This document shows positions 1 to 64,000 of a DNA stretch of 64,000 bases, in pieces. The number at the start of each line of letters is the position of its first letter. The first letter of the stretch is position 1. The stretch comes from Octopus sinensis (Eukaryota). The stretch lies in assembly GCF_006345805.1 (NCBI RefSeq), contig NW_021833028.1, positions 143,463-207,462 of the forward strand, written 5' to 3'. The notes beneath the pieces are model-generated. The model was not told the DNA's origin. It made no database searches and saw only the letters and a list, made by a program, of their open reading frames with translations. The position numbers were made by a program, and so were the translations under genes.

Positions 1-184
1 CAAAACTAAGATAATTATAATCATAAAACCGACTATAGAGGTCAATAACGGATAGAATTTATTTATATCCTCAAACCTTTTCAAATCAATAAATTCGATT
101 TGAAAACGCAAATTTGAAGCAGAAGCCAAAACATTATTAGTTTCATCCACGGTCTAAACCAGTGATTCTCAACCTTTTTTTGGT

Positions 185-859
185 GTTATGGGCGTGTTTT
201 TCGTCTCAAGGAGTGGGTGAACTATTTTTCACAGATGGAATATTGAATCCCAAGATGTACGTCGAAATTTTGGAAAATTGTTTAGTTCCGTCCATCAATA
301 AATTAAAGCTAAGAAGCAATTGGACGTTTCAACACGACAACGATCCCAAACATAAAGCTAAAATAACTACTGAATGGCTTAATAATAATGGAATAAATGT
401 TCTGAAATGGCCTAGTCAATCTCCTGACTTAAACCCAATTGAAAATTTATGGAAAACATTGAAAATAAAGGTAGGAAAACGAAGACCTAGAAATATGGTG
501 GAGTTAAAAGCATTCTGCCGTGAGGAATGGAATAAAATTTCCAAAGAAGAATGCTTTAAATTAATAGATACATACAAAAGAAGATTAGAAGCAGTAATTG
601 TTGCAAAAGGGAATGCAACAAAATATTAATAAGGCATCGTGCCAACACTTATTGACCCTTAAATAACGTTAAAAATTAAAAAAATGTTTTTTCTTTGTCA
701 ATTATCGCTAATTTTAAAGATTTAAAATTATTTTCTAAATCAGAATCTTTTGAATTTTTCAAAAAAAATAATTAAAAGTCAAAATACTTCATATTTTATG
801 GGCAAAAACGTAAAATACTAAAATTTATTAAGTGGTGCCATGACTTTTTGGGCCCACTG
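185..859 (+). mobile_element. 5'-deleted Tc1/mariner element (DD34E transposase C-terminal half, ORF 162..629) with right TIR
   Basis: ORF has WACFS..GVG, FQHDNDPKH and WPSQSPDLNPIENLW motifs; ends ...GGCCCACTG|TA at 859-861. The first ~25 nt of the ORF derive from a CAGTGATTCTCAACC hAT-type terminus at 160. Confidence 0.9.
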
Positions 860-940
860 TATATCAAGAATTAGAAAAATTGACTAACGATTTTGTTTAA
901 AATTTTTCATCTAAATTTTTTTAAGAATTGGAAGCCCGCA

Positions 941-982
941 TAGGGTTAGGGTTAGTTGTTTAAGATTTGAGTTAGGGTTAGG
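941..982 (+). repeat. Short degenerate interstitial TTAGGG-like tract
   Basis: tagggttagggttag...gagttagggttagg read directly from the sequence. Confidence 0.7.
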
Positions 983-1112
983 AGCAGACGAAGCTTTTAT
1001 ATGGAATCTATAATTTTTTTCTATTTTCTAATGTAAATTTTAATTATTATCTCAATTTTAACCGATTTATTTACAATTTTAAATCATTATTTTTTAATGG
1101 TTTTTTAAAGAA

Positions 1113-2776
1113 AATTGGACACGATTTCCCGAGGGATGAGCAAAAAGTGCTCACTCTCGAAAATGTGGAAGATGCTGCGTAGCATTAAAAACGCCGACAG
1201 TACAAACGAGGATGACAACAATCACCAACTAGACCTAAACACTTTTATGAAACATTGCGTGAAGATAAGTCACAAGCCTTATAAAAAATCGGAATCCTCT
1301 TCAATTATTAAGGGTAAACCGAAAAGGGAGCCTCCATCATTGTACTTCCTACCTCGAGATGTCGCTTTAGAAATTTTCCGACTAAAGAATACACGCTCCT
1401 GCGGACCAGACGGAATCCCAGCGATCATGCTCAAAAAATTGGGCGATGCAGCTATCTCTGCACTTACGAGTATTTACAACTACTCGTGCAACTTCAATTT
1501 CATTCCAACATTATGGAAACTGTCGTGCATTCACCCAATCCTGAAGCCTGGAAAACCGAAGGAGCAACCTGGATCATACAGGCCACTGTTCCTTTTATGC
1601 GTCCAGGCACGAATTCTAGAGAGAATGGTGATGACTTTGATTCGCCCCCTCCTCCCAGAAGTCAGTTTCCAACGTGGATTCAAAGAGGGGCGATCAACTG
1701 TCACACACCTAAATGCTTTAATTAAGTTTATATCCGACAGTCTAAACAATAAACCTAAACAGGAAAAATCCATTGTCTGCTCGATCGACATAAAGAAGGC
1801 TTTCGATTCGGTGCCAAGGAAAATACTCACACAAAAGATCTATTCCTCAAATATTGATACGAATCTAAAACTATGGCTTGGGAATTTCCTGAGCGGCCGT
1901 CGGGGAAGGGCTTGCTGTGGAAACAGATCTTCCATATCGAGACTATTACCAAATGGGGTCCCTCAGGGTTCTCCACTATCTCCACTTTTATTCAATCTCA
2001 TGATGAACGACATACCACAGCCAGAAGGGGACAACGATCTGTTATTACTATATGCAGACGATATTATCGTCGCATCAAGGGATGTGAGCATAATAAAAGC
2101 AACGGATAGAATACAGGATAACCTCAACAATCTGATTTCATGGCTATATAAAAACGAACTGGAAGCAAGTCCGGAAAAATCTATTTTGACTCTGTTTACG
2201 AAAAACAGAAGGCTTGGAAAGTCTCAATTGAAGCAAAGTTAGACGGGGAAATTATACCGCAGAGCAAAACCCAGAAGATTCTTGGAGTTACATTCGACAC
2301 CTTTCTAACCTTTTCAACCCACGTCGAAAATGTAGTTATGGCGGGTGCAAGAAAGGTTAACTTCCTGAATGCCTTCCTGAAGAACGCAGAAGAATGCAAA
2401 GGCCTATATGGCCTAAACAACATATATAATCAATACTTGGAACCTACGATCGGCTATGCGTGCGGAATCTGGGGAACAAACTTAAGTGCAAACAATCAAT
2501 CAAAAATCGACAAAATTCGGTTGAAAGCGGCAAACCTGCTAAATACTTTTTCCGATAAAGAGATTATCCCAAAAGCCTGGAACAACATCATAAAGTCATC
2601 TGCAATCCATCTACGAGAGGTTCGTCCTGAAAATCCCCATCCGTACCGAAAATGCGTCGGGACAACGGCGGAACATCGGGAGAGGCTGCGCGAACTGCTG
2701 AGGGAGGCTGGGATCACCTGAATTCTTCTTTCTTTTGGCTATGACGGTGGTTTTCTGGTTCAATAAATAAATAAAT
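1113..2776 (+). mobile_element. 5'-truncated non-LTR retrotransposon (Vingi/Ingi-like, I group), RT with one frameshift near 2235
   Basis: ORFs 1115..2242 and 2338..2721 with GPDGI, SYRP, QRGFK, IDIKKAFD, GVPQGSPLSP, YADD and LGVTFD motifs; ends REAGIT*, then TATGACGGTG and (AAAT)n. Confidence 0.9.
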
Positions 2777-3299
2777 GGTTAACCAAAAATCAGATAGACT
2801 TCTCGATAATCAATAAAAATTGTTGATGTCAGTGGGATGTTGGTTTTTTCGAGATCCCGCTTTTTTCAACATGTACCAAAATTATTAAAAATGAGTATAA
2901 AGTGAGACTTAGAAAAAATTAACATGTATTTTGTATGGTAATATTGCTCAAAAATAAAATTTTGAAAGTATCCATTTATTCGCGTGTCCATTTATCCGAC
3001 TGTGACATCATATATCACTTCAGCTTGTCTCTGCGAATCGTGTAAAATGTTCTGCTCATATCAATGCCCAATATTATGGTTACCATTTCAAATTTTTGGC
3101 ATATGGTAGGAATAGATCTACCTCCTTATATTACATCGGCAATTGATCTTCCAAACCTGAATCCACTTTGGATGATTAATTTCTTTTTATTTATAATAAA
3201 GTAGCTTTATTCAAATAAAATTGTATCAAATCGAAAGTAATTGGACGATCCATGAAAAGTGAAAAAGTAGTCAAATATTGTTTAGTTTAAATTGCAATT

Positions 3300-3532
3300 T
3301 AAAAATATTAAATTCTTATGGCCATCAGTTTGATTTGAAATGGATAGAATATCTTAAAAACATTTAGTTGTTCATTATACTAACTTTCGTAGGCAAAAAA
3401 TATTCACCACACGAAGAGAGTTGGAGACGGGAAATATTTCGAAGCAATCTTGAACTAATTGATCAACACAACTTGAAGTACGAAAGAAGAGAGACTTCGT
3501 ATGCTCTAGGCATCAATCAGTTCGCAGACATG
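3300..3532 (+). pseudogene. Cathepsin L-type I29 propeptide/inhibitor domain, isolated (truncated gene or standalone inhibitor)
   Basis: Removing a 26-nt intron (and one homopolymer indel) gives FDLKWIEYLKTFSKKYSPHEESWRREIFRSNLELIDQHN...YALGINQFADM (ERFNIN and GNFD motifs). Stop codons follow; no catalytic domain found downstream. Confidence 0.7.
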
Positions 3533-4339
3533 GTATCTCATCACTTCTTCTTTATAAAGTAAAAGTAAAACAGTAAAATTAAAAGAAAGCTGTAAATAAG
3601 AATTTAGCTTTGATTTAGAAATAACTTTATTGTTCAGATAGACCAGTCTGTTGACGAAATCGAGTAATGCAGGGTTTCGAGTGCAAGTCTAACATTTGTG
3701 GACCATTTCTGCGTGTTGATATATGTTTTTGGTTTTAAACTTTGGTGCGAAGGAGATTAATGAGAATCCCTTGGACGTCTAAAATAACAGACATGAATAT
3801 ACTAAACGTGACTATTCACTGATGACGGCGCCACTTCGTCAAACGTTTTAACACTGTAGATGTAAAAAATCTTCAACCGGAAGGACAGAGCACAAATACA
3901 AACTTGTATGTCACTCTGCCCGACACCTAATCACTGTGCAACCAACTTGTTTTTTGGTGGAAAAAAGTTCCACGTTAGAATATTTATACTGCATCATCCA
4001 AAAACATAATAATTTTTAGTTTCTGATGCCTCATTTCACATCTTACAATCATTTGAAAACAGTTTGTAACGTTGGAGAAGTAAATACAGGTAACTCATGC
4101 AGATTAATATTTTCAACATTTGCTTGTTCACCACTGATATAGTACGTCGCCATCATTTTTTTTTTGATTTTCTGTCGAGTTGTTCGCAATTCAAGGTTAA
4201 AGACGATTAATATGTCGCGACCCACGCTGGCGATCATCAGTTGACATGTGATGTATTTTTGACATTAATTGCGACCATCAGTTTGACAGGTGATGTATTT
4301 TAATTGATGTATTTTTGTATTAATTAAAAAAAACTAATG

Positions 4340-4690
4340 ACATGTTAACACTTAATCCATCGTTAAACTCTTTATATCTTCTAACATCAATAAGATCCGC
4401 CTGAAATCTTTCATTGGGTTTTCCTGCAGTTACATGGTAATTAGAATCCGACACCTAGGTATATTTTTTTTAAAATACTTTCAATGGTATGGCCAATTTA
4501 CAAATTTCACAGTCTTTTATAATTTGTTTGATGATTGGACGTTTTACAGTGAAATAGAATTCACTACACTTTTTCTGAAGCTTCGTATTCCCCGTGGGAT
4601 TCTTGGTGAATGGCGAATGCTAGTGTCCTCATCTCCATTTCATTGTCCAGACAAATGACCAATTTGTGTTTTTTGTTATTTTCTCGTCCT
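4340..4690 (-). mobile_element. Decayed Ginger2/TDD (KRBA2/SCAND3-like) integrase fragment
   Basis: IHQESH...IIKDCEICK zinc finger followed by HVTAGKPNERFQADLIDV; a 24-nt GT-AG intron lies at 4455-4478. Confidence 0.75.
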
Positions 4691-4779
4691 TTAGATAAAG
4701 ACTATGAGTTATGAGTCGCAAATATACCGATCATTAATAATAATAAATTTTTTTTTTTGAAGAAAAGATAATATAAATG

Positions 4780-4940
4780 AAAATAACTAGACAATGCAGT
4801 TATTTTGAACTGCCGGCGCATAAGATGGCCTGGCAGTTCCCTCGGACGATCGCCAACGAGACTCTTTGGAAAAGATGACGAGTCTCGTTGGGATCCTTGT
4901 TTCGTCTGGCAATCTTCGACCCCAGCCCCAGCCGATGACT
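4780..4940 (-). mobile_element. 3'-terminal fragment of a CRE-like non-LTR retrotransposon
   Basis: Translates KIARRNKDPNETRHLFQRVSLAIVRGNCQAILCAG*, homologous to the C-terminus of ORF 55499..55948. Confidence 0.8.
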
Positions 4941-5225
4941 TTAAAATATTCACGACAAAACATTCAGAATGAATTCAATCTATTATGACAAATAAATTGT
5001 TAATCCAGTCCTGGAATGCGGATAAACTGAATAACCGTTAGTGTTCATCCAGATGCCGTCTTGTCCGAAAATTATTGGAATTGTGACTAAGTTACATTAT
5101 ATTTGGTGACTTATCGAACTCGGTTCATTGAATCAGAACAGAGGAATTTTAGAAATTCCAGGTCAAATCTGGAAATTTCCGGTTTTGAGTGTTTAAGAAC
5201 ATTTCGATTATTCTAATTGAACGAA

Positions 5226-6407
5226 ATGTTTAAGCCAGGCTGTTGTATTTTCGGGATTTAAATTTTAGTGAAGACGCTAATTGGAGTATTACTGGCCGTC
5301 GCAATTTACGTGCATGTGATCTGTGATGGACCTCGCCAGGCTAAAGTAAGATATTTGATGTCAGTCTTAATTTAGAAAATCTCTGATTTGAGAGTGAAGG
5401 ACTGGCTTTCGTGCGATATTTCGTACGTCTGTAAAATAATAATCACAAAATTTGAAGATATAGTCAACATAAGGTTTAAATTTCAAGGTTGTATTTCAAG
5501 TGGAAATTACAAGTACATTGAACCGGAAATGATATGTTTCATGGGTCTAATCTATGGATTACTGGGAGCTTACTTTTTATTTTCTGAAAAGTACCTGAAT
5601 CAATGTATCGGGATCTTTTTTCTTCAGTTGAGACATTTAATGGATATATACGACGGAATGATCTATCGGCGACGAAAGAATGTTGAGTCTACTCCGATCT
5701 TTAAAAACATTGGGTTTTTTATCGACGCCACCTCAGACACTCTTGCCATCTCTTTGTCAGTAATCGCTATTCTCCTTGGCATCCTCAGAAGGCGCAGACA
5801 AAACTCGCCTTTGAAGACGTTTGTAACCTCAAAAAAGAAAATATCGTTTTTTGAAAGTCCTCTTAAATATATGAACGTAATTTGACTCCTCTTTTACCAA
5901 TCGGCTCTGAGGACCTGAGGGCAATAGATATTGTCCGTACTTTTGCACTGAGCTTCACCTTCGTGATAATTATGGGAATTTTTTGGACCACAACCCATGA
6001 CATGTACTACTCAATATTTGACAGAGTAGTCGAATCTCCAGACGCAGTAATATTTATATTAACATCGCATAGACAGCCCTTGTTCTGAGACATTTCCACT
6101 TGAAAACGACTGCTTTTAAGTTTTTTGTTTATTCGCAAGTAAACCACCTCAACTACATCCAATATTTTTTTTCATGGTGATTGCCAGAAGGCAATGGGTG
6201 GGGCTAGTTGTGTGACTTTTAGGACTTTCTTCGAATTACCTATATTTGGTGGTTCATACTCTGCATAGTGTTCACACTCGTCATCAAATTTGACAGTCAT
6301 TACGTAGGCTATTTTGAAACTATTTTAGTTAAATTCGCAAGTAAATCTAGTCCTAGAGAAGATGGTCAAAGTTTAATTGTTTACTTTTTCTTTAGTTGTA
6401 CAAAATA
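5226..6407 (+). CDS. CDP-alcohol phosphotransferase, ceramide phosphoethanolamine synthase (Cpes)-like; multi-exon, 3' end approximate
   Basis: DIYDGMIYRRR...GFFIDATSDTLA fits the D(x2)DG(x2)AR...G(x3)D(x3)D signature; several transmembrane segments; several 24-35 nt GT-AG introns; one apparent poly-T indel near 6165. Confidence 0.7.
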
Positions 6408-7119
6408 AAACATTCTATACATATGGGCAATAGAGGAAACCAATTTGTATGTATTCCTTGGTGTCCTTGAAGACAAGATAGCTTAAAAACGTCCGACCTG
6501 TCTGTTTGTTAGCTTAGCTATTGAAAAATTAGTATATTTTTAAGGAATCTTCGACGCTTTCAGCCATTTCGTCAATTCGGCGACGAATCGTATCATTACT
6601 CAAAGGTAAATTCTAGCCACATCAAAATGGTCGCACTACTTTTAAAATTTCAGATGGATTACGTCCCAATATATCTTGTAAAAAAACTGCGATAGAAGGT
6701 ATTATTAACAATTCACCCGAAACATGGTAGAATTATTTTTAGCAACAATATGAGCAATTTTGTAGTATGCAAGTAACCCATCTATGAAATAGGTTAAAAG
6801 GAATACTTTTTCGCGCAAGAGCATGATGAGTGATTAACTTTTGAAGAGTTGTAGGTTCATCAATCTTGTTTTTATATTTTGAAAATATTCAAGCGAAGAT
6901 CCGACTAGATTTGGATGTTTAGTCCTCAAATGGTGTATTAATCTTGCTAATTTCATTCAACTATTGGCCAAAGGAATTTTGCAGATTATGCAAAAAGGCC
7001 TAGATTTGTTTCCACTGGAAGGGATAAATCCATATTTCAGATATTCTTTACGATAAATCAGAGGCGTACATGAATTACCACCAGACATGTGATTGACACG
7101 AGTATTTATAGGTATCAAA

Positions 7120-8939
7120 TAGAGGTGCCCGATTAATCGGCCGATAATCGGTAATCGGCATATCGGCCACTTTGCCGATTATCGGTAATCGGCAAAATCT
7201 GCCGATTAATCGGTAATGTAATTATTTTCCGAAATACAATTGTATACAACAAAACGTTAAAAAACAAAATTTTTTAAAAGAATCAATAATTAAAGTCTAA
7301 TGTTTTTAAATTATATTGAAGGTACATCATCATTTCTCCATTCTCTGGAAAAAGTCTATTTCTTTTCGGTTGATATATATTACCTCCAGTGCTGAAAACT
7401 CTTTCGCTTTCTACAGACGAAGCAGGAGCTGTTAAATATTTCAACGCCATTTTACTTAAGCGGGGAAATATATTCGTGAAGTTCTTCCACCACGTAAATA
7501 TATTATCAGTTCGTGGTATTAAATCTAGCTCTAAATAATTTTGAAGTTCCGTCAAATAGCAATGTTGGTAATTTTTCTCCATAGACATAATTGGGTTAGA
7601 AGATGAAATTTGAGAAAATATTTCTTCAAATGTTAATGTTTCAGAATTTTGTATTTTTGTCAAAGAAATGGCATTTTCAGATAACTTCGTGTCAGGAGAA
7701 TTACTATCCTTCATATTTTAACAATCAATTTTTTAATTCTTTCAATCATACAAGTCTTATGAAATCTTGTTTTAAATCTGGGATCCAATGTTGTTGTAAT
7801 ACATAGTGATTCGTTTTCAAAATAAAAGGTAAATCTTTTCAATAGAGGACATTAATTTTTCAATTGTTTCTTTGATTTCATAAAATTCACAAGATTCTTT
7901 TGCCTTTTCAAGAAATAAGAGAATTGTTTTGATTGAAGGAATAATCATGGAAGCAGTAGCACTCCTTTTCCTCGCTTCAATTGTTATTTCCTCAAATGGT
8001 TTCAAAATTTTAACAATTTTTTCTGCTGTTTCCCACTGTATATCTGATAATATTGAAAGATTATGATCAATTGCATATGTTACGAGAGCTTTTCGTTGTT
8101 CGATCACTCTCGATAACATGTAATAAGTAGATTGGAATAATATGATTTAGTAATCGAATGAAACCAATATCACCAACAAATGAATAGAGTAATAAATTAA
8201 CTGCAATCATTTCTCCAATTAATTTATGAACCTCTGGAATCGTCGGAAAGGCTGCGACTCAACTCCTCACCGCCATTGGTAGAAAAATCTCCACAAAAAC
8301 AAACGACCGGAGGGAGACGAGCTGGCTGTTCCAGCGAATCTCGGTTGCTGTGCTCCGCGGAAACTGCCACTCAATACGCAGCGCGGCATCGTTGAGCTGA
8401 CCCTCAGGCTCTCGACAATTCCCTTAGCCACCCAATTGCTTACTTTTTTCTTTCTTTCTTTAATAAAGATCACTTACAAAAAAAAAAAAATTTATGAATT
8501 ATTTTTGATTTATGATCGTCAATATTCCACATATTTTTCTTTTCTATAACTTGAGTAAGTGTTAACTGCTTCAATTGAGCAAAAGGTCGTTTTTTCTGTA
8601 GCACAATTTGTTCTTTCAATTGTTCACTATGATAAACCCTAAGATGATTTATCATATTAGATGTTGTAAATGTCTTTCGCGTTCGTCCTCCTCTTGATAT
8701 TAAAATATCGCATAATTTACATACGCAAAAAAACGATTATCGTCTGAGACATCAAAAAATTTCCATACAACGCTCGACATGTTAAACAAAATATTTAATT
8801 ACATTTTTAATAAAATAAATTACATATAAATATATTTTTATGTATAATATAATGGCCGATTAATCGGTATCGGTATCGGTGAAATTGGCCGATAATCGGT
8901 AATCGGCAAAATCCAAAAATGGTTATCGGTGCATCACTA
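7120..8939 (-). mobile_element. hAT (Ac/ZBED1-ZBED4-like) element with internal deletion
   Basis: TIRs TAGAGGTGCCCGAT / ATCGGTGCATCACTA with ATCGG subterminal repeats; 8-bp TSD GTATCAAA at 7112-7119 and 10459-10466; dimerisation motif YLTAPASSVESERVFSTGG in ORF 7283..7714. Confidence 0.92.
8231..8488 (+). mobile_element. 5'-truncated CRE-like retrotransposon inserted in the hAT ORF
   Basis: RETSWLFQRISVAVLRGNCH* plus poly-A; 10-bp TSD AATTTATGAA (8221-8230, 8489-8498). Removing it restores the hAT reading IIHK|LIGEMIAV. Confidence 0.92.
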
Positions 8940-10456
8940 CAGTACCGCTCAAATGTTTCGGACCACCCTATTTTTCTCAATTTCCAAGTCAATCCTAAAT
9001 TATTTTTATACGGTTCTTTAGAGAAACTTATTAGATAAGCTTAAATACATTTATTCTATTCTAAAATTTTCTTTAAATATTTTTGTTTGGCGCCAATTGA
9101 ATATAATTGATTTTTGACTCGATCATATGTTCCGGACCAGTTGCAATCATATGTTTCGAACCAGTTAAATCTCTTTAAATTTAAATAATTTTTGATTCAA
9201 TTAAAAACAAAAGACTAATAAATAACAAATGCCGCGTGTTTCACTGGTTGATCGGGTCGCTATCATCACTTTTTTTAAAGATGGAGCTTCACAAAGAGAA
9301 ATTGCCGAAAAATTAAAAATATCCAAAACTGCTGTTCAAAGAACAATTTCCAGATATTCATCCGTTGGACTATATTCCGACAGACCCAAATCTGGTCGAC
9401 CGAGATTGTTATCCCCAAGATCTGAACGCAAATTAGTGAGAATTTCGAAGCAGACCCCACAAAAACGGCAAATCAAATTAAATTTGATATGAAATTAAAT
9501 TCTATTGTAAGCACAAATACAATTAAAAGATGCCTACAAAGAAATAATTTGAATGGGCGAAAGCAATGCCCAAAACCAAGTCTTTCCATATGCCATAAAA
9601 AGGCTAGAAAAAATTGGTGCATTGAGAAATTAACTTGGAGCCAAAATGATTGGGGTAAAATTATTTTTAGTGATGAATGCAAAATAAATTTGCATTCAAA
9701 CACAAAAAATTATGTTAGAAGGCCACCAAACTCTAGATTTGACTCAAAATATTGTTTAAAAACACGAAAATTTTCTCCTAGCATTATGGTCTGGGGAATA
9801 TTGCTGCAAATGGATGGAGAAACATTGTCTTATGCATTAAAAATGTTGATTCCGCAGAGTATCAGAGAATTATAAATGTTGGACTCGAAAATTTTTATGA
9901 TGAGACCATGTATCTCCAGCAAGACGGCGCTCCTTCCCATCGGTCCATGTCGACAATGAATTTTTTTCAAAGGAAACAAATAAAAATCTTAGAAACTTGG
10001 CCGAGCCAGTCACCCGAACTGAATATTATTGAAAATATGTGGTCGGTACTAAAACAAAAACTTTATGATCTGGAACCAAAAGATCTTCCAGAGCTCTGGA
10101 ATTTGACCAAAAAAATTTGGTACGAGATTGATAATTCGTACATTGAAAAATTATACAATTCACTTCCAGAGCGAATAAATGCTGTTATAACGAACAACGG
10201 AGGAAATATTAATTATTAACTTTTTATAAGTTTAATAAATTTTCGGTTTTTTTAAACTGGTCCGGAACATATGATCGAGTATAAAATCGATAATTTTAAA
10301 ATTGCGCCAAACATGAATATCTGTCCAAGTTTTTTAAATAGAATAAATGTGTTTAAGCTTATCTAATAAGTTTCTCTAAAGAACCGTATAAAAATAATTT
10401 AGGATTGACTTGGAAATTGAGAAAATAGGGTGGTCCGAAACATTTGAGCGGTACTG
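8940..10456 (+). mobile_element. Full-length Tc1-like element with ~200-bp TIRs; transposase 9229..10219 frameshifted
   Basis: CAGTACCGCTCAAATGTTTCGGACC / GGTCCGAAACATTTGAGCGGTACTG termini, TA TSD; HTH, SGRPR, IFSDE, QQDGAPSH and WPSQSPELNIIENMW motifs. Confidence 0.95.
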
Positions 10457-11469
10457 TAGTATCAAATGATAATGGTTAACTATTGTAATGTACTAATTAC
10501 TGATAATAAAAAAATATTAAAAAAATAATACCATGTACCAATTTTTTTTCCATGCACCGTTCGAGTATTTTCCATGTACCAAAAATGGTGTACATGCACC
10601 ACGGTTAAAAATCACTGGTCTAAACCATTAATAAAACAGACTTGACTTTAAGTTGAAGAGAAAACTTACATCATACTCTGAAATTACTTTTTTTATTATG
10701 ACCACTTTTCATGATAAAATAATGCCGGCGACAGAGAAGTTCAATTTTATCGGCGCCGAACGAATTACTAGTTTTTTTTCAATTTTCCGCTTCAAATGAA
10801 GTCTTTAGATTAAAAAGATTAATACTTATCATTTTTAAACAAAAATGATAATCTTTTTCACCCAACCGGCGTCGACCCGGATATTCATATTCTCCGGGAA
10901 TATCCCAATTAACACTTTCTTAATTTGATTGTATTCGGAAATATTTCTAACGTAAAATTAATTTACTTAATTTACTTTTGAGTAGGCCATTTTTAAAGAT
11001 AATTCAATTGAATTTTTAATCAGAATTTTGATTTATCTATACTCTCCCATATATAAATGCTATATTCACTATTTAATACTTGTCCCGCGGTTGTCGTGGA
11101 TAAACGTAAATGGACAAACTTAAAAGTTCTTTTTTGAAAAATATGGCGAGCAAAAAGTGGGGACTGTATTTAGTGGCTGTGCCTTCATACATTTATACAC
11201 CACCGAGTGATTTAGGATGGTTCTGTTAAGCAAAAGTTTTCTTGGAGTGAATCAATGTTCAGATTTTCGAGGGCAAGAAATTCTGCGATTGTGGATAAGT
11301 GTCATTCTCTTGTTTTAATTACTCGCAGAATACCCGACCTCCTCAGAAAGATAGTCGGCTTTTTTAACTTTTGAGAAACTGGAAAAGCATTAATTCGTTT
11401 TTGCAAGATCTTGATAAAATATAATGGACGATGGGAATTAAAAAAGATAGTTTTAAAAATAGTGCTTCA

Positions 11470-11610
11470 TAAAATACCTCGGAATCTTCATTGCTCGGAA
11501 GAAAATGGATGCTCGCGAGTCCTCTTGGTTGGGGAAGAGGATCTCGCTTACAAACGTGCGCGGGAACGCAAGCAAATCCGTTCGGCTGGGCTATAACCCC
11601 TGAATAAATC
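11470..11610 (+). mobile_element. 3'-terminal CRE-like fragment
   Basis: Translates ARKKMDARESSWLGKRISLTNVRGNASKSVRLG. Confidence 0.75.
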
Positions 11611-11785
11611 TTTAATTTTAGTTTAATTTGACGGCTATATATAAACAAAAATAGTAATTAAAAAAAACTTTTATTAATCAAATTTATTTTAATACAGTAT
11701 ATTTAATCTAAAGAATTTAATGATACATTTAATATATTATAAAATATTTTAAATTTAAATAAATTAATTTGACATTCTGACCATA

Positions 11786-13417
11786 ATGGCCCACACAATT
11801 CCAAAACAATCATATCAAGACACACCAAGGCATTAAAAAATAAATAAATAATAGAATGAACAAGCTGTCACAATCATTCTATACTCGCTACCAACATCCC
11901 ACTCAATTCTTCGTGAGAGCCCCAGGGCGAGTCAACCTCATCGGTACAAACCTCTGCCAAATTTACAGGCGAGCACATTGACTACTGTGGGTACGGGGTG
12001 TGTCCCATGGCCATTGAACAGTGTGCCATCGTGGCTGTCGCAACCAACCAAATGTCTCAAATAAACATTTCGAACACTAAAACAGATTTATATCCGTTTT
12101 TTGTTTATTGAATAATTCAGAGATCATTACACCACTACCGACCAACTTGTCTTGGCAAATCAAGGCTGGGCTGATTACGTGTTGTGTGGGCTCATTGGCA
12201 TGTCTCGGTACCTTGAACTAGAAGTACTACCATATGGACTTGATGTAGTTTTTTTTTGATTTTAAAAATTCAGATTTTGGTGGATGGAGATATTCCCCCA
12301 TCAGCTGGCCTTTCGAGTTCGAGTGCCCTAGTGTGTGCTTCGGCAGTAGTAATCTATCACATGTTTTCCCCACAGGAATTTCTGCTGTATTTATTTATTG
12401 TTAATTACTATTATTAATTAATTAGTTTGAATTAATTATTATTTATTAATAGAATAATTTAGCTGATTTATGCGCTCAGTTTGAGAGGTTGATTGGAACC
12501 CAAGGAGGGGGAATGGATCAGGCGGCGTCATTCCTATCAACTTCAGGCTCTGTAAAAAATTTTTGTCATTTTTGGCATGTTCGATTGAATTTGACCCTTT
12601 GAGGACATCATTAGTGACCCTTCCTAAAGGAATGTCTTTTGTGGTGGCCAATTCTGGTGTTAAAATGAATAAAGCTGCCACTTTTCAATTCAACACTCGA
12701 GTCGCTGAGTGCCGTTTAGCAGCAATGGTCTGTTTTTACGTCAAAATTTATTTTTAGCTTATTTCTAAACGAAAGTCGATTGCAAAGTCACCAATTACGA
12801 AATTGGCCAGTCTTCAACTTCTGTTAGGTTCAACTTTAGAAGAAATGATTGATATCGTTAAAAGTGAGTTCCACACGTATTGCTACACACGTGCCGAAAT
12901 TGCTTCTGAGCTTGAAATGGAGGAAGGCGAGCTCATCGAGCGGGTTTTGCCCTCAAATCTGGGACATGGTTTTTGTGTCGTTTCAAATACAAGTCGTGGA
13001 GTTTGATCTTTTTTTTCGGTCGATGCATGTTTTTGGGGAGGCTTTGAGAGTTAAAGAGTTTTTGAAAGCAACTGAAGATGTTTGTTCGAGTGAGAAAGTG
13101 GCTCAGAGACTGGGGTTGTTAATGGATGAGAGTCACCACAGCTGTTCAGTGCTTTATGACTGTAGTTGTCCTCTTTTAGATGAATTAGTCGCTTCTTGTC
13201 GGTTTGAGTGGTTGAGAGGTATTTTAGTGCTTCGGGTGCTCTGGGGAGTCGTTTGACAGGAGCTGGATGGGGTGGGTGTTGTGTGTCACTTGTGCCCAGT
13301 CATCTTGCTGACTCGTTTGTGGAAAGTGTGATGGATTCTTATTACAGGCCAAATAATATTTCTTCAGATATTTTTGTCACACTCCCGTCTACGGGTCTCT
13401 ACATCATAATAAATTAA
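11786..13417 (+). CDS. GALK2: N-acetylgalactosamine kinase / galactokinase 2 (GHMP kinase), about 9 exons
   Basis: [10 protein letters not shown]|[44 protein letters not shown] and [12 protein letters not shown] motifs; introns mostly 23-30 nt, plus one ~66 nt intron whose phase does not reconcile (likely indel). Confidence 0.93.
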
Positions 13418-13975
13418 CATTTTTATTGATGATACTAATAAACTTAATTTTGAATGAAATATGTCTAGGTCCAGAGGTGTTCTGCAATTAAACATTTGCT
13501 TGTTGCGCCAAACCACACTTAAATCTTTTAAAAAATAGAATTTACGCAAAAAAGATTTTGGAAGAGGTTTGACTTACCTGTTTTTCAAAAATAAACTAAT
13601 GATGTTCCATTTTTTGGGGAATCTAAAAAATTCTTCAATACACCTGAGCAAGTCACATTCTGTGGATAATTAAAACTAAAAGATAGCATACATCCGCGAT
13701 TTCTGAATTTTTAATTCTTAAATACGTATTCAAAAATAAAGAAAGTCTAAATGTTTACTTATTTAAGAAGACATTTACAAAGCTATTAATGAAAAAGTTG
13801 AATACACGCCACATTCATTTTTGTGAGTATATTCTTTTTCGAAAGAAAAAAATCAAAAAAACAAGCTCGATCTGCGAGCATGCAAGAGAACAGTTAGATT
13901 CCGGCCAAGCAAATAGGTGGCGAGTAAGTGTGGTGGAGACTTACTGGGGTTTGACTGTACTTGGTTATTAATAAT

Positions 13976-15750
13976 TAGGGCAATTTAAGTTAAAAAAGTT
14001 AAAATATATGAAAATGTGTATTTTGGCTTAAAAGTAAAAATAAAGTATTTTTTAAATGAAATAGTTACTTATTAAAGAAAAAAATAAGGTTAAAAAGTTA
14101 AAAAAAATTTTTTTATAAAGTTAAAAATTTTAACTTTATTTAAAATAGCGCGTGGGTGTTTAGTATGCCAAGAACTGCAAAAATAATGTATTTTAAGGCA
14201 AAAAAATTGTTATTGAATATCCGCTGGAGTTTTTATTACGAGAGAATGGCGAGTTGCAATGTCAACTTTGCTTATGCACAGTCAGGTGTGAGAAAAAGCA
14301 TTTTGTGAATTCTCACCGAGAATCGAAGAAGCACTCAAATTTATTAAGTTTTTACAAATTAATATAATTTTTAGAGAGATAATTTCTATCAGCCTTGTTT
14401 GGACGAGTTACCCAATGATGACTGGTCAATGCAAGTCACTAAAGCATTTATTCAATGCGATATACCCTTGCATAAATTGACTATGCCTCCTCTAAAGAAT
14501 TTATTCAAGAATACTTCTTTGCCTCTTCCTTCCAATACAAAGCAAGAATGTGCGTTAAACAATTGAAAACTGAATATATTGTATTATTTCAAGAAAAGTT
14601 TAGGTTTATGAATATATAATTTTTTAGAAATCAACTTGTATTCGCCATAAGTGACGAGGTCACTATTCGTAGTCAAAAATTTGTTGCAGTTTTAATGGGG
14701 ATACTTAAAAATCCCGATAAAACTTATTTGATTTCTTTCGTAAAAATTGATAAAACTTCTACCAAAGAAACAATTATTCAAATTGTTGACGATACGATTA
14801 AATGCGTTTTAATTGAAAGACAAAATTTCCTTCTCCTAATAACAGATTCCGCTAATATATGCTAGCAGGTTTTAATTTAACATATAATTATAGCTGGAAA
14901 AGTTCTTAAGCTTTATATCCAAGGTTATTTCACGTAACTTGTGTTGCTCATCTGATGCATAATTGTTCAATGAAAATCAGGACTATTTATCCTGAAATTG
15001 ATTCTCTTATTGCATCAATTCAAGCGGCAATAACAAAAAATAACAAGAGAAAACGACTATTTAATGAAATTGGAATTCCACCTCATGTAGTTTTAACTAG
15101 ATGGGGTACCTGGCTAACTGCTGCATTTTATTATGCAAAAAATTTAATACATGTGATAAACATTTTCAAAACAATTCCTGATGATGGAATCATTGTTCAG
15201 GCTGCAAAAAATAGCCTAAGAGATGAATCTCTAGTAAAAAGCTTAAGTTCTATTGTTAGAAATTATTCGACAATTCCAGGTAAAACTAGTTTAATAATAG
15301 CAGAATTATTGTGCAAATTTGAAAGTTCTCACTCCTCAATAGAGTTAGCTTACAATGAGCTAAAGATTTAAAATTTGACGACGAATCAGATATAATTGAA
15401 AAATATTTGAATGAACGATTACAAAAAAATGATTTATGTCAAATTATAAGAATGACAAATTCATCAATTTCTCCTGAAGAATATTGTATGCTTTTAAAGT
15501 GTCAGCCTTCATCCTCTTCCATAGAACGATGCTTCTCTCAAATTAAAAACTTTATGAGGGATAACAGAAATTTTAATATTGAAAATATAGAGAATTATGT
15601 TATATGTTTGTATAATAAATGATTCTTAAGTTAAAATTTGTTAAGTTAAAATTTTTGTTTTATAGGTTAAAATTTGGTTATTTGTAGGTTAAAAAGTTAA
15701 AATTTTTAGGTTAAAAAATCGAAGTTTTTAGGTTAAAAAAAATTGCCCTA
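13976..15750 (+). mobile_element. hAT-related (CGGBP1/DUF659-like) transposon, intron-containing transposase with frameshifts
   Basis: TIRs TAGGGCAATTT / AAATTGCCCTA; C2H2-like finger, CDIPLHKL, LLITDSA, HVTCVAHLMHNC, TRWGTW and CQPSSSSIERCFS motifs; introns at 14348-14374, 14604-14627, 14869-14893 and 15280-15300. Confidence 0.88.
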
Positions 15751-15752
15751 TT

Positions 15753-17150
15753 TAGGGCGAACTAAGTTAAAAAAGTTAAAATTTAATAATAGTAAATAAA
15801 TAATAATTTAAATGATTTTTTAACTATATTTTATTATAAATAAATGCATATTAAACAATATTATTAGGTTAAAAAGTTAAAATTTAAAATTATAAGGTTA
15901 AAATTATTTTAACCGTATTAATTTTTTTTTTTTTTTTTTAAATAAATAAGATTTAATTAACAAAATTGGAATTCCACCTCAATGAAATTCCACCTCAATT
16001 GGAATTCCACCTCATTCCACCTGTTCATCAAAAAAAAAAAATTCTAAGAGAAAAAAAAAAAAAAAAAAAAAAATTAACAAAACAATTGTCAGTTAACTAA
16101 ATTAACCCAGCCGAACGGATTGCTTGCGCGTTCCCGCGCACGATTGCGAGTGAGATCCTCTGCCTCAACCAAGAGGAAGCCTCAACTTCTGCCTCAACTT
16201 ATTAATTTATTAAATTAACAATTAATAATACATTTTGTGACAAAAATTTTTGGTTGACATGCCTAAGATAGCAAAATCGTATCAAATCAAAGCTAAAGCC
16301 ATTGTTAAGGATTATCCGCAAGAATTTATGATTCTTGAGGATTGTGTATTATATTTGGTTCAAAGGGAAAATTTCCTTTTGTTAATTTCGGATGCCGCAA
16401 ATTATATGAAATCAGGTAAAATTTCATGTTTAAGTTTTAGCTGGCAAAATACTTAAAAATCTGTACCCCAAGTTATTCCATGTCACATGTACTGTTCATC
16501 TATTACACAATTGTTGTGAGAAAATAAAAGCCTCCTATCCGGAAATTGATTTGATGATTGCTACTGTACAAGCAGCAATTAACAAGAACAATACAAGAAA
16601 ACGAATATTTAAAGACAGAAACATCGCCATTCCACCTCGTGTGCATTTGACAAGATGGGGGAGTTGGCTTAAGTTCGAACAGCTAAAGAAAGTCTTCGAA
16701 ACCATGTATTAGTGAGCAGTCTATGTGACCTTATCCGAAGCTATTCAAACATTCCAGGTTTTCGAGTAAATGTCGCTATTGCAGATATTATTACGAAATT
16801 TGAAAGTACGCGCTTCACAATTGAACAGGCATATTATTGTTTAGAATCGTTGGAATTTGGAATGACAACAAATTTATCAAAGAATACATAATTAAAAGGC
16901 TTAAAACAAACGATATTTCGAACATAATTAGAATGACTAATTCACAAATATCTCCTGCCGAGTATGCATTACTTCTGAATTGTCAGCCGACCTCGTGCTC
17001 GGTTGAAAGAACTTTCTCTCTAATAAAGAGTTTTCTAAGATCCAACCGAAATTTTCTACAAGAAAATTTAGAAAATTATGTAATTTGTATGTGCAACAAA
17101 CACTTTTAGTGTTTTTATTGTTTATTTATAAAGTTAAATTTTTGGGTTAA
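15753..17150 (+). mobile_element. Second, divergent and internally deleted copy of the same hAT-related family
   Basis: Starts TAGGGCGAAC two nt after the first element; LLISDAANYMK, HVTCTVHLLHNC, TRWGSW and CQPTSCSVERTFS motifs; introns at 16416-16440 and 16758-16784. Confidence 0.85.
16085..16195 (-). mobile_element. 3'-terminal CRE-like fragment inside the second hAT-related element
   Basis: Translates EASSWLRQRISLAIVRGNAQAIRSAGLI*. Confidence 0.75.
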
Positions 17151-17199
17151 CAAAACATTTATTTATTCTCATGTATTTTTTCCAACTTGGGCTAATAAT

Positions 17200-18460
17200 C
17201 ACCCTCTGGTCGTTTCTTATTAAACTATCAGATTTCCGAGGTTCTTTGAAAATTCCCATATGGATCCCCAATTCCGTCAGGATACAGGTGTCCACATGCC
17301 TCTCTCTCTTCATTAGCTATGCGCTTACGTCAGACTACTGCGAAGCATGGTCTCGTCTAATCAGCTTTGCTCCACTTGAGCTTTGGAACCTCAATCCGCA
17401 CTGGGAGGAACCCACTTTTTCTCTCGACATTGATCAAAAAACATCAACTAAATCTCTTTGCACCAAATAACAACCTTCCCAGATGCTAATTACAAACGTC
17501 TTCAAAATAATAAAAAGAACATCTCATACTGTCCGAAAATGTGCCAATATCAAACGAGCCAAAGGTGACGTCCGAGCTGCGATTCCCACGACACAGTGCT
17601 AAAACCGACTCTGATGTCCTTACCTATCTGAGATCAATTAGCATCTGGGAAAGTTCAGCTCTCTGGATAAGGCCATCAGCTACTTCACGAAGATAATTAT
17701 GGAAACAAGAGCAATGGCCATATGTAAACTTGAACCTCATTCTGCTAGTGGTTGAAGGAGGTCTGCCTTTGCCAAGTAAAGAAATCGCCTCAAGAAATTT
17801 TACCAAATGAATTCGGATATAATCATCAGTATCAGAACATTGAATAGCGAATTAAAGGCGAGAAAAAATCGATATAAGTGTTTAAAATGGAATCGGGTTC
17901 TTAGAGCCGTGAACCGAAATTGATCGAAGATGTGTGGAAAGCCATTTTGCACTGGCGACGTAATCACATTTACAGGGGAATATGTTCAAAGGAGGTGAAT
18001 AACCTAACCAAGTTTTTATGCAAAAATAGCACACAAGAAGCACAGGAAATCAGACACACTACTCTCAAACAAAAGATTTAAAAAACAGTCGGCACCTCTT
18101 CTTTTCTCGGTAAAAGAGATGTTGGATATTTGCATACAGGCACTAATAAGGCTGATACTAAAACCTGGTAGACCAAGAGACGACCCTTCGGTTTTTACTG
18201 CGGTCTTTTGTTTAAATAATATAAAAAGTAAAAATTTGGTTTTGGAAATATGTTTACCACCGGTGGAACATTTTACAAAAAACAAAAATCACCAAAGGAA
18301 GCCAGGATTTGCAGGAAACCTCACCTCCACTTTCATTCAGACATCGACAAAAAGTAGATTCGCAGAAGAGCGGGTTAAGTATCCGTAAAACTTCCTGGAA
18401 GACGATTCGTTACTGCCTTTATGGGGTTAAACGTATAAAACGTAATTTTGGTCTAGAAAT
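17200..18460 (+). mobile_element. Decayed APE-RT LINE of the same Vingi/Ingi-like family
   Basis: QALIRLILKPGRPRDDPS...EHF...QRKPGF is homologous to 53387 onward; upstream remnants are homologous to 36700-37060. Confidence 0.7.
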
Positions 18461-18559
18461 GCACTTTTTGCCACAAATTATAAATTTTAATATTCTTGAG
18501 TTAGCTTGAGTTTGATTTTTTCGGTCTGACGTGTACACAGTCAGTAAATAAGTTGTGGA

Positions 18560-19345
18560 CAATTACCATAAATCTGAAATCATAAACAGCAGGTAAGACA
18601 ATTACATTGAATTGCCCTTGGACTCTGAGTTCTCTTCGGCTGTAGGATGCTGATCCCCAAATGGCCTTGAATAAACCTGATTATTTGACCAGATAGCGGG
18701 GATGGGACGCAATTTATTCCGATTACAAGTTTTTGCTTTTCAAGTGTAAACTTGATCAACACCGCCTGACCTGTCTGTTTGCAAGGTCCCAAAAGTATTC
18801 AGGAGCCTGGCTGGCTATGGCGTCAGTCGGGACATTACTGGATAATGAATGCCTCTGCATCGCAGTTTTCCTGCGCTTGGGATTAAACATTTGCCATAAG
18901 CATCAATGCGGCTGCAGTTAGACAAACACCTTAGGACTACACCCGCTATCTTGCCGTCGTAGCGCTGGCCGCTTCCCTCTCCACTCTGGGTTTAATGATG
19001 TGGTGAGCCGCGTCCTGGCATCTGCGGGATTCCCTAATGTGCTGAATTCGGTCGTGTTGGATCGCGAAGATGGAAAACGCTCAGATGGCATGATAACATT
19101 TCTTTTTGATCACGAAAAATTCCTCATATGGGACGCGACATGCTCCGACAGATTTTCAGCACATAATCTAATTTCGGCAGTTGCTGAGCCTGATTCGGCA
19201 GCAAAACACGCGGAGCTCGCCAAAAAAGAAATCCTTGTCCCTGGCCAGAAACCATATATTTGCACCTATAGACGTTGAGATATTCGGGGTCATCATCAGG
19301 AATCGCTTTTTTTTCTTCGTCGGCTGAGGACGAAGATTAATTTTC
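18560..19345 (+). mobile_element. CRE-like retrotransposon fragment (zinc knuckle and RLE endonuclease)
   Basis: SGAWL...LDNE..IAVFLRLG, HQCGC, HPLSCRRSAGRF...NDVV, DGKRSDG and WDATC motifs. Confidence 0.85.
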
Positions 19346-20700
19346 TTCTTAATTTTTTTTTTATTAAATATAATATTTTCTTCTTTTAGAGAAAGAAGTA
19401 ACCAACACTACTTCTTTATCCTCTGTCATTAAATCAGTTACGATCAATGTAGATGTCTATCAAAAATACTCTCAACCAACAATGGGAAAACTGCGAATAA
19501 ACTAATCCATGACCACATCTCCACTCGTGCTATCAGGATGCTCAAAAACAACAAACTTCTCAACTCTCCCCCCCCGCCGGTCCACTCCTCAGAGCAATCA
19601 CTCGGCAGATATCTCCGTGTCCAGCTTGCTCAGATTCGCTCAGGTCATCATCCACTGATTTTCGAAACATACCGTTCCTTCACCCCCGAAGACCTCTTCC
19701 CCTGTCCTGGACCGCCTCACTTGTCTCCGCCTATTGGGATTCGGGATCTCTGGGAGCGCCCGATCTTCGCGTCTCGCTACCTGATTGCAGCCGGCTTCCT
19801 ACGTGTTAGTGAAGCCGGGATAACATAACTAACTAACTAAATCAGTTACAGCTTCTTTTTCCCCACTTTCTATATCTTCTTCATACAAACGACTTGCTTC
19901 AATTATGAGGCTACTGGCTTAATTTATTCCGTGTCTGTGTTCAACCACCACACTGTCCAGTGTTTTCTCTAACACAACTGACTGTATGTAAGTCCGAGTT
20001 CCGTCTTCGATAGCCAACTTTTTAATGTATTTCTTGAAAAACTTGGAAACGACACCGTCCCAGGTCAGAACCAGTGAAAGTATTTTTACTTTAGGGTATA
20101 GGCTGGACAACTCCCCGGACAATAATTTATGGCATTTCTCAACTTCGCCTTGCTTCAGGCGGTCCTGGGAAGTGATTCCCACTTTGATGAGAGTAATTTC
20201 GTTTTTCATTTTGTCGTGGACGAATATATGTGAATTTTCGTGTCTGTAATTATTGAAGAATCGGCGCGTATTGCAACATTTTTTGTCTCCTGACATAATC
20301 ACTGTTGAGCATTTTTCCACACTGAGTTTCCAAATGACTAACGGTTTTTTTGTCTCTTACGAAATAGTTGCACAATGCTCGCTTGGTTGAAAAAAACAGG
20401 TTTCTATTCTGTAGTAGGCAATAAAATGCTTCACTTCTGGGAGCTACCCGCTTGAGGTTTCTACATAAACATTCTAATCATTCAGGCATTTGAATAATAT
20501 AGAATGCAAAAATTTTCATTCAGTCTTCTTCATTAACCAATTCATCTGAGCGATTTTTATAGACTCATCACAGATGTTTTCTCCGCTTTCAGTACCATAT
20601 TTTGAGGCAAGAAATCCCGCGATCGTTAGTAAATGCAATTTATTTGTTTTAATTGATTGCAGGATCCCCGCCCTCTTCAGGAAAAATGCAAGTAGTTTTA
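19335..20700 (-). mobile_element. R2/R4-like RLE non-LTR retrotransposon, 3' part
   Basis: HIFVHDKMKNEITLIKVGITSQDRL...LTWDGVVSKF...YIQSVVLEKTLDS in ORF 19919..20320. Confidence 0.85.
19442..19837 (+). mobile_element. 5'-truncated Vingi-like LINE 3' end inserted in the R2-like element
   Basis: RVQLAQIRSGH...LWERP...EAGIT* followed by a (TAAC)n tail; 12-bp TSD TAAATCAGTTAC (19430-19441, 19838-19849). Confidence 0.88.
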
Positions 20701-22080
20701 AGATCGTTGACAAAGAACAAATGGTTCGTCGAGTAAGTCTTCATATTAGGGCTACTCATATAAAAAACTTGACTTCTTCTATGACCGCAGAAGCTGAGCG
20801 GAAACTATTACGCTCAATTACCAATCTCTGCAACCGTTTTATCTCCGGTTCGCTTCCTGACTTTGCTCGCGGTATCTTCTTTTCTGCAAACCTTACTGCC
20901 CTCGGGAAGAAGGACAACGGCGTAAGACCCATCGCTGTGGGAAATGTTTCCCGGAGGCTCTCCGCTAAGCTTCTCTGTCATGCCATTGTTCCCTGTTTGT
21001 CTCCAAACTTTCTGCCCGCTCAACTTGGTGTCGGCGTTTCCAATGGTTGCACTTGGTCCTGTGCTTTTCGCACTAGGCGTTAATGGCATCCCCCATTCTG
21101 TCCGATCCCCGGTAAACATTTGGTATTTGGACGACGCAACTATTTATGGTCCTCCCGAAGTAGTTTTTGATGATTTCCGGACTATCCTTCCATCCCTTTC
21201 GGCAATTGGCCTATCCATTAATGCAAATAAATTCGAAATAATGAATATCCACCTCCATCAAAGTTTATTTTTTGCTGCCTCTTCCATTTGCCACAATATT
21301 TTTCCAGACGTTCGTATTACCGAAAAGTCTAATCTATCCATCCTTGGGGTACCCATGGGTCTTTCCGCTCTAGAAGGTTTATTTTCGGAAAAAAATATTG
21401 AATCTCTCTAAAATGATCGAGAGGCTTAAAAACATCGAGCCTCATGTAGCATTTTTCCTCTTGCGAAATCACTTTTCCGTCCCTAAAGCCCTTTGTACTA
21501 CGCTAAGATGTGCACCCTGTTTCTACAGAAGTGACTTCCTATCTGATTTCGATTACATCCTTAAGCTCGGTATGAGTTCCCTATGCAATCTCCATTGGGA
21601 ACCTCTTGGACTCGGAGTGCCTAGGAATCGAGATCTCCTTACGTGTCGGGCTTAAAATCTGTCAGGCTCATAAATGTCGCTGTGGTGGAACTGTGGACGA
21701 GTTCGGAATACATCCCCTCTCCTGCCTCTATCTGATTTCTATTTGGACAGAGTTGACGGCAAACGCCTTGACGGCTTAACTACATTCCCCTTCGAGCAGG
21801 GGAAATCCCTTATATGGGATTCTACCTGCTGTGACACATTCTCCAACGGGAACCTAGCCATATCGCCCGTCGACCCAGGCTTTGCTTCCAATTGCGCTGA
21901 AGATCTCAAAATCCTGAAAAACGGTTACTTCTCCAGCTTCGTTTTCCAAGGGTAATAAGATTTACGCGAAACGAATAAAAATTGTGCTTCTCTTATATTT
22001 GAATGTTCTTTTATCGGGAAAAGATTGGTTTCGCAGTACAGGTGATCGTTAGGTGTGTATTTCAGACACCCGGATATAAT
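20690..22080 (+). mobile_element. Decayed CRE-like retrotransposon (RT and RLE)
   Basis: FFSANLTALGKKDNGVRPIAVGNVSRRLSAK, NIWYLDDATIYG, DGKRLDGLT and WDSTCCDT motifs; frameshifts and deletions. Confidence 0.88.
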
Positions 22081-22107
22081 CGTATAGCCTTGTTTAGAAC
22101 TGATTGT

Positions 22108-22570
22108 ATTTTTTTTTTTTTTTAAAGACCAAACACGGGCAAAGCCAGTTAATTATAGTTATTCCCGTGATCGCCGATCCAAACGAGGGAGATCCTTCTG
22201 AAAGGTTCGATCCTGCCCGCATGATCGGCCTGAGACGACGATGTCCCAGGGTCTGAGAGCTAAAGGTCCTTTTTCGGTAGGCATTAAGTGCCTCCTGAGC
22301 GTTGCCATATCCGATTGAAATTCTCCAACTGACATGGTGGACCCCATAACGCCACGCTAAGCCCGAAAGGTAAGAGATCCCCATTTCCAACTGTGTCGTG
22401 CCAGAAGTACTCGTTGCCTCACGGGCAGGGGAACGATAACGAGAATTAGCCCCAGGATGAAAACTGTCCTCCTTCGGAATCGAACTCACGACTGTCCAAA
22501 TCCATTATCCATAGCTTAGTCTTCAGCCAACGGGGCCATTCTCCCAATTCTCCCAATTCTCCCAATAAAG
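22108..22570 (-). mobile_element. Candidate tRNA-derived SINE
   Basis: Minus strand reads (GGGAGAATT)3, then GGCCCCGTTGGCTGAAG (A-box-like) and GAGTTCGATTC (B-box-like), a ~350-nt GC-rich non-coding body and an A16 tail. No TSD identified. Confidence 0.55.
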
Positions 22571-22849
22571 CTTGCAGATAGACAGGGGGTCCAGCTCGGA
22601 CTTGCGTAGCTCAGAACGGAGCGGATGTTTTATTTGTAGAATCGTTTGAGGAGTGGTTTCTGGGCACCAGTGATGTGACCACTTATTATTTGTAGAATGT
22701 TTGTACGCCTGTTTTCTTTGTCCGAGATGTTTGAGACATGTTTGTTTAAGGACATGGTTGGGTCAAAGCTAAGTTCAAGATGCTTATGGTTGGTCAGTGT
22801 CAGTGTAGTCAGTGTGGTGTTTGAATAACGGTTTGCATAGTTTCATAAT

Positions 22850-23045
22850 TAATACTGATCATGGACTTGAGTTTTGCAACTCACAGATGATGAAGTTGTA
22901 TGAAGAATTTAAAATTCGTCATGTCAGGGGGAAACCCAGACGTACTTGGATACAGGAATAAGTTAAACGACTCAATCAGAGATTGAAATGGATGCTCAGT
23001 TCTACGTTTTAACCAACGGGAATGGATTTCGTTGGATTGATACCG
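22850..23045 (+). mobile_element. Decayed Ginger2/TDD-like integrase fragment
   Basis: TDHGLEFCN...IRHVRGKPRRTWIQE.V.RLNQRLKWMLSS is homologous to the integrase at 59527-59830. Confidence 0.7.
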
Positions 23046-24350
23046 ATCCTCTCTGTCCCCGTATCATGTCAAAACTGATCGAGGGTGACACCAGAGCAGC
23101 AATAAGAGTTCTGGCCTCCAATGGTAGGCATACTTTCATTAACTAAAAATGTAATCAACACATTGAAGAGCAAACACCCTCCCGCACCTGCAAACCTCAG
23201 GTCATTTCCATCCATAAAATCCACGGCCTCCTTTTTGAGACTCACTAACGATGCAATTTGTCGAGCTCTCAATACTTTTTCGTGTAGGAGTAGTGCAGGC
23301 ATTGAGGGTCTCCGCCTAAGTCACCCTTGAAACCTCATTTCCCTAGTGATCGGCCCAACAGGCTCGCTGCTCCTTACCTCGATCAGGGAACTAGTCAACA
23401 ACCTTTTATCTTCAGATTTATCTGCTTCCGCTCGTGGACTCATTTTCTCCGCCTATCTAGGTTCTTTTTTCCAAAAAATGGCGGTGTACGTCCAAATCGC
23501 CGTCGGAGACGTTTTCCGCTGCCTAGCTTTAATGCTTGCATGCTAATCCTCCTTCCTGGAAATCTCAAAAGCTTTTCTTTAGCTACAGCTTAGAGTCATG
23601 GTTCCCTTAAGCTTGAAACACCGGTGGATACTGCCATATGTTTTGTGACCGAGATTTAACAACCCATAGTCAAACTTACGCATTTAACAATGTTCACCGT
23701 GACTCTTTGCTGTAATCTTGCTTCTTTCGTTGCCCAACAATTTATGGGTTCGTGCTCTAAACCTACAGCTCTCCTTTTTTTATTTCTAGCTCTTCTACCA
23801 TTATTTCTGCCACCGGTGTACAACAGGGCGACCCACTCTGCTCCTTTCTTTTTTCTCCGGCAATCGATGAGAAAGTCCACTTGAGTTTAAGTCCGCTAGC
23901 TGTCCACAAAGATGTGCCGAATGCTAGCTCTTCGTCCTGAGCAATCCAGAGGGGAGAGAAAGAATCTAGATTAGACCGCATAGGTCTACACCAGGTTTCT
24001 TGTAATAACCATGAGAGAATCGCAAGGCACGCGGAGCTTAATAGCATTGTAAAACGTTTGATTGAGGCAGCCAATATCCCGTGCCTCCCTCTGGTCTTAC
24101 CAGGAAAGACGGTAAGAGGATAGACGGCGTCTAGCTTTTCTGTAAAAGTGATTGGATGCGACATGCTCCGACAGTTTTGCGTCAACATGTCTTCTCACGT
24201 CTGCGACCTAAGCCTACACAGCAACAAAAAAAAGGGAGATTCGCAAAATAAATACGGATCTCTATTGGACAGATTTTTCTTTGAACCTGTGTCAACCGAA
24301 ACTTCAGGCTCACTACACCTATTTTTCAATATTAGTCACTATTCTCTTTA
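23040..24350 (+). mobile_element. Decayed CRE-like retrotransposon
   Basis: LKSKHPPAP, SSAGIEGLRLSH, KNGGVRP and RHAELNSIVKRL...GKTV.G...WM.TCSD remnants. Confidence 0.8.
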
Positions 24351-24433
24351 TTCTTATACCCGATGCAACTTAACCTATTGAAAATGTAAGCTAAAAATAG
24401 CCAAAGATAATAAAAAAAACAAAGATTGACCAA

Positions 24434-26689
24434 TCATAAAATAGAAACACCAAAAAAAGAATATTTGACAGTTTCCATAAACTCCCTGACCTGCACTTGG
24501 GTAAAAAACTGAAAATAATAAAACTCTAATAAACTTTGTGCAACATTTTGTCATTTCCTGCAATCAAGGACACCAAGTCAAACACCTCTGCGTCCTTCCC
24601 CATTACTTGATGCATTTGCAACAGACGAAAACAATTCTCCACAACATACGTGTCTCTAACCACACCAAACTCGCCCTCCTACCTACTCAATCTCACTAAA
24701 CCATACAAAAACATCTTCAACTGGATCAAATACGGTCGACAAAAAGTCGTTTATTGACAAGGATGCGATTGCATGGTTAACTGTAGTCAACTCGGGGGAT
24801 TCCTTTTGGCAGGAGTCGAACCACTTGTCATAGGCAGTCCTGCACTTCTAATACTCATGAACAGGTACGACCCACCACTAAAGTAGCAAAAAAAGTATAT
24901 TTCTGGGTTTCTTTTTCATCCAAAAAACATCCTCCGAACAAATCATGCGAACTCAGTCGATTAAAAATGGTCGGAAAAATAGAAAAATTGTCATCAAGCA
25001 CGGATTTGAGCAAAACATTGTTAAGAACTCGAAGCAAACTGGGGAAATGAGTCGGAATAAACAACATCCATTCCATATTATCCACTATATCAATACTCTA
25101 AGATATGAATGAAAGTAACAACATTGGATGTCTTTAGTAAGGCAATTCCTATCTCAACCACAGGAAGTCTATTCTGGCGACACAAATCAAAACAGGTTCT
25201 CCCATTTCTAGTTTGCAATGAAATAGCTGCTCTGTAGATTCGACAAGCTGAGCTAATTTGATTTTCCAAACTAAGAAATGGCACATATCCCACTGCAATA
25301 CGCCAGGAACCGTCATCAAGGAGCCTTGATATGTTCTTATCCAAGAGTAGCTGAAACACATTTGTCTAAAATTATCATTATCCCGAACTGCTATCAGATT
25401 CTTGTCTTGTTTTCCCCTTATGAGAAATACATGAAGTACAAGTCGAATAACTGACGAATTGAACCGATCTATGTTGTGTTCGATAAAAGACTGGACTGAT
25501 TGAAAGTCCAAGAAAACCAATTTGAACAAATTAAATGATATATCATGTCTATAGCATGACATATTTTCCTCATTTAGCATATTTTTCAAATCAAACCTAG
25601 AGCATTTAATGATATAATACAACTCAAGTGAATTTGAGTAGCCACGATCATCCAACTCCTTAATAGAGCACTTAACCGTATCCAAACTAATATTAGACTT
25701 CTAGGTTAGCAAACCATTCAAGTGATTCATTTCCATTATCCCTATTTATTGTTGCACTATCATTGATCGTGTCACTAAATTAAATCATTAAAACAGGTAA
25801 TGTACTCGTAAAGGGGCCTAGCAGTGCCTAGTGAACACAGTGCAGCCCAAGTAGCGTCAGCCCAGTCACTGCACACTGGAAGAACTGCCTTGAACTGCCC
25901 CGTTAGGACGCCAAAGAGGGCACGTTCGTAATCAGAGAGTGATTTCTATAAAATAGAAAATTCTAGAAAATACAAGGATAGTATATTCAGCACAACACTT
26001 CCTCCAAAGAGAGGAGGTGCCTTCTAATAAAAGCCCTCGCCAAGGATCCTCCTCTAAACATGCCTTTTTAGCCTATTTTTGATTTTTTAGCAATTTTTAA
26101 GATCAACCTCCTCAATTCTTCCCGCTCTGACATATTCGAACAATATTTTGGCAGTAGATGCCTCAGCATGTGCAAAATGCTGATCAAATTTATCAAGAAA
26201 AATGGAATCTGGACCATATTTGCAGCAATTAGGAGATCTATAGATCCCAAAACAATAGAATACAGACGACTTGCTCTTAGGGCAGCAACAAGATCTTCCG
26301 AGTTTGTAGAAACCGAATAGTTTTGCTCAAACCATCTAATAGCTACCTAGAATTGAGTGATAATGATACGACCTGAATAGAACTTTGAAAATTTTTCCCT
26401 TCCAAGTTTATTAAAAGACGCCATAATTGGGCTTCCTCGTTAATATTTTTGTAAAATAATTCAATTTGTTCTCTTAATTTTAACAGTATAAATAACTTTG
26501 TAAGAGTTGTGAAATTTATAGAACTTCTGAGATCAGCTCTCAACCTTCTGACAGGCTCGTCAAAAATATCTGAAAATTTTTCATTTTGTGAGACTATATT
26601 GTAGTACCCAACATCAATTAGATTTTGAACTAATATTTCTCATAAAATCAATCACTTTTTGTTTCGATTGATACATCGACACAAGACAT
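24434..26689 (-). CDS. NUP107: Nucleoporin Nup107/Nup84, multi-exon
   Basis: Manual splicing gives LFEYVRAGRIEE|AKKAC..PWRG, YERALFGVLTGQFKAVLPVCSDWADATWA and C-terminal LHK|FFTQVQVREF; all introns found are GT-AG, 23-35 nt. Confidence 0.85.
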
Positions 26690-26871
26690 ACAAATGAACG
26701 TTAATAACTTTATGTTTAAAATATTTAAAAAAAAATAATTTCTTAATAATATACTAATTTTTTAGTTTTATCTCATAACTATGGTTTTTATAATTGAAAT
26801 ACAGTTAAACCTCATTTGTTATAGGAACCGGAAGATTTTTAAAAAAAATATAAATTTTTAAAAATTGCAAC

Positions 26872-28504
26872 TCAAACCAAATTATTAAAACGATCATAAT
26901 TTCCACTGAAATCAATAATCTTTGCAACATAATCTGCAAAATCAAGAAGCCTACAATCGTCGTATTTTCTAGCTATCAGCTGACACGACATTGCAAGTCC
27001 ATCAGACGACAATCCACATGGAATTGAAATGGAGGGAACCCCTTTCATTTAATCTCATGAGGAAAACCCGCTAAATTTGCTGGGATTGTTAAAATATCAT
27101 AATCTATCCCACTCTTCTCAGCCTCCTCAAATTCGGCAAAAGTCGGGGGCAAATGTGTAGTCGTGGGCATCAGTAAAAAATCCACGAACTCAAAAATACG
27201 AGAAAAATCGTCAGAAATAAGACGTCGAACCTTCATGGCCTGCTCGTAGTAGTTTTTGTAGTTCCTAGGATTAACATTAGCAAGTTTAAACTCTTTTAAA
27301 AGAAAATAATTTCCGGCAATAATGCGCTTCTTCACTTTCTCCCCGAAAGACGCTGTCCGATTAACACAAATTTCATCCTCAAAGTGGCCCGTCATTTCTG
27401 GTGATGAAAATCCTCACAACGTGAATTACCGTACCCAACCATATCGAACACCGTCGTACCGGGCCATATTCGAGCACACGTCAGAATAACAAATGACGTC
27501 ATAACATAAACTTGATAAACCCACGTGAGGTAGGACTACTTGGTTGACTATTTCAATATTATGTCCTTCAATAAGTTCAGCAATTCGGTTAATCTCTCGA
27601 ATTACTTGAGAATCGGCATTTCCCTTGACAAATCGAAGATCGAGCACTCCGACCCGGATTGTGGACCAGTCAGAGTATTCATTGCTAAATAGATTTTTAA
27701 CCCGAGAAATTGTCAAATCCGCTCCATCAGGCCCATCGGATAATATTTTTGCACATAACTTAATATCACAAACATGACGTGACATGAAGGAAGGGGTGTC
27801 AAGTGAATTGGCCAAGGGGATCAACCCATGACGAGAATAAATTCCAAAACTGGGTTTAAAGCCAACTACTCCACAAAAAGCAGCAGGAAGTCTAACCGAC
27901 CCTCCCGTGTCCTCTCCTAATGAACTGAGAAATATAAAAATATAACAACATGGTGGATACTCCTAAAAGTGCAGAGACCGCGCTCCCACTTGAGCTTCCC
28001 CCACAAATTCTGTTTTTGTCCCAAGGATTGGTGACGACGCCGAAATGACTACTGACCCCCCCACTTCTTCAAAATTGTCAAAAAATGCAAACCCCATACT
28101 AAATTCATCCAAATTTGTTTTTGCCGAAACAATTGCTCCATTTTTGAGTAATTTGTTAACTAAATTCGCAGAGTAATGTGATTTGAAGTCTTTGAGTGTT
28201 TTCGATCCACACGTGGTCCTCATTCCCGCCACACAATATGAGTCTTTGACGGTAACATTAAAGCCATAAAGTGCTCCTTTAGATTCTGCAAAAATAGTAC
28301 TTTTCTCGGCTATCGATGTTAGGAATAAATGTTTAAATTGATGCTTGTCTATTTTATCTAATAAAGCGTTGTGATTGTTTGCTGAAATTAGAGATTTCCA
28401 TATTTTTTCAACTACTTCCTCACAGTTTTGAGGCAAGTTTTTTCTAATCTGTTAAAAAAACTCAACAGTTTATCAACCTCATTAACAGGACCAAAAAATC
28501 GCAT
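26872..28504 (-). CDS. QRSL1: Mitochondrial glutamyl-tRNA(Gln) amidotransferase subunit A (amidase signature), 6 exons
   Basis: VKDSY, KTNLDEFSMG, CGGSSSGSA, LGEDTGGSVRLPAAFCG, SNMARYDGVRYG, VKKRIIAG and IPANLAG|VPSISIP motifs; five introns of 25-29 nt. Confidence 0.93.
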
Positions 28505-28796
28505 CACTACAACCTGAACATTTCTAATAATTATTTAAATTAATTTATTAAAGTAATTTTTTACATCTATTTAAATGATTTCGTAAACATAAAAATCAAT
28601 AACTTTAAAAATGCACCGGAAAAAATATACTTAAAAGTTAGAATAACTATATTTTGTAATAAAAATTCAATAATAAAAATTTAAAATCCAATACGTTGTG
28701 TAGTACTAATGTGTTCTCAAAAATTATCAAATATAAATATACAAACAGTACATAACTTACAAAAAATAGTTTAAATGTCGTCAAAAACATAATAAA

Positions 28797-29364
28797 TTAA
28801 ATAGCAGCCTTCTCAGATGTTTGCTCCGAATTTCGTTTGAGGATGGCCTGAGCCTTAAGGGATTCAAATTCCCTCAATATCTCCTTCTTCCTGCATATCA
28901 TAGCCAGCTGATCAGTCACCAAGGAACTCCTATCCATCGCTTCTAGTTCGGAAATATGCTCAATTTTTTTCAGCAGATGTTTATATCTATTTTGTTGGGT
29001 CTTTCCGAGGTATTGTAGAGTGTTTTGAGTGAGGACTTCGCGGGAAATGTTAAAATCTTTCATTGCGTCATTCAGTCCCTCAATTAACGAATCCTGCTGG
29101 TATTGCAGATATTCCTGAGATCCTGGTTGGATGGAATTCTTTTCTAATCTTAATCGTTCTTGTTTTTTGTATTTGCTTTCATAACTACACACTTATATTT
29201 ATTTTGTACCGTGGGGCCTGTTCGCTGGGGATGTAGCCTTCCTTGACACGGACCGACTTCCGCCATGTCCCATCTGGTCGTTGTGTAGGAACTGTATAGA
29301 AATGGCCTGCCTTTACTTTTTAGTGTGCATAACCTGAATCAGATCTATAAATCTTCTCTGGCAT
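28797..29364 (-). CDS. PYM1: Partner of Y14 and Mago (PYM/WIBG), 3 exons
   Basis: Spliced N-terminus [31 protein letters not shown]; C-terminal KIEHISELE...LVTDQLAMI motif. Confidence 0.9.
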
Positions 29365-29479
29365 TTTACAACCAACAAGCACTCGTTTGCTACTAAATTT
29401 TATTATTTTTTCAAATTATGAATTATTTATAAATAATTTAAAAACATACTTCGCAATTTTCTTAGCTTCAGCAGAGCAG

Positions 29480-30075
29480 GAAGTAGAATCTATGAAGATG
29501 AGGAAAACGAATTGACAGGGTTACATCCCATACGAGGGAAATAATGCAGACCCGTCAGGACGATTTCCGTTCCAAGCGGTCTAGGCCAACTGATTCCAGT
29601 ACTGAAGGGAATCCAGCGGCGTTATCCACGCGCTTTACAACATCATGTAGTGGTGTGTGCCTGGGGATGCTATCAGCGCTGAGTTGACAAAAGAGAGGAT
29701 GAAATCTCCGCCTGTCGATGATTTTGCCACACTTGCAGCAATGTGGCTGACATATCTCAATTTAAAGGTCTATACAGATGCCGATGCGGACTGATTCGTT
29801 GTCCAGGAAGCGCATTCCCTGTGTCGGCAGTTACCGGAGAACGCAGATTGATGGGTTTCATTCCATCAATTCCCCACTGCTACTGAGAGAAAAGGAAGTG
29901 AGGGCAGCAGTTACTTCTCCTGAAGTGATGGAATATACACAACAATTGGATCCAGTAATTAATTCTGGGGTTTCAGATAAATCAACGTGTGTAGCAGGGT
30001 TTTTCGAGAGTATTTGATTGAGAAACTTGTCTGAAGCAGAGGAAATTGTTGAGTTTGAGGAGATAACATGCACAG
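29480..30075 (-). mobile_element. CRE-like retrotransposon remnant with the RT core deleted
   Basis: ITSGEVTAALTSFSLSSSG is joined directly to FLDNESVRIGIC...CCKCG...PRHTPLHDVVKR...PDG. Confidence 0.8.
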
Positions 30076-32595
30076 CAATAGTTTTTCCGCCCTCTCTTGT
30101 TTAAAGACTATCAAACTATAAATAGTCAAAAGTTTTTGATAAGAATTATAATTAATAGTTATTCCTTTTCGTTATTTGTAGTGTTTTATTCCATCAACCT
30201 CACCCTCTTAGGGCCCACGTTCAGTAAACGGATGGGCAGATTCATGTCAACCCGCAGTCTAGATTCAGGGACTACCTCTTCAACAGGATCGATAACCCGT
30301 GCCTTGTCTCGGCTTGCATGCTTTCTAAGGTCTTCCGCAACACCAGTGTCTGGATGTATGCCTTCGTCCTTCACGCCAACCACCGCCAGATGGTTTTTGA
30401 AGTATTTTGACACTATTCCGTCACAGGTCAATGACGACAGAAACGATCTTTACCTTCGCCCGGTGGATCGCTCCCAGTTCATTTGCTAGCAAGTCGTATT
30501 TGTGGAACTTTTCCACTTCGACCTGCTTGAGACAATTCTGTGAAATGATCCCCACCTCGATAAGCGTAATTGTATTGCTCGATTTGTCGTGAACAAATAT
30601 GTCGGGTTTGTTATTCAGGATAGCATTATCAGTCTGGAGGTTTGTATCGACTCGGATTTCCACAAATTCATTGGTGGTTACAGATTGGACTGAATGGGTT
30701 TTTAATTTTTTCGAATTTTTAATTCCATATTGGCGACATGATGTAAATGCAAGCATTTGACCACTTCGTTATGGCGTCTAAATAGGGGCCGTTAAGCATT
30801 CGCCCACATCTGGTAACAAGGTGACCGACGGTCTTCTTGGATGAGTTGCAGTGGTTGCATTTATTCTTTCCGTTGCTGAAAAACAAGTTCCGGACTTGCA
30901 ACAGGCACAGATTTCTTCAGTCCGGGAGAATTGTTTCCATGAATTAACCACCCGCAAGCCTCATACACATCAACTTCGGTATTTTTTAGACATTCGAACA
31001 AAGTAGAGTGCAAGGGCTTCTTTTCGATTTTTTTCATAGATATTCACGTTGAAGTTTTACCAGGTCCTATATTTTCAATTCATTCACATTTTCATTGTAT
31101 TTTCGAGACAAGAATTCTGCGATAGTGGCCATATGCGTTTTCTTTGAATTGATGACCCGCAGAATTCCTGCTCTTCTTAGTCAGTAGTTTGCCTTATGTT
31201 TCAAATCACCATAAAATTGAAGAAGCATTCTCTCCGACTTATTACTAACTGACTCCAGGCGTCTCCCAAATTCCTTTCTTGGAAGATAAAGTCTTTCTTT
31301 GTTTGCGGGTTTCAAGTGGATATGATTGTCCATAAGAATTCGAAGAATATTTTCTGCTCGAACTCTCCGGGCTCAATATCAATCAATCCAATATAATAGT
31401 TATAGAGCGAGACTGCGTGTTCGTTTATAGCCTTGAAGGTGAGAGAATCTCCTTGCAGTATACCTTTATTGATTTTAACTTCTCCCAGTGTTCTGTTTTC
31501 CAAATTTATACTGATTTTCCTTTTGGTAGTGAGTTTCTTGATAAAACATTACCATCTAACACAAAAGGCCAGAGTTTTGCAGGGTCTGGATTAAGAATTC
31601 GTGGTCGACTGAGTCAAATGCTTTTCTCACATCAATCCACATAAAGATAGCTTATTCCCATTTTGCTGGTTGATACAATGATTTACAATTGCCTGTTCCT
31701 TCGATCCTTGACACATTCTTCGTGTTCCAAGTTGATTGTCGCTAACAAGACCATATGCTTCGATATATTCGGATAATTTGTTGTTCACACACTTTGTCAT
31801 CAGTTTATACAGATTGAGCATACAGGTAATTGGTCTCAAATCCTTGGGCGAATCACATACATCCATTTACGTAATTCCGGTGTAAAACCAATCTTCCGAC
31901 GTATATTCATCTTTTATTATTTTCCGTATCTCCTCGCATAGGGGTCCATGGACAGCAGTGAAGCTCTTTATAAAAAAAGTTGTAAACTCCATCACATCCA
32001 CTTGCTTTCCAATTTGGGAGAGCTTTTATAATATCAATAATTCCTTCATTTGGAAACTCGGCAAAAGTAATCTCAGAGCCAGTGACTCTTTTCGTAACCA
32101 GAAAAATGCTTTCGTTCCGTTCATGTTTACTCCAGATGTTGATCCAGAACGGAAGGCATTCCTCTTGATTAAAATTAATTACTGCCTTCTTATTATTCCC
32201 ACTGACTGATCTATAGAACCGTCTTCTATTTAGTTCATAACACCAATTCGCTTTTCGGAATTCCTTCCTTGAGTCGTAAACCCTCATTTTCTTTTCCATA
32301 ATCTTATCCCGGATTAAAGAAGCAATCCTCTCGATATCTCCTTTTTTTGATTTTTAAAGCCATATGAGCACAAGGTGTCACGCTGTTCGTCAGTGAGTTT
32401 CTTCTTCATCATCATTTCGTTAGCAGTTAATACTTGCTCCAGCTGTAGTTTAAATTTGGCGATTTTCCCCTTCATTGATTCTTTCCAGTTATTCTTAGGA
32501 CTGGACTTGTTGGTAAGGCTTTCATATGTGCACTGTCCTGCATAGATGATATCGGTAATATCGTTGATATTTAAATTTGGAAGGAGACCAATATA

Positions 32596-35081
32596 CAGTG
32601 GTCGTCAAAAAAAATTGCTCACCAATGTTTATGTCTTTATATAGCATTATTCTGATTTATTTTTTTGTAAACATCTTTAAGTAGTATTTCATTATTATAC
32701 CTTAATTTTTATAATAAAATTTTTCTTTTTTATTTACAAACTTAAACAAAAACAAAAAATTGCAAGACAAAAAACATTAGCACAAATTTGGAAATCTCAT
32801 TATCAGTAATTATTATGTCCTCCACTTGCTAAATATAAAGAATAACTCCTTTTTCTCATTGAATTTACTAAGTTTTGTAAAAAACTTTTAGGAATTGACT
32901 GCCAAATTTTCATAATATTTGTCTTTAGATCCTCTTTACTTTTCGGGGGATTTTTAGCTAATTCTCTTTTCATAAAGCACCATACATGCTCTATTGCAGG
33001 CATTCTCAACCTTTTTTTGTTCATCGCCCCCTTAGATATTTTATCGCCCCCCTTTGAAATTTTATCGCCCCCTTGTCCACATACAATTTAAAAATTTTGG
33101 GCATTGTCCCTTAATTGGTTGTTTTTTGTATATAACTCAAAAATCAAAATATAAAATAATAAATCAAATGTAAAAAATTGAATTTTTATTAAAAATTATT
33201 AGTGAGACCCTTGATATTGATGTTTACTCGCTAAATATTCTATGTCGGGTTTAAATCCCATTAAAACAGCTTTAGCTTTCATCAATTTGTAATGAAAACT
33301 TACTTCGCTTCAGTCTTTCAATAAGGATTTCCTTTACATTGTCACCCATTTTATCAATTCTTCGACGAATCACCTGAACGTGTTAGTTAATGGTTAAGAC
33401 GGTGATTTTGTTTGGCTTAAATAATAATCGAATCATTGCTAAGAGGTAGACTTTTAATAATTTTAGAAGCATCTTGATGCATTACATCCGATATTATTAC
33501 TTCCAGTGATGGAATTATTGCATTTTCTGGGATAGTATGAGAACTGGAAGTTTTCGCAATAATTTCAGCAATTTTATAAGAAGCGATGTGCGCACCCACA
33601 ACTACATATAAATAAATGTTAAATAACCATCATGTACTGGCTTTGTGAATAACGATTTGATCGTTTTCTTATTTTCAAAATTGTATTTTAAATTTTGAAA
33701 ATATTCAATCGGCTTTGACATTTTATCCGGGTGCTTGCGTTTTACATGATCCTGTAATCGTGATGGCTTCATCGACTCATTTGAGAAAGAACATTGACAA
33801 ATAAGACAATAAGGCTGTTTTGTATCTTCAGTACTTTGAATAAACCCATATTTTAAATATTCGTTTTGATAATGACGACTTTTCTTATTTGAGCGAGAAG
33901 ACATCTTAGATACCAAACAAGAATGTAAAAACAGCGTGCTATTTTAAAATTGCCCCCTTGTAAAAAATTATCGCCCCCCTGTACAAAATTTTCGCCCCTA
34001 GGGAAGCGATTCGCCCCCGGTTGAGAACACCTGCTCTATTGGATTAAGATCCGGTGATTGCGATGGCCAATCAAGAATAACATATTTTTTGGTTTCGAAA
34101 TATGCCTTAACCATACGAGATGTATGGCATGGAGCATTATCCTGTTGAAAAATAAACGAGGATAAGCCATTTTTTCAGCTGATTGGTCCTGATTATTAGA
34201 CAGTAAATTTATATAATATCCAGAGTTCATAGTTTCTTCGATAAAAACCAAATTGCCTACACCACTATACAATATACAGCCCCAAATCATAACTCTCCCT
34301 ACTCCGAACTTAACAGTCGGCAGCAAATGTGCATTTTTTAACTTCGTTTTATTTTTTCTGTAAACAACCTGATGTTTTCTGTTGTTAAAAACATCGAACA
34401 TTGACTCATCTGAGAATATCACCGATTTCCATGTACTATCGGATATCGATAAAAATCGTAGTGACGCAGACCATATCGAAATAATATTTTTTGAGAAAGC
34501 AATGGCTTTCTTTTTGCTACACGACAATATACCCCATTTTTATTCAAAGTTCTCAGAATTGTCCTAGGGGAAACATCAATATTGAAAGTTTCTTTAGTTT
34601 TGTTGGACAAATCCACTGTCAACAATGTAGGATGTGATTCGGATTCATTACATAAAAATTGTATTTGGGGGGAACTTAGTTTCGGAAGACGTCCTGAGCC
34701 CGGTCTCCGATGCAGTGTTCCAAATTCTCGAAATTTTCGAATATTAAATGAAATTGTGGAATACGGCAAATTAAGTATTTTTGAGATTTCTCTGATTGAT
34801 TTACCCTCTTTAAAGTACGCAATAATCATACCTTTTTTAAATTCAGTTAACTGTTTCTTGGGAGAACGTGACATATGCAATAACAAGAAAGGTGAGCAAT
34901 GTTTTTTGTCACGAGATTTAAATTTTTATGCTTTAAATTCCTTATATTAAAATAAAATCGCATAAATAAATTAATATACTTAAGAATTAGAATAAAAAAT
35001 GAAGCGTAAGATTAAATTTTTTATTAATTTGTCAATAAAAGCATGAAAAAATGGCTGAGCAAATTTTTTTGACGAGCACTG
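32596..35081 (-). mobile_element. Tc1-like element containing a nested hAT
   Basis: TA|CAGTGGTCGTCAAAAAAA...TTTTTTTGACGAGCACTG|TA; HTH, RPGSGR, VIFSDES and DLNPIE|HVW motifs, with the last split by the nested hAT. Confidence 0.93.
32997..34033 (-). mobile_element. Internally deleted hAT Buster/Charlie (ZBED5-like) element
   Basis: TIRs CAGGCATTCTCAACC / GGTTGAGAACACCTG; perfect 8-bp TSD CTCTATTG; ATCGCCCCC subterminal repeats; YLKYGFI..CLIC..SMKPSRL..H.KRKHP and LPLSND motifs. Confidence 0.95.
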
Positions 35082-35343
35082 TATTATTTGATTGATGCGT
35101 TGATTCCATTTAAAATGTCCTTTTTCAACCGTTGTCTTGAAAGATGAACTGAAAGGTCACAAGTAAACATTTCTTGTGCTCCAAACACATCCTGGACCAC
35201 ATTTTCTACGGTATTTTGGCGTTTTCTTTGGATTGTCTCCGTAGATTGGTCGTCAGAGAGGTTTCTGTTCACATTGTCAAAAACCAACAAAAGTCAAAAT
35301 ATTCATATTCGACATAAGTGAGCCACCTCATCCAAAAAATAAA

Positions 35344-36035
35344 TGTGACCGGTTCATAATGAGATACGGTTGAATACGAGCCGCTAAAAAGATCGATAAT
35401 TAATATACCGATTCAAAAGGCCAATTACAATAAAGGCAAACGTTCCGAACTAATGATTGAACTTTAAATTTTTGAAAAAATGATGTTTTATATTTGAACC
35501 ATGTTTGCTTTAAAATAGTAAAATTATTTACAATATTAGCAAATTATAATGTGAATTATTTTTATTTTTGATATTATAAATTGCAACATTAGCAAATTAC
35601 AAGTTTGTAACAACTTTAACTCTAATCTTAATTTTAACTCTAACTATAAATGATTTCAACGTTATTTATAAACATATTCATCATAAAAAGACACTAAAGA
35701 AAACAGACCCTAACCCTAATCCCTGACCCTGACGCTAACCCTGACGCTAACCCAGACCCTAACCCTGATCCTAACCCTGACGCCTAACCCAGACCCTAAC
35801 CCTGATCCTAACCCTAACCCTGATCCTAACCCTGATCCTAACCCTGATCCTAACCCTGATCCTAACCCTGATCCTAACCCTGATCCTAACCCTGATCCTA
35901 ACCCTGATCCTACCCCTGATCCTAACCCTAATATGATTTAACGGCATTCACGCCATTTAACGGCTCGTATAACGCCACTTTGACGGCTCGTTTAACGGCT
36001 CGTATTCAACCTGGGCTCGTATTCAACCGGTCACA
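35344..36035. mobile_element. Non-autonomous TGT...ACA element (Ginger2/TDD-like MITE) carrying a telomere-like array
   Basis: Perfect 11-bp TIR TGTGACCGGTT / AACCGGTCACA; subterminal GGTTGAATACGAGCC inverted repeats; 5-bp TSD ATAAA; no ORF. Confidence 0.85.
35708..35931 (+). repeat. Interstitial telomere-like array (CCCTAA variants, about nine tandem CCTAACCCTGAT dodecamers)
   Basis: Read directly from the sequence. Confidence 0.95.
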
Positions 36036-36499
36036 ATAAATAAATTATAGAACAAAATAGATTAATTCTTTTTATCTCAATATAATTCTATATCTCAATA
36101 TAACTTATTATTAAATCGATTTTAAAAATAGATATTTAATTTATAATAGTTTGGTTTGTTTGAGTGTTAATGGGAAAATAGATATTTATTTTATAATAGT
36201 TTGGTTTGTTTTAGTGTTAATGGGAAATTTGACATATTTATTCAAGCCTGGCCCATATTTTTCATATTATTTGAGTCAAATCAGTCAAATTAAACTTATC
36301 CTACTTTCATTCTTGTTGATTTGGATTATACTGTCTTCCTTAGCCCTGGTTTTGCTCTGGTTTATGTATGCCGATACAATAAAAGACAACATTTTGACAA
36401 GTTTCCTTTTTTACTAATTTCAGGCCCATCTGATCTCCCGAACAAATTTGATTAAGAGAAGTTAAATTGAAACTTGTTTTTTGAACTTTTTTAATTGTT

Positions 36500-38530
36500 T
36501 ATTTTAATTTCCTGACAGCATTCCCTCATAGTAAAGATTTTAATTTCCTAAACCACATCCCCAGACTTAACCTTGTGTTCCCCTAAATTAGTACCAATTA
36601 TTTTTTGGACGGTAAACTATGACCAGTGATCACAATTCAATCATCATACGGATAAACTGTTCTCCAATGACCCGAGAGAAATATGATTCCTACTATGATT
36701 ACAATTATGAAAAATGGTCGGCTTATAAGAAATACGTCGATACGAAACTTTCCACATTCTATCCGGGACCCAACTCCCTCAATAGGGCAGCCCAATACTT
36801 CAAATGTCCAAAAACGTTTCCGGAAAATATCAAAAAGAAAACAAAATCCAGAAATTGTCAAACTGATAAAGGAAAGAAACTTCAAACGCAAAAAATTTCT
36901 AACCAAAGAAACAACTAAGAGAATAAGGACACTGAATATGGCGATCCGGAGCAAGGTAGACAGTCAAAAAAGCAAGAAGCTGGGGAGGATATCATCAGCT
37001 ATGAAAAGGAATAGTCCACTGTCTAGGATGTGGAAGATGCTACGTAAATTTCGGGACTATGATGCACAGACAGCACTGTGTCTCAATCAGCTACAAACCA
37101 TATCAGAAACACAATAGGCCACCAAATTCTGTGCGAAAACCAAAAAAGGGACATCTATCAACCCATTTTCTACCTGGTCAGACGGAATATCAATGATTCT
37201 GCTCAATAAACTGGGCCCTGTAGCTATCACGGCATTAACGGCCACCTACAACCATTCAGTAAATGAAAACAGTATTCCAAATATATGGAAACAATCCAAA
37301 ATCCATCCAATCTTAAAACCTGGGAAGGAGAGGAACGAACCAGGATCATATAGGCCAATATCTCTATTTTGTGCCCCTTCGAGAATTCTTGAAAAGTTGA
37401 TTCTTTGCAGTATTTTATCCCGGAAGCAGGCTTTCAACATGGCTTCAAGAAAGGACTGCCAACAACATCTCATCTATCGTCCCTGGAAAAATTTATTACA
37501 AAAGGGTTGGAAAGGAAACCTAAACAGGAAAAAACGATTGTATACTCAATTGATATTCACAAGGCTTTTGACACGGTCTCCCGAAAAATTCTTACGCAGA
37601 AAATTTACTCGTTGAATATTTAACCAAATTTAAAACTATGGCTTGCCAATTTTCTGAATGAACGTGGAGGTAGAATCTACAAGGGCAATCGAAGATCTGT
37701 ATCGATGCTACTACCGAATGGAGTGCCACAAGGTTCCCTTTATCCCTCGTATTATTCAACCTAATGTTGAACGATATGCCTCTTCCTGAAAACAAGAATG
37801 ACATTTTACTATCATATGCGGATGATATATTCGTTGCATCGAGGGATATATGTGTCAGCGAAGCTACAAGAAGATTGCAGAAAAATATAAATAACCTGTG
37901 TATATGGCTCAATGCCAATCTGTTGAAAGCAAGCCCGGAAAAGTCTGAGATAACCTTATTCACAACTAACAAAAGACTGGGGAATTTGTCGATAAATGTG
38001 ACCATGGAAGGGAAATCAATTCCTCAAAATAAAACTCTAAAGATAATAGGGATTACCTTTGACACCTTTCTAACCTTTACTCCCCATACGGAAAACGTGT
38101 TGACGAAATGCAATAAGAAATTAAACTTTTCTAAAGCATTTCTTGGAAACTTGGAAGACGCCAAAGGAACTTACGGATTAGAGTCTCTATACACTCAATA
38201 CATTAAACCTACAATTGGTTACGGATGTACAGTATGAGGAAGCAATCTAGCATATACAAATTAAAAAAATCGACAATATTCAAATGGAGATTGTAAACCT
38301 CCTAGTGAATGTCACGGGGAACAAAATTCAACCAAAGGGACTAGAAGAAATCGTGAAAGAAAACGGTGGAGACCTCAGGAAAAAAGACCATGTTAGGGAT
38401 CCCCAACCTTTTAGACAATGCACTGTAGAACACAGAGAAAAGATGCGAAGGTTTCTAAAAGAGGCTGGGATCATCTGAAATAGCTAATTATGATTATGAC
38501 GGTGTTTTTGGTCCTAATAAAAAATTAAAA
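36500..38530 (+). mobile_element. Vingi/Ingi-like APE-RT LINE, 5'-truncated and frameshifted
   Basis: APE tail TSPDLTL...MTSDHNSII; RT motifs SYRPISL, QHGFKK, IDIHKAFD, GVPQGS and YADD; ends KEAGII*, then TATGACGGTG and AATAAA. Confidence 0.9.
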
Positions 38531-38697
38531 AAAATAGTGCTATAGAAACAACGTATAAATCATGATTCCATCTCTCGTACTTTATAGTAGGCTTGTCTCC
38601 TATAAGAAAGGTGGGAATATTTAAGACTTGTTCTTCAAGATGGAGGATCTAACCTAATTATTTATTCATGTTTTATTAAATAATTTCATTGTTATGT

Positions 38698-41694
38698 CTA
38701 TTTAAACTGTTTTATGTTTTTTCGAAGAGAACTGATTTGAGATTTAAGACTAGAGATCGTCTTTTCAAAATCCTTTTGTCAAAAAGCTTTTCAAACCTCT
38801 CTAACAGACGTTGGAAGTTGGTTCATCGAAGATTCTTCATATTCAATTTTCATTTTACGTAACTTCAAGTCAACTAATTTATCAAAAATACTGCTGATTG
38901 ATAATTGCTCTGACTTTCGACAAGAGCCTCTTTAAGTTGCTGAATAACTCGATCTTTGCGATTGCTTTCATGTACAGCCAACTAATAATTATTCATATTT
39001 TCCAGCCTTGAAGCGTTCATTTGTTTTTATATCTTTCGCTCCAATTTCCATCATACATGACTCCAACTCCGCGTACTTTGATTCCCAGGTACTTATATCG
39101 TTTTTGTGAATATTTTGCAATGCAGCGTGCCTTTCCGCTAACTGTTCATATGCCTATCAATGACAGGCTACTTTTAAACCCGTTTGGATTGGTGCTTGGT
39201 TGTTTGTAGCTCTTGGTTTATCTTGTTATATTTATCTTCTTGCTAAATATTATTAATGTAAATGATTAGTGCCTCTTTAATTAGCAGTTCTCGTTCTTTT
39301 TCATATTTTTGCATTACTTCGTTGAGGCGGAAGGAATTCTGTTCTGAAACAGATTTTAGCTGTGGAGTAATATATAAATAATACTCTATTTTCGTAATTT
39401 TGCTCAATATTTTGTAGAATTTGACAATTATCATTATTCATTTCGGCACAGTATGCGCTATGGCGGTTGTCCTGATCTTGAATTTGTTGTTTCAATTTTT
39501 GAATAATTTGCTCATTTTTGTCAATTGTCTATTCGGTCAATAAAATTTGTAACATTTTGTAATTTTGTGTTTTTTTCACAAAACTCATTTCTAAACAAAT
39601 CATGCTCTTTATTCATTTTGGTTTCGGTTGCTTTAAGATTTTGTCGATGTAAACTTGCACACTTTTCTAGACCTTCTTTGTATTGTGTTGCGAGCCCGTC
39701 AATTTTTGTTTCGTAGTCGTTCACGATGTCTTTAATACGTTCTTCTATTTCTGCCTTGCTTTTTTGATGGCCAAGAATAGTTAATTCCTGCTTCTTTTTC
39801 AAAATTTCGATTTCTTCAGTCAATTCAGCAATCTTCAAGTTTAAACAAATCATCAACCTGGTTATCTTTATCGGTAATGACGTACATCCACTTTTCGTCT
39901 AAAGCAGTCATTTTCAGTTCATTTTGTGTTCGTTCCTTTTCCAATTCAGTCTCCAATTTGACATTTTCAATTTTATATTTTCTTAAAAATAGCTCAAATT
40001 TTTACTCCAATTTGTTCTGCATTTCAAAATTGAGCTTTGACGTGTTACTCTCACGCTCGTGGTTGGCGGCAGTCGTTTTGAAAAGCTGCAGTAAAAATGT
40101 TTATTTTTACCTCTTCTTCAAAAAGTTTTCTTACTTCAAACAGTTTTTTATCAAAATTTTCTTCTTGTTTCTTCCAAAGTTAAAAAATTTGACGGACCTG
40201 TAATTCTTGCTGTCTCTGAGTTTCGCATTTGTTCAGACTTAAGTTTAGGCTCGATATTTCTGACTGAAGTTTGCATATTTTTGTTTTATACTGCAAATAT
40301 TTGACAAACTATTACTTTAGTACATTCAATGCTTCTTTCTTGTTGAAGACACTGAATCTCGGCTTTCAGTTCGTCTCTCTGAGACTCGACATTTTTGTTG
40401 TATTCTTCAAACATGTATTTGTTTTGGTCATGTTCGAGTTGGTATCTGGAATTGAATCTATTTAATTATGACTTATTTTTTTCTCGGTTCAGATTTTTGT
40501 CGACATGTTCGACCTTTTGTTTCAGTTTTGCATTTTCAGCTTGTAAGGCAGTGTTGGCCATCGTTAGAGTCCCTGCCTGTTCTATTTGCTCTTGAATTCT
40601 TGCTTCCATTTCTTCAATGAATACTTTCTATCATTCAGTAGGCAGATCTCACCAGAGAACTCATCTGAGCCTCGTTCTCCTCTTGAATTGCTTGAATTCG
40701 TTGAAAAGTTTCATCGTTCAGTCGTTTCAGTGCTTCGTTGTGGTTCAATGCAATTTCTTCCTTTTCTCGTTGGTGATTAATTTCCATCGTAATTTTCTGA
40801 ATTGGGTGATTAAAACTTACTTTTTCATTCCAATTTGACTCGCTTGTAGTCATATTTTGTGCCTGCTTCCTTTTTATGTGATACAGTTGTTCATTGTAGT
40901 CCTGTTCGATATAGGTTGCTCTTTTTTCAGAATCCTCCAAGGCAATCTCCAGTTTCTCGATTCTTTGATCTGAGTTTTCTTTAAGAGTCCTTATTTCTTC
41001 ATTTTTCTTGTCCAATATCTACAATATTGCACGTTTTTAAACGTTTCGGATTTCCTGATCAAAGTTTTTTTGAATCTTCACTTGGTCGTCGTAAAATTTT
41101 GATTCCAAGATTTTTGTGTTTAATTCGATCTAAAAAGTTTTTTTCAATACATTTTTAACTTCTTTTTCGATGATTGACTTGAACGGCAAATTAAGCGCCC
41201 CAGACTTTGTCGAATCTGGGGATATCTTAAGATAAGAATTATTAGACAAAACCCGTCGGGAATCAATTCGGTACTGTTTAAAGTCAATTTTATTTCGAAT
41301 CTCTTTTTCCCGTCTACTATTCCTAAAATCGATATTCAATAATTTGAGAGACTGGATTTGTAGGCCATGAGGACTTGTCGTTGATCTACTAAAACTGTTT
41401 TCACCTGGAGGATATTGAAAAATTCCTTCGAGCTTGTTTTTCCTAAGACAGTCAAGTAGCAAATCGAGGTAAAAATTTCGGAATTTTCTAACATTTTTTT
41501 ATTTTGTTTTACTTGTCTGTGGTTTCGTAATCTTTGCTGTTACGGAGATGTTCAATCCAATTATGAGCAGTTTTTTGGTCTTTATTAGCGATTCAATAAA
41601 TTTTACCCAGATGTAAATTTAGATTGCCTATTAATGAATTTGCTTCTTCGATCTTTTTAGAAAATTCTGCGTTAAGTTGATGGTCAACTGACAT
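38698..41694 (-). CDS. CEP112: Centrosomal protein 112 (CCDC46), long coiled coil, many exons
   Basis: Spliced N-terminus LNAEF...NWIEHL...FRNFYLDLLLDCLRKNKLEGIFQYPP (DUF4485-like) and C-terminus IEYEE...LPTSVRE|DFEKTISSLKSQI. Internal exons not all resolved. Confidence 0.8.
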
Positions 41695-41889
41695 TTTTAG
41701 TTTGGTGAAAATTTTATTGTCGATATGGTTACTTAATATTTAAATTGAAAAAAATTACATTAAAATATTAAGTAGTTAATGATTAATCATTGTTAATTTA
41801 ATTTAAGTTCCTTGTTATTTCTTTTTTTGATAATAGCTGTTTTTATTTTTAAAAAATGATTACAGGGAAAGAAAGAGCACGATCAAAAG

Positions 41890-42335
41890 GCACATGCGGC
41901 TGCACGCTTGATGGAGTGTGCATTATCCCGAACGAAAGCTGTTCTGATTTGTTGGAACAATCATAACACTTTCCTGGGCTACTTACGTCGCATAGCGACT
42001 TCTCCTTTGACTTCATTAATGAAACAAGTCTTTAGAAGGCCGGTTATTCCTAGATATCTTCACAGTAAGAGGAATGAACGATACCGTTGCCCAAGTTGGC
42101 AATTTTTCTCTGTCCTGCAGTATCTGCTGCAGAATTTTGAAAAACACCAAAAAAGCCATTTTAGTTTTGGAATTAGTGTCAACACACGTTGAATCCCAAG
42201 TCAACGATTCTTCATAGGAGTAAGGAAAGGTGGTCATTCCATCGGGTTTTTTCTTATGTCCACCATCTAGGCCCTCTGGCTCTACCATCAAGGGGAAGCC
42301 CGCCAACTCAAGAGTTTGTAAGATAACATTGTTAA
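41890..42335 (-). mobile_element. CRE-like 3' fragment (RLE domain)
   Basis: LELAGFPLMVEPEGL...KKPDGMTTFP...WDSTCVDT and LFQQIRTAFVRDNA motifs. Confidence 0.85.
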
Positions 42336-42399
42336 CATGCAACTATTAAGGGTGGTCTTGGATGGGCTATCTAAAATTATTTGTCCTGGCAAAAATGCG

Positions 42400-43560
42400 T
42401 CTGATAGTCAACACCAAAAAACTAAGATCATAATTATCTCAGTCACAACACAAGACTTTGGTCTAGTAATAGAGAATATTTCGGAAACCTTGGCAGGCAC
42501 AAAACAAGCACACGTCAATGATGGTTATTTTCTCGTGTCTACAATTTAATTTCAAAAGTTTACACCAGCATCATAATTAAAATGAATCCACTCTACTACT
42601 GTCTGTTTTGGAAAATGTCCACAATCACGATCATGGAGGAAGACTAGGAACACAATCGCGATTACAAGTCTTATTTTTGTCCTGAGACAAACATTTTGCT
42701 ACTCCAAATTCGTTTCAGTTTTATCATTGTACTTCTGCACATTGCCATCCGTTTATTGATTTTCGAGACACAACCACCATCTCTAGTTATCTGACTATCC
42801 AGAAAGATATTTTTTTAACACATTCTATGTTTGGCCATTATTTTGGTTTTTTTTAATTTATAAAAAGACCAAATATGCACTTTTCCTCCACTCTCAACAT
42901 TAACTTCCTCAACCCATCCTCTATTTCCGAAAAAAGTGTTATCGTCCGCATATCAAAGATTATTTATATTTAGGCCACCAATTTTAATTCCGATATTATT
43001 TCACAATTAAACTTCTTCATAATTTTCTCAGTGTAAATATTAAACAGGAGGAAAAATATAATAAAACCTTGTCTAACATCCCTCTCAATAGTGAAACAAT
43101 CTGCATAATGAGTTTGCACAAACCTCTTTTGGTCTCTATAGAGAAGTTTAATTATCCATATTAGATGACGGGGAACTCCAAATTCTTCCAGCACAACCAG
43201 TAGTTTATCTAAGTATATAATGTAAAGTTTTGCGATAATCGACAAATTTAAGGAAACTTCTGAGATTCACGGAATTATTGCATAATTTACCAGAGACTGA
43301 AAATGTCTCTCTTACCACGACCACGTCTAAAACCAGCAGGATAAATGAATAGAATCTTTCCAGAAATTGGATATAAACGTTTTTTTATTATCTTAAGAAG
43401 TTCATTAAACAAAGTTACAAATCTGGTCATTACTATTTAATTCTTGGTATTGCTTAACGACCGGGAATCTCGATCCTTCTAAAACCTTGTAGACCTTATT
43501 ACCTCAACCTCAAGATTTATGGAAACAGTTTTTTTAGCTACACCTACCTGGTTAATGCTG
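42400..43560 (-). mobile_element. Decayed RTE-clade LINE (RT)
   Basis: LEEFGVPRHLIWIIKLLY...IERDVRQG..LFNIYTEKIM, followed by a YADD remnant near 42950. Confidence 0.75.
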
Positions 43561-43751
43561 GTTCCTGCACTAAATAATGGTAAAACGTGAGTCATATATT
43601 TGTGTAAAAAAGTGATCTAAGACCGAAAAATCAGGGTAAGGCCACTTGCAAGAATTAGAGTTTTATTTTTTAATAGCTTGGTTTTTACTATTTAAAATTA
43701 TATTTTAATATTGATGTAAATGTATTAGAATTGTTTCTATGGAACTTTAAA

Positions 43752-44708
43752 ATGCCTCCTGAGCAACGCAAGAAAAATTTGTTTGAAAGAAATAAATATA
43801 CAAAATCGGAGAGAGAAATTGAATTGCGACTATCGTAAAATATCACTTTATTTCCCAGATTGAACCGACTACATGAAAAAATATTTGAAATAAAAAATAG
43901 AAATCGAGATTTGTATTAATCTATCATCACTACTAGAATTGCTGAAAACCAAGAATTGGAAGAACGGCGACAAATTCTCACAATTCAAAACGTGAAGAAC
44001 TAAATTATTTGATTAGAATGAATACATGCAATATTTGAATAAAAAAATTGACAAAAGAAGAAACAACATCATTACAGTAGAAGATTACTACCAACAACAA
44101 CACGACAAATTGGTCAAAGAAAACATAGAAAAAGCAAAAGAACACGAAAAAGAGAAAAAAGGTGAATTCCAATTTGTATTTTCCGTTGATAGAGCTACAG
44201 CGTATCCTTTCTGACAAGCAAAATGTTCTAAAGGAAACTCGAGAAAAATTGGTTTCGCTCGATGGGATTAAAGTAAGAACAATTATAATCCCAAAACAGA
44301 AAATTTATGACGAAAATGTTTCTAAGATATCGAATATAGAGAAAAAAATTAACGAACGCACAATTTCGTTCTCCTTGCAGTTTAAAGAACTCCAAGCAAA
44401 TGCAATGAAGAACGCTCTTTCGAATAATAGATCTGCTCAAAATGCAATCAAGTCATTACAGCTGGATATCAACAATGTATAGTTTTTAGGTCATTTAGAA
44501 CGTAATTCAATGTATGGAAGATTTTTCTAAAAATATAATTGAAGACAATAACAAACTGAGAAAGGTACTCGAAAAAATTTTAGCTACGATAAAAAATCTT
44601 CGCCAAAAAAAAGAGACCCTAAAAAAACAAAAATCCAAACTCGAAACCGAAATTTCCATAAATGTTGATCTTGATAGACTTCGAAAATCTCGAATCATAC
44701 AAAATTAA
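43752..44708 (+). CDS. Coiled-coil protein, CCDC166/CCDC121 (DUF4515)-like, about 7 exons
   Basis: An open frame is recovered across six 22-31 nt GT-AG introns. ENQELE...NNEYMQYL and DFSKNIIEDNNKLRKVL resemble recalled CCDC166 motifs; the family call is tentative. Confidence 0.65.
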
Positions 44709-44779
44709 AAATTAATAAATTATTTAAAAATCTAATTTCAAACACTATTTTTTTAATATTATAATTTTTTAGTCTTTTT

Positions 44780-45640
44780 AAATTTATAAATTTGGAAAAC
44801 AGAACACTGGGAGAAGTTTAAACCAAAAGAGATATACTGCGAGGTGATTCTCTCTCATCTCTTATCTTTGTGTTGTTAATGACTCTCTGAGCGGAAAATT
44901 CCCGAATGTAATGATGGAAACTCAGGTTAAATTCAGTAAACTTGTTCAAAGCTATAAACGAACGCGCACTTTCCCTTTATAACTATTTTTATTTATTTAT
45001 TTTAAAATATTTATTTATTACATTGGACTGATTGATATTGAGCCCGGAGAGTTTGACCAGATTGATAAAAATATCCGTCGAATTTTTATGAACAGTTATA
45101 TCCACTTGAAACCCGAAAACAAAGAAGGACCTAAACTTCTAAGAAAGGAATTCAGGAGAGGCCTGGAGTCAGCTATTAATAAAGCGGAAGGAATGTCCCA
45201 CCAATTTTTGAAACATAAGGAAAACTACTGCCCTAGAAAAGCAGGAATTCTGTTCGTCATTAATTCAAAAAAACAGATATGGGCACTATCGCAGAATTCT
45301 CCTCTCAAAAATACGATGAAAATATAAATGAATTGACAATATCGGACCTGATGGAAATCCAACGTGAATATTTATGAAAAAAATCGGAAAAAGGGCTTGC
45401 ACTTTATTCTGTCCCAATGCCTAAAAAATATTGAAGTTGAGGTTAATGAGACTTGCGAGTGGCTAATCCACAGAATTCTATCCCGAATAACAAATCCGAC
45501 ATATTTGTTCACGAAAAATCGAGTAACACAATTCTATTTATCAAGGTGGGATCACTTCACAAAGTTGTCGGGTAAAATCGACGATAAAAGAGAAATTCAG
45601 TGTTTGTCTGTTGCTTTCTGCTTTTATAAAATTTACATCA
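44780..45640 (+). mobile_element. Internally deleted R2/R4-like element
   Basis: ENRTLGEV..DILRGDSLS, LFKAINERALSLYNY and IGLIDIEPGEF are homologous to 31300-31500. Confidence 0.8.
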
Positions 45641-45815
45641 TAACTAATTAATTGCCTAACTAAGTCTTGAGCCCTTGAAATAAACAAGAAGCGGCACTCC
45701 ACAGACCTCCGTCCCTTCTCCCTCTCTTCTCTGGCTCTGTAGACCTTTGAGAAGGTGCAGTTCAGCGCTTCTCGCTGACTAGATGTCAGGAAAGGGCAGT
45801 ATCGGTGAGCATTAT
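45640..45815 (-). mobile_element. 3' end of an R2/R4-like element
   Basis: Its reverse complement aligns by eye at roughly 80% with 60440-60605. Confidence 0.75.
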
Positions 45816-45903
45816 TGAAATTTATAGTATAACTATTTAATTATTGCCGTAACTTTTTATTCTCTGAGTCGTAAAAAAATATCTTAAAGGTAATTAAGTT
45901 ACC

Positions 45904-47730
45904 ATGGAAAGTTGTCCTCTATGTTCGATTAAAGTAAATTAAATACTTAATTAACCAATAAATCGCGCAGAAAACTGCAATTTAAAAGACCACAATATAT
46001 TTTTCTATAAATTCAACCTATTCCGACTATAATTACATAAGATAATAGATAAAATAATTTCTGAAAAAGTAATTTTTATGAAAGATATTGAAAATTTTCA
46101 TTTAACGAAAAAAAATTTGCCACTGATGTTTCTGTACCGTCTTTAAAAATTTTAGAGATAATGTCGAATGGGAAGACCCTTTAGAAGTTATTCTATTTCG
46201 CTCGAACTACGGTTCATTTGGCTTAAGCGTAATTGGTATGATTCTAAATACCAATAGTAAGCACATTTTGGGACATTGGATATTATCAAAAAAACAGAAT
46301 TTTTTATCTATCGAACACTCCCAAATAGTAGTGCATGTGTGGATTTTGATCTGAGGTCAGGAGATAAAATATTGGAAGTATCTATAAAATAAAATATAAG
46401 CAGATTAACAATATTCATGCCGAATGCCTCGATTATGATGAAGTTAAAAAACTTTTCGAGGAAGCCAAAAATAGCGTTGTTTTGCTTGTCCAAAAATTTG
46501 ATCGAACAAAAAGCCAACACGAAAAACTTCCATTTGTACAAAAACTTCTTTCTTTTGTCGAAAAAGATGTTGAACCTACTAATTTCAATAGCCAAACAAA
46601 CAAGTTATCAGCCTGTATAACTAACAAAAATAATAATTAGGGGAACTGACTGAACAATATGCAAAAAATGGAGGGGAAATCATTGTCAAAAAAATTTCAC
46701 TTCCTGTCGGTGAATTGGGAATTAAATTAGTCGGACAAAACCGAGACGAATCCTCATACGGAATATTTATCAAACACATATCTTCTGACAGCATCCTTGC
46801 TGATACGTTCATGGTCGACGATGAGATTATTCAGGTAAATTATGCTCAAAAAACCAGATTAATGATGAGTTCATTCAAGGTAAACATCACGTCGTAGCGG
46901 CAGGAACTATAAAATCGAATTGTTCTGAAGATCTGATGATTGTGGGTCACCGGTAGTCTTGTTAATATATAATATAGGAAAACTAGCGAATCTCAAGATT
47001 CTCAAAAGGTAAATAATCTTGTCTATTTTGACTGCGAGTGTAAAATCTCCTATTTCTGAATCACCAAATGCAAATCTAATAAACGAATTCAAATTTGAAA
47101 TTTTGAGTAATTCTAATCCAATTGGTTTGGCCCTTTTTGGTGGGGATGACACAGATATGGTAAATTCGATTTTTTGAAAAATAGGAAGGAGTCTATGTGA
47201 TCGATATTTATCGGACTGGCGCTGCATTTTTGGATCAAAGAATAGCTATCGGAGACCAAATAATTCGAGTGATTTTTAAAAATAACTAAACTAGTACTGC
47301 GGTAGTGACTTGGCTTTGATGTCAAATGGAGATCTGAATACAGCTATTGAGAATATTCAGGAAATATACTTTATTGATATTCTTCGGAGAGAAAACGTTG
47401 CGGCACGTTTATTAGGGAAAAAATATGAAATAAAATTTATTTTTGTTGATCTATCGAAAGCAAATGAAATTGACATTGAGGATAAATTTAATTCTACTGG
47501 AGCTTACGTTAAGAAAAATGTGTTACTATAATTTAACAGCGTAGTGTCAAGAAATCGGCTTAAAGATAGGAGACTGGGTTATTTCATTAGACGGAGAAGA
47601 AGTGCACAGTTTGAGTTCTGCTCAAATTAAGGAAAAAATGGAGGTTAAATTGTGACATATTTTTAAGAAAATTGACAGAAGCTTTAAAATTGAGATAGCA
47701 AGAGACACCAAAGATAAAACAACAAATTAA
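45904..47730 (+). CDS. Multi-PDZ scaffold protein (about 4 PDZ domains; MPDZ/PATJ/InaD-like); start uncertain
   Basis: GSFGLSVI...SGDKILE|IN, LGIKLVG...GIFIKHI...DDEIIQ, GVYVIDIYRTGAA.LDQRIAIGDQII and GLKIGDWVISLDG; 24-26 nt introns. Confidence 0.75.
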
Positions 47731-47859
47731 TAACATTCAAATAATTTAAATATTAAAAAAACAATAAATTAACAATTTTTTAAAGCAACTCTCAAAAAAA
47801 TATAGAATTAGCTGATTCAATATTTTAATATATATTAAAAATATTTAAATAAACAAATT

Positions 47860-48411
47860 ATGAATATAAAGGTTCAAATGCACAATGAGTTCATGCTGGA
47901 GGCATTTAAGGAAGCTGAGACTTCTTTATTTAAAAACGAAGTTCCAATAGGATGTGTACTTGTACAAAACTCGAAAATAATAGCCCGTAGCCACAACATG
48001 ACAAACCAAACCTCAAATGCTACTCGCCATGCCGAATTTGTGGCAATCGACAATGTCTGCCTGTACTCCTCATTAATAGGCTAGAAGCGAGGGAATCATT
48101 TCTTACGAGGACTGTGAGTTATATGTAACCATTGAGCCATGTATAATGTGCACAGCAATGCTCATGAGTAGCGGGGTTAGAAGGTAGGTACTCGATTTTT
48201 GTATTTAAGAGTGTTTTTTGGGGGTTATAATGACCGATTTGGAGGATGTGGGTCGGTTTTGGACGTCGTTGCGGATAATCCTGACAATTTGAGTGCACTT
48301 CCTGAGTTTGTAGGTGGATTCATGGCAGAGAGAGCGATCGAGATTTTAAAAGTGTTTTATAAAAATGAGAATCAGAACGCTCCTCCGACTAAAAGAATTC
48401 GAAAAATATAA
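47860..48411 (+). CDS. ADAT2: tRNA-specific adenosine-34 deaminase catalytic subunit, 3 exons
   Basis: NEVPIGCV, ATRHAEFVAID, LYVTIEPCIMC and DRFGGCGSV motifs; introns at 48055-48079 (25 nt) and 48184-48209 (26 nt). Confidence 0.95.
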
Positions 48412-48479
48412 TCTTTTAAAATTTTTCTTAAATATTTCTTGTAAATATCTATTTATTGATTCCAATTTTTTAGGAGATC

Positions 48480-49557
48480 ATGCGTTCACATTTTTGTGAT
48501 GTGCCTTTTTTGCACTATGTTTGAACGTACTTGAAACGTTTAGAGGACGTTAAAATTACATTTTTAAATGTAAAATTAGTCAACAAGGAGTTGAAAAGAA
48601 ACCTATTATGTTCGGATCTGGGGAGATACGGTACTACCGTGGGATGCCTACAGAAGACTGGATTGCAAATCGAAAGATAGAACACTGTTGCTGGATTTTT
48701 TTGTAAACTTAATGAATATAAAATATTTGTTATTTCGATTAAATTTTCCTGATGAAGACATTGATGCCATATAATATGATCAAATTTATTTTCGAATCTA
48801 TAATCTCTTATTCGTCCCTGAAGACCACATTTCTGACCAATCATAGAAGGACCTCCGTCAGTTGCCCCGGAAATCAATCTTGAAGGGTCAAAGTTTTCAT
48901 ATTTCATTATTTGACAAATTTCTTGGAATATATCTTACCCTTTGGTTGTATGGTGAAAAAAACATAAGGAAAGAAATTATTTTTATAAATTTTGAAATCC
49001 GGCATTACTTCTCTTATAAACAATCACGTCAGTAATATCTTTGAACAGTTAATGGCAAATGAAAAGTATACAAACTTTTTTCCTTTCATACAAATTACTT
49101 TATAAGCTTGTGATGAATACTATCCAATATAGATTCAATTCTTCTAGCAACTGTATCATTGCTGAGTGTTAATTTTTTGACAATATCTTGTATATTTTTA
49201 GAACAACATTCTTTATTAAAAATTGCAATAGATTTTGTCGTTTGTATATGGTTTCATATGTTGAGCAATTAGATAACTAATTCTCATTAAAGCCATATTT
49301 GTGTCTTTGGATGTTCCGCCACATCCAAAAAATGATGATCGTTTTACATATTCAGATTTTAAAAAATCTACCCTTTTTTCCTAGAATCGTTTTGATAAGT
49401 ATCATAAATTGATTTGTGAATGTCATTTGACGGATAACGTTTTTAACAAATTTATCGTTGCATGATATATTGAGCAAATACTTTTCCATTCTTTTGAATC
49501 ATAAAAAACTTTCGGGGGCTGTAAAATAAATAGAAGGGCCGCATTTGAGAACCAGTG
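48480..49557 (-). mobile_element. Decayed hAT (SPIN/GTF2IRD2-like) transposon
   Basis: GATDGGPSMIG...HQCLHQENL motif; terminus CACTGGTTCTCAAATGCGGCCC flanked by GTCTATAC. Confidence 0.8.
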
Positions 49558-49584
49558 GTCTATACAATCTGTAAATCGTGCCTT

Positions 49585-49900
49585 GTTTCTCGTATGCATG
49601 CACGGTATGGGTCAACTCCATTTCCTGGTCCAATAAACGGAAGATTGAGGCGAGCCTGAGAAGAAATCTAGCACTACGGTGCGTTGGACAAAAAGGAAGC
49701 TTTCGACTCCTACGAGCATGGAAAACCTCTTGATGCTATATCGACGATCAGATGAAGAAATGAAGGCAAAGCACACACGACCACTACATGCTTGCTTAGG
49801 TACTCGTGAGGAAAATCGGGCCAAATGAGGAGTCTTCTCGTGCGTGTTGGGATCACGAAACGTTACTTGTTCTGTCTTTCGTGCTCTTAATGGGAAATTG
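49585..49900 (+). mobile_element. 3' fragment of the Vingi/Ingi-like LINE family
   Basis: YACTVW...SWSNKRKIE...LLVRVGIT is homologous to 54320-54600. Confidence 0.65.
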
Positions 49901-49919
49901 TTATGTTATGTCATCAATC

Positions 49920-50300
49920 TATTTTGACCAGTAATTTGCCATATTTTGCACAAAAAATGAGGATTGTTGACTATATTTTTCAACATGAAAACGCTCCCAG
50001 CCATATAAAAATGATTATTCAATATTTTCGCGAAAAACATACTAAAAATTAAAAATGACCCTAAAAATCTAGGATTTAAATCCGACAGAGCATTTGTGGG
50101 CTTATATGAGGTTCAAATTAGACAAAGAAAAAATGAGAAAATTCAGGCACTACAGAAAAATCTAGTAGATATTTAGAATTCTATTCCAACAAAAACATTT
50201 GAAAAAAATAGTTGATTTAATTAAAAAAAGGTGTTAGGAGATCTATTCGGAAAAATGAGATTATTCTACATATTTTTAAAAATTATTAAAAGACAGTTAA
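49920..50300 (+). mobile_element. Decayed Tc1 transposase C-terminal fragment
   Basis: IFQHENAPSH...DLNPTEHLWAY remnants. Confidence 0.6.
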
Positions 50301-50439
50301 AAAAGGAGAAAGTTTGTTTAAGACTACGCAATTTAGGACGCCCTCCCACCCTCACGGACTGCGAAACATTTACCGCGGATTACGGCAATGGAGAGGCGTT
50401 GAAGAAGCCAATTTTACAACAACGAAATTTTATGTCTGT

Positions 50440-52080
50440 AAAAGTCGTAGTTTTTTCCAAATTTCTTAGGCCACGACAGAGCACTTCTCAAACTTGATAT
50501 TAAGAACGCATTCAACTGCATCCGCCGGGATCACTTCCTTTCAGTTTTCTACGACCATTTCCTTATATTGTGCCTCCTGGGGCTCTTGTTTTATAAAAGA
50601 CTTAGCTCTCCAATATTCGGATCGAATATTATCCCCTCATGTATGGAGGTTCAACAGGGTGATCCCCTAGACCCCTTCTCTTTGCCTTGGGAATAAATGG
50701 AATAGCCCAGTCGGTTTCTTCCAAACTGAATATTCGGTATCTGAATGACGCCACTATCGGCGGGTCCCCAGATACAATTTTCAAAGATGCTCAATCGTTG
50801 GCACTTTCACTTCTGAAGATTGGACTGGGGATTAACCCCACCAAATCCGAATTAGTCAGCTTCAACCTTGCTGATAAACGCTTTGACCACTTATTATCGT
50901 CCCTCCGCACTAGTCTTGGCCAAGTACGCACGACTGATGTCAACGATATCCGGATCCTCGGATCCCCTATTCTGTCGACCGCAATTAAGAGTGATTTTCG
51001 CATTAAACATTCCACTGGTTTGCTGGACCGCCTCACGATTTTGGACAGCCACGTCGGCTTGTTTCTTGCGAGAAACTTCTTCGCCCTGCCTAAATTACTC
51101 TACTCCTTCAGAAATGCACCTTGTTACCTGCATGAGGACATTCTCACAGATCTCGGTGACTTCCTTCGTTCGAAAATCGAATCTATTTGCAATGTCGAGT
51201 TCGACTCTTTGGGGGTGGAGTCAAGCTTCACTCCCTATACGCCACGGAGGCCTCGGACTCCGGTGCCCGAATGATGCCGCACTGCCTGCTTACCTTTCGT
51301 TACTTTCTTCATGCCAGAAACTCATGGGCACGGTTTTCTCAACCGATTTTGAACATTACGTGCCCTCTAAGTTATCATCGGCGGTCCTGAAGTGGCACTC
51401 GGTAGGATTGGATCTCCCGGAGGACCCGTATAGGCAATTTGTTTGGGACGAAGTCCGCCTTCAATCCCGAATCAAATCGTTCAGTAAATCCCTCGACCAA
51501 CACTGTTTGGCCTGCTTTGAGACGGCCTGTCGTCCTCATAACGGAGCCTGGCTAAATGCTACTCCACTGCCGAGTATTAGGAACTTTCTGGACAGTGAGT
51601 CCGTACGGACTGGAATTTGCTTACGTCTCAGTCTTCGCCTATGCGAGCCACATGTCTGCCGCTGTGGCGCAAAAATCTGTAGCTTTGGACTGCACGCTTT
51701 ATCGTGTAGACGCAGTGCTGGCCGTATCCCGCGGCACGCGGCTCTTAACGACCTTATCAGGAGAGCCGTGAAAGTCGCCGGAATCCCCTCCCTGCTTGAA
51801 ACCACTGGGACCGATCAAGGTGAAGGAAAAAGGCCTGACGGGATCACTGTGTTTCCCTTCAACAGGGGAGAAGCCTCTTACGTGTGTGAACTCTTTCTCG
51901 CCTCAGAACCTGCTGATATACGCATCCGCCCCTGGATCTATTGCCACAACCGCGGAATGCAAAAAGATGCGGAAGTACTCCTCACTTACGGAAAAGTTCC
52001 AATTCCTCCCATTCGCAATTGAGACTTCCGGTCCCTTGGGAGATAAGGCAATCAGCTTCTTTCAGGAGATCGACCGCCTG
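50440..52080 (+). mobile_element. Most complete CRE-like retrotransposon copy (RT, CCHC and RLE), frameshifted
   Basis: DIKNAFNCIRRD, GVQQGDPL, IRYLNDATIGG, GGLGLR, GAWLNA, HVCRCG..HALSC..RHAALND, GKRPDG and PFAIETSG motifs. Confidence 0.92.
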
Positions 52081-52200
52081 AACGCATTTCATTGTGCTAG
52101 AGATCAACCGCCTCTCTGCACACCAAATTACACACTCTTCTATATTATCGCCGAAGAGCCTGTTTAGTGACAATAACCGGTTATATTCTTGCATTATTTG
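52080..52200 (-). mobile_element. Possible Merlin/ISXO2-like transposase N-terminal remnant
   Basis: RLFGDNIEECVIWCAERRLISSTMKC resembles recalled ISXO2-like N-termini; the match is short. Confidence 0.3.
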
Positions 52201-52379
52201 CTCATCAGACTTGATTGACTAAAATTGTAGATTACCATTTCTTAAAGAAAATTTAAATAATTAAATTAATTATTTTCTATTTTATCAGATTTTAAAATAT
52301 ATCAGAATAAAAAATTAAATCATTCTTTGTATAAATTAAGTAAGTTGAAGATTCACCAATATTTATATCGAGGGATGTA

Positions 52380-52880
52380 ACTCCGACTGTTAGAGGATCT
52401 CGGCTTTCGAAACTAAAAGCCTCAACTTCTTCCACCGAATGCAACTGCGAATACTATCCGAAGTATAATGACCGAGACGGATCAACAATGAGGCACTGTA
52501 CCGAAAGTTCTCAGCATGACCCGGGATGTGATGAAGGCCAGATAGAGACTGTTTGAACATGTTCTACGGTTGGACCCGACGTCACCTGCAAATTTAGTTA
52601 TTGAAGAATACCCTGCTGCAAGTGGAAATAAATATCGGGCGTGCCAGCATATTACACTACCGTGGCGCCGCGATCCTAAATCAATCAACCACAGGCTTAA
52701 AAATGGAGACGATCTGGATGCAATGAGGAGTTTAGCATCAACAGGGAAAGATGGACAAAAATTGTCGAGAAAATCGTTTCAAGTGACGCAAGTATGGAAA
52801 TATAACTATTATGTTTCTACGGGAGTTGCCAATAATAATGCGTTCAAAAGAACATAATCCCGAGATCAAGTCAGTAAGGA
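52380..52880 (+). mobile_element. RTE-like LINE 3' fragment
   Basis: LRLFEHVLRLDPTSPANL...TLPW..D...DLDAMRSLA resembles RTE-type C-termini. Confidence 0.6.
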
Positions 52881-53129
52881 GGTGTTATTGTTTTTTTTTG
52901 ATTCTGTCAAATTCCCTGTACAGTCCCTGCCGCATATAATAACGATCTCGATTTTGTTTGAATAAAACGAAGATCCCCATTCCAGAAGTAAAGACCAGTG
53001 CACAAGAAAGCATAAATACATGATAATTGCCACGAGACATAATCTTCACCTAAACTATTAATTAATTATAAAAACAATTTAATCATAAATTAACAAAAAA
53101 TAGCACAATATTATATTTTTTTATTTAAT

Positions 53130-54650
53130 TACTTTCAATAGTTTGCTCACAAAAAGCACAGGAAATCCGACTCACTCCCCTCCAACAGAAGCCTAAAAAA
53201 ACGGGCTGAACCGCTCCTCCTCTCGGTAAAGGAGGTGGAAGATACCTTGCACTCAACAAAATCTTCTTACTCTCACGGCCCGGACAAAATCCCGGTGATT
53301 CTATTAAAAAACCTTGGCGTCGAAGGTGTCAGATTCCTAACATCGATTTTCAACCATTCTATCAACAACAACGTGATTCCGGCAATATGGAAACAGGCCT
53401 TAATAAGGCCGATACTGAAGCCTGGAAGACCAAGAGGGGACCCGGCTTCTTTCAGGCCGATTTTCTGTTATTTTCGATGTCAAAAATCCTGGAAAGACTG
53501 GTTCTTAGCAGAATAGAAGATTTCTTACCCGAAAGACATTTTCAACATGGGTTTAAGAAGGCGAAGTCCACGTCTTCGTATCTCCAATCCTTGTCAAACT
53601 TCATCTGTACCGGTTTTGCCAGCAAACCGAGGCATCAAAAGACAGTGCTCTGCTCCGTCGACATCCATAAAGCCTTCGATTCCGTCTCGAGGAAGCTCCT
53701 CTCAAGGAAGATATTCCAATCCGACTTTCCTCTGAAGCTAAAAATATGGATTACCAGCTTCCTAAGTGGACGAAGGGGAAGGGTGTGCCTCGGTGGTCTG
53801 AAGTCCAAATCTCGTCTTCTACCCAACGGAGTAGCTCAGGGTTCCCCCTTATCCCCGGCCCTCTTCAACTTATTTTTGGAAGACCTCCCTCGCTCCTTCG
53901 ACAACAATGACATCGTTCTCTCATACGCGGACGACATCGTACTAGCCTCACGGGACCGGGACATCCAGAAGGCCTCTGAAAGGCTCCAAGCTAACTTGGA
54001 TCGGCTGAACCTATGGCTGACGGACAACCGGCTTGTGGTAAACGCGGCGAAGTCCGCCACGTCCCTCTTCACCTCGGATAAAAGATTGGGAAGGACGTCA
54101 GTCGACTTAAAGCTGAATAATATATCCGTTTCCTTCTGCAGGAGTCAGACGGTCCTATGGGTAACCTTCGACATGCACCTCTGTTTCTCCCCACATGTGG
54201 AAAACCTCCTTCGCAAATGCGAACAAAAATTGAACATACTACGAACTCTATCTGGAATATGGAAAAACGGGTCGCACCCGGTACTGGCGAATATCTACCG
54301 CCAGTACTTCGAACCTTGTGTTGCGTACGCTTGCGGATCATGGGGTCCGCGGCTATCGTGGTCCAACAGGAGGCGAATCGAGGAGGCCCAACAAAGGGCC
54401 CTCAGATTAACCGATCGTTGGTCACATGATAGCCAACGCCCCGGTCCAGCCTCTCTGGAAGACCTCACCAAGCTGAACCTGGGCCCGTCAGCGATTGCTC
54501 CGCCAAAAACGGCCTGCCGCCCTGTGCGATCTTGTGTGGGCTCGTGGAAAGATCACCGAGCGAGGATGAGGTCCCTGGTTGAATGCATCGGGATCACGTG
54601 ACGTTTGTTCGGTTTTTAGCGTGGTCTTGGTGATTAAATAAATAAATAAA
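53130..54650 (+). mobile_element. Vingi/Ingi-like LINE, 5'-truncated, RT nearly intact
   Basis: GPDKIP, QHGFKK, VDIHKAFD, GVAQGSPLSP and YADD motifs; ends ECIGIT* followed by (AAAT)n. Confidence 0.92.
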
Positions 54651-55400
54651 GGGCGCTAAAATGCAAAATTGCCGGGAAGGCAATGCTCCCAGATATGGGT
54701 GGCCTACCCTGCTTCAGTGCTTCAATCGACGTTTTAGCTTGAACCCATCGTTAGGTGGACTGAAGAAGCTGGCCAAGATCCCTCCTCCTGGCTCACGGGG
54801 GAGGACTGCCGCTGCGATTACGTCGTCAGGATGCCCCTCGTGTTCTCAACACACGAACACCAGAGTAGCGAGTTTTCGTACTCTTGCAGGTTAAAAAGAT
54901 ATTTAGTAGGCCTATCTCTGCATATCTTGTTGTACACTTGCGGCCGCAAAGTGACCAGAAAGATACCTCGGTGGCAACTCAGGAGTGACGTGATGGGTTC
55001 CATCAATCGTGTTATAGCTTACGCGATCGTGCGTAAGGCTCCGGAGACAATGGACGAAACTTCTCTCTATTTGTACTCGGCACAGACAACCTATGATAAA
55101 ATCACCCAGAGGCCTGCCCCAAAGAGTAGATGGAGGGAGAACATTGCCGCTAAAATAGCCACAAGAAAGGCCGAGCTGGAAGCGCTGACTGGGCACATTC
55201 TGAATGTGAGCAATGGGGTCAAGGGCATGACTCCCACCTTGGTGCGTACTTTACTTCTTCGGGAACGAGCTGGAAAATGGGACCTCAACGAGTTGAGCCG
55301 TGTCTGGGCAGAGAGGGAGGAGCTGATTCTCGTTTATCAGAAGAAGCTCTCAACTCATGAGTCTCGGTTTCAGCGCAGGCGGGAGAACAACCTGTTTGAG
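54650..55400 (+). mobile_element. R2/R4-like element, N-terminal (pre-RT) region
   Basis: LYSAQTTYD...SRWRENI...VYQKKL..HESR..RRRENNLFE is homologous to 32200-32560. Confidence 0.7.
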
Positions 55401-56010
55401 TTTAATCTCAGGTTGTGGAAGGTCTTTGAGTGCACGATAATTGAAAATGTAAGAAGAGTGCTGGCAGAATTCCTCGCCACACTCACCTCAATGACGTCGT
55501 GAAAAGGGCACTAGAGTCGGCAGGTTTCCCCTCCACTCTAGAGCCAGTCGGCCTCTGCCGGAGTGATGGAAAGCGTCCTGACGGGATGACTACCTTCCCT
55601 TTCAGGGAAGGCAAGTCCCTGATTTGGGATGCAACTTGTGTTGACTCGTTCTCCGCGTCGGTGTTACTCAAGTCCATCACTAACCCGGGTTCCGCCAGTG
55701 CTCAGGCTGAGGAGGCTAAGAGGTCGAAGTATGGAAATATTTCGGACTCTTACGAGTTTGTCCCCCTCGCCTTCGAAACATCTGGAATTGTCGGCAGGTC
55801 TGCGACTCGCCTTCTTGCCGACATTGCCAGGAGAATTGCCAGGAACACCAACGGCCGGAGGGAGACGAGCTGGCTCTTCCAGCGAATCTCGGTCGCGGTG
55901 CTCCGCGGAAACTGCCACTGGATACGCAGTGCGGCGACTTTGAGCTGACCTCCAGGCTCTTTATTAATTCGTGTATTACTTATTCCCTGTATCATACCTA
56001 ATAAAAATTC
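55400..56010 (+). mobile_element. CRE-like 3' portion with intact RLE ORF 55499..55948
   Basis: KCKKSAGRIPRHTHLND...GKRPDGMT...WDATCVDS...PLAFETSG...FQRISVAVLRGN*; AATAAA and A-rich tail. Confidence 0.92.
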
Positions 56011-56039
56011 CCTTTTAAAAAAAAAGTTATCGTTTTTCT

Positions 56040-56800
56040 AGCTGAAAGACGAGTCTTCACTCGGGTGACCCATCAGTCCACGGATCATTCCACTCAACCT
56101 GTCCTCACGGATTGCAAAGTCTGACCAACCGGACCTTCTGTTTAACCTTGTCATTTACTTTGTATGAATGTAATGACTTCACTCACTTCTTTTATTTACG
56201 CGGTAAGTCAGTGCGTCATGTGCTCGTTGGCCAGCATAAAAGATATCAACAATGTTATTGAGACAAGCCGGTCGATTTGCTTCTATAAATTCCCCAATCG
56301 AAGTATTTTTGTTTCTTTCACAATCTTCAATAATTGAACTGTCTAAATCAGCGGTTCTCAAATGCGGCCCCCAGGATTTAGACTCTAAATTGTCATTTTC
56401 ACCGTAGGTGTTTTGTAGAAATTTCTTTATAAAGAAGCTGCTAGGAAACTTTTAGGGTCGGCGTCCGCAAATAGCGTGGCATTAATTTTACTTGTCCGAT
56501 TTTGGAATTAAACTCAATTGAGCAATTTCTAAAGAAAGAAATTTCCGTTTTGGGAGACATATTTTCTGGGCTATAACTAGACAAAAAAGTCCTCCTTTAC
56601 TGTATTCCTAACTTTTGTCTTCACGTTCAATATTGACTTTGTAGTTTGAAAATTTTCATTGAACGCCCGTGTTATGTGAACCCATCCACCCCGAGGTATC
56701 CTTCCAAATCTTTTCCTTGCAGAGTGTACCACTTTTTTGGCCCATAATATCTTATAAGCATTAATTAATAACAATTCTTACCAAACTGATTCATACGGAA
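56040..56800 (-). mobile_element. Decayed R2/R4-like N-terminal fragment, interrupted at 56349 by a hAT terminus
   Basis: RFGRIPRGGW..ITRAFNENF and NNIVDIFYAGQ motifs; GTCTAAAT|CAGCGGTTCTCAAATGCGGCCC at 56341-56370. Confidence 0.65.
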
Positions 56801-57013
56801 AATTTAAAAAACTGTCAGGCCGAAACGACTCCCAAAACAAACATAAGAATGACCAAATTTATAAAAAGTGTTAGGACCTGCGATATCAAGACATGAGGGT
56901 AAATGGCGTAGTTATCCCAAAAGGAGAAATCTTAATCAGTAGATAAAGTTTTTTAATATTGGAAAATATTGAAATTAACTTATTTTAATGGAGATTAACG
57001 TGATATTATTAAA

Positions 57014-58227
57014 TTATCTATAAATATAATCATTCCTATGAATTTGTGCATTTCTAAAATAGTACGTGGAAGGAGGAGAGTGATAAAACACACCATCCAA
57101 CATTAAAACACAACCAAACCTGTCAATATACCGGATTCAGGATCTCCTAATTCCAATTCAGACCTTTGTAGCATTACGTCCCTTCCACACAGATCTGAAA
57201 AAAAATCATCACCAAGCTGTGATGAAATGTGCCCCAAAACAAGATCACAGTCCCCAAAAAATTCAACATCAAAAGTAAAGTCAGAAAGTGGTTCACGATT
57301 AATGAGGATTTGTGGAACTGACCCCCGAACTCTGTCTAAAGAGTCGCACATAACGAACCAACGGGGGATTGAGGACACCGGATGGACACTGAGAGAAGAG
57401 CCAATCACAAGGACGAGGTCACACTTTTCAATGTCATGTTCCAGACTCGAATAAAAATGGGATCCGAGCTGTTCCCCAAAAAACACAATTTCAGGTTTCA
57501 TGACTCCTTCACCACAAGATACACATCTAGGAACATTCTGTTCGACTATATGGTCCTTGAGTAGTTCAGTCTTCACTCTGTCCCCACAAATCATACACAC
57601 AGAATGGGAAAAGGACCCATGGCATTCCACGAGATGTTCAATTCCGGCCAATCTATCCAGACCGTCAACATTCTGAGTGTAGCAGTTCAATAACTTGCCC
57701 TGACATTCCAGTTGTCGTACAAATTTGTGAGTAAGACCAGGTTGGGCATCCAACATGAGCAGATCCTGAGATGAAATGGAAAATCTTACACGACATATTT
57801 TGTAGAATGGACGAGGATTGTTTTGGAAAAATTTCAGGTCAAAAATGTCGGTTGGAGAAGAGAGTTCGGGGAACTCCTTGCTCAATCGAGCATATAGTCC
57901 GTCACTTGATCGGAAGTCCGGAATTCCACAAGAAACGGAAACCTGTGATGAATACACAAAATAGTGAACCCCTGCACCGCACAGAACCAGAATTGATTTT
58001 GACTCTTGAATGATAGATACGACGTCAGCAATGGTGTTTACATTATCTAGTTTCTTACGACGAATGTTAAGTAAGGAGTAAATGTTAAGTAAGGAAAGTA
58101 ATTCGACGTCGAAACCTGCAAATAGTTATTGCGTAGGTACTAGAATCATCATAGTCTTCATCGCTCGAAGACAATTCCTAATGTTTAAAAAGGTATTCAA
58201 TACAAATTCCGATACATGGTGATTCAT
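57014..58227 (-). CDS. SIRT1: NAD-dependent deacetylase sirtuin 1
   Basis: RRKKL..VNTIAD...LVLCGAG|VSVSCGIPDFRSSDG, YTQNVDG, VECHGSF..C..C...C..C, KPEIVFFGE, VIGSSL and QILINREPL motifs; last exon YHSPPSTYYFRNAQI. Confidence 0.93.
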
Positions 58228-58329
58228 TGGGAATATCACTAGGAATATATTTTAAATCTATTAATAAATTTGTTTAGGAAATATTTATCAATAAAATTAA
58301 TATAATTTTATAACTTAAATCAGAGATGT

Positions 58330-58670
58330 ACAATAGGTTCTTAGTCAACTACGTTCAAAACACCCTGCGGAACCGGACGATCTATCCGAAATTCCTGAGT
58401 TAGTCACTGGTTCCGTTTGTAGCGCATATTCCCTCACTTCAGCAGAAGTATCTGCTGCTCTCAGTTCTTTCCCTTCTAGTAGCAGTGGTGGTATTGGCGG
58501 TATGAAACTTATCCATTCAAGGACTTTCTTTCTCCGGTAACTGCTGAGGCGGGAAGACGCCTAATGTTGGTCATCATGTGCCTATGTACAAGAATTATCC
58601 CTGGTGAGATCCCTCCTTTCGCAAGGGATTTACTTTTCTTCGCAAATCTGACGGCTCTAAACAAATCTCA
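58330..58670 (+). mobile_element. CRE-like RT N-terminal fragment
   Basis: LTSAEVSAALSSFPSSSSGGIGG...FFANLTALNK. Confidence 0.75.
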
Positions 58671-58674
58671 TATA

Positions 58675-58777
58675 AAAGGACCTCCCCAAATTGCATGATA
58701 TATTACGTAATTCATTACATAATATAAAGTACCCCAACATTCTCATATCTAGGGAGATCCTTTAATTGCGTAATATA
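58675..58777 (+). repeat. Degenerate unit of the 84-bp satellite, left of the Ginger-like insertion
   Basis: aaattgcatgatatattacgtaattcattacataatataaagtacccc matches the satellite consensus. Confidence 0.7.
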
Positions 58778-60290
58778 TGTCACCGGTTTTATAGCCCACT
58801 GGGTTGGATAACCCACCTACTGCCATATTTTATAACAATAATATTTTTCATATATTTAATTTCATTGGAAAAAATGATTTTCTTAATTATTTTAATAATA
58901 TTTTGTTCTTTTTTTAAATATTTTAGCGTGAAAACTCTAACTTTTTATTAATAAAGTTTAAAAACTGTGAAAATAAGTAGGGTTGTTCAATAAAGTTCAA
59001 TTAAAATATGGTTCTTTTGAAATTAACGACAAACCAACTTAATGAAATAAAAAATTTTGATGACACCACTACTATATACGATAAAGAGAAAAGGAGAAGG
59101 CTCAGGACGCTTAAAAATCGTTATGCTTCAAAGTTCCTGAAAAAACGTATATAAAAGTCGGAAATAAAAAACTGCGTTTTTTTACTCTAGAAGAAAATGA
59201 GCTAAAGTTAAAAATTATTGAGGTATCTATTTCAAAACAATTGAAGATCGAGCATATGAATACTCATTTTGGTAGAGACAGAATGCTATCGTTACTAAGA
59301 GACCAAATATATTCAGTAACAAGGGAAGAAATTTGTAATGTGATAGGAAAATGTGTCTATTGCCAAGTAATGTTGTTAATCAGTGTTAGTCGAAAAATTT
59401 CATGGCAACAAAATCAACTATCACCCCCATAATTGCAAGAGGACCTAGAGATCGGTATATTGCAGATTTAGTGGATCTGACCTTAACAGTAATTATGGAT
59501 GGGTCTTTTTTTTGAATAAGTCATAGTTGGTTGTTGTAATCGACTCTTTTTCCAAATTTGCAGTGGTAAAACTCGCAAAAACGAAATCAGCTGAAGAAAT
59601 AACAAGAAAGTTAAAAAAGATTTTCTTCTCAATCCGACCCCCGTTTATCTTGCAAACAGACAACGGGAAAGAGTTCAAGAATAAATGCATGGAATTAATG
59701 TGCTCCGAATTAAACATCACTCATATATGTGGACGACCTAGAGCACCCTGGGTTCAGGGGCAAGTGGAGAGGTTTCTTATAGTCAATTTATTTGTAGGTT
59801 TAATCAATCAATTAAAAGATGGATTAGCTCTACAAGTGCATACAACAGAATGCTAGGGAAATTCAAGGATTTTTATCGAGAAATTGTATACAAATATAAC
59901 TCTACACAACATGAAACTACCAAATGGGCGCCCTTCAAAATTTTTATGGGGGATAAAAGAGATTCGGAGAGAACAGAAATCAAATAAATGCATTGTTAAT
60001 GTTCGACGGTACAAATCCAGAACAAAGTGATGAGTCAAATTCGAATTATTTTGAAAATGGCGATAAAAGAACTGAGAGAAACAAGTGCATGAAAACCTTT
60101 TTAAAGCTGGAGAGAAAATGAAAAAACGTCGTAAGTGGAAATATGACGCAGAAGACATTGAAATTGGAGATACAGTGCTGCTGAAACACGACAGGGATGA
60201 TAACCCTGGTAACCGGAGATACCCATTATATGACGAACTGGATATAAGTACACAGTTTCAGAAAAATTTGAAACTACGTGTACTATTAAT
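58778..60290 (+). mobile_element. Ginger2/TDD-like DNA transposon (H2C2 zinc finger and DDE integrase) with tiny introns; right end lost
   Basis: Starts TGTCACCGGTT; EHMNTHFGRDRM...CVYCQ, YIADLVD, IDSFSKF, LQTDNGKEF and GRPRAPWVQGQVER|FNQSIK motifs; introns at 59223-59246, 59367-59389 and 59772-59797. Confidence 0.88.
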
Positions 60291-60640
60291 AAAGATAATG
60301 GAGAATCATCCCGTGTGTGATGACATGGGATGGACTGGTCACCAAATACCACAAGCGGTACTTAAGACAGTTGGATGTAGATAAGTCTCTACAGGCTTAT
60401 ATACAGTCAACTGTTCTTAAGAGGACTCTGGAGAGTGTCTCGTTTGATGCTCGCCGATCCAGCCCTTTCCTGACGTTTAGTCAGCAAGAGGCGCTGGACT
60501 GCACCTTCTCGAAGGTCTACAGTGCCAGAGAAGAGGAGGAAGAAGGGGAGGAGGTGCTTGGAGTGCCGCCTTCTGCTTACTTCAAAGGCTCTGGACTTAG
60601 TTAGTAAAATTACTTAGTTAATAAGTTTCTTTCTTAATAA
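60290..60640 (+). mobile_element. 5'-truncated R2/R4-like 3' end
   Basis: MMTWDGLVTKYHKRYL...AYIQSTVLKRTLES; AATAAA at the end. Confidence 0.85.
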
Positions 60641-60644
60641 AGGT

Positions 60645-63600
60645 ATAATGTACTCAATTTATTACATAATCTCAAGTACCCCAATATCTTATCTAAGGAA
60701 CTTGTTAAATTACATAATATATTACGCAATTTATTACTCAATTTATTACATAATCTCAGGTATCCCCATATCTTCACATCTACGGACCATCCAAAATTGC
60801 ATAATATATTACGTAATTTATTACTCAATTTATTACATTATCTAAAGTACCCCATTTCCTTAGATCTATGGACCTTCCAAAATTCAATGATATATTAAGC
60901 AATTTATGACGCAATTTATTACATAATCCCAAGTACCTTCATATCCTCATTTCTATAGATCTTGCAAAATTGTATCCTATTTTACGCAATTTTTCTCGCA
61001 AGTTATAACATAATCTCAAGTACTCCAAATAGTCACATCTACGGAATTTCCAAAATTGCATAATATATTACGAAATTTATTACTCAATTTATTACATTAT
61101 CTCAAGTACCCCCATATCATATGCAAGGAACTTGTTAAATTGCATAATATATTAAGCAATTTATTACTCAATTTATTACATAATCTCAAGTACCCCCATA
61201 TCATATGCAAGGAACTTGTTAAATTACATAATATATTACGCAATTTATTACTCAATTTATTACATAATCTCAAGTACCCCCATATCATATGCAAGGAACT
61301 TGTTAAACTACATAATATATTACGCAATTTATTACTCAATTTATTACATAATCTCAAGTATTCCCATATCATATGCAAGGAACTTGTTAAATTGCATAAT
61401 ATATTACGCAATTTATTACTCAATTTATTACATAATCTCAAGTACTCCCATATCATATGCAAGGAACTTGTTAAATTGCATAATATATTACGCAATTTAT
61501 TACAAAATTTATTACATAATCTCAAGTACCCCCATATCATATGCAAGGAACTTGTTAAATTACATAATATATTACGCAATTTATTACTCAATTTATTACA
61601 TAATCTCAAGTACCTCCATATCATATGCAAGGAACTTGTTAAATTGCATAATATATTACGCAATTTATTACTCAATTTATTACATAATCTCAAGTACCCC
61701 CATATCATATGCAAAAAAACTTGTTAAATTGCATAATATATTACTCAATTTATTACTCAATATATTACATAATCTCAAGTAACCCCATATCATATGCAAG
61801 GAACTTGTTAAATTGCATAATATATTACGCAATTTATTACTCAAATTATTACATAATCTCAAGTACCCGAATATCATATGCAAGGAACTTGTTAAATGTA
61901 TAATAATTACGCAATTTATTACTCAATTTATTACATAATCTCAAGTACCCCCATATCATATGCAAGGAACTTGTTAAATTGCATAATATATTACGCAATT
62001 TATTACTCAATTTATTACATAATCTCAAGTACCCCCATATCATATGCAAGGAACTTGTTAAATTACATAATATATTACGCAATTTATTACTCAATTTATT
62101 ACATAATCTCAAGTACCCCCATATCCTTACATCTACGGATCATCCAAAATTGCTAATATATTACGCAATTTATTACTCAATTTATTACATAATCTCAAGT
62201 ACCCCCATATCATATGCTAGGAACTTGTTAAATTACATAATATATTACGCAATTTATTACTCAATTTATTACATAATCTCAAGTACCCCCATATCATATG
62301 CAAGGAACTTGTTAAATTACATAATATATTACGCAATTTATTACTCAATTTATTACATAATCTCAAGTAACCCCATATCATATGCAAGGAACTTGTTAAA
62401 TTGCATAATATATTACGCAATTTATTACTCAAATTATTACATAATCTCAAGTACCCGAATATCATATGCAAGGAACTTGGTAAATTGCATAATATATTAC
62501 GCAATTTATTACTCAATTTATTACATAATCTCAAGTACCCCCATATCATATGCAAGGAACTTGTTAAATTGCATAATATATTACGCAATTTATTACTCAA
62601 TTTATTACATAATCTCAAGTACCCCCATATCATATGCAAGAACTTGTTAAATTGCATAATGTATTACGCAATTTATTACTCAATTTTACATAATCTCATA
62701 CGTGCAATTTATTAAGCAATTTTATTGCATAATCTCAAGTACTCCCATATCCTTACATCTACGGACCATCCAAAATTGCTATATATTACGCAATTTATTA
62801 CTCAATTTATTACATAATCTCAATTACCCCCAGTACCATCATATGCAAGGAACTTGTTAAACTACATAATATATTACGCAATTATTTTACTCAATTTATT
62901 ACATAATCTCAAGTATTCCCATATCATATGCAAGGAACTTGTTAAATGCATAATATATTACGCAATTTATTACTCAATTTATTACATATCTCAAGTACCC
63001 CCATATCATATGCAAGGAACTTGTTAAATTACATAATATTTACGCAATTTATTACTCAATTTATTACATAATCTCTCAAGTACCCCCATATCCTTACATC
63101 TACGGATCATCCAAAATTGCTAATATATTACGCAATTTATTACTCAATTTATTACATAATCTCAAGTCCCCCCATATATATGCTAGGAACTTGTTAAATT
63201 ACATAATATATACGCAATTTAATTACTCAATTATTACATAATCTCAAGTATCCCCATATCATATGCAAGGAACTTGTTAAATTACATAATATATTACGCA
63301 ATTTATTACTCAATTTATTACATAATCTCAAGTAACCCCATATCATATGCAAGGAACTTGTTAATTGCATAATATATTACGCAATTTATTACTCAATTAT
63401 TACTAATCTCAAGTACCCGAATATCATATGCAAGGAACTTGGTAATTGCATAATATATTCGCAATTTATTACTCAATTTATTACATAATTTCAAGTACCC
63501 CCCCATATCATATGCAAGGAACTTGTTAAATGCATATATATTACGCAATTTATTACTCAATTTATTACATAATCTCAAGTACCCCCATATCATATGCAAG

Positions 63601-64000
63601 GAACTTGTTAAATTGCATAATATATTACGCAATTTATTACTCAATTTATTACATAATCTCAAGTACCCCCATATCATCATATGCAGGAACTTGTTAAATT
63701 GCATAATTATTACGCAATTTATTACTCAATTTATTTCATAATCTCATACGCAATTTATACGCCAATTTATACATATCTCAAGTACTCCCATATCCTTACA
63801 TCTACGGCTCATCCAAAATTGCATAATCCTTACGCAATTTATTACTCATTAGTACTCAATTTATTCATAACTCATACGCAATTTATTACGCAATTTATTA
63901 CATAATCTCAATACCCCCATATCATTACATCTACGTACCATCTAAAATTGCATAATATATTACGCAATTTATTACTCAATTATTACATAATCTCAAGTAC
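60645..64000. repeat. 84-bp AT-rich tandem satellite (about 40 units, running off the window)
   Basis: Unit ATTGCATAATATATTACGCAATTTATTACTCAATTTATTACATAATCTCAAGTACCCCCATATCATATGCAAGGAACTTGTTAA; degenerate at 60645-61050, homogeneous afterwards; minor variant unit contains CCTTACATCTACGGA. Confidence 0.97.

Follow-up and report, generated by a model that had tools for sequence, protein, structure and literature searches.

The 692-bp element at 35344-36035 of the window (the whole 64,000-nucleotide stretch of DNA analysed here) is probably a Ginger2/TDD-like MITE whose CCCTAA-like array is a hitch-hiking satellite, which arose from a short ancestral tract and was amplified in situ. We give this reading a probability of about 0.6. 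Both kinds of element to which it corresponds, the Ginger2/TDD MITE and the tandem-repeat MITE, are known; the unusual feature is the recurrent link to telomere-derived repeats.

The element is non-coding and is bounded by 11-bp TIRs, with TGTGACCGGTT occurring perfectly at 35344-35354 on the plus strand and at 36025-36035 on the minus strand. The right end reads AACCGGTCACA, which is the exact reverse complement of TGTGACCGGTT, and the inverted repeat reaches 45 nt at 80% identity beyond the 11-bp perfect part. The left TIR comprises the tip TGTGACC and the start of the first subterminal repeat. Comparison of the flanks revealed a 5-bp TSD, ATAAA, at 35339-35343 (left copy) and 36036-36040 (right copy), and the chance of such a 5-bp flank match is ~0.001-0.004 with the base composition of the window. 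A 15-nt subterminal motif, GGTTGAATACGAGCC, which is presumed to be a transposase binding site, is found once at the left end (35368-35382, plus strand) and as a tandem pair at the right end (35997-36011 and 36014-36028, minus strand). The 12/23-bp repeats TTTAACGGCTCG at 35950-36003 on the plus strand are akin to this motif. The element lacks coding capacity; its longest ORF, of 58 aa, reads through the array. None of ten window ORFs, the array-spanning one included, was on record when looked up exactly in the protein collection, and no gene record was obtained for one window ORF either. In being short and non-coding, with TIRs, a TSD, and a tandem array inside, the element has the features of a MITE.

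The window contains one copy of this MITE, and a further 62 kb retrieved from the assembly held none. The flanks have no second copy within the window, so that the search for an empty paralogous site gave no result. Since only a single copy of the subfamily and no empty site are at hand, the mobility of the MITE is suggested by its structure. Its non-array parts showed no similarity to any other element in the window or the fetched loci; that it descended through internal deletion from one of the sampled autonomous copies is therefore not demonstrated. A scan of metagenome contigs for the tip and the subterminal motif returned two matches (L002 and L003), both of which were rejected as chance occurrences in unrelated coding sequence.

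The array occupies 35709-35929 (221 bp), with its C-rich strand on the plus strand. TRF analysis gave a period of 12, 18.8 copies, 85% matches, and the consensus CCTAACCCTGAT, and the exact 12-mer is present ten times. When the printed sequence was parsed in hexamers, 5 of ~37 were perfect CCCTAA, and each unit differed from CCCTAA by no more than two changes (CCCTGA, TCCTAA, CGCTAA, CCCAGA). In its 5' third, the array is heterogeneous, containing CGCTAA, CCCAGA, and CCCTGA variants together with a duplicated block of ~36 nt, and in its 3' part identical 12-mers follow one another. Upstream of the array, the plus strand at 35614-35643 reads CTTTAA CTCTAA TCTTAA TTTTAA CTCTAA, a decayed hexamer tract of the form (YYYTAA)5, which is the only run of at least four YYYTAA units in the window and has no counterpart in 200 shuffles. 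These results agree with the sequence-only reading of this DNA, which had described a 692-bp element with perfect TIRs and a 5-bp TSD, a ~220-bp array of CCCTAA variants homogenised to a dodecamer, and an AT-eroded, hexamer-phased tract at ~35610-35650.

The array is internal to the element, lying 365 bp from the left end and 95 bp from the right end, and is bordered on both sides by element sequence. Telomerase would leave perfect repeats. A telomerase-made tract, whether at a healed break or at a true telomere, was therefore rejected on the grounds of the few perfect hexamers, the 12-bp higher-order unit, and the element sequence on both sides. The higher-order repeats of mutated hexamers point instead to satellite growth in situ, and the homogeneity of the array at one end suggests recent local amplification by slippage or unequal exchange. 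On the G strand, as read from the sequence, GGG runs are spaced 12 nt apart with GG between them; the array would accordingly be a poorer G4 former than TTAGGG, with a potential predicted to be weaker than that of true telomere DNA.

The other loci considered here (L005, L006, L007, and L010, the last from the microsporidian Enteropsectra breve) were reached via integrase homologues; L006 and L007 belong to the same assembly as the window. With a conceptual translation of the integrase, proteins with the Pfam domains rve and Integrase_H2C2 were found, and the nearest named relative was the KRAB-A domain-containing protein 2-like protein of Octopus sinensis; KRBA2 falls in the Ginger2 clade (PMC3575427). 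The residues H17, H21, C50, and C53 (HHCC) and D80, D137, and E173 (D,D35E) are invariant in the integrase alignment, and the best solved structural relative is the Ty3 integrase, followed by the PFV integrase. No GPY/F motif was noticed in the C-terminal part of this alignment. The complete element at L006:9165-10928 (1764 bp) contains only an integrase between 34-bp TIRs (TGTGACAGTCCGAATAAAATACACGCCGAATAAT) and has the TSD AATTA. It lacks RT and RNase H and has TIRs instead of LTRs, indicating that it is a DNA transposon and not an LTR element.

The remaining elements are organised similarly at their ends. The element at L007:9483-13645 has TIRs of ~55 bp and the flanks TAATA and TGATA, a TSD with one mismatch, and hosts a nested Tc1-like element and another TIR element. 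The element at L005:9540-16891 has the perfect 5-bp TSD TAGTA, and that at L010:450-3903 has the TSD TTTAT and TIRs of 30 bp that match perfectly. A second non-autonomous element, different from the window MITE, was found at L006:1320-7537; its ends (TGTCACAGGTTTCATTTTGGACC... and TGTGACCGGTTTTATTTTGGACC...) match over 42 nt at ~90% identity, its tip is as in the window MITE, its TSD is ATGCT (5 bp), and two GGTTTTATTTTGGACC subterminal repeats are present at either end. A LINE fragment and a hAT element with the perfect 8-bp TSD ATCTAAAC are nested in it. As a result of gapless alignment, 14 element ends were found to share TGT[C/G]AC[A/C/G] followed by two tandem ~16-nt repeats, the sequence of which is subfamily-specific. 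The first 5 nt are TGTGA, TGTCA, or TGTGG at all 14 ends, which fits TGTNR...YNACA, and perfect 5-bp TSDs are present at five elements (ATAAA, ATGCT, AATTA, TAGTA, and TTTAT).

These features support the assignment of the 692-bp element as a putative non-autonomous cut-and-paste transposon of the Ginger2/TDD kind. Like the Ginger2/TDD elements described by Bao, Kapitonov and Jurka in 2010 (PMC2836005), the group has an integrase-type DDE transposase with HHCC and no reverse transcriptase, TGTNR...YNACA termini, and AT-rich targets, Ginger2 being known for TGTNR termini and AT-rich target DNA (PMC2836005). The 5-bp TSD is shared with TDD-4 and TDD-5 of Dictyostelium (PMC2836005) and lies within the 4 or 5 bp reported for Ginger2 (PMC10045372), whereas 4-bp TSDs have been described for metazoan Ginger2. 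IS3EU, GingerRoot, IS481EU, and Polinton, in which the HHCC motif is absent (PMC10045372), were rejected on this ground and for their 6-bp or other TSDs and TA..TA ends (PMC10045372, PMC6839031, PMC2836005). Ginger1 was rejected since its targets are CCGG/CCGT (PMC10045372, PMC6839031, PMC2836005).

Several differences from Ginger2/TDD were also seen. The TIRs of 11-55 bp (11 bp perfect in the window MITE; 34, 42, and ~55 bp in the L006 and L007 elements) are shorter than the ~50-180 bp described for Ginger2/TDD, a range that is descriptive and not a requirement of the mechanism, and they are built of a 7-nt tip and two tandem ~16-nt repeats. In addition, the integrase gene here has spliceosomal introns of 23-31 bp, and members of the group carry telomere-like tracts, whereas the literature searched yielded no description of Ginger elements or MITEs with internal telomere repeats.

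An integrase-coding element of the same group starts within the window at 58778, where the sequence reads TGTCACCGGTT, one base off the terminus of the MITE. When one mismatch was allowed, 1.19 matches to the 11-mer were expected per window, and three or more occurred in 13 of 100 shuffles; the match between the MITE and 58778 is by itself weak evidence. The motif GGTTG[A/G]ATA, however, lies at the identical offset of 25-33 in both MITE ends and in 58778-58822 when these are aligned without gaps. Furthermore, 58701-58778 is one unit of an 84-bp satellite that resumes at 60651, and this interruption places the TGT at 58778 exactly on an insertion boundary. Considering the common motif offset, the satellite boundary, and the integrase gene that follows downstream on the same strand, the link between 58778 and the MITE is real.

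The left end of this element (58778-58817, plus strand), delimited by the break in the satellite, is composed of TGTCACC, GGTTTTATAGCCCAC, and GGTTGGATAACCCACC, the latter two being subterminal repeats that resemble GGTTGAATACGAGCC of the MITE without being identical to it. The decayed integrase gene (HHCC, D,D35E) extends over 59008-60300 on the plus strand and contains GT..AG mini-introns of 23, 24, and 26 bp. Pure decay was rejected as the cause of the interruptions in the integrase, as three insertions among them measure 23-31 bp, have GT..AG borders, and occupy positions common to the window, L006, and L007; their common positions and their absence from the uninterrupted homologues P0001 and P0004 identify them as mini-introns. 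One true frameshift and one stop were left after removal of the mini-introns: the window copy has at least one true frameshift near 59470, inside DLVDL/DLNSNYGW, and a premature stop near 59985, and is not functional. From ~60310, the 3' part of the element is replaced by a LINE-tail-like sequence (60310-60650, plus strand), a second copy of which is present in L005. The right TIR is absent, and a search for a right end found no AACCGGTGACA within one mismatch.

Being decayed, truncated at its 3' end, and different in its subterminal repeats, the element at 58778 is a relative of the MITE and not a proven mobilising partner, and no intact cognate integrase with subterminal repeats matching those of the MITE was found among the loci examined. 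The sequence-only reading had proposed a Ginger2/TDD type and an integrase/MITE pair, and had noted the near-identity of the two termini. The type is borne out by the HHCC and D,D35E integrase, its KRBA2-like affiliation, the TIRs without RT, the TGTNR tips, and the 5-bp TSD. The one-base difference at 58778 was likewise found as described, and the pairing holds at the family level, at which the tip and the motif offset are shared; the 58778 copy itself is not a demonstrated partner.

Telomere-like tracts recur within this group of transposons. When 126 kb were scanned for 18-nt windows with at most two mismatches from (TTAGGG)3, four tracts were detected, against 0.05 expected by chance per 64 kb, and all four lie in or beside elements of the group; this association is biased by the choice of loci, three of the four having been picked for holding integrase, and the sample is small. 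The non-autonomous element at L006:1320-7537 carries an array of 1.29 kb made of 44-bp units with two perfect CCCTAA per unit, on the same strand and side as the array of the window MITE, and L006 had been fetched for its integrase without reference to the array. The autonomous copy in L007 has TTAGGGTTAGAGTTAGGG in its 3' non-coding part, directly after the integrase stop (TTAGGT TTTAGA GTTAAT...TTAGGG TTAGAG TTAGGG), and a decayed TTAGGG-containing array adjoins the right end of this element on the outside, at 13740-13850. In the window, a short telomere-like tract (TAGGGTTAGGGTTAG ... GTTAGGGTTAGG) at 930-985 on the plus strand probably lies inside an element ending at 3007. A solo end of another Ginger2-like element, TGTCACAGTCGGATAAATGGACACGCGAATAAATGGATAC, which is similar to the TIR of the complete L006 element, is located there (2963-3007, minus strand), and a LINE is nested between the tract and the solo end.

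The sequence-only reading had named the absence of the array from most copies as a finding that would count against it. In this small sample, the opposite was seen: a second subfamily has an array larger than that of the window MITE, and a short tract is present in the autonomous L007 copy. Not all members of the group have one, as neither the complete autonomous element at L006:9165-10928 nor the microsporidian L010 contains a telomere-like tract. Relative to the nearest end, the tract is oriented differently in the MITEs and in the autonomous copy, and simple inheritance by internal deletion is accordingly not demonstrated.

A tract in three or four different subfamilies exceeds the prediction for a simple passenger, and selection could act on it. 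One alternative is that the tract is a functional module that binds a host telomere-repeat-binding protein of the Myb/TRF type and is retained by selection on the element. Such a module might tether the transposition complex or the excised DNA, guide insertion towards particular chromatin, or serve the integrase gene as a terminator or insulator. It would be in keeping with the presence of tracts in two MITE subfamilies and just past the integrase stop of the autonomous copy, with the tie of all four tracts to this transposon group, and with the two perfect CCCTAA that each 44-bp L006 unit keeps despite AT-rich spacers. Nevertheless, we regard it as unlikely, as the complete autonomous L006 element and the microsporidian element do without a tract, the position and orientation of the tract are not conserved among the elements, the hexamers of the window array are mostly mutated, and no binding protein is known in this host.

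Still less probable is an accidental association, in which the elements inserted preferentially into or next to pre-existing interstitial telomere-like DNA, or arrays arose independently by chance, the arrays being target DNA and not cargo. The decayed array that borders the L007 element on its right, on the outside, would fit such an origin, as would the distance of 1.6 kb between the L006 autonomous element and the array-bearing element. The arrays of the window MITE and of the L006 element, however, are inside the TIRs, and the TSDs ATAAA and ATGCT are non-telomeric and outside the TIRs, which indicates that the array was carried by the element or grew inside it.

The preferred reading of a hitch-hiking satellite can be put as a series of steps. 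The MITE would be mobilised in trans by a DDE integrase of the retroviral type that has an HHCC zinc finger and is provided by an autonomous relative; this enzyme would recognise the 7-nt tip TGTSACM and the two tandem subterminal repeats of 15-17 nt. As the integrase family and the TSDs suggest, cleavage would occur at the CA-3' ends, and the element would be inserted into AT-rich DNA with a 5-bp stagger. The ancestral elements probably had a short telomere-repeat tract in their non-coding part, such as is still present in one autonomous copy. This tract would have mutated and then been amplified in situ via replication slippage or unequal exchange, yielding the 12-bp unit in the window MITE and the 44-bp unit in the sister subfamily. 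Transposition would then disperse interstitial telomere-like arrays, which presumably have no telomere function.

MITEs with hitch-hiking micro- and minisatellites are well documented (PMC6947457). The window element resembles the tandem-repeat MITEs, such as (GTCY)n of insects, Xstir of Xenopus, and the pearl/BIV160 type of bivalves (PMC6947457), in being a short non-coding TIR element with a core tandem array that grows in situ and is spread by transposition. It differs from them in that its unit is derived from the telomere hexamer and in that it belongs to Ginger2/TDD, whereas they are Tc1/mariner, hAT, PIF, or Helitron-like. Similarly, its array resembles interstitial telomeric sequences, which are TTAGGG/CCCTAA-type tracts away from chromosome ends and are often degenerate; here, however, the tract is enclosed by the TIRs and TSD of a mobile element, and its dispersal is explained by transposition, not by fused chromosomes or by breaks that telomerase has repaired.

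The window corresponds to the final 64 kb of the 207,462-bp contig VCDQ01001185.1 in assembly GCA_006345805.1, the proteins of which are named Octopus sinensis. The sequence is not octopus-like and is most probably dicyemid DNA contaminating this assembly. A SIRT1-type gene at 57103-57957 on the minus strand has at most 47% identity to anything else in 5.8 billion clusters and is split between GAG and VSVSCGIPDFRS by a 27-bp GT..AG intron. Among animals, only myxobolids and Dicyema are known to have introns of less than 30 bp (PMC13644364), and the integrase copies have introns of 23-31 bp at common positions. Dicyema japonicum lives in O. sinensis, and its genome has 36.7% GC, 49% repeats, and many LINE ORF2 copies (PMC6736024); the window matches this description. 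The paper on this genome does not mention telomeres (PMC6736024). The clathrin heavy chain gene on a 1.29-Mb contig is very compact. The divergence of SIRT1, the tiny introns, the compact gene, and the genome composition thus give good support to the dicyemid host at which the sequence-only reading had guessed.

A third alternative, that of the sequence-only reading, is that the arrays serve the host or the element as sites of chromosome breakage or de novo telomere addition, for example in developmental DNA elimination or circle formation in the somatic cells of dicyemids. Noto, Yazaki and Endoh reportedly described, in Chromosoma in 2003, developmentally regulated extrachromosomal circular DNA in D. 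japonicum, and this was counted for the alternative, as were the derivation of the tracts from telomere sequence, their dispersal by a mobile element, and the probable dicyemid host (PMC13644364, PMC6736024). No report of DNA elimination in dicyemids was found in the literature searched, nor was the circular-DNA report found there. The window contig ends in the 84-bp satellite and not in such an array, the arrays sit in ordinary flanks with intact TSDs, and the mutated higher-order units are unlike telomerase products, all of which make this alternative very improbable. It is equally hard to credit that a dicyemid Ginger2/TDD-like lineage keeps the telomere module as functional cargo whose spread would create binding sites for telomere proteins, with chromosome breakage and healing or circle excision at these sites during the somatic genome changes reported for dicyemids; such a lineage would be an animal counterpart of the ciliate telomere-bearing elements, and any telomere function of the arrays is speculation.

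In Oxytricha TBEs, the telomere repeats are at the extreme termini. The window element shares with them the combination of a DNA transposon with telomere-repeat sequence in an organism of unusual genome dynamics, whereas its repeats are internal, degenerate, and of higher order, and the enzyme is an integrase. Oxytricha TBEs encode a Tc1/mariner transposase (PMC11956929), and a TBE-type identity of the window element was rejected owing to the internal array and the integrase family.

Ginger2/TDD is a small superfamily that has received little study and connects DNA transposons with the integrases of retroviruses. The elements described here form a compact, delimited set, comprising a 1.76-kb autonomous element, bipartite ends, a 5-bp TSD, and non-autonomous derivatives, in an animal whose genome is among the most reduced on record. 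The repeated association with telomere-like tracts offers a concrete mechanism for the spread of interstitial telomere-like arrays and a testable lead for the genome dynamics of dicyemids. In addition, public Octopus sinensis contigs of up to megabase size (one of 1.29 Mb), which are annotated as octopus genes, are probably parasite DNA.

The window and at least two further contigs of Octopus sinensis assembly GCA_006345805.1, VCDQ01000492.1 (1.29 Mb) and VCDQ01011016.1 (64 kb), with loci L005, L006, and L007, look like dicyemid parasite DNA. In all of this DNA the introns measure approximately 25 bp, genes are compact, and the proteins diverge strongly from known ones; some of the genes have been given octopus protein annotation. 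In a SIRT1-type gene of the window, the conserved GAG|VSVSCGIPDFRS motif was split by a 27-bp in-frame GT..AG intron (57958-57984, minus strand).

GT..AG mini-introns of 23-31 bp were also detected in the integrase gene of the Ginger2-like elements, at 59371-59393, about 59502-59525, and 59777-59802 in the window, at 9658-9688 and 9816-9840 in L006, and at 10119-10145 and 10392-10417 in L007. Their positions were common to these diverged copies, and they were absent from the homologues P0001 and P0004, which are intron-less. The integrase, a transposon gene, has acquired the ultra-short introns of its host. Additional remnants of this integrase family, likewise decayed, were located at 22845-23006 in the window and 8442-8867 in L007.

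An 84-bp satellite with a higher-order period of 252 bp occupied positions 60651-63986 of the window, reaching the contig end, and a single isolated unit of it (58701-58778) lay directly left of the integrase element. The lone unit on the left, together with the array on the right, indicates that the array was interrupted by the element plus a LINE tail. Putative LINE-type tails, recognised as ORFs with a '...TWDG[LV]V[TS]K...' pattern, were found at three places: 60317-60604 and 19919-20320 (minus strand) in the window, and 11732-11923 in L006. The ORF at 60317 adjoined the integrase remnant directly, and that of L006 lay approximately 0.8 kb past the right end of the autonomous element (9165-10928). 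The GC-rich block at 50000-56000 of the window (up to 52% GC vs about 34% in its surroundings) was composed of LINE RT and C-terminal ORFs and may represent one or several young retrotransposon insertions.

Another Ginger2-like subfamily was represented by a solo end at 2963-3007 of the window, with a LINE nested upstream; the left end of this element was not found. A short TTAGGG-like tract (930-985) was situated approximately 340 bp from the solo end when the nested LINE was discounted. In L007, four TTAGGG motifs occurred in a decayed array (13740-13850; period approximately 25 bp) that began beyond the right end of the autonomous element (9483-13645), at a distance of 100-200 bp. This array may have been left by an array-bearing element, or it may be a preferred target.

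A complete related element was present in the microsporidian Enteropsectra breve (JALPMN010000416.1, L010 450-3903). No doubled TTAGGG-, CCCTAA-, TTAGG-, or CCTAA-type repeats were found within it. The element was bounded by a 5-bp TSD (TTTAT) and perfect 30-bp TIRs, each consisting of two tandem TG[C/T]GCCATTATCATAA repeats.

In the window, a 50-bp unit was tandemly duplicated (96% identity) at 36125-36227, 90 bp right of the 692-bp non-autonomous element.
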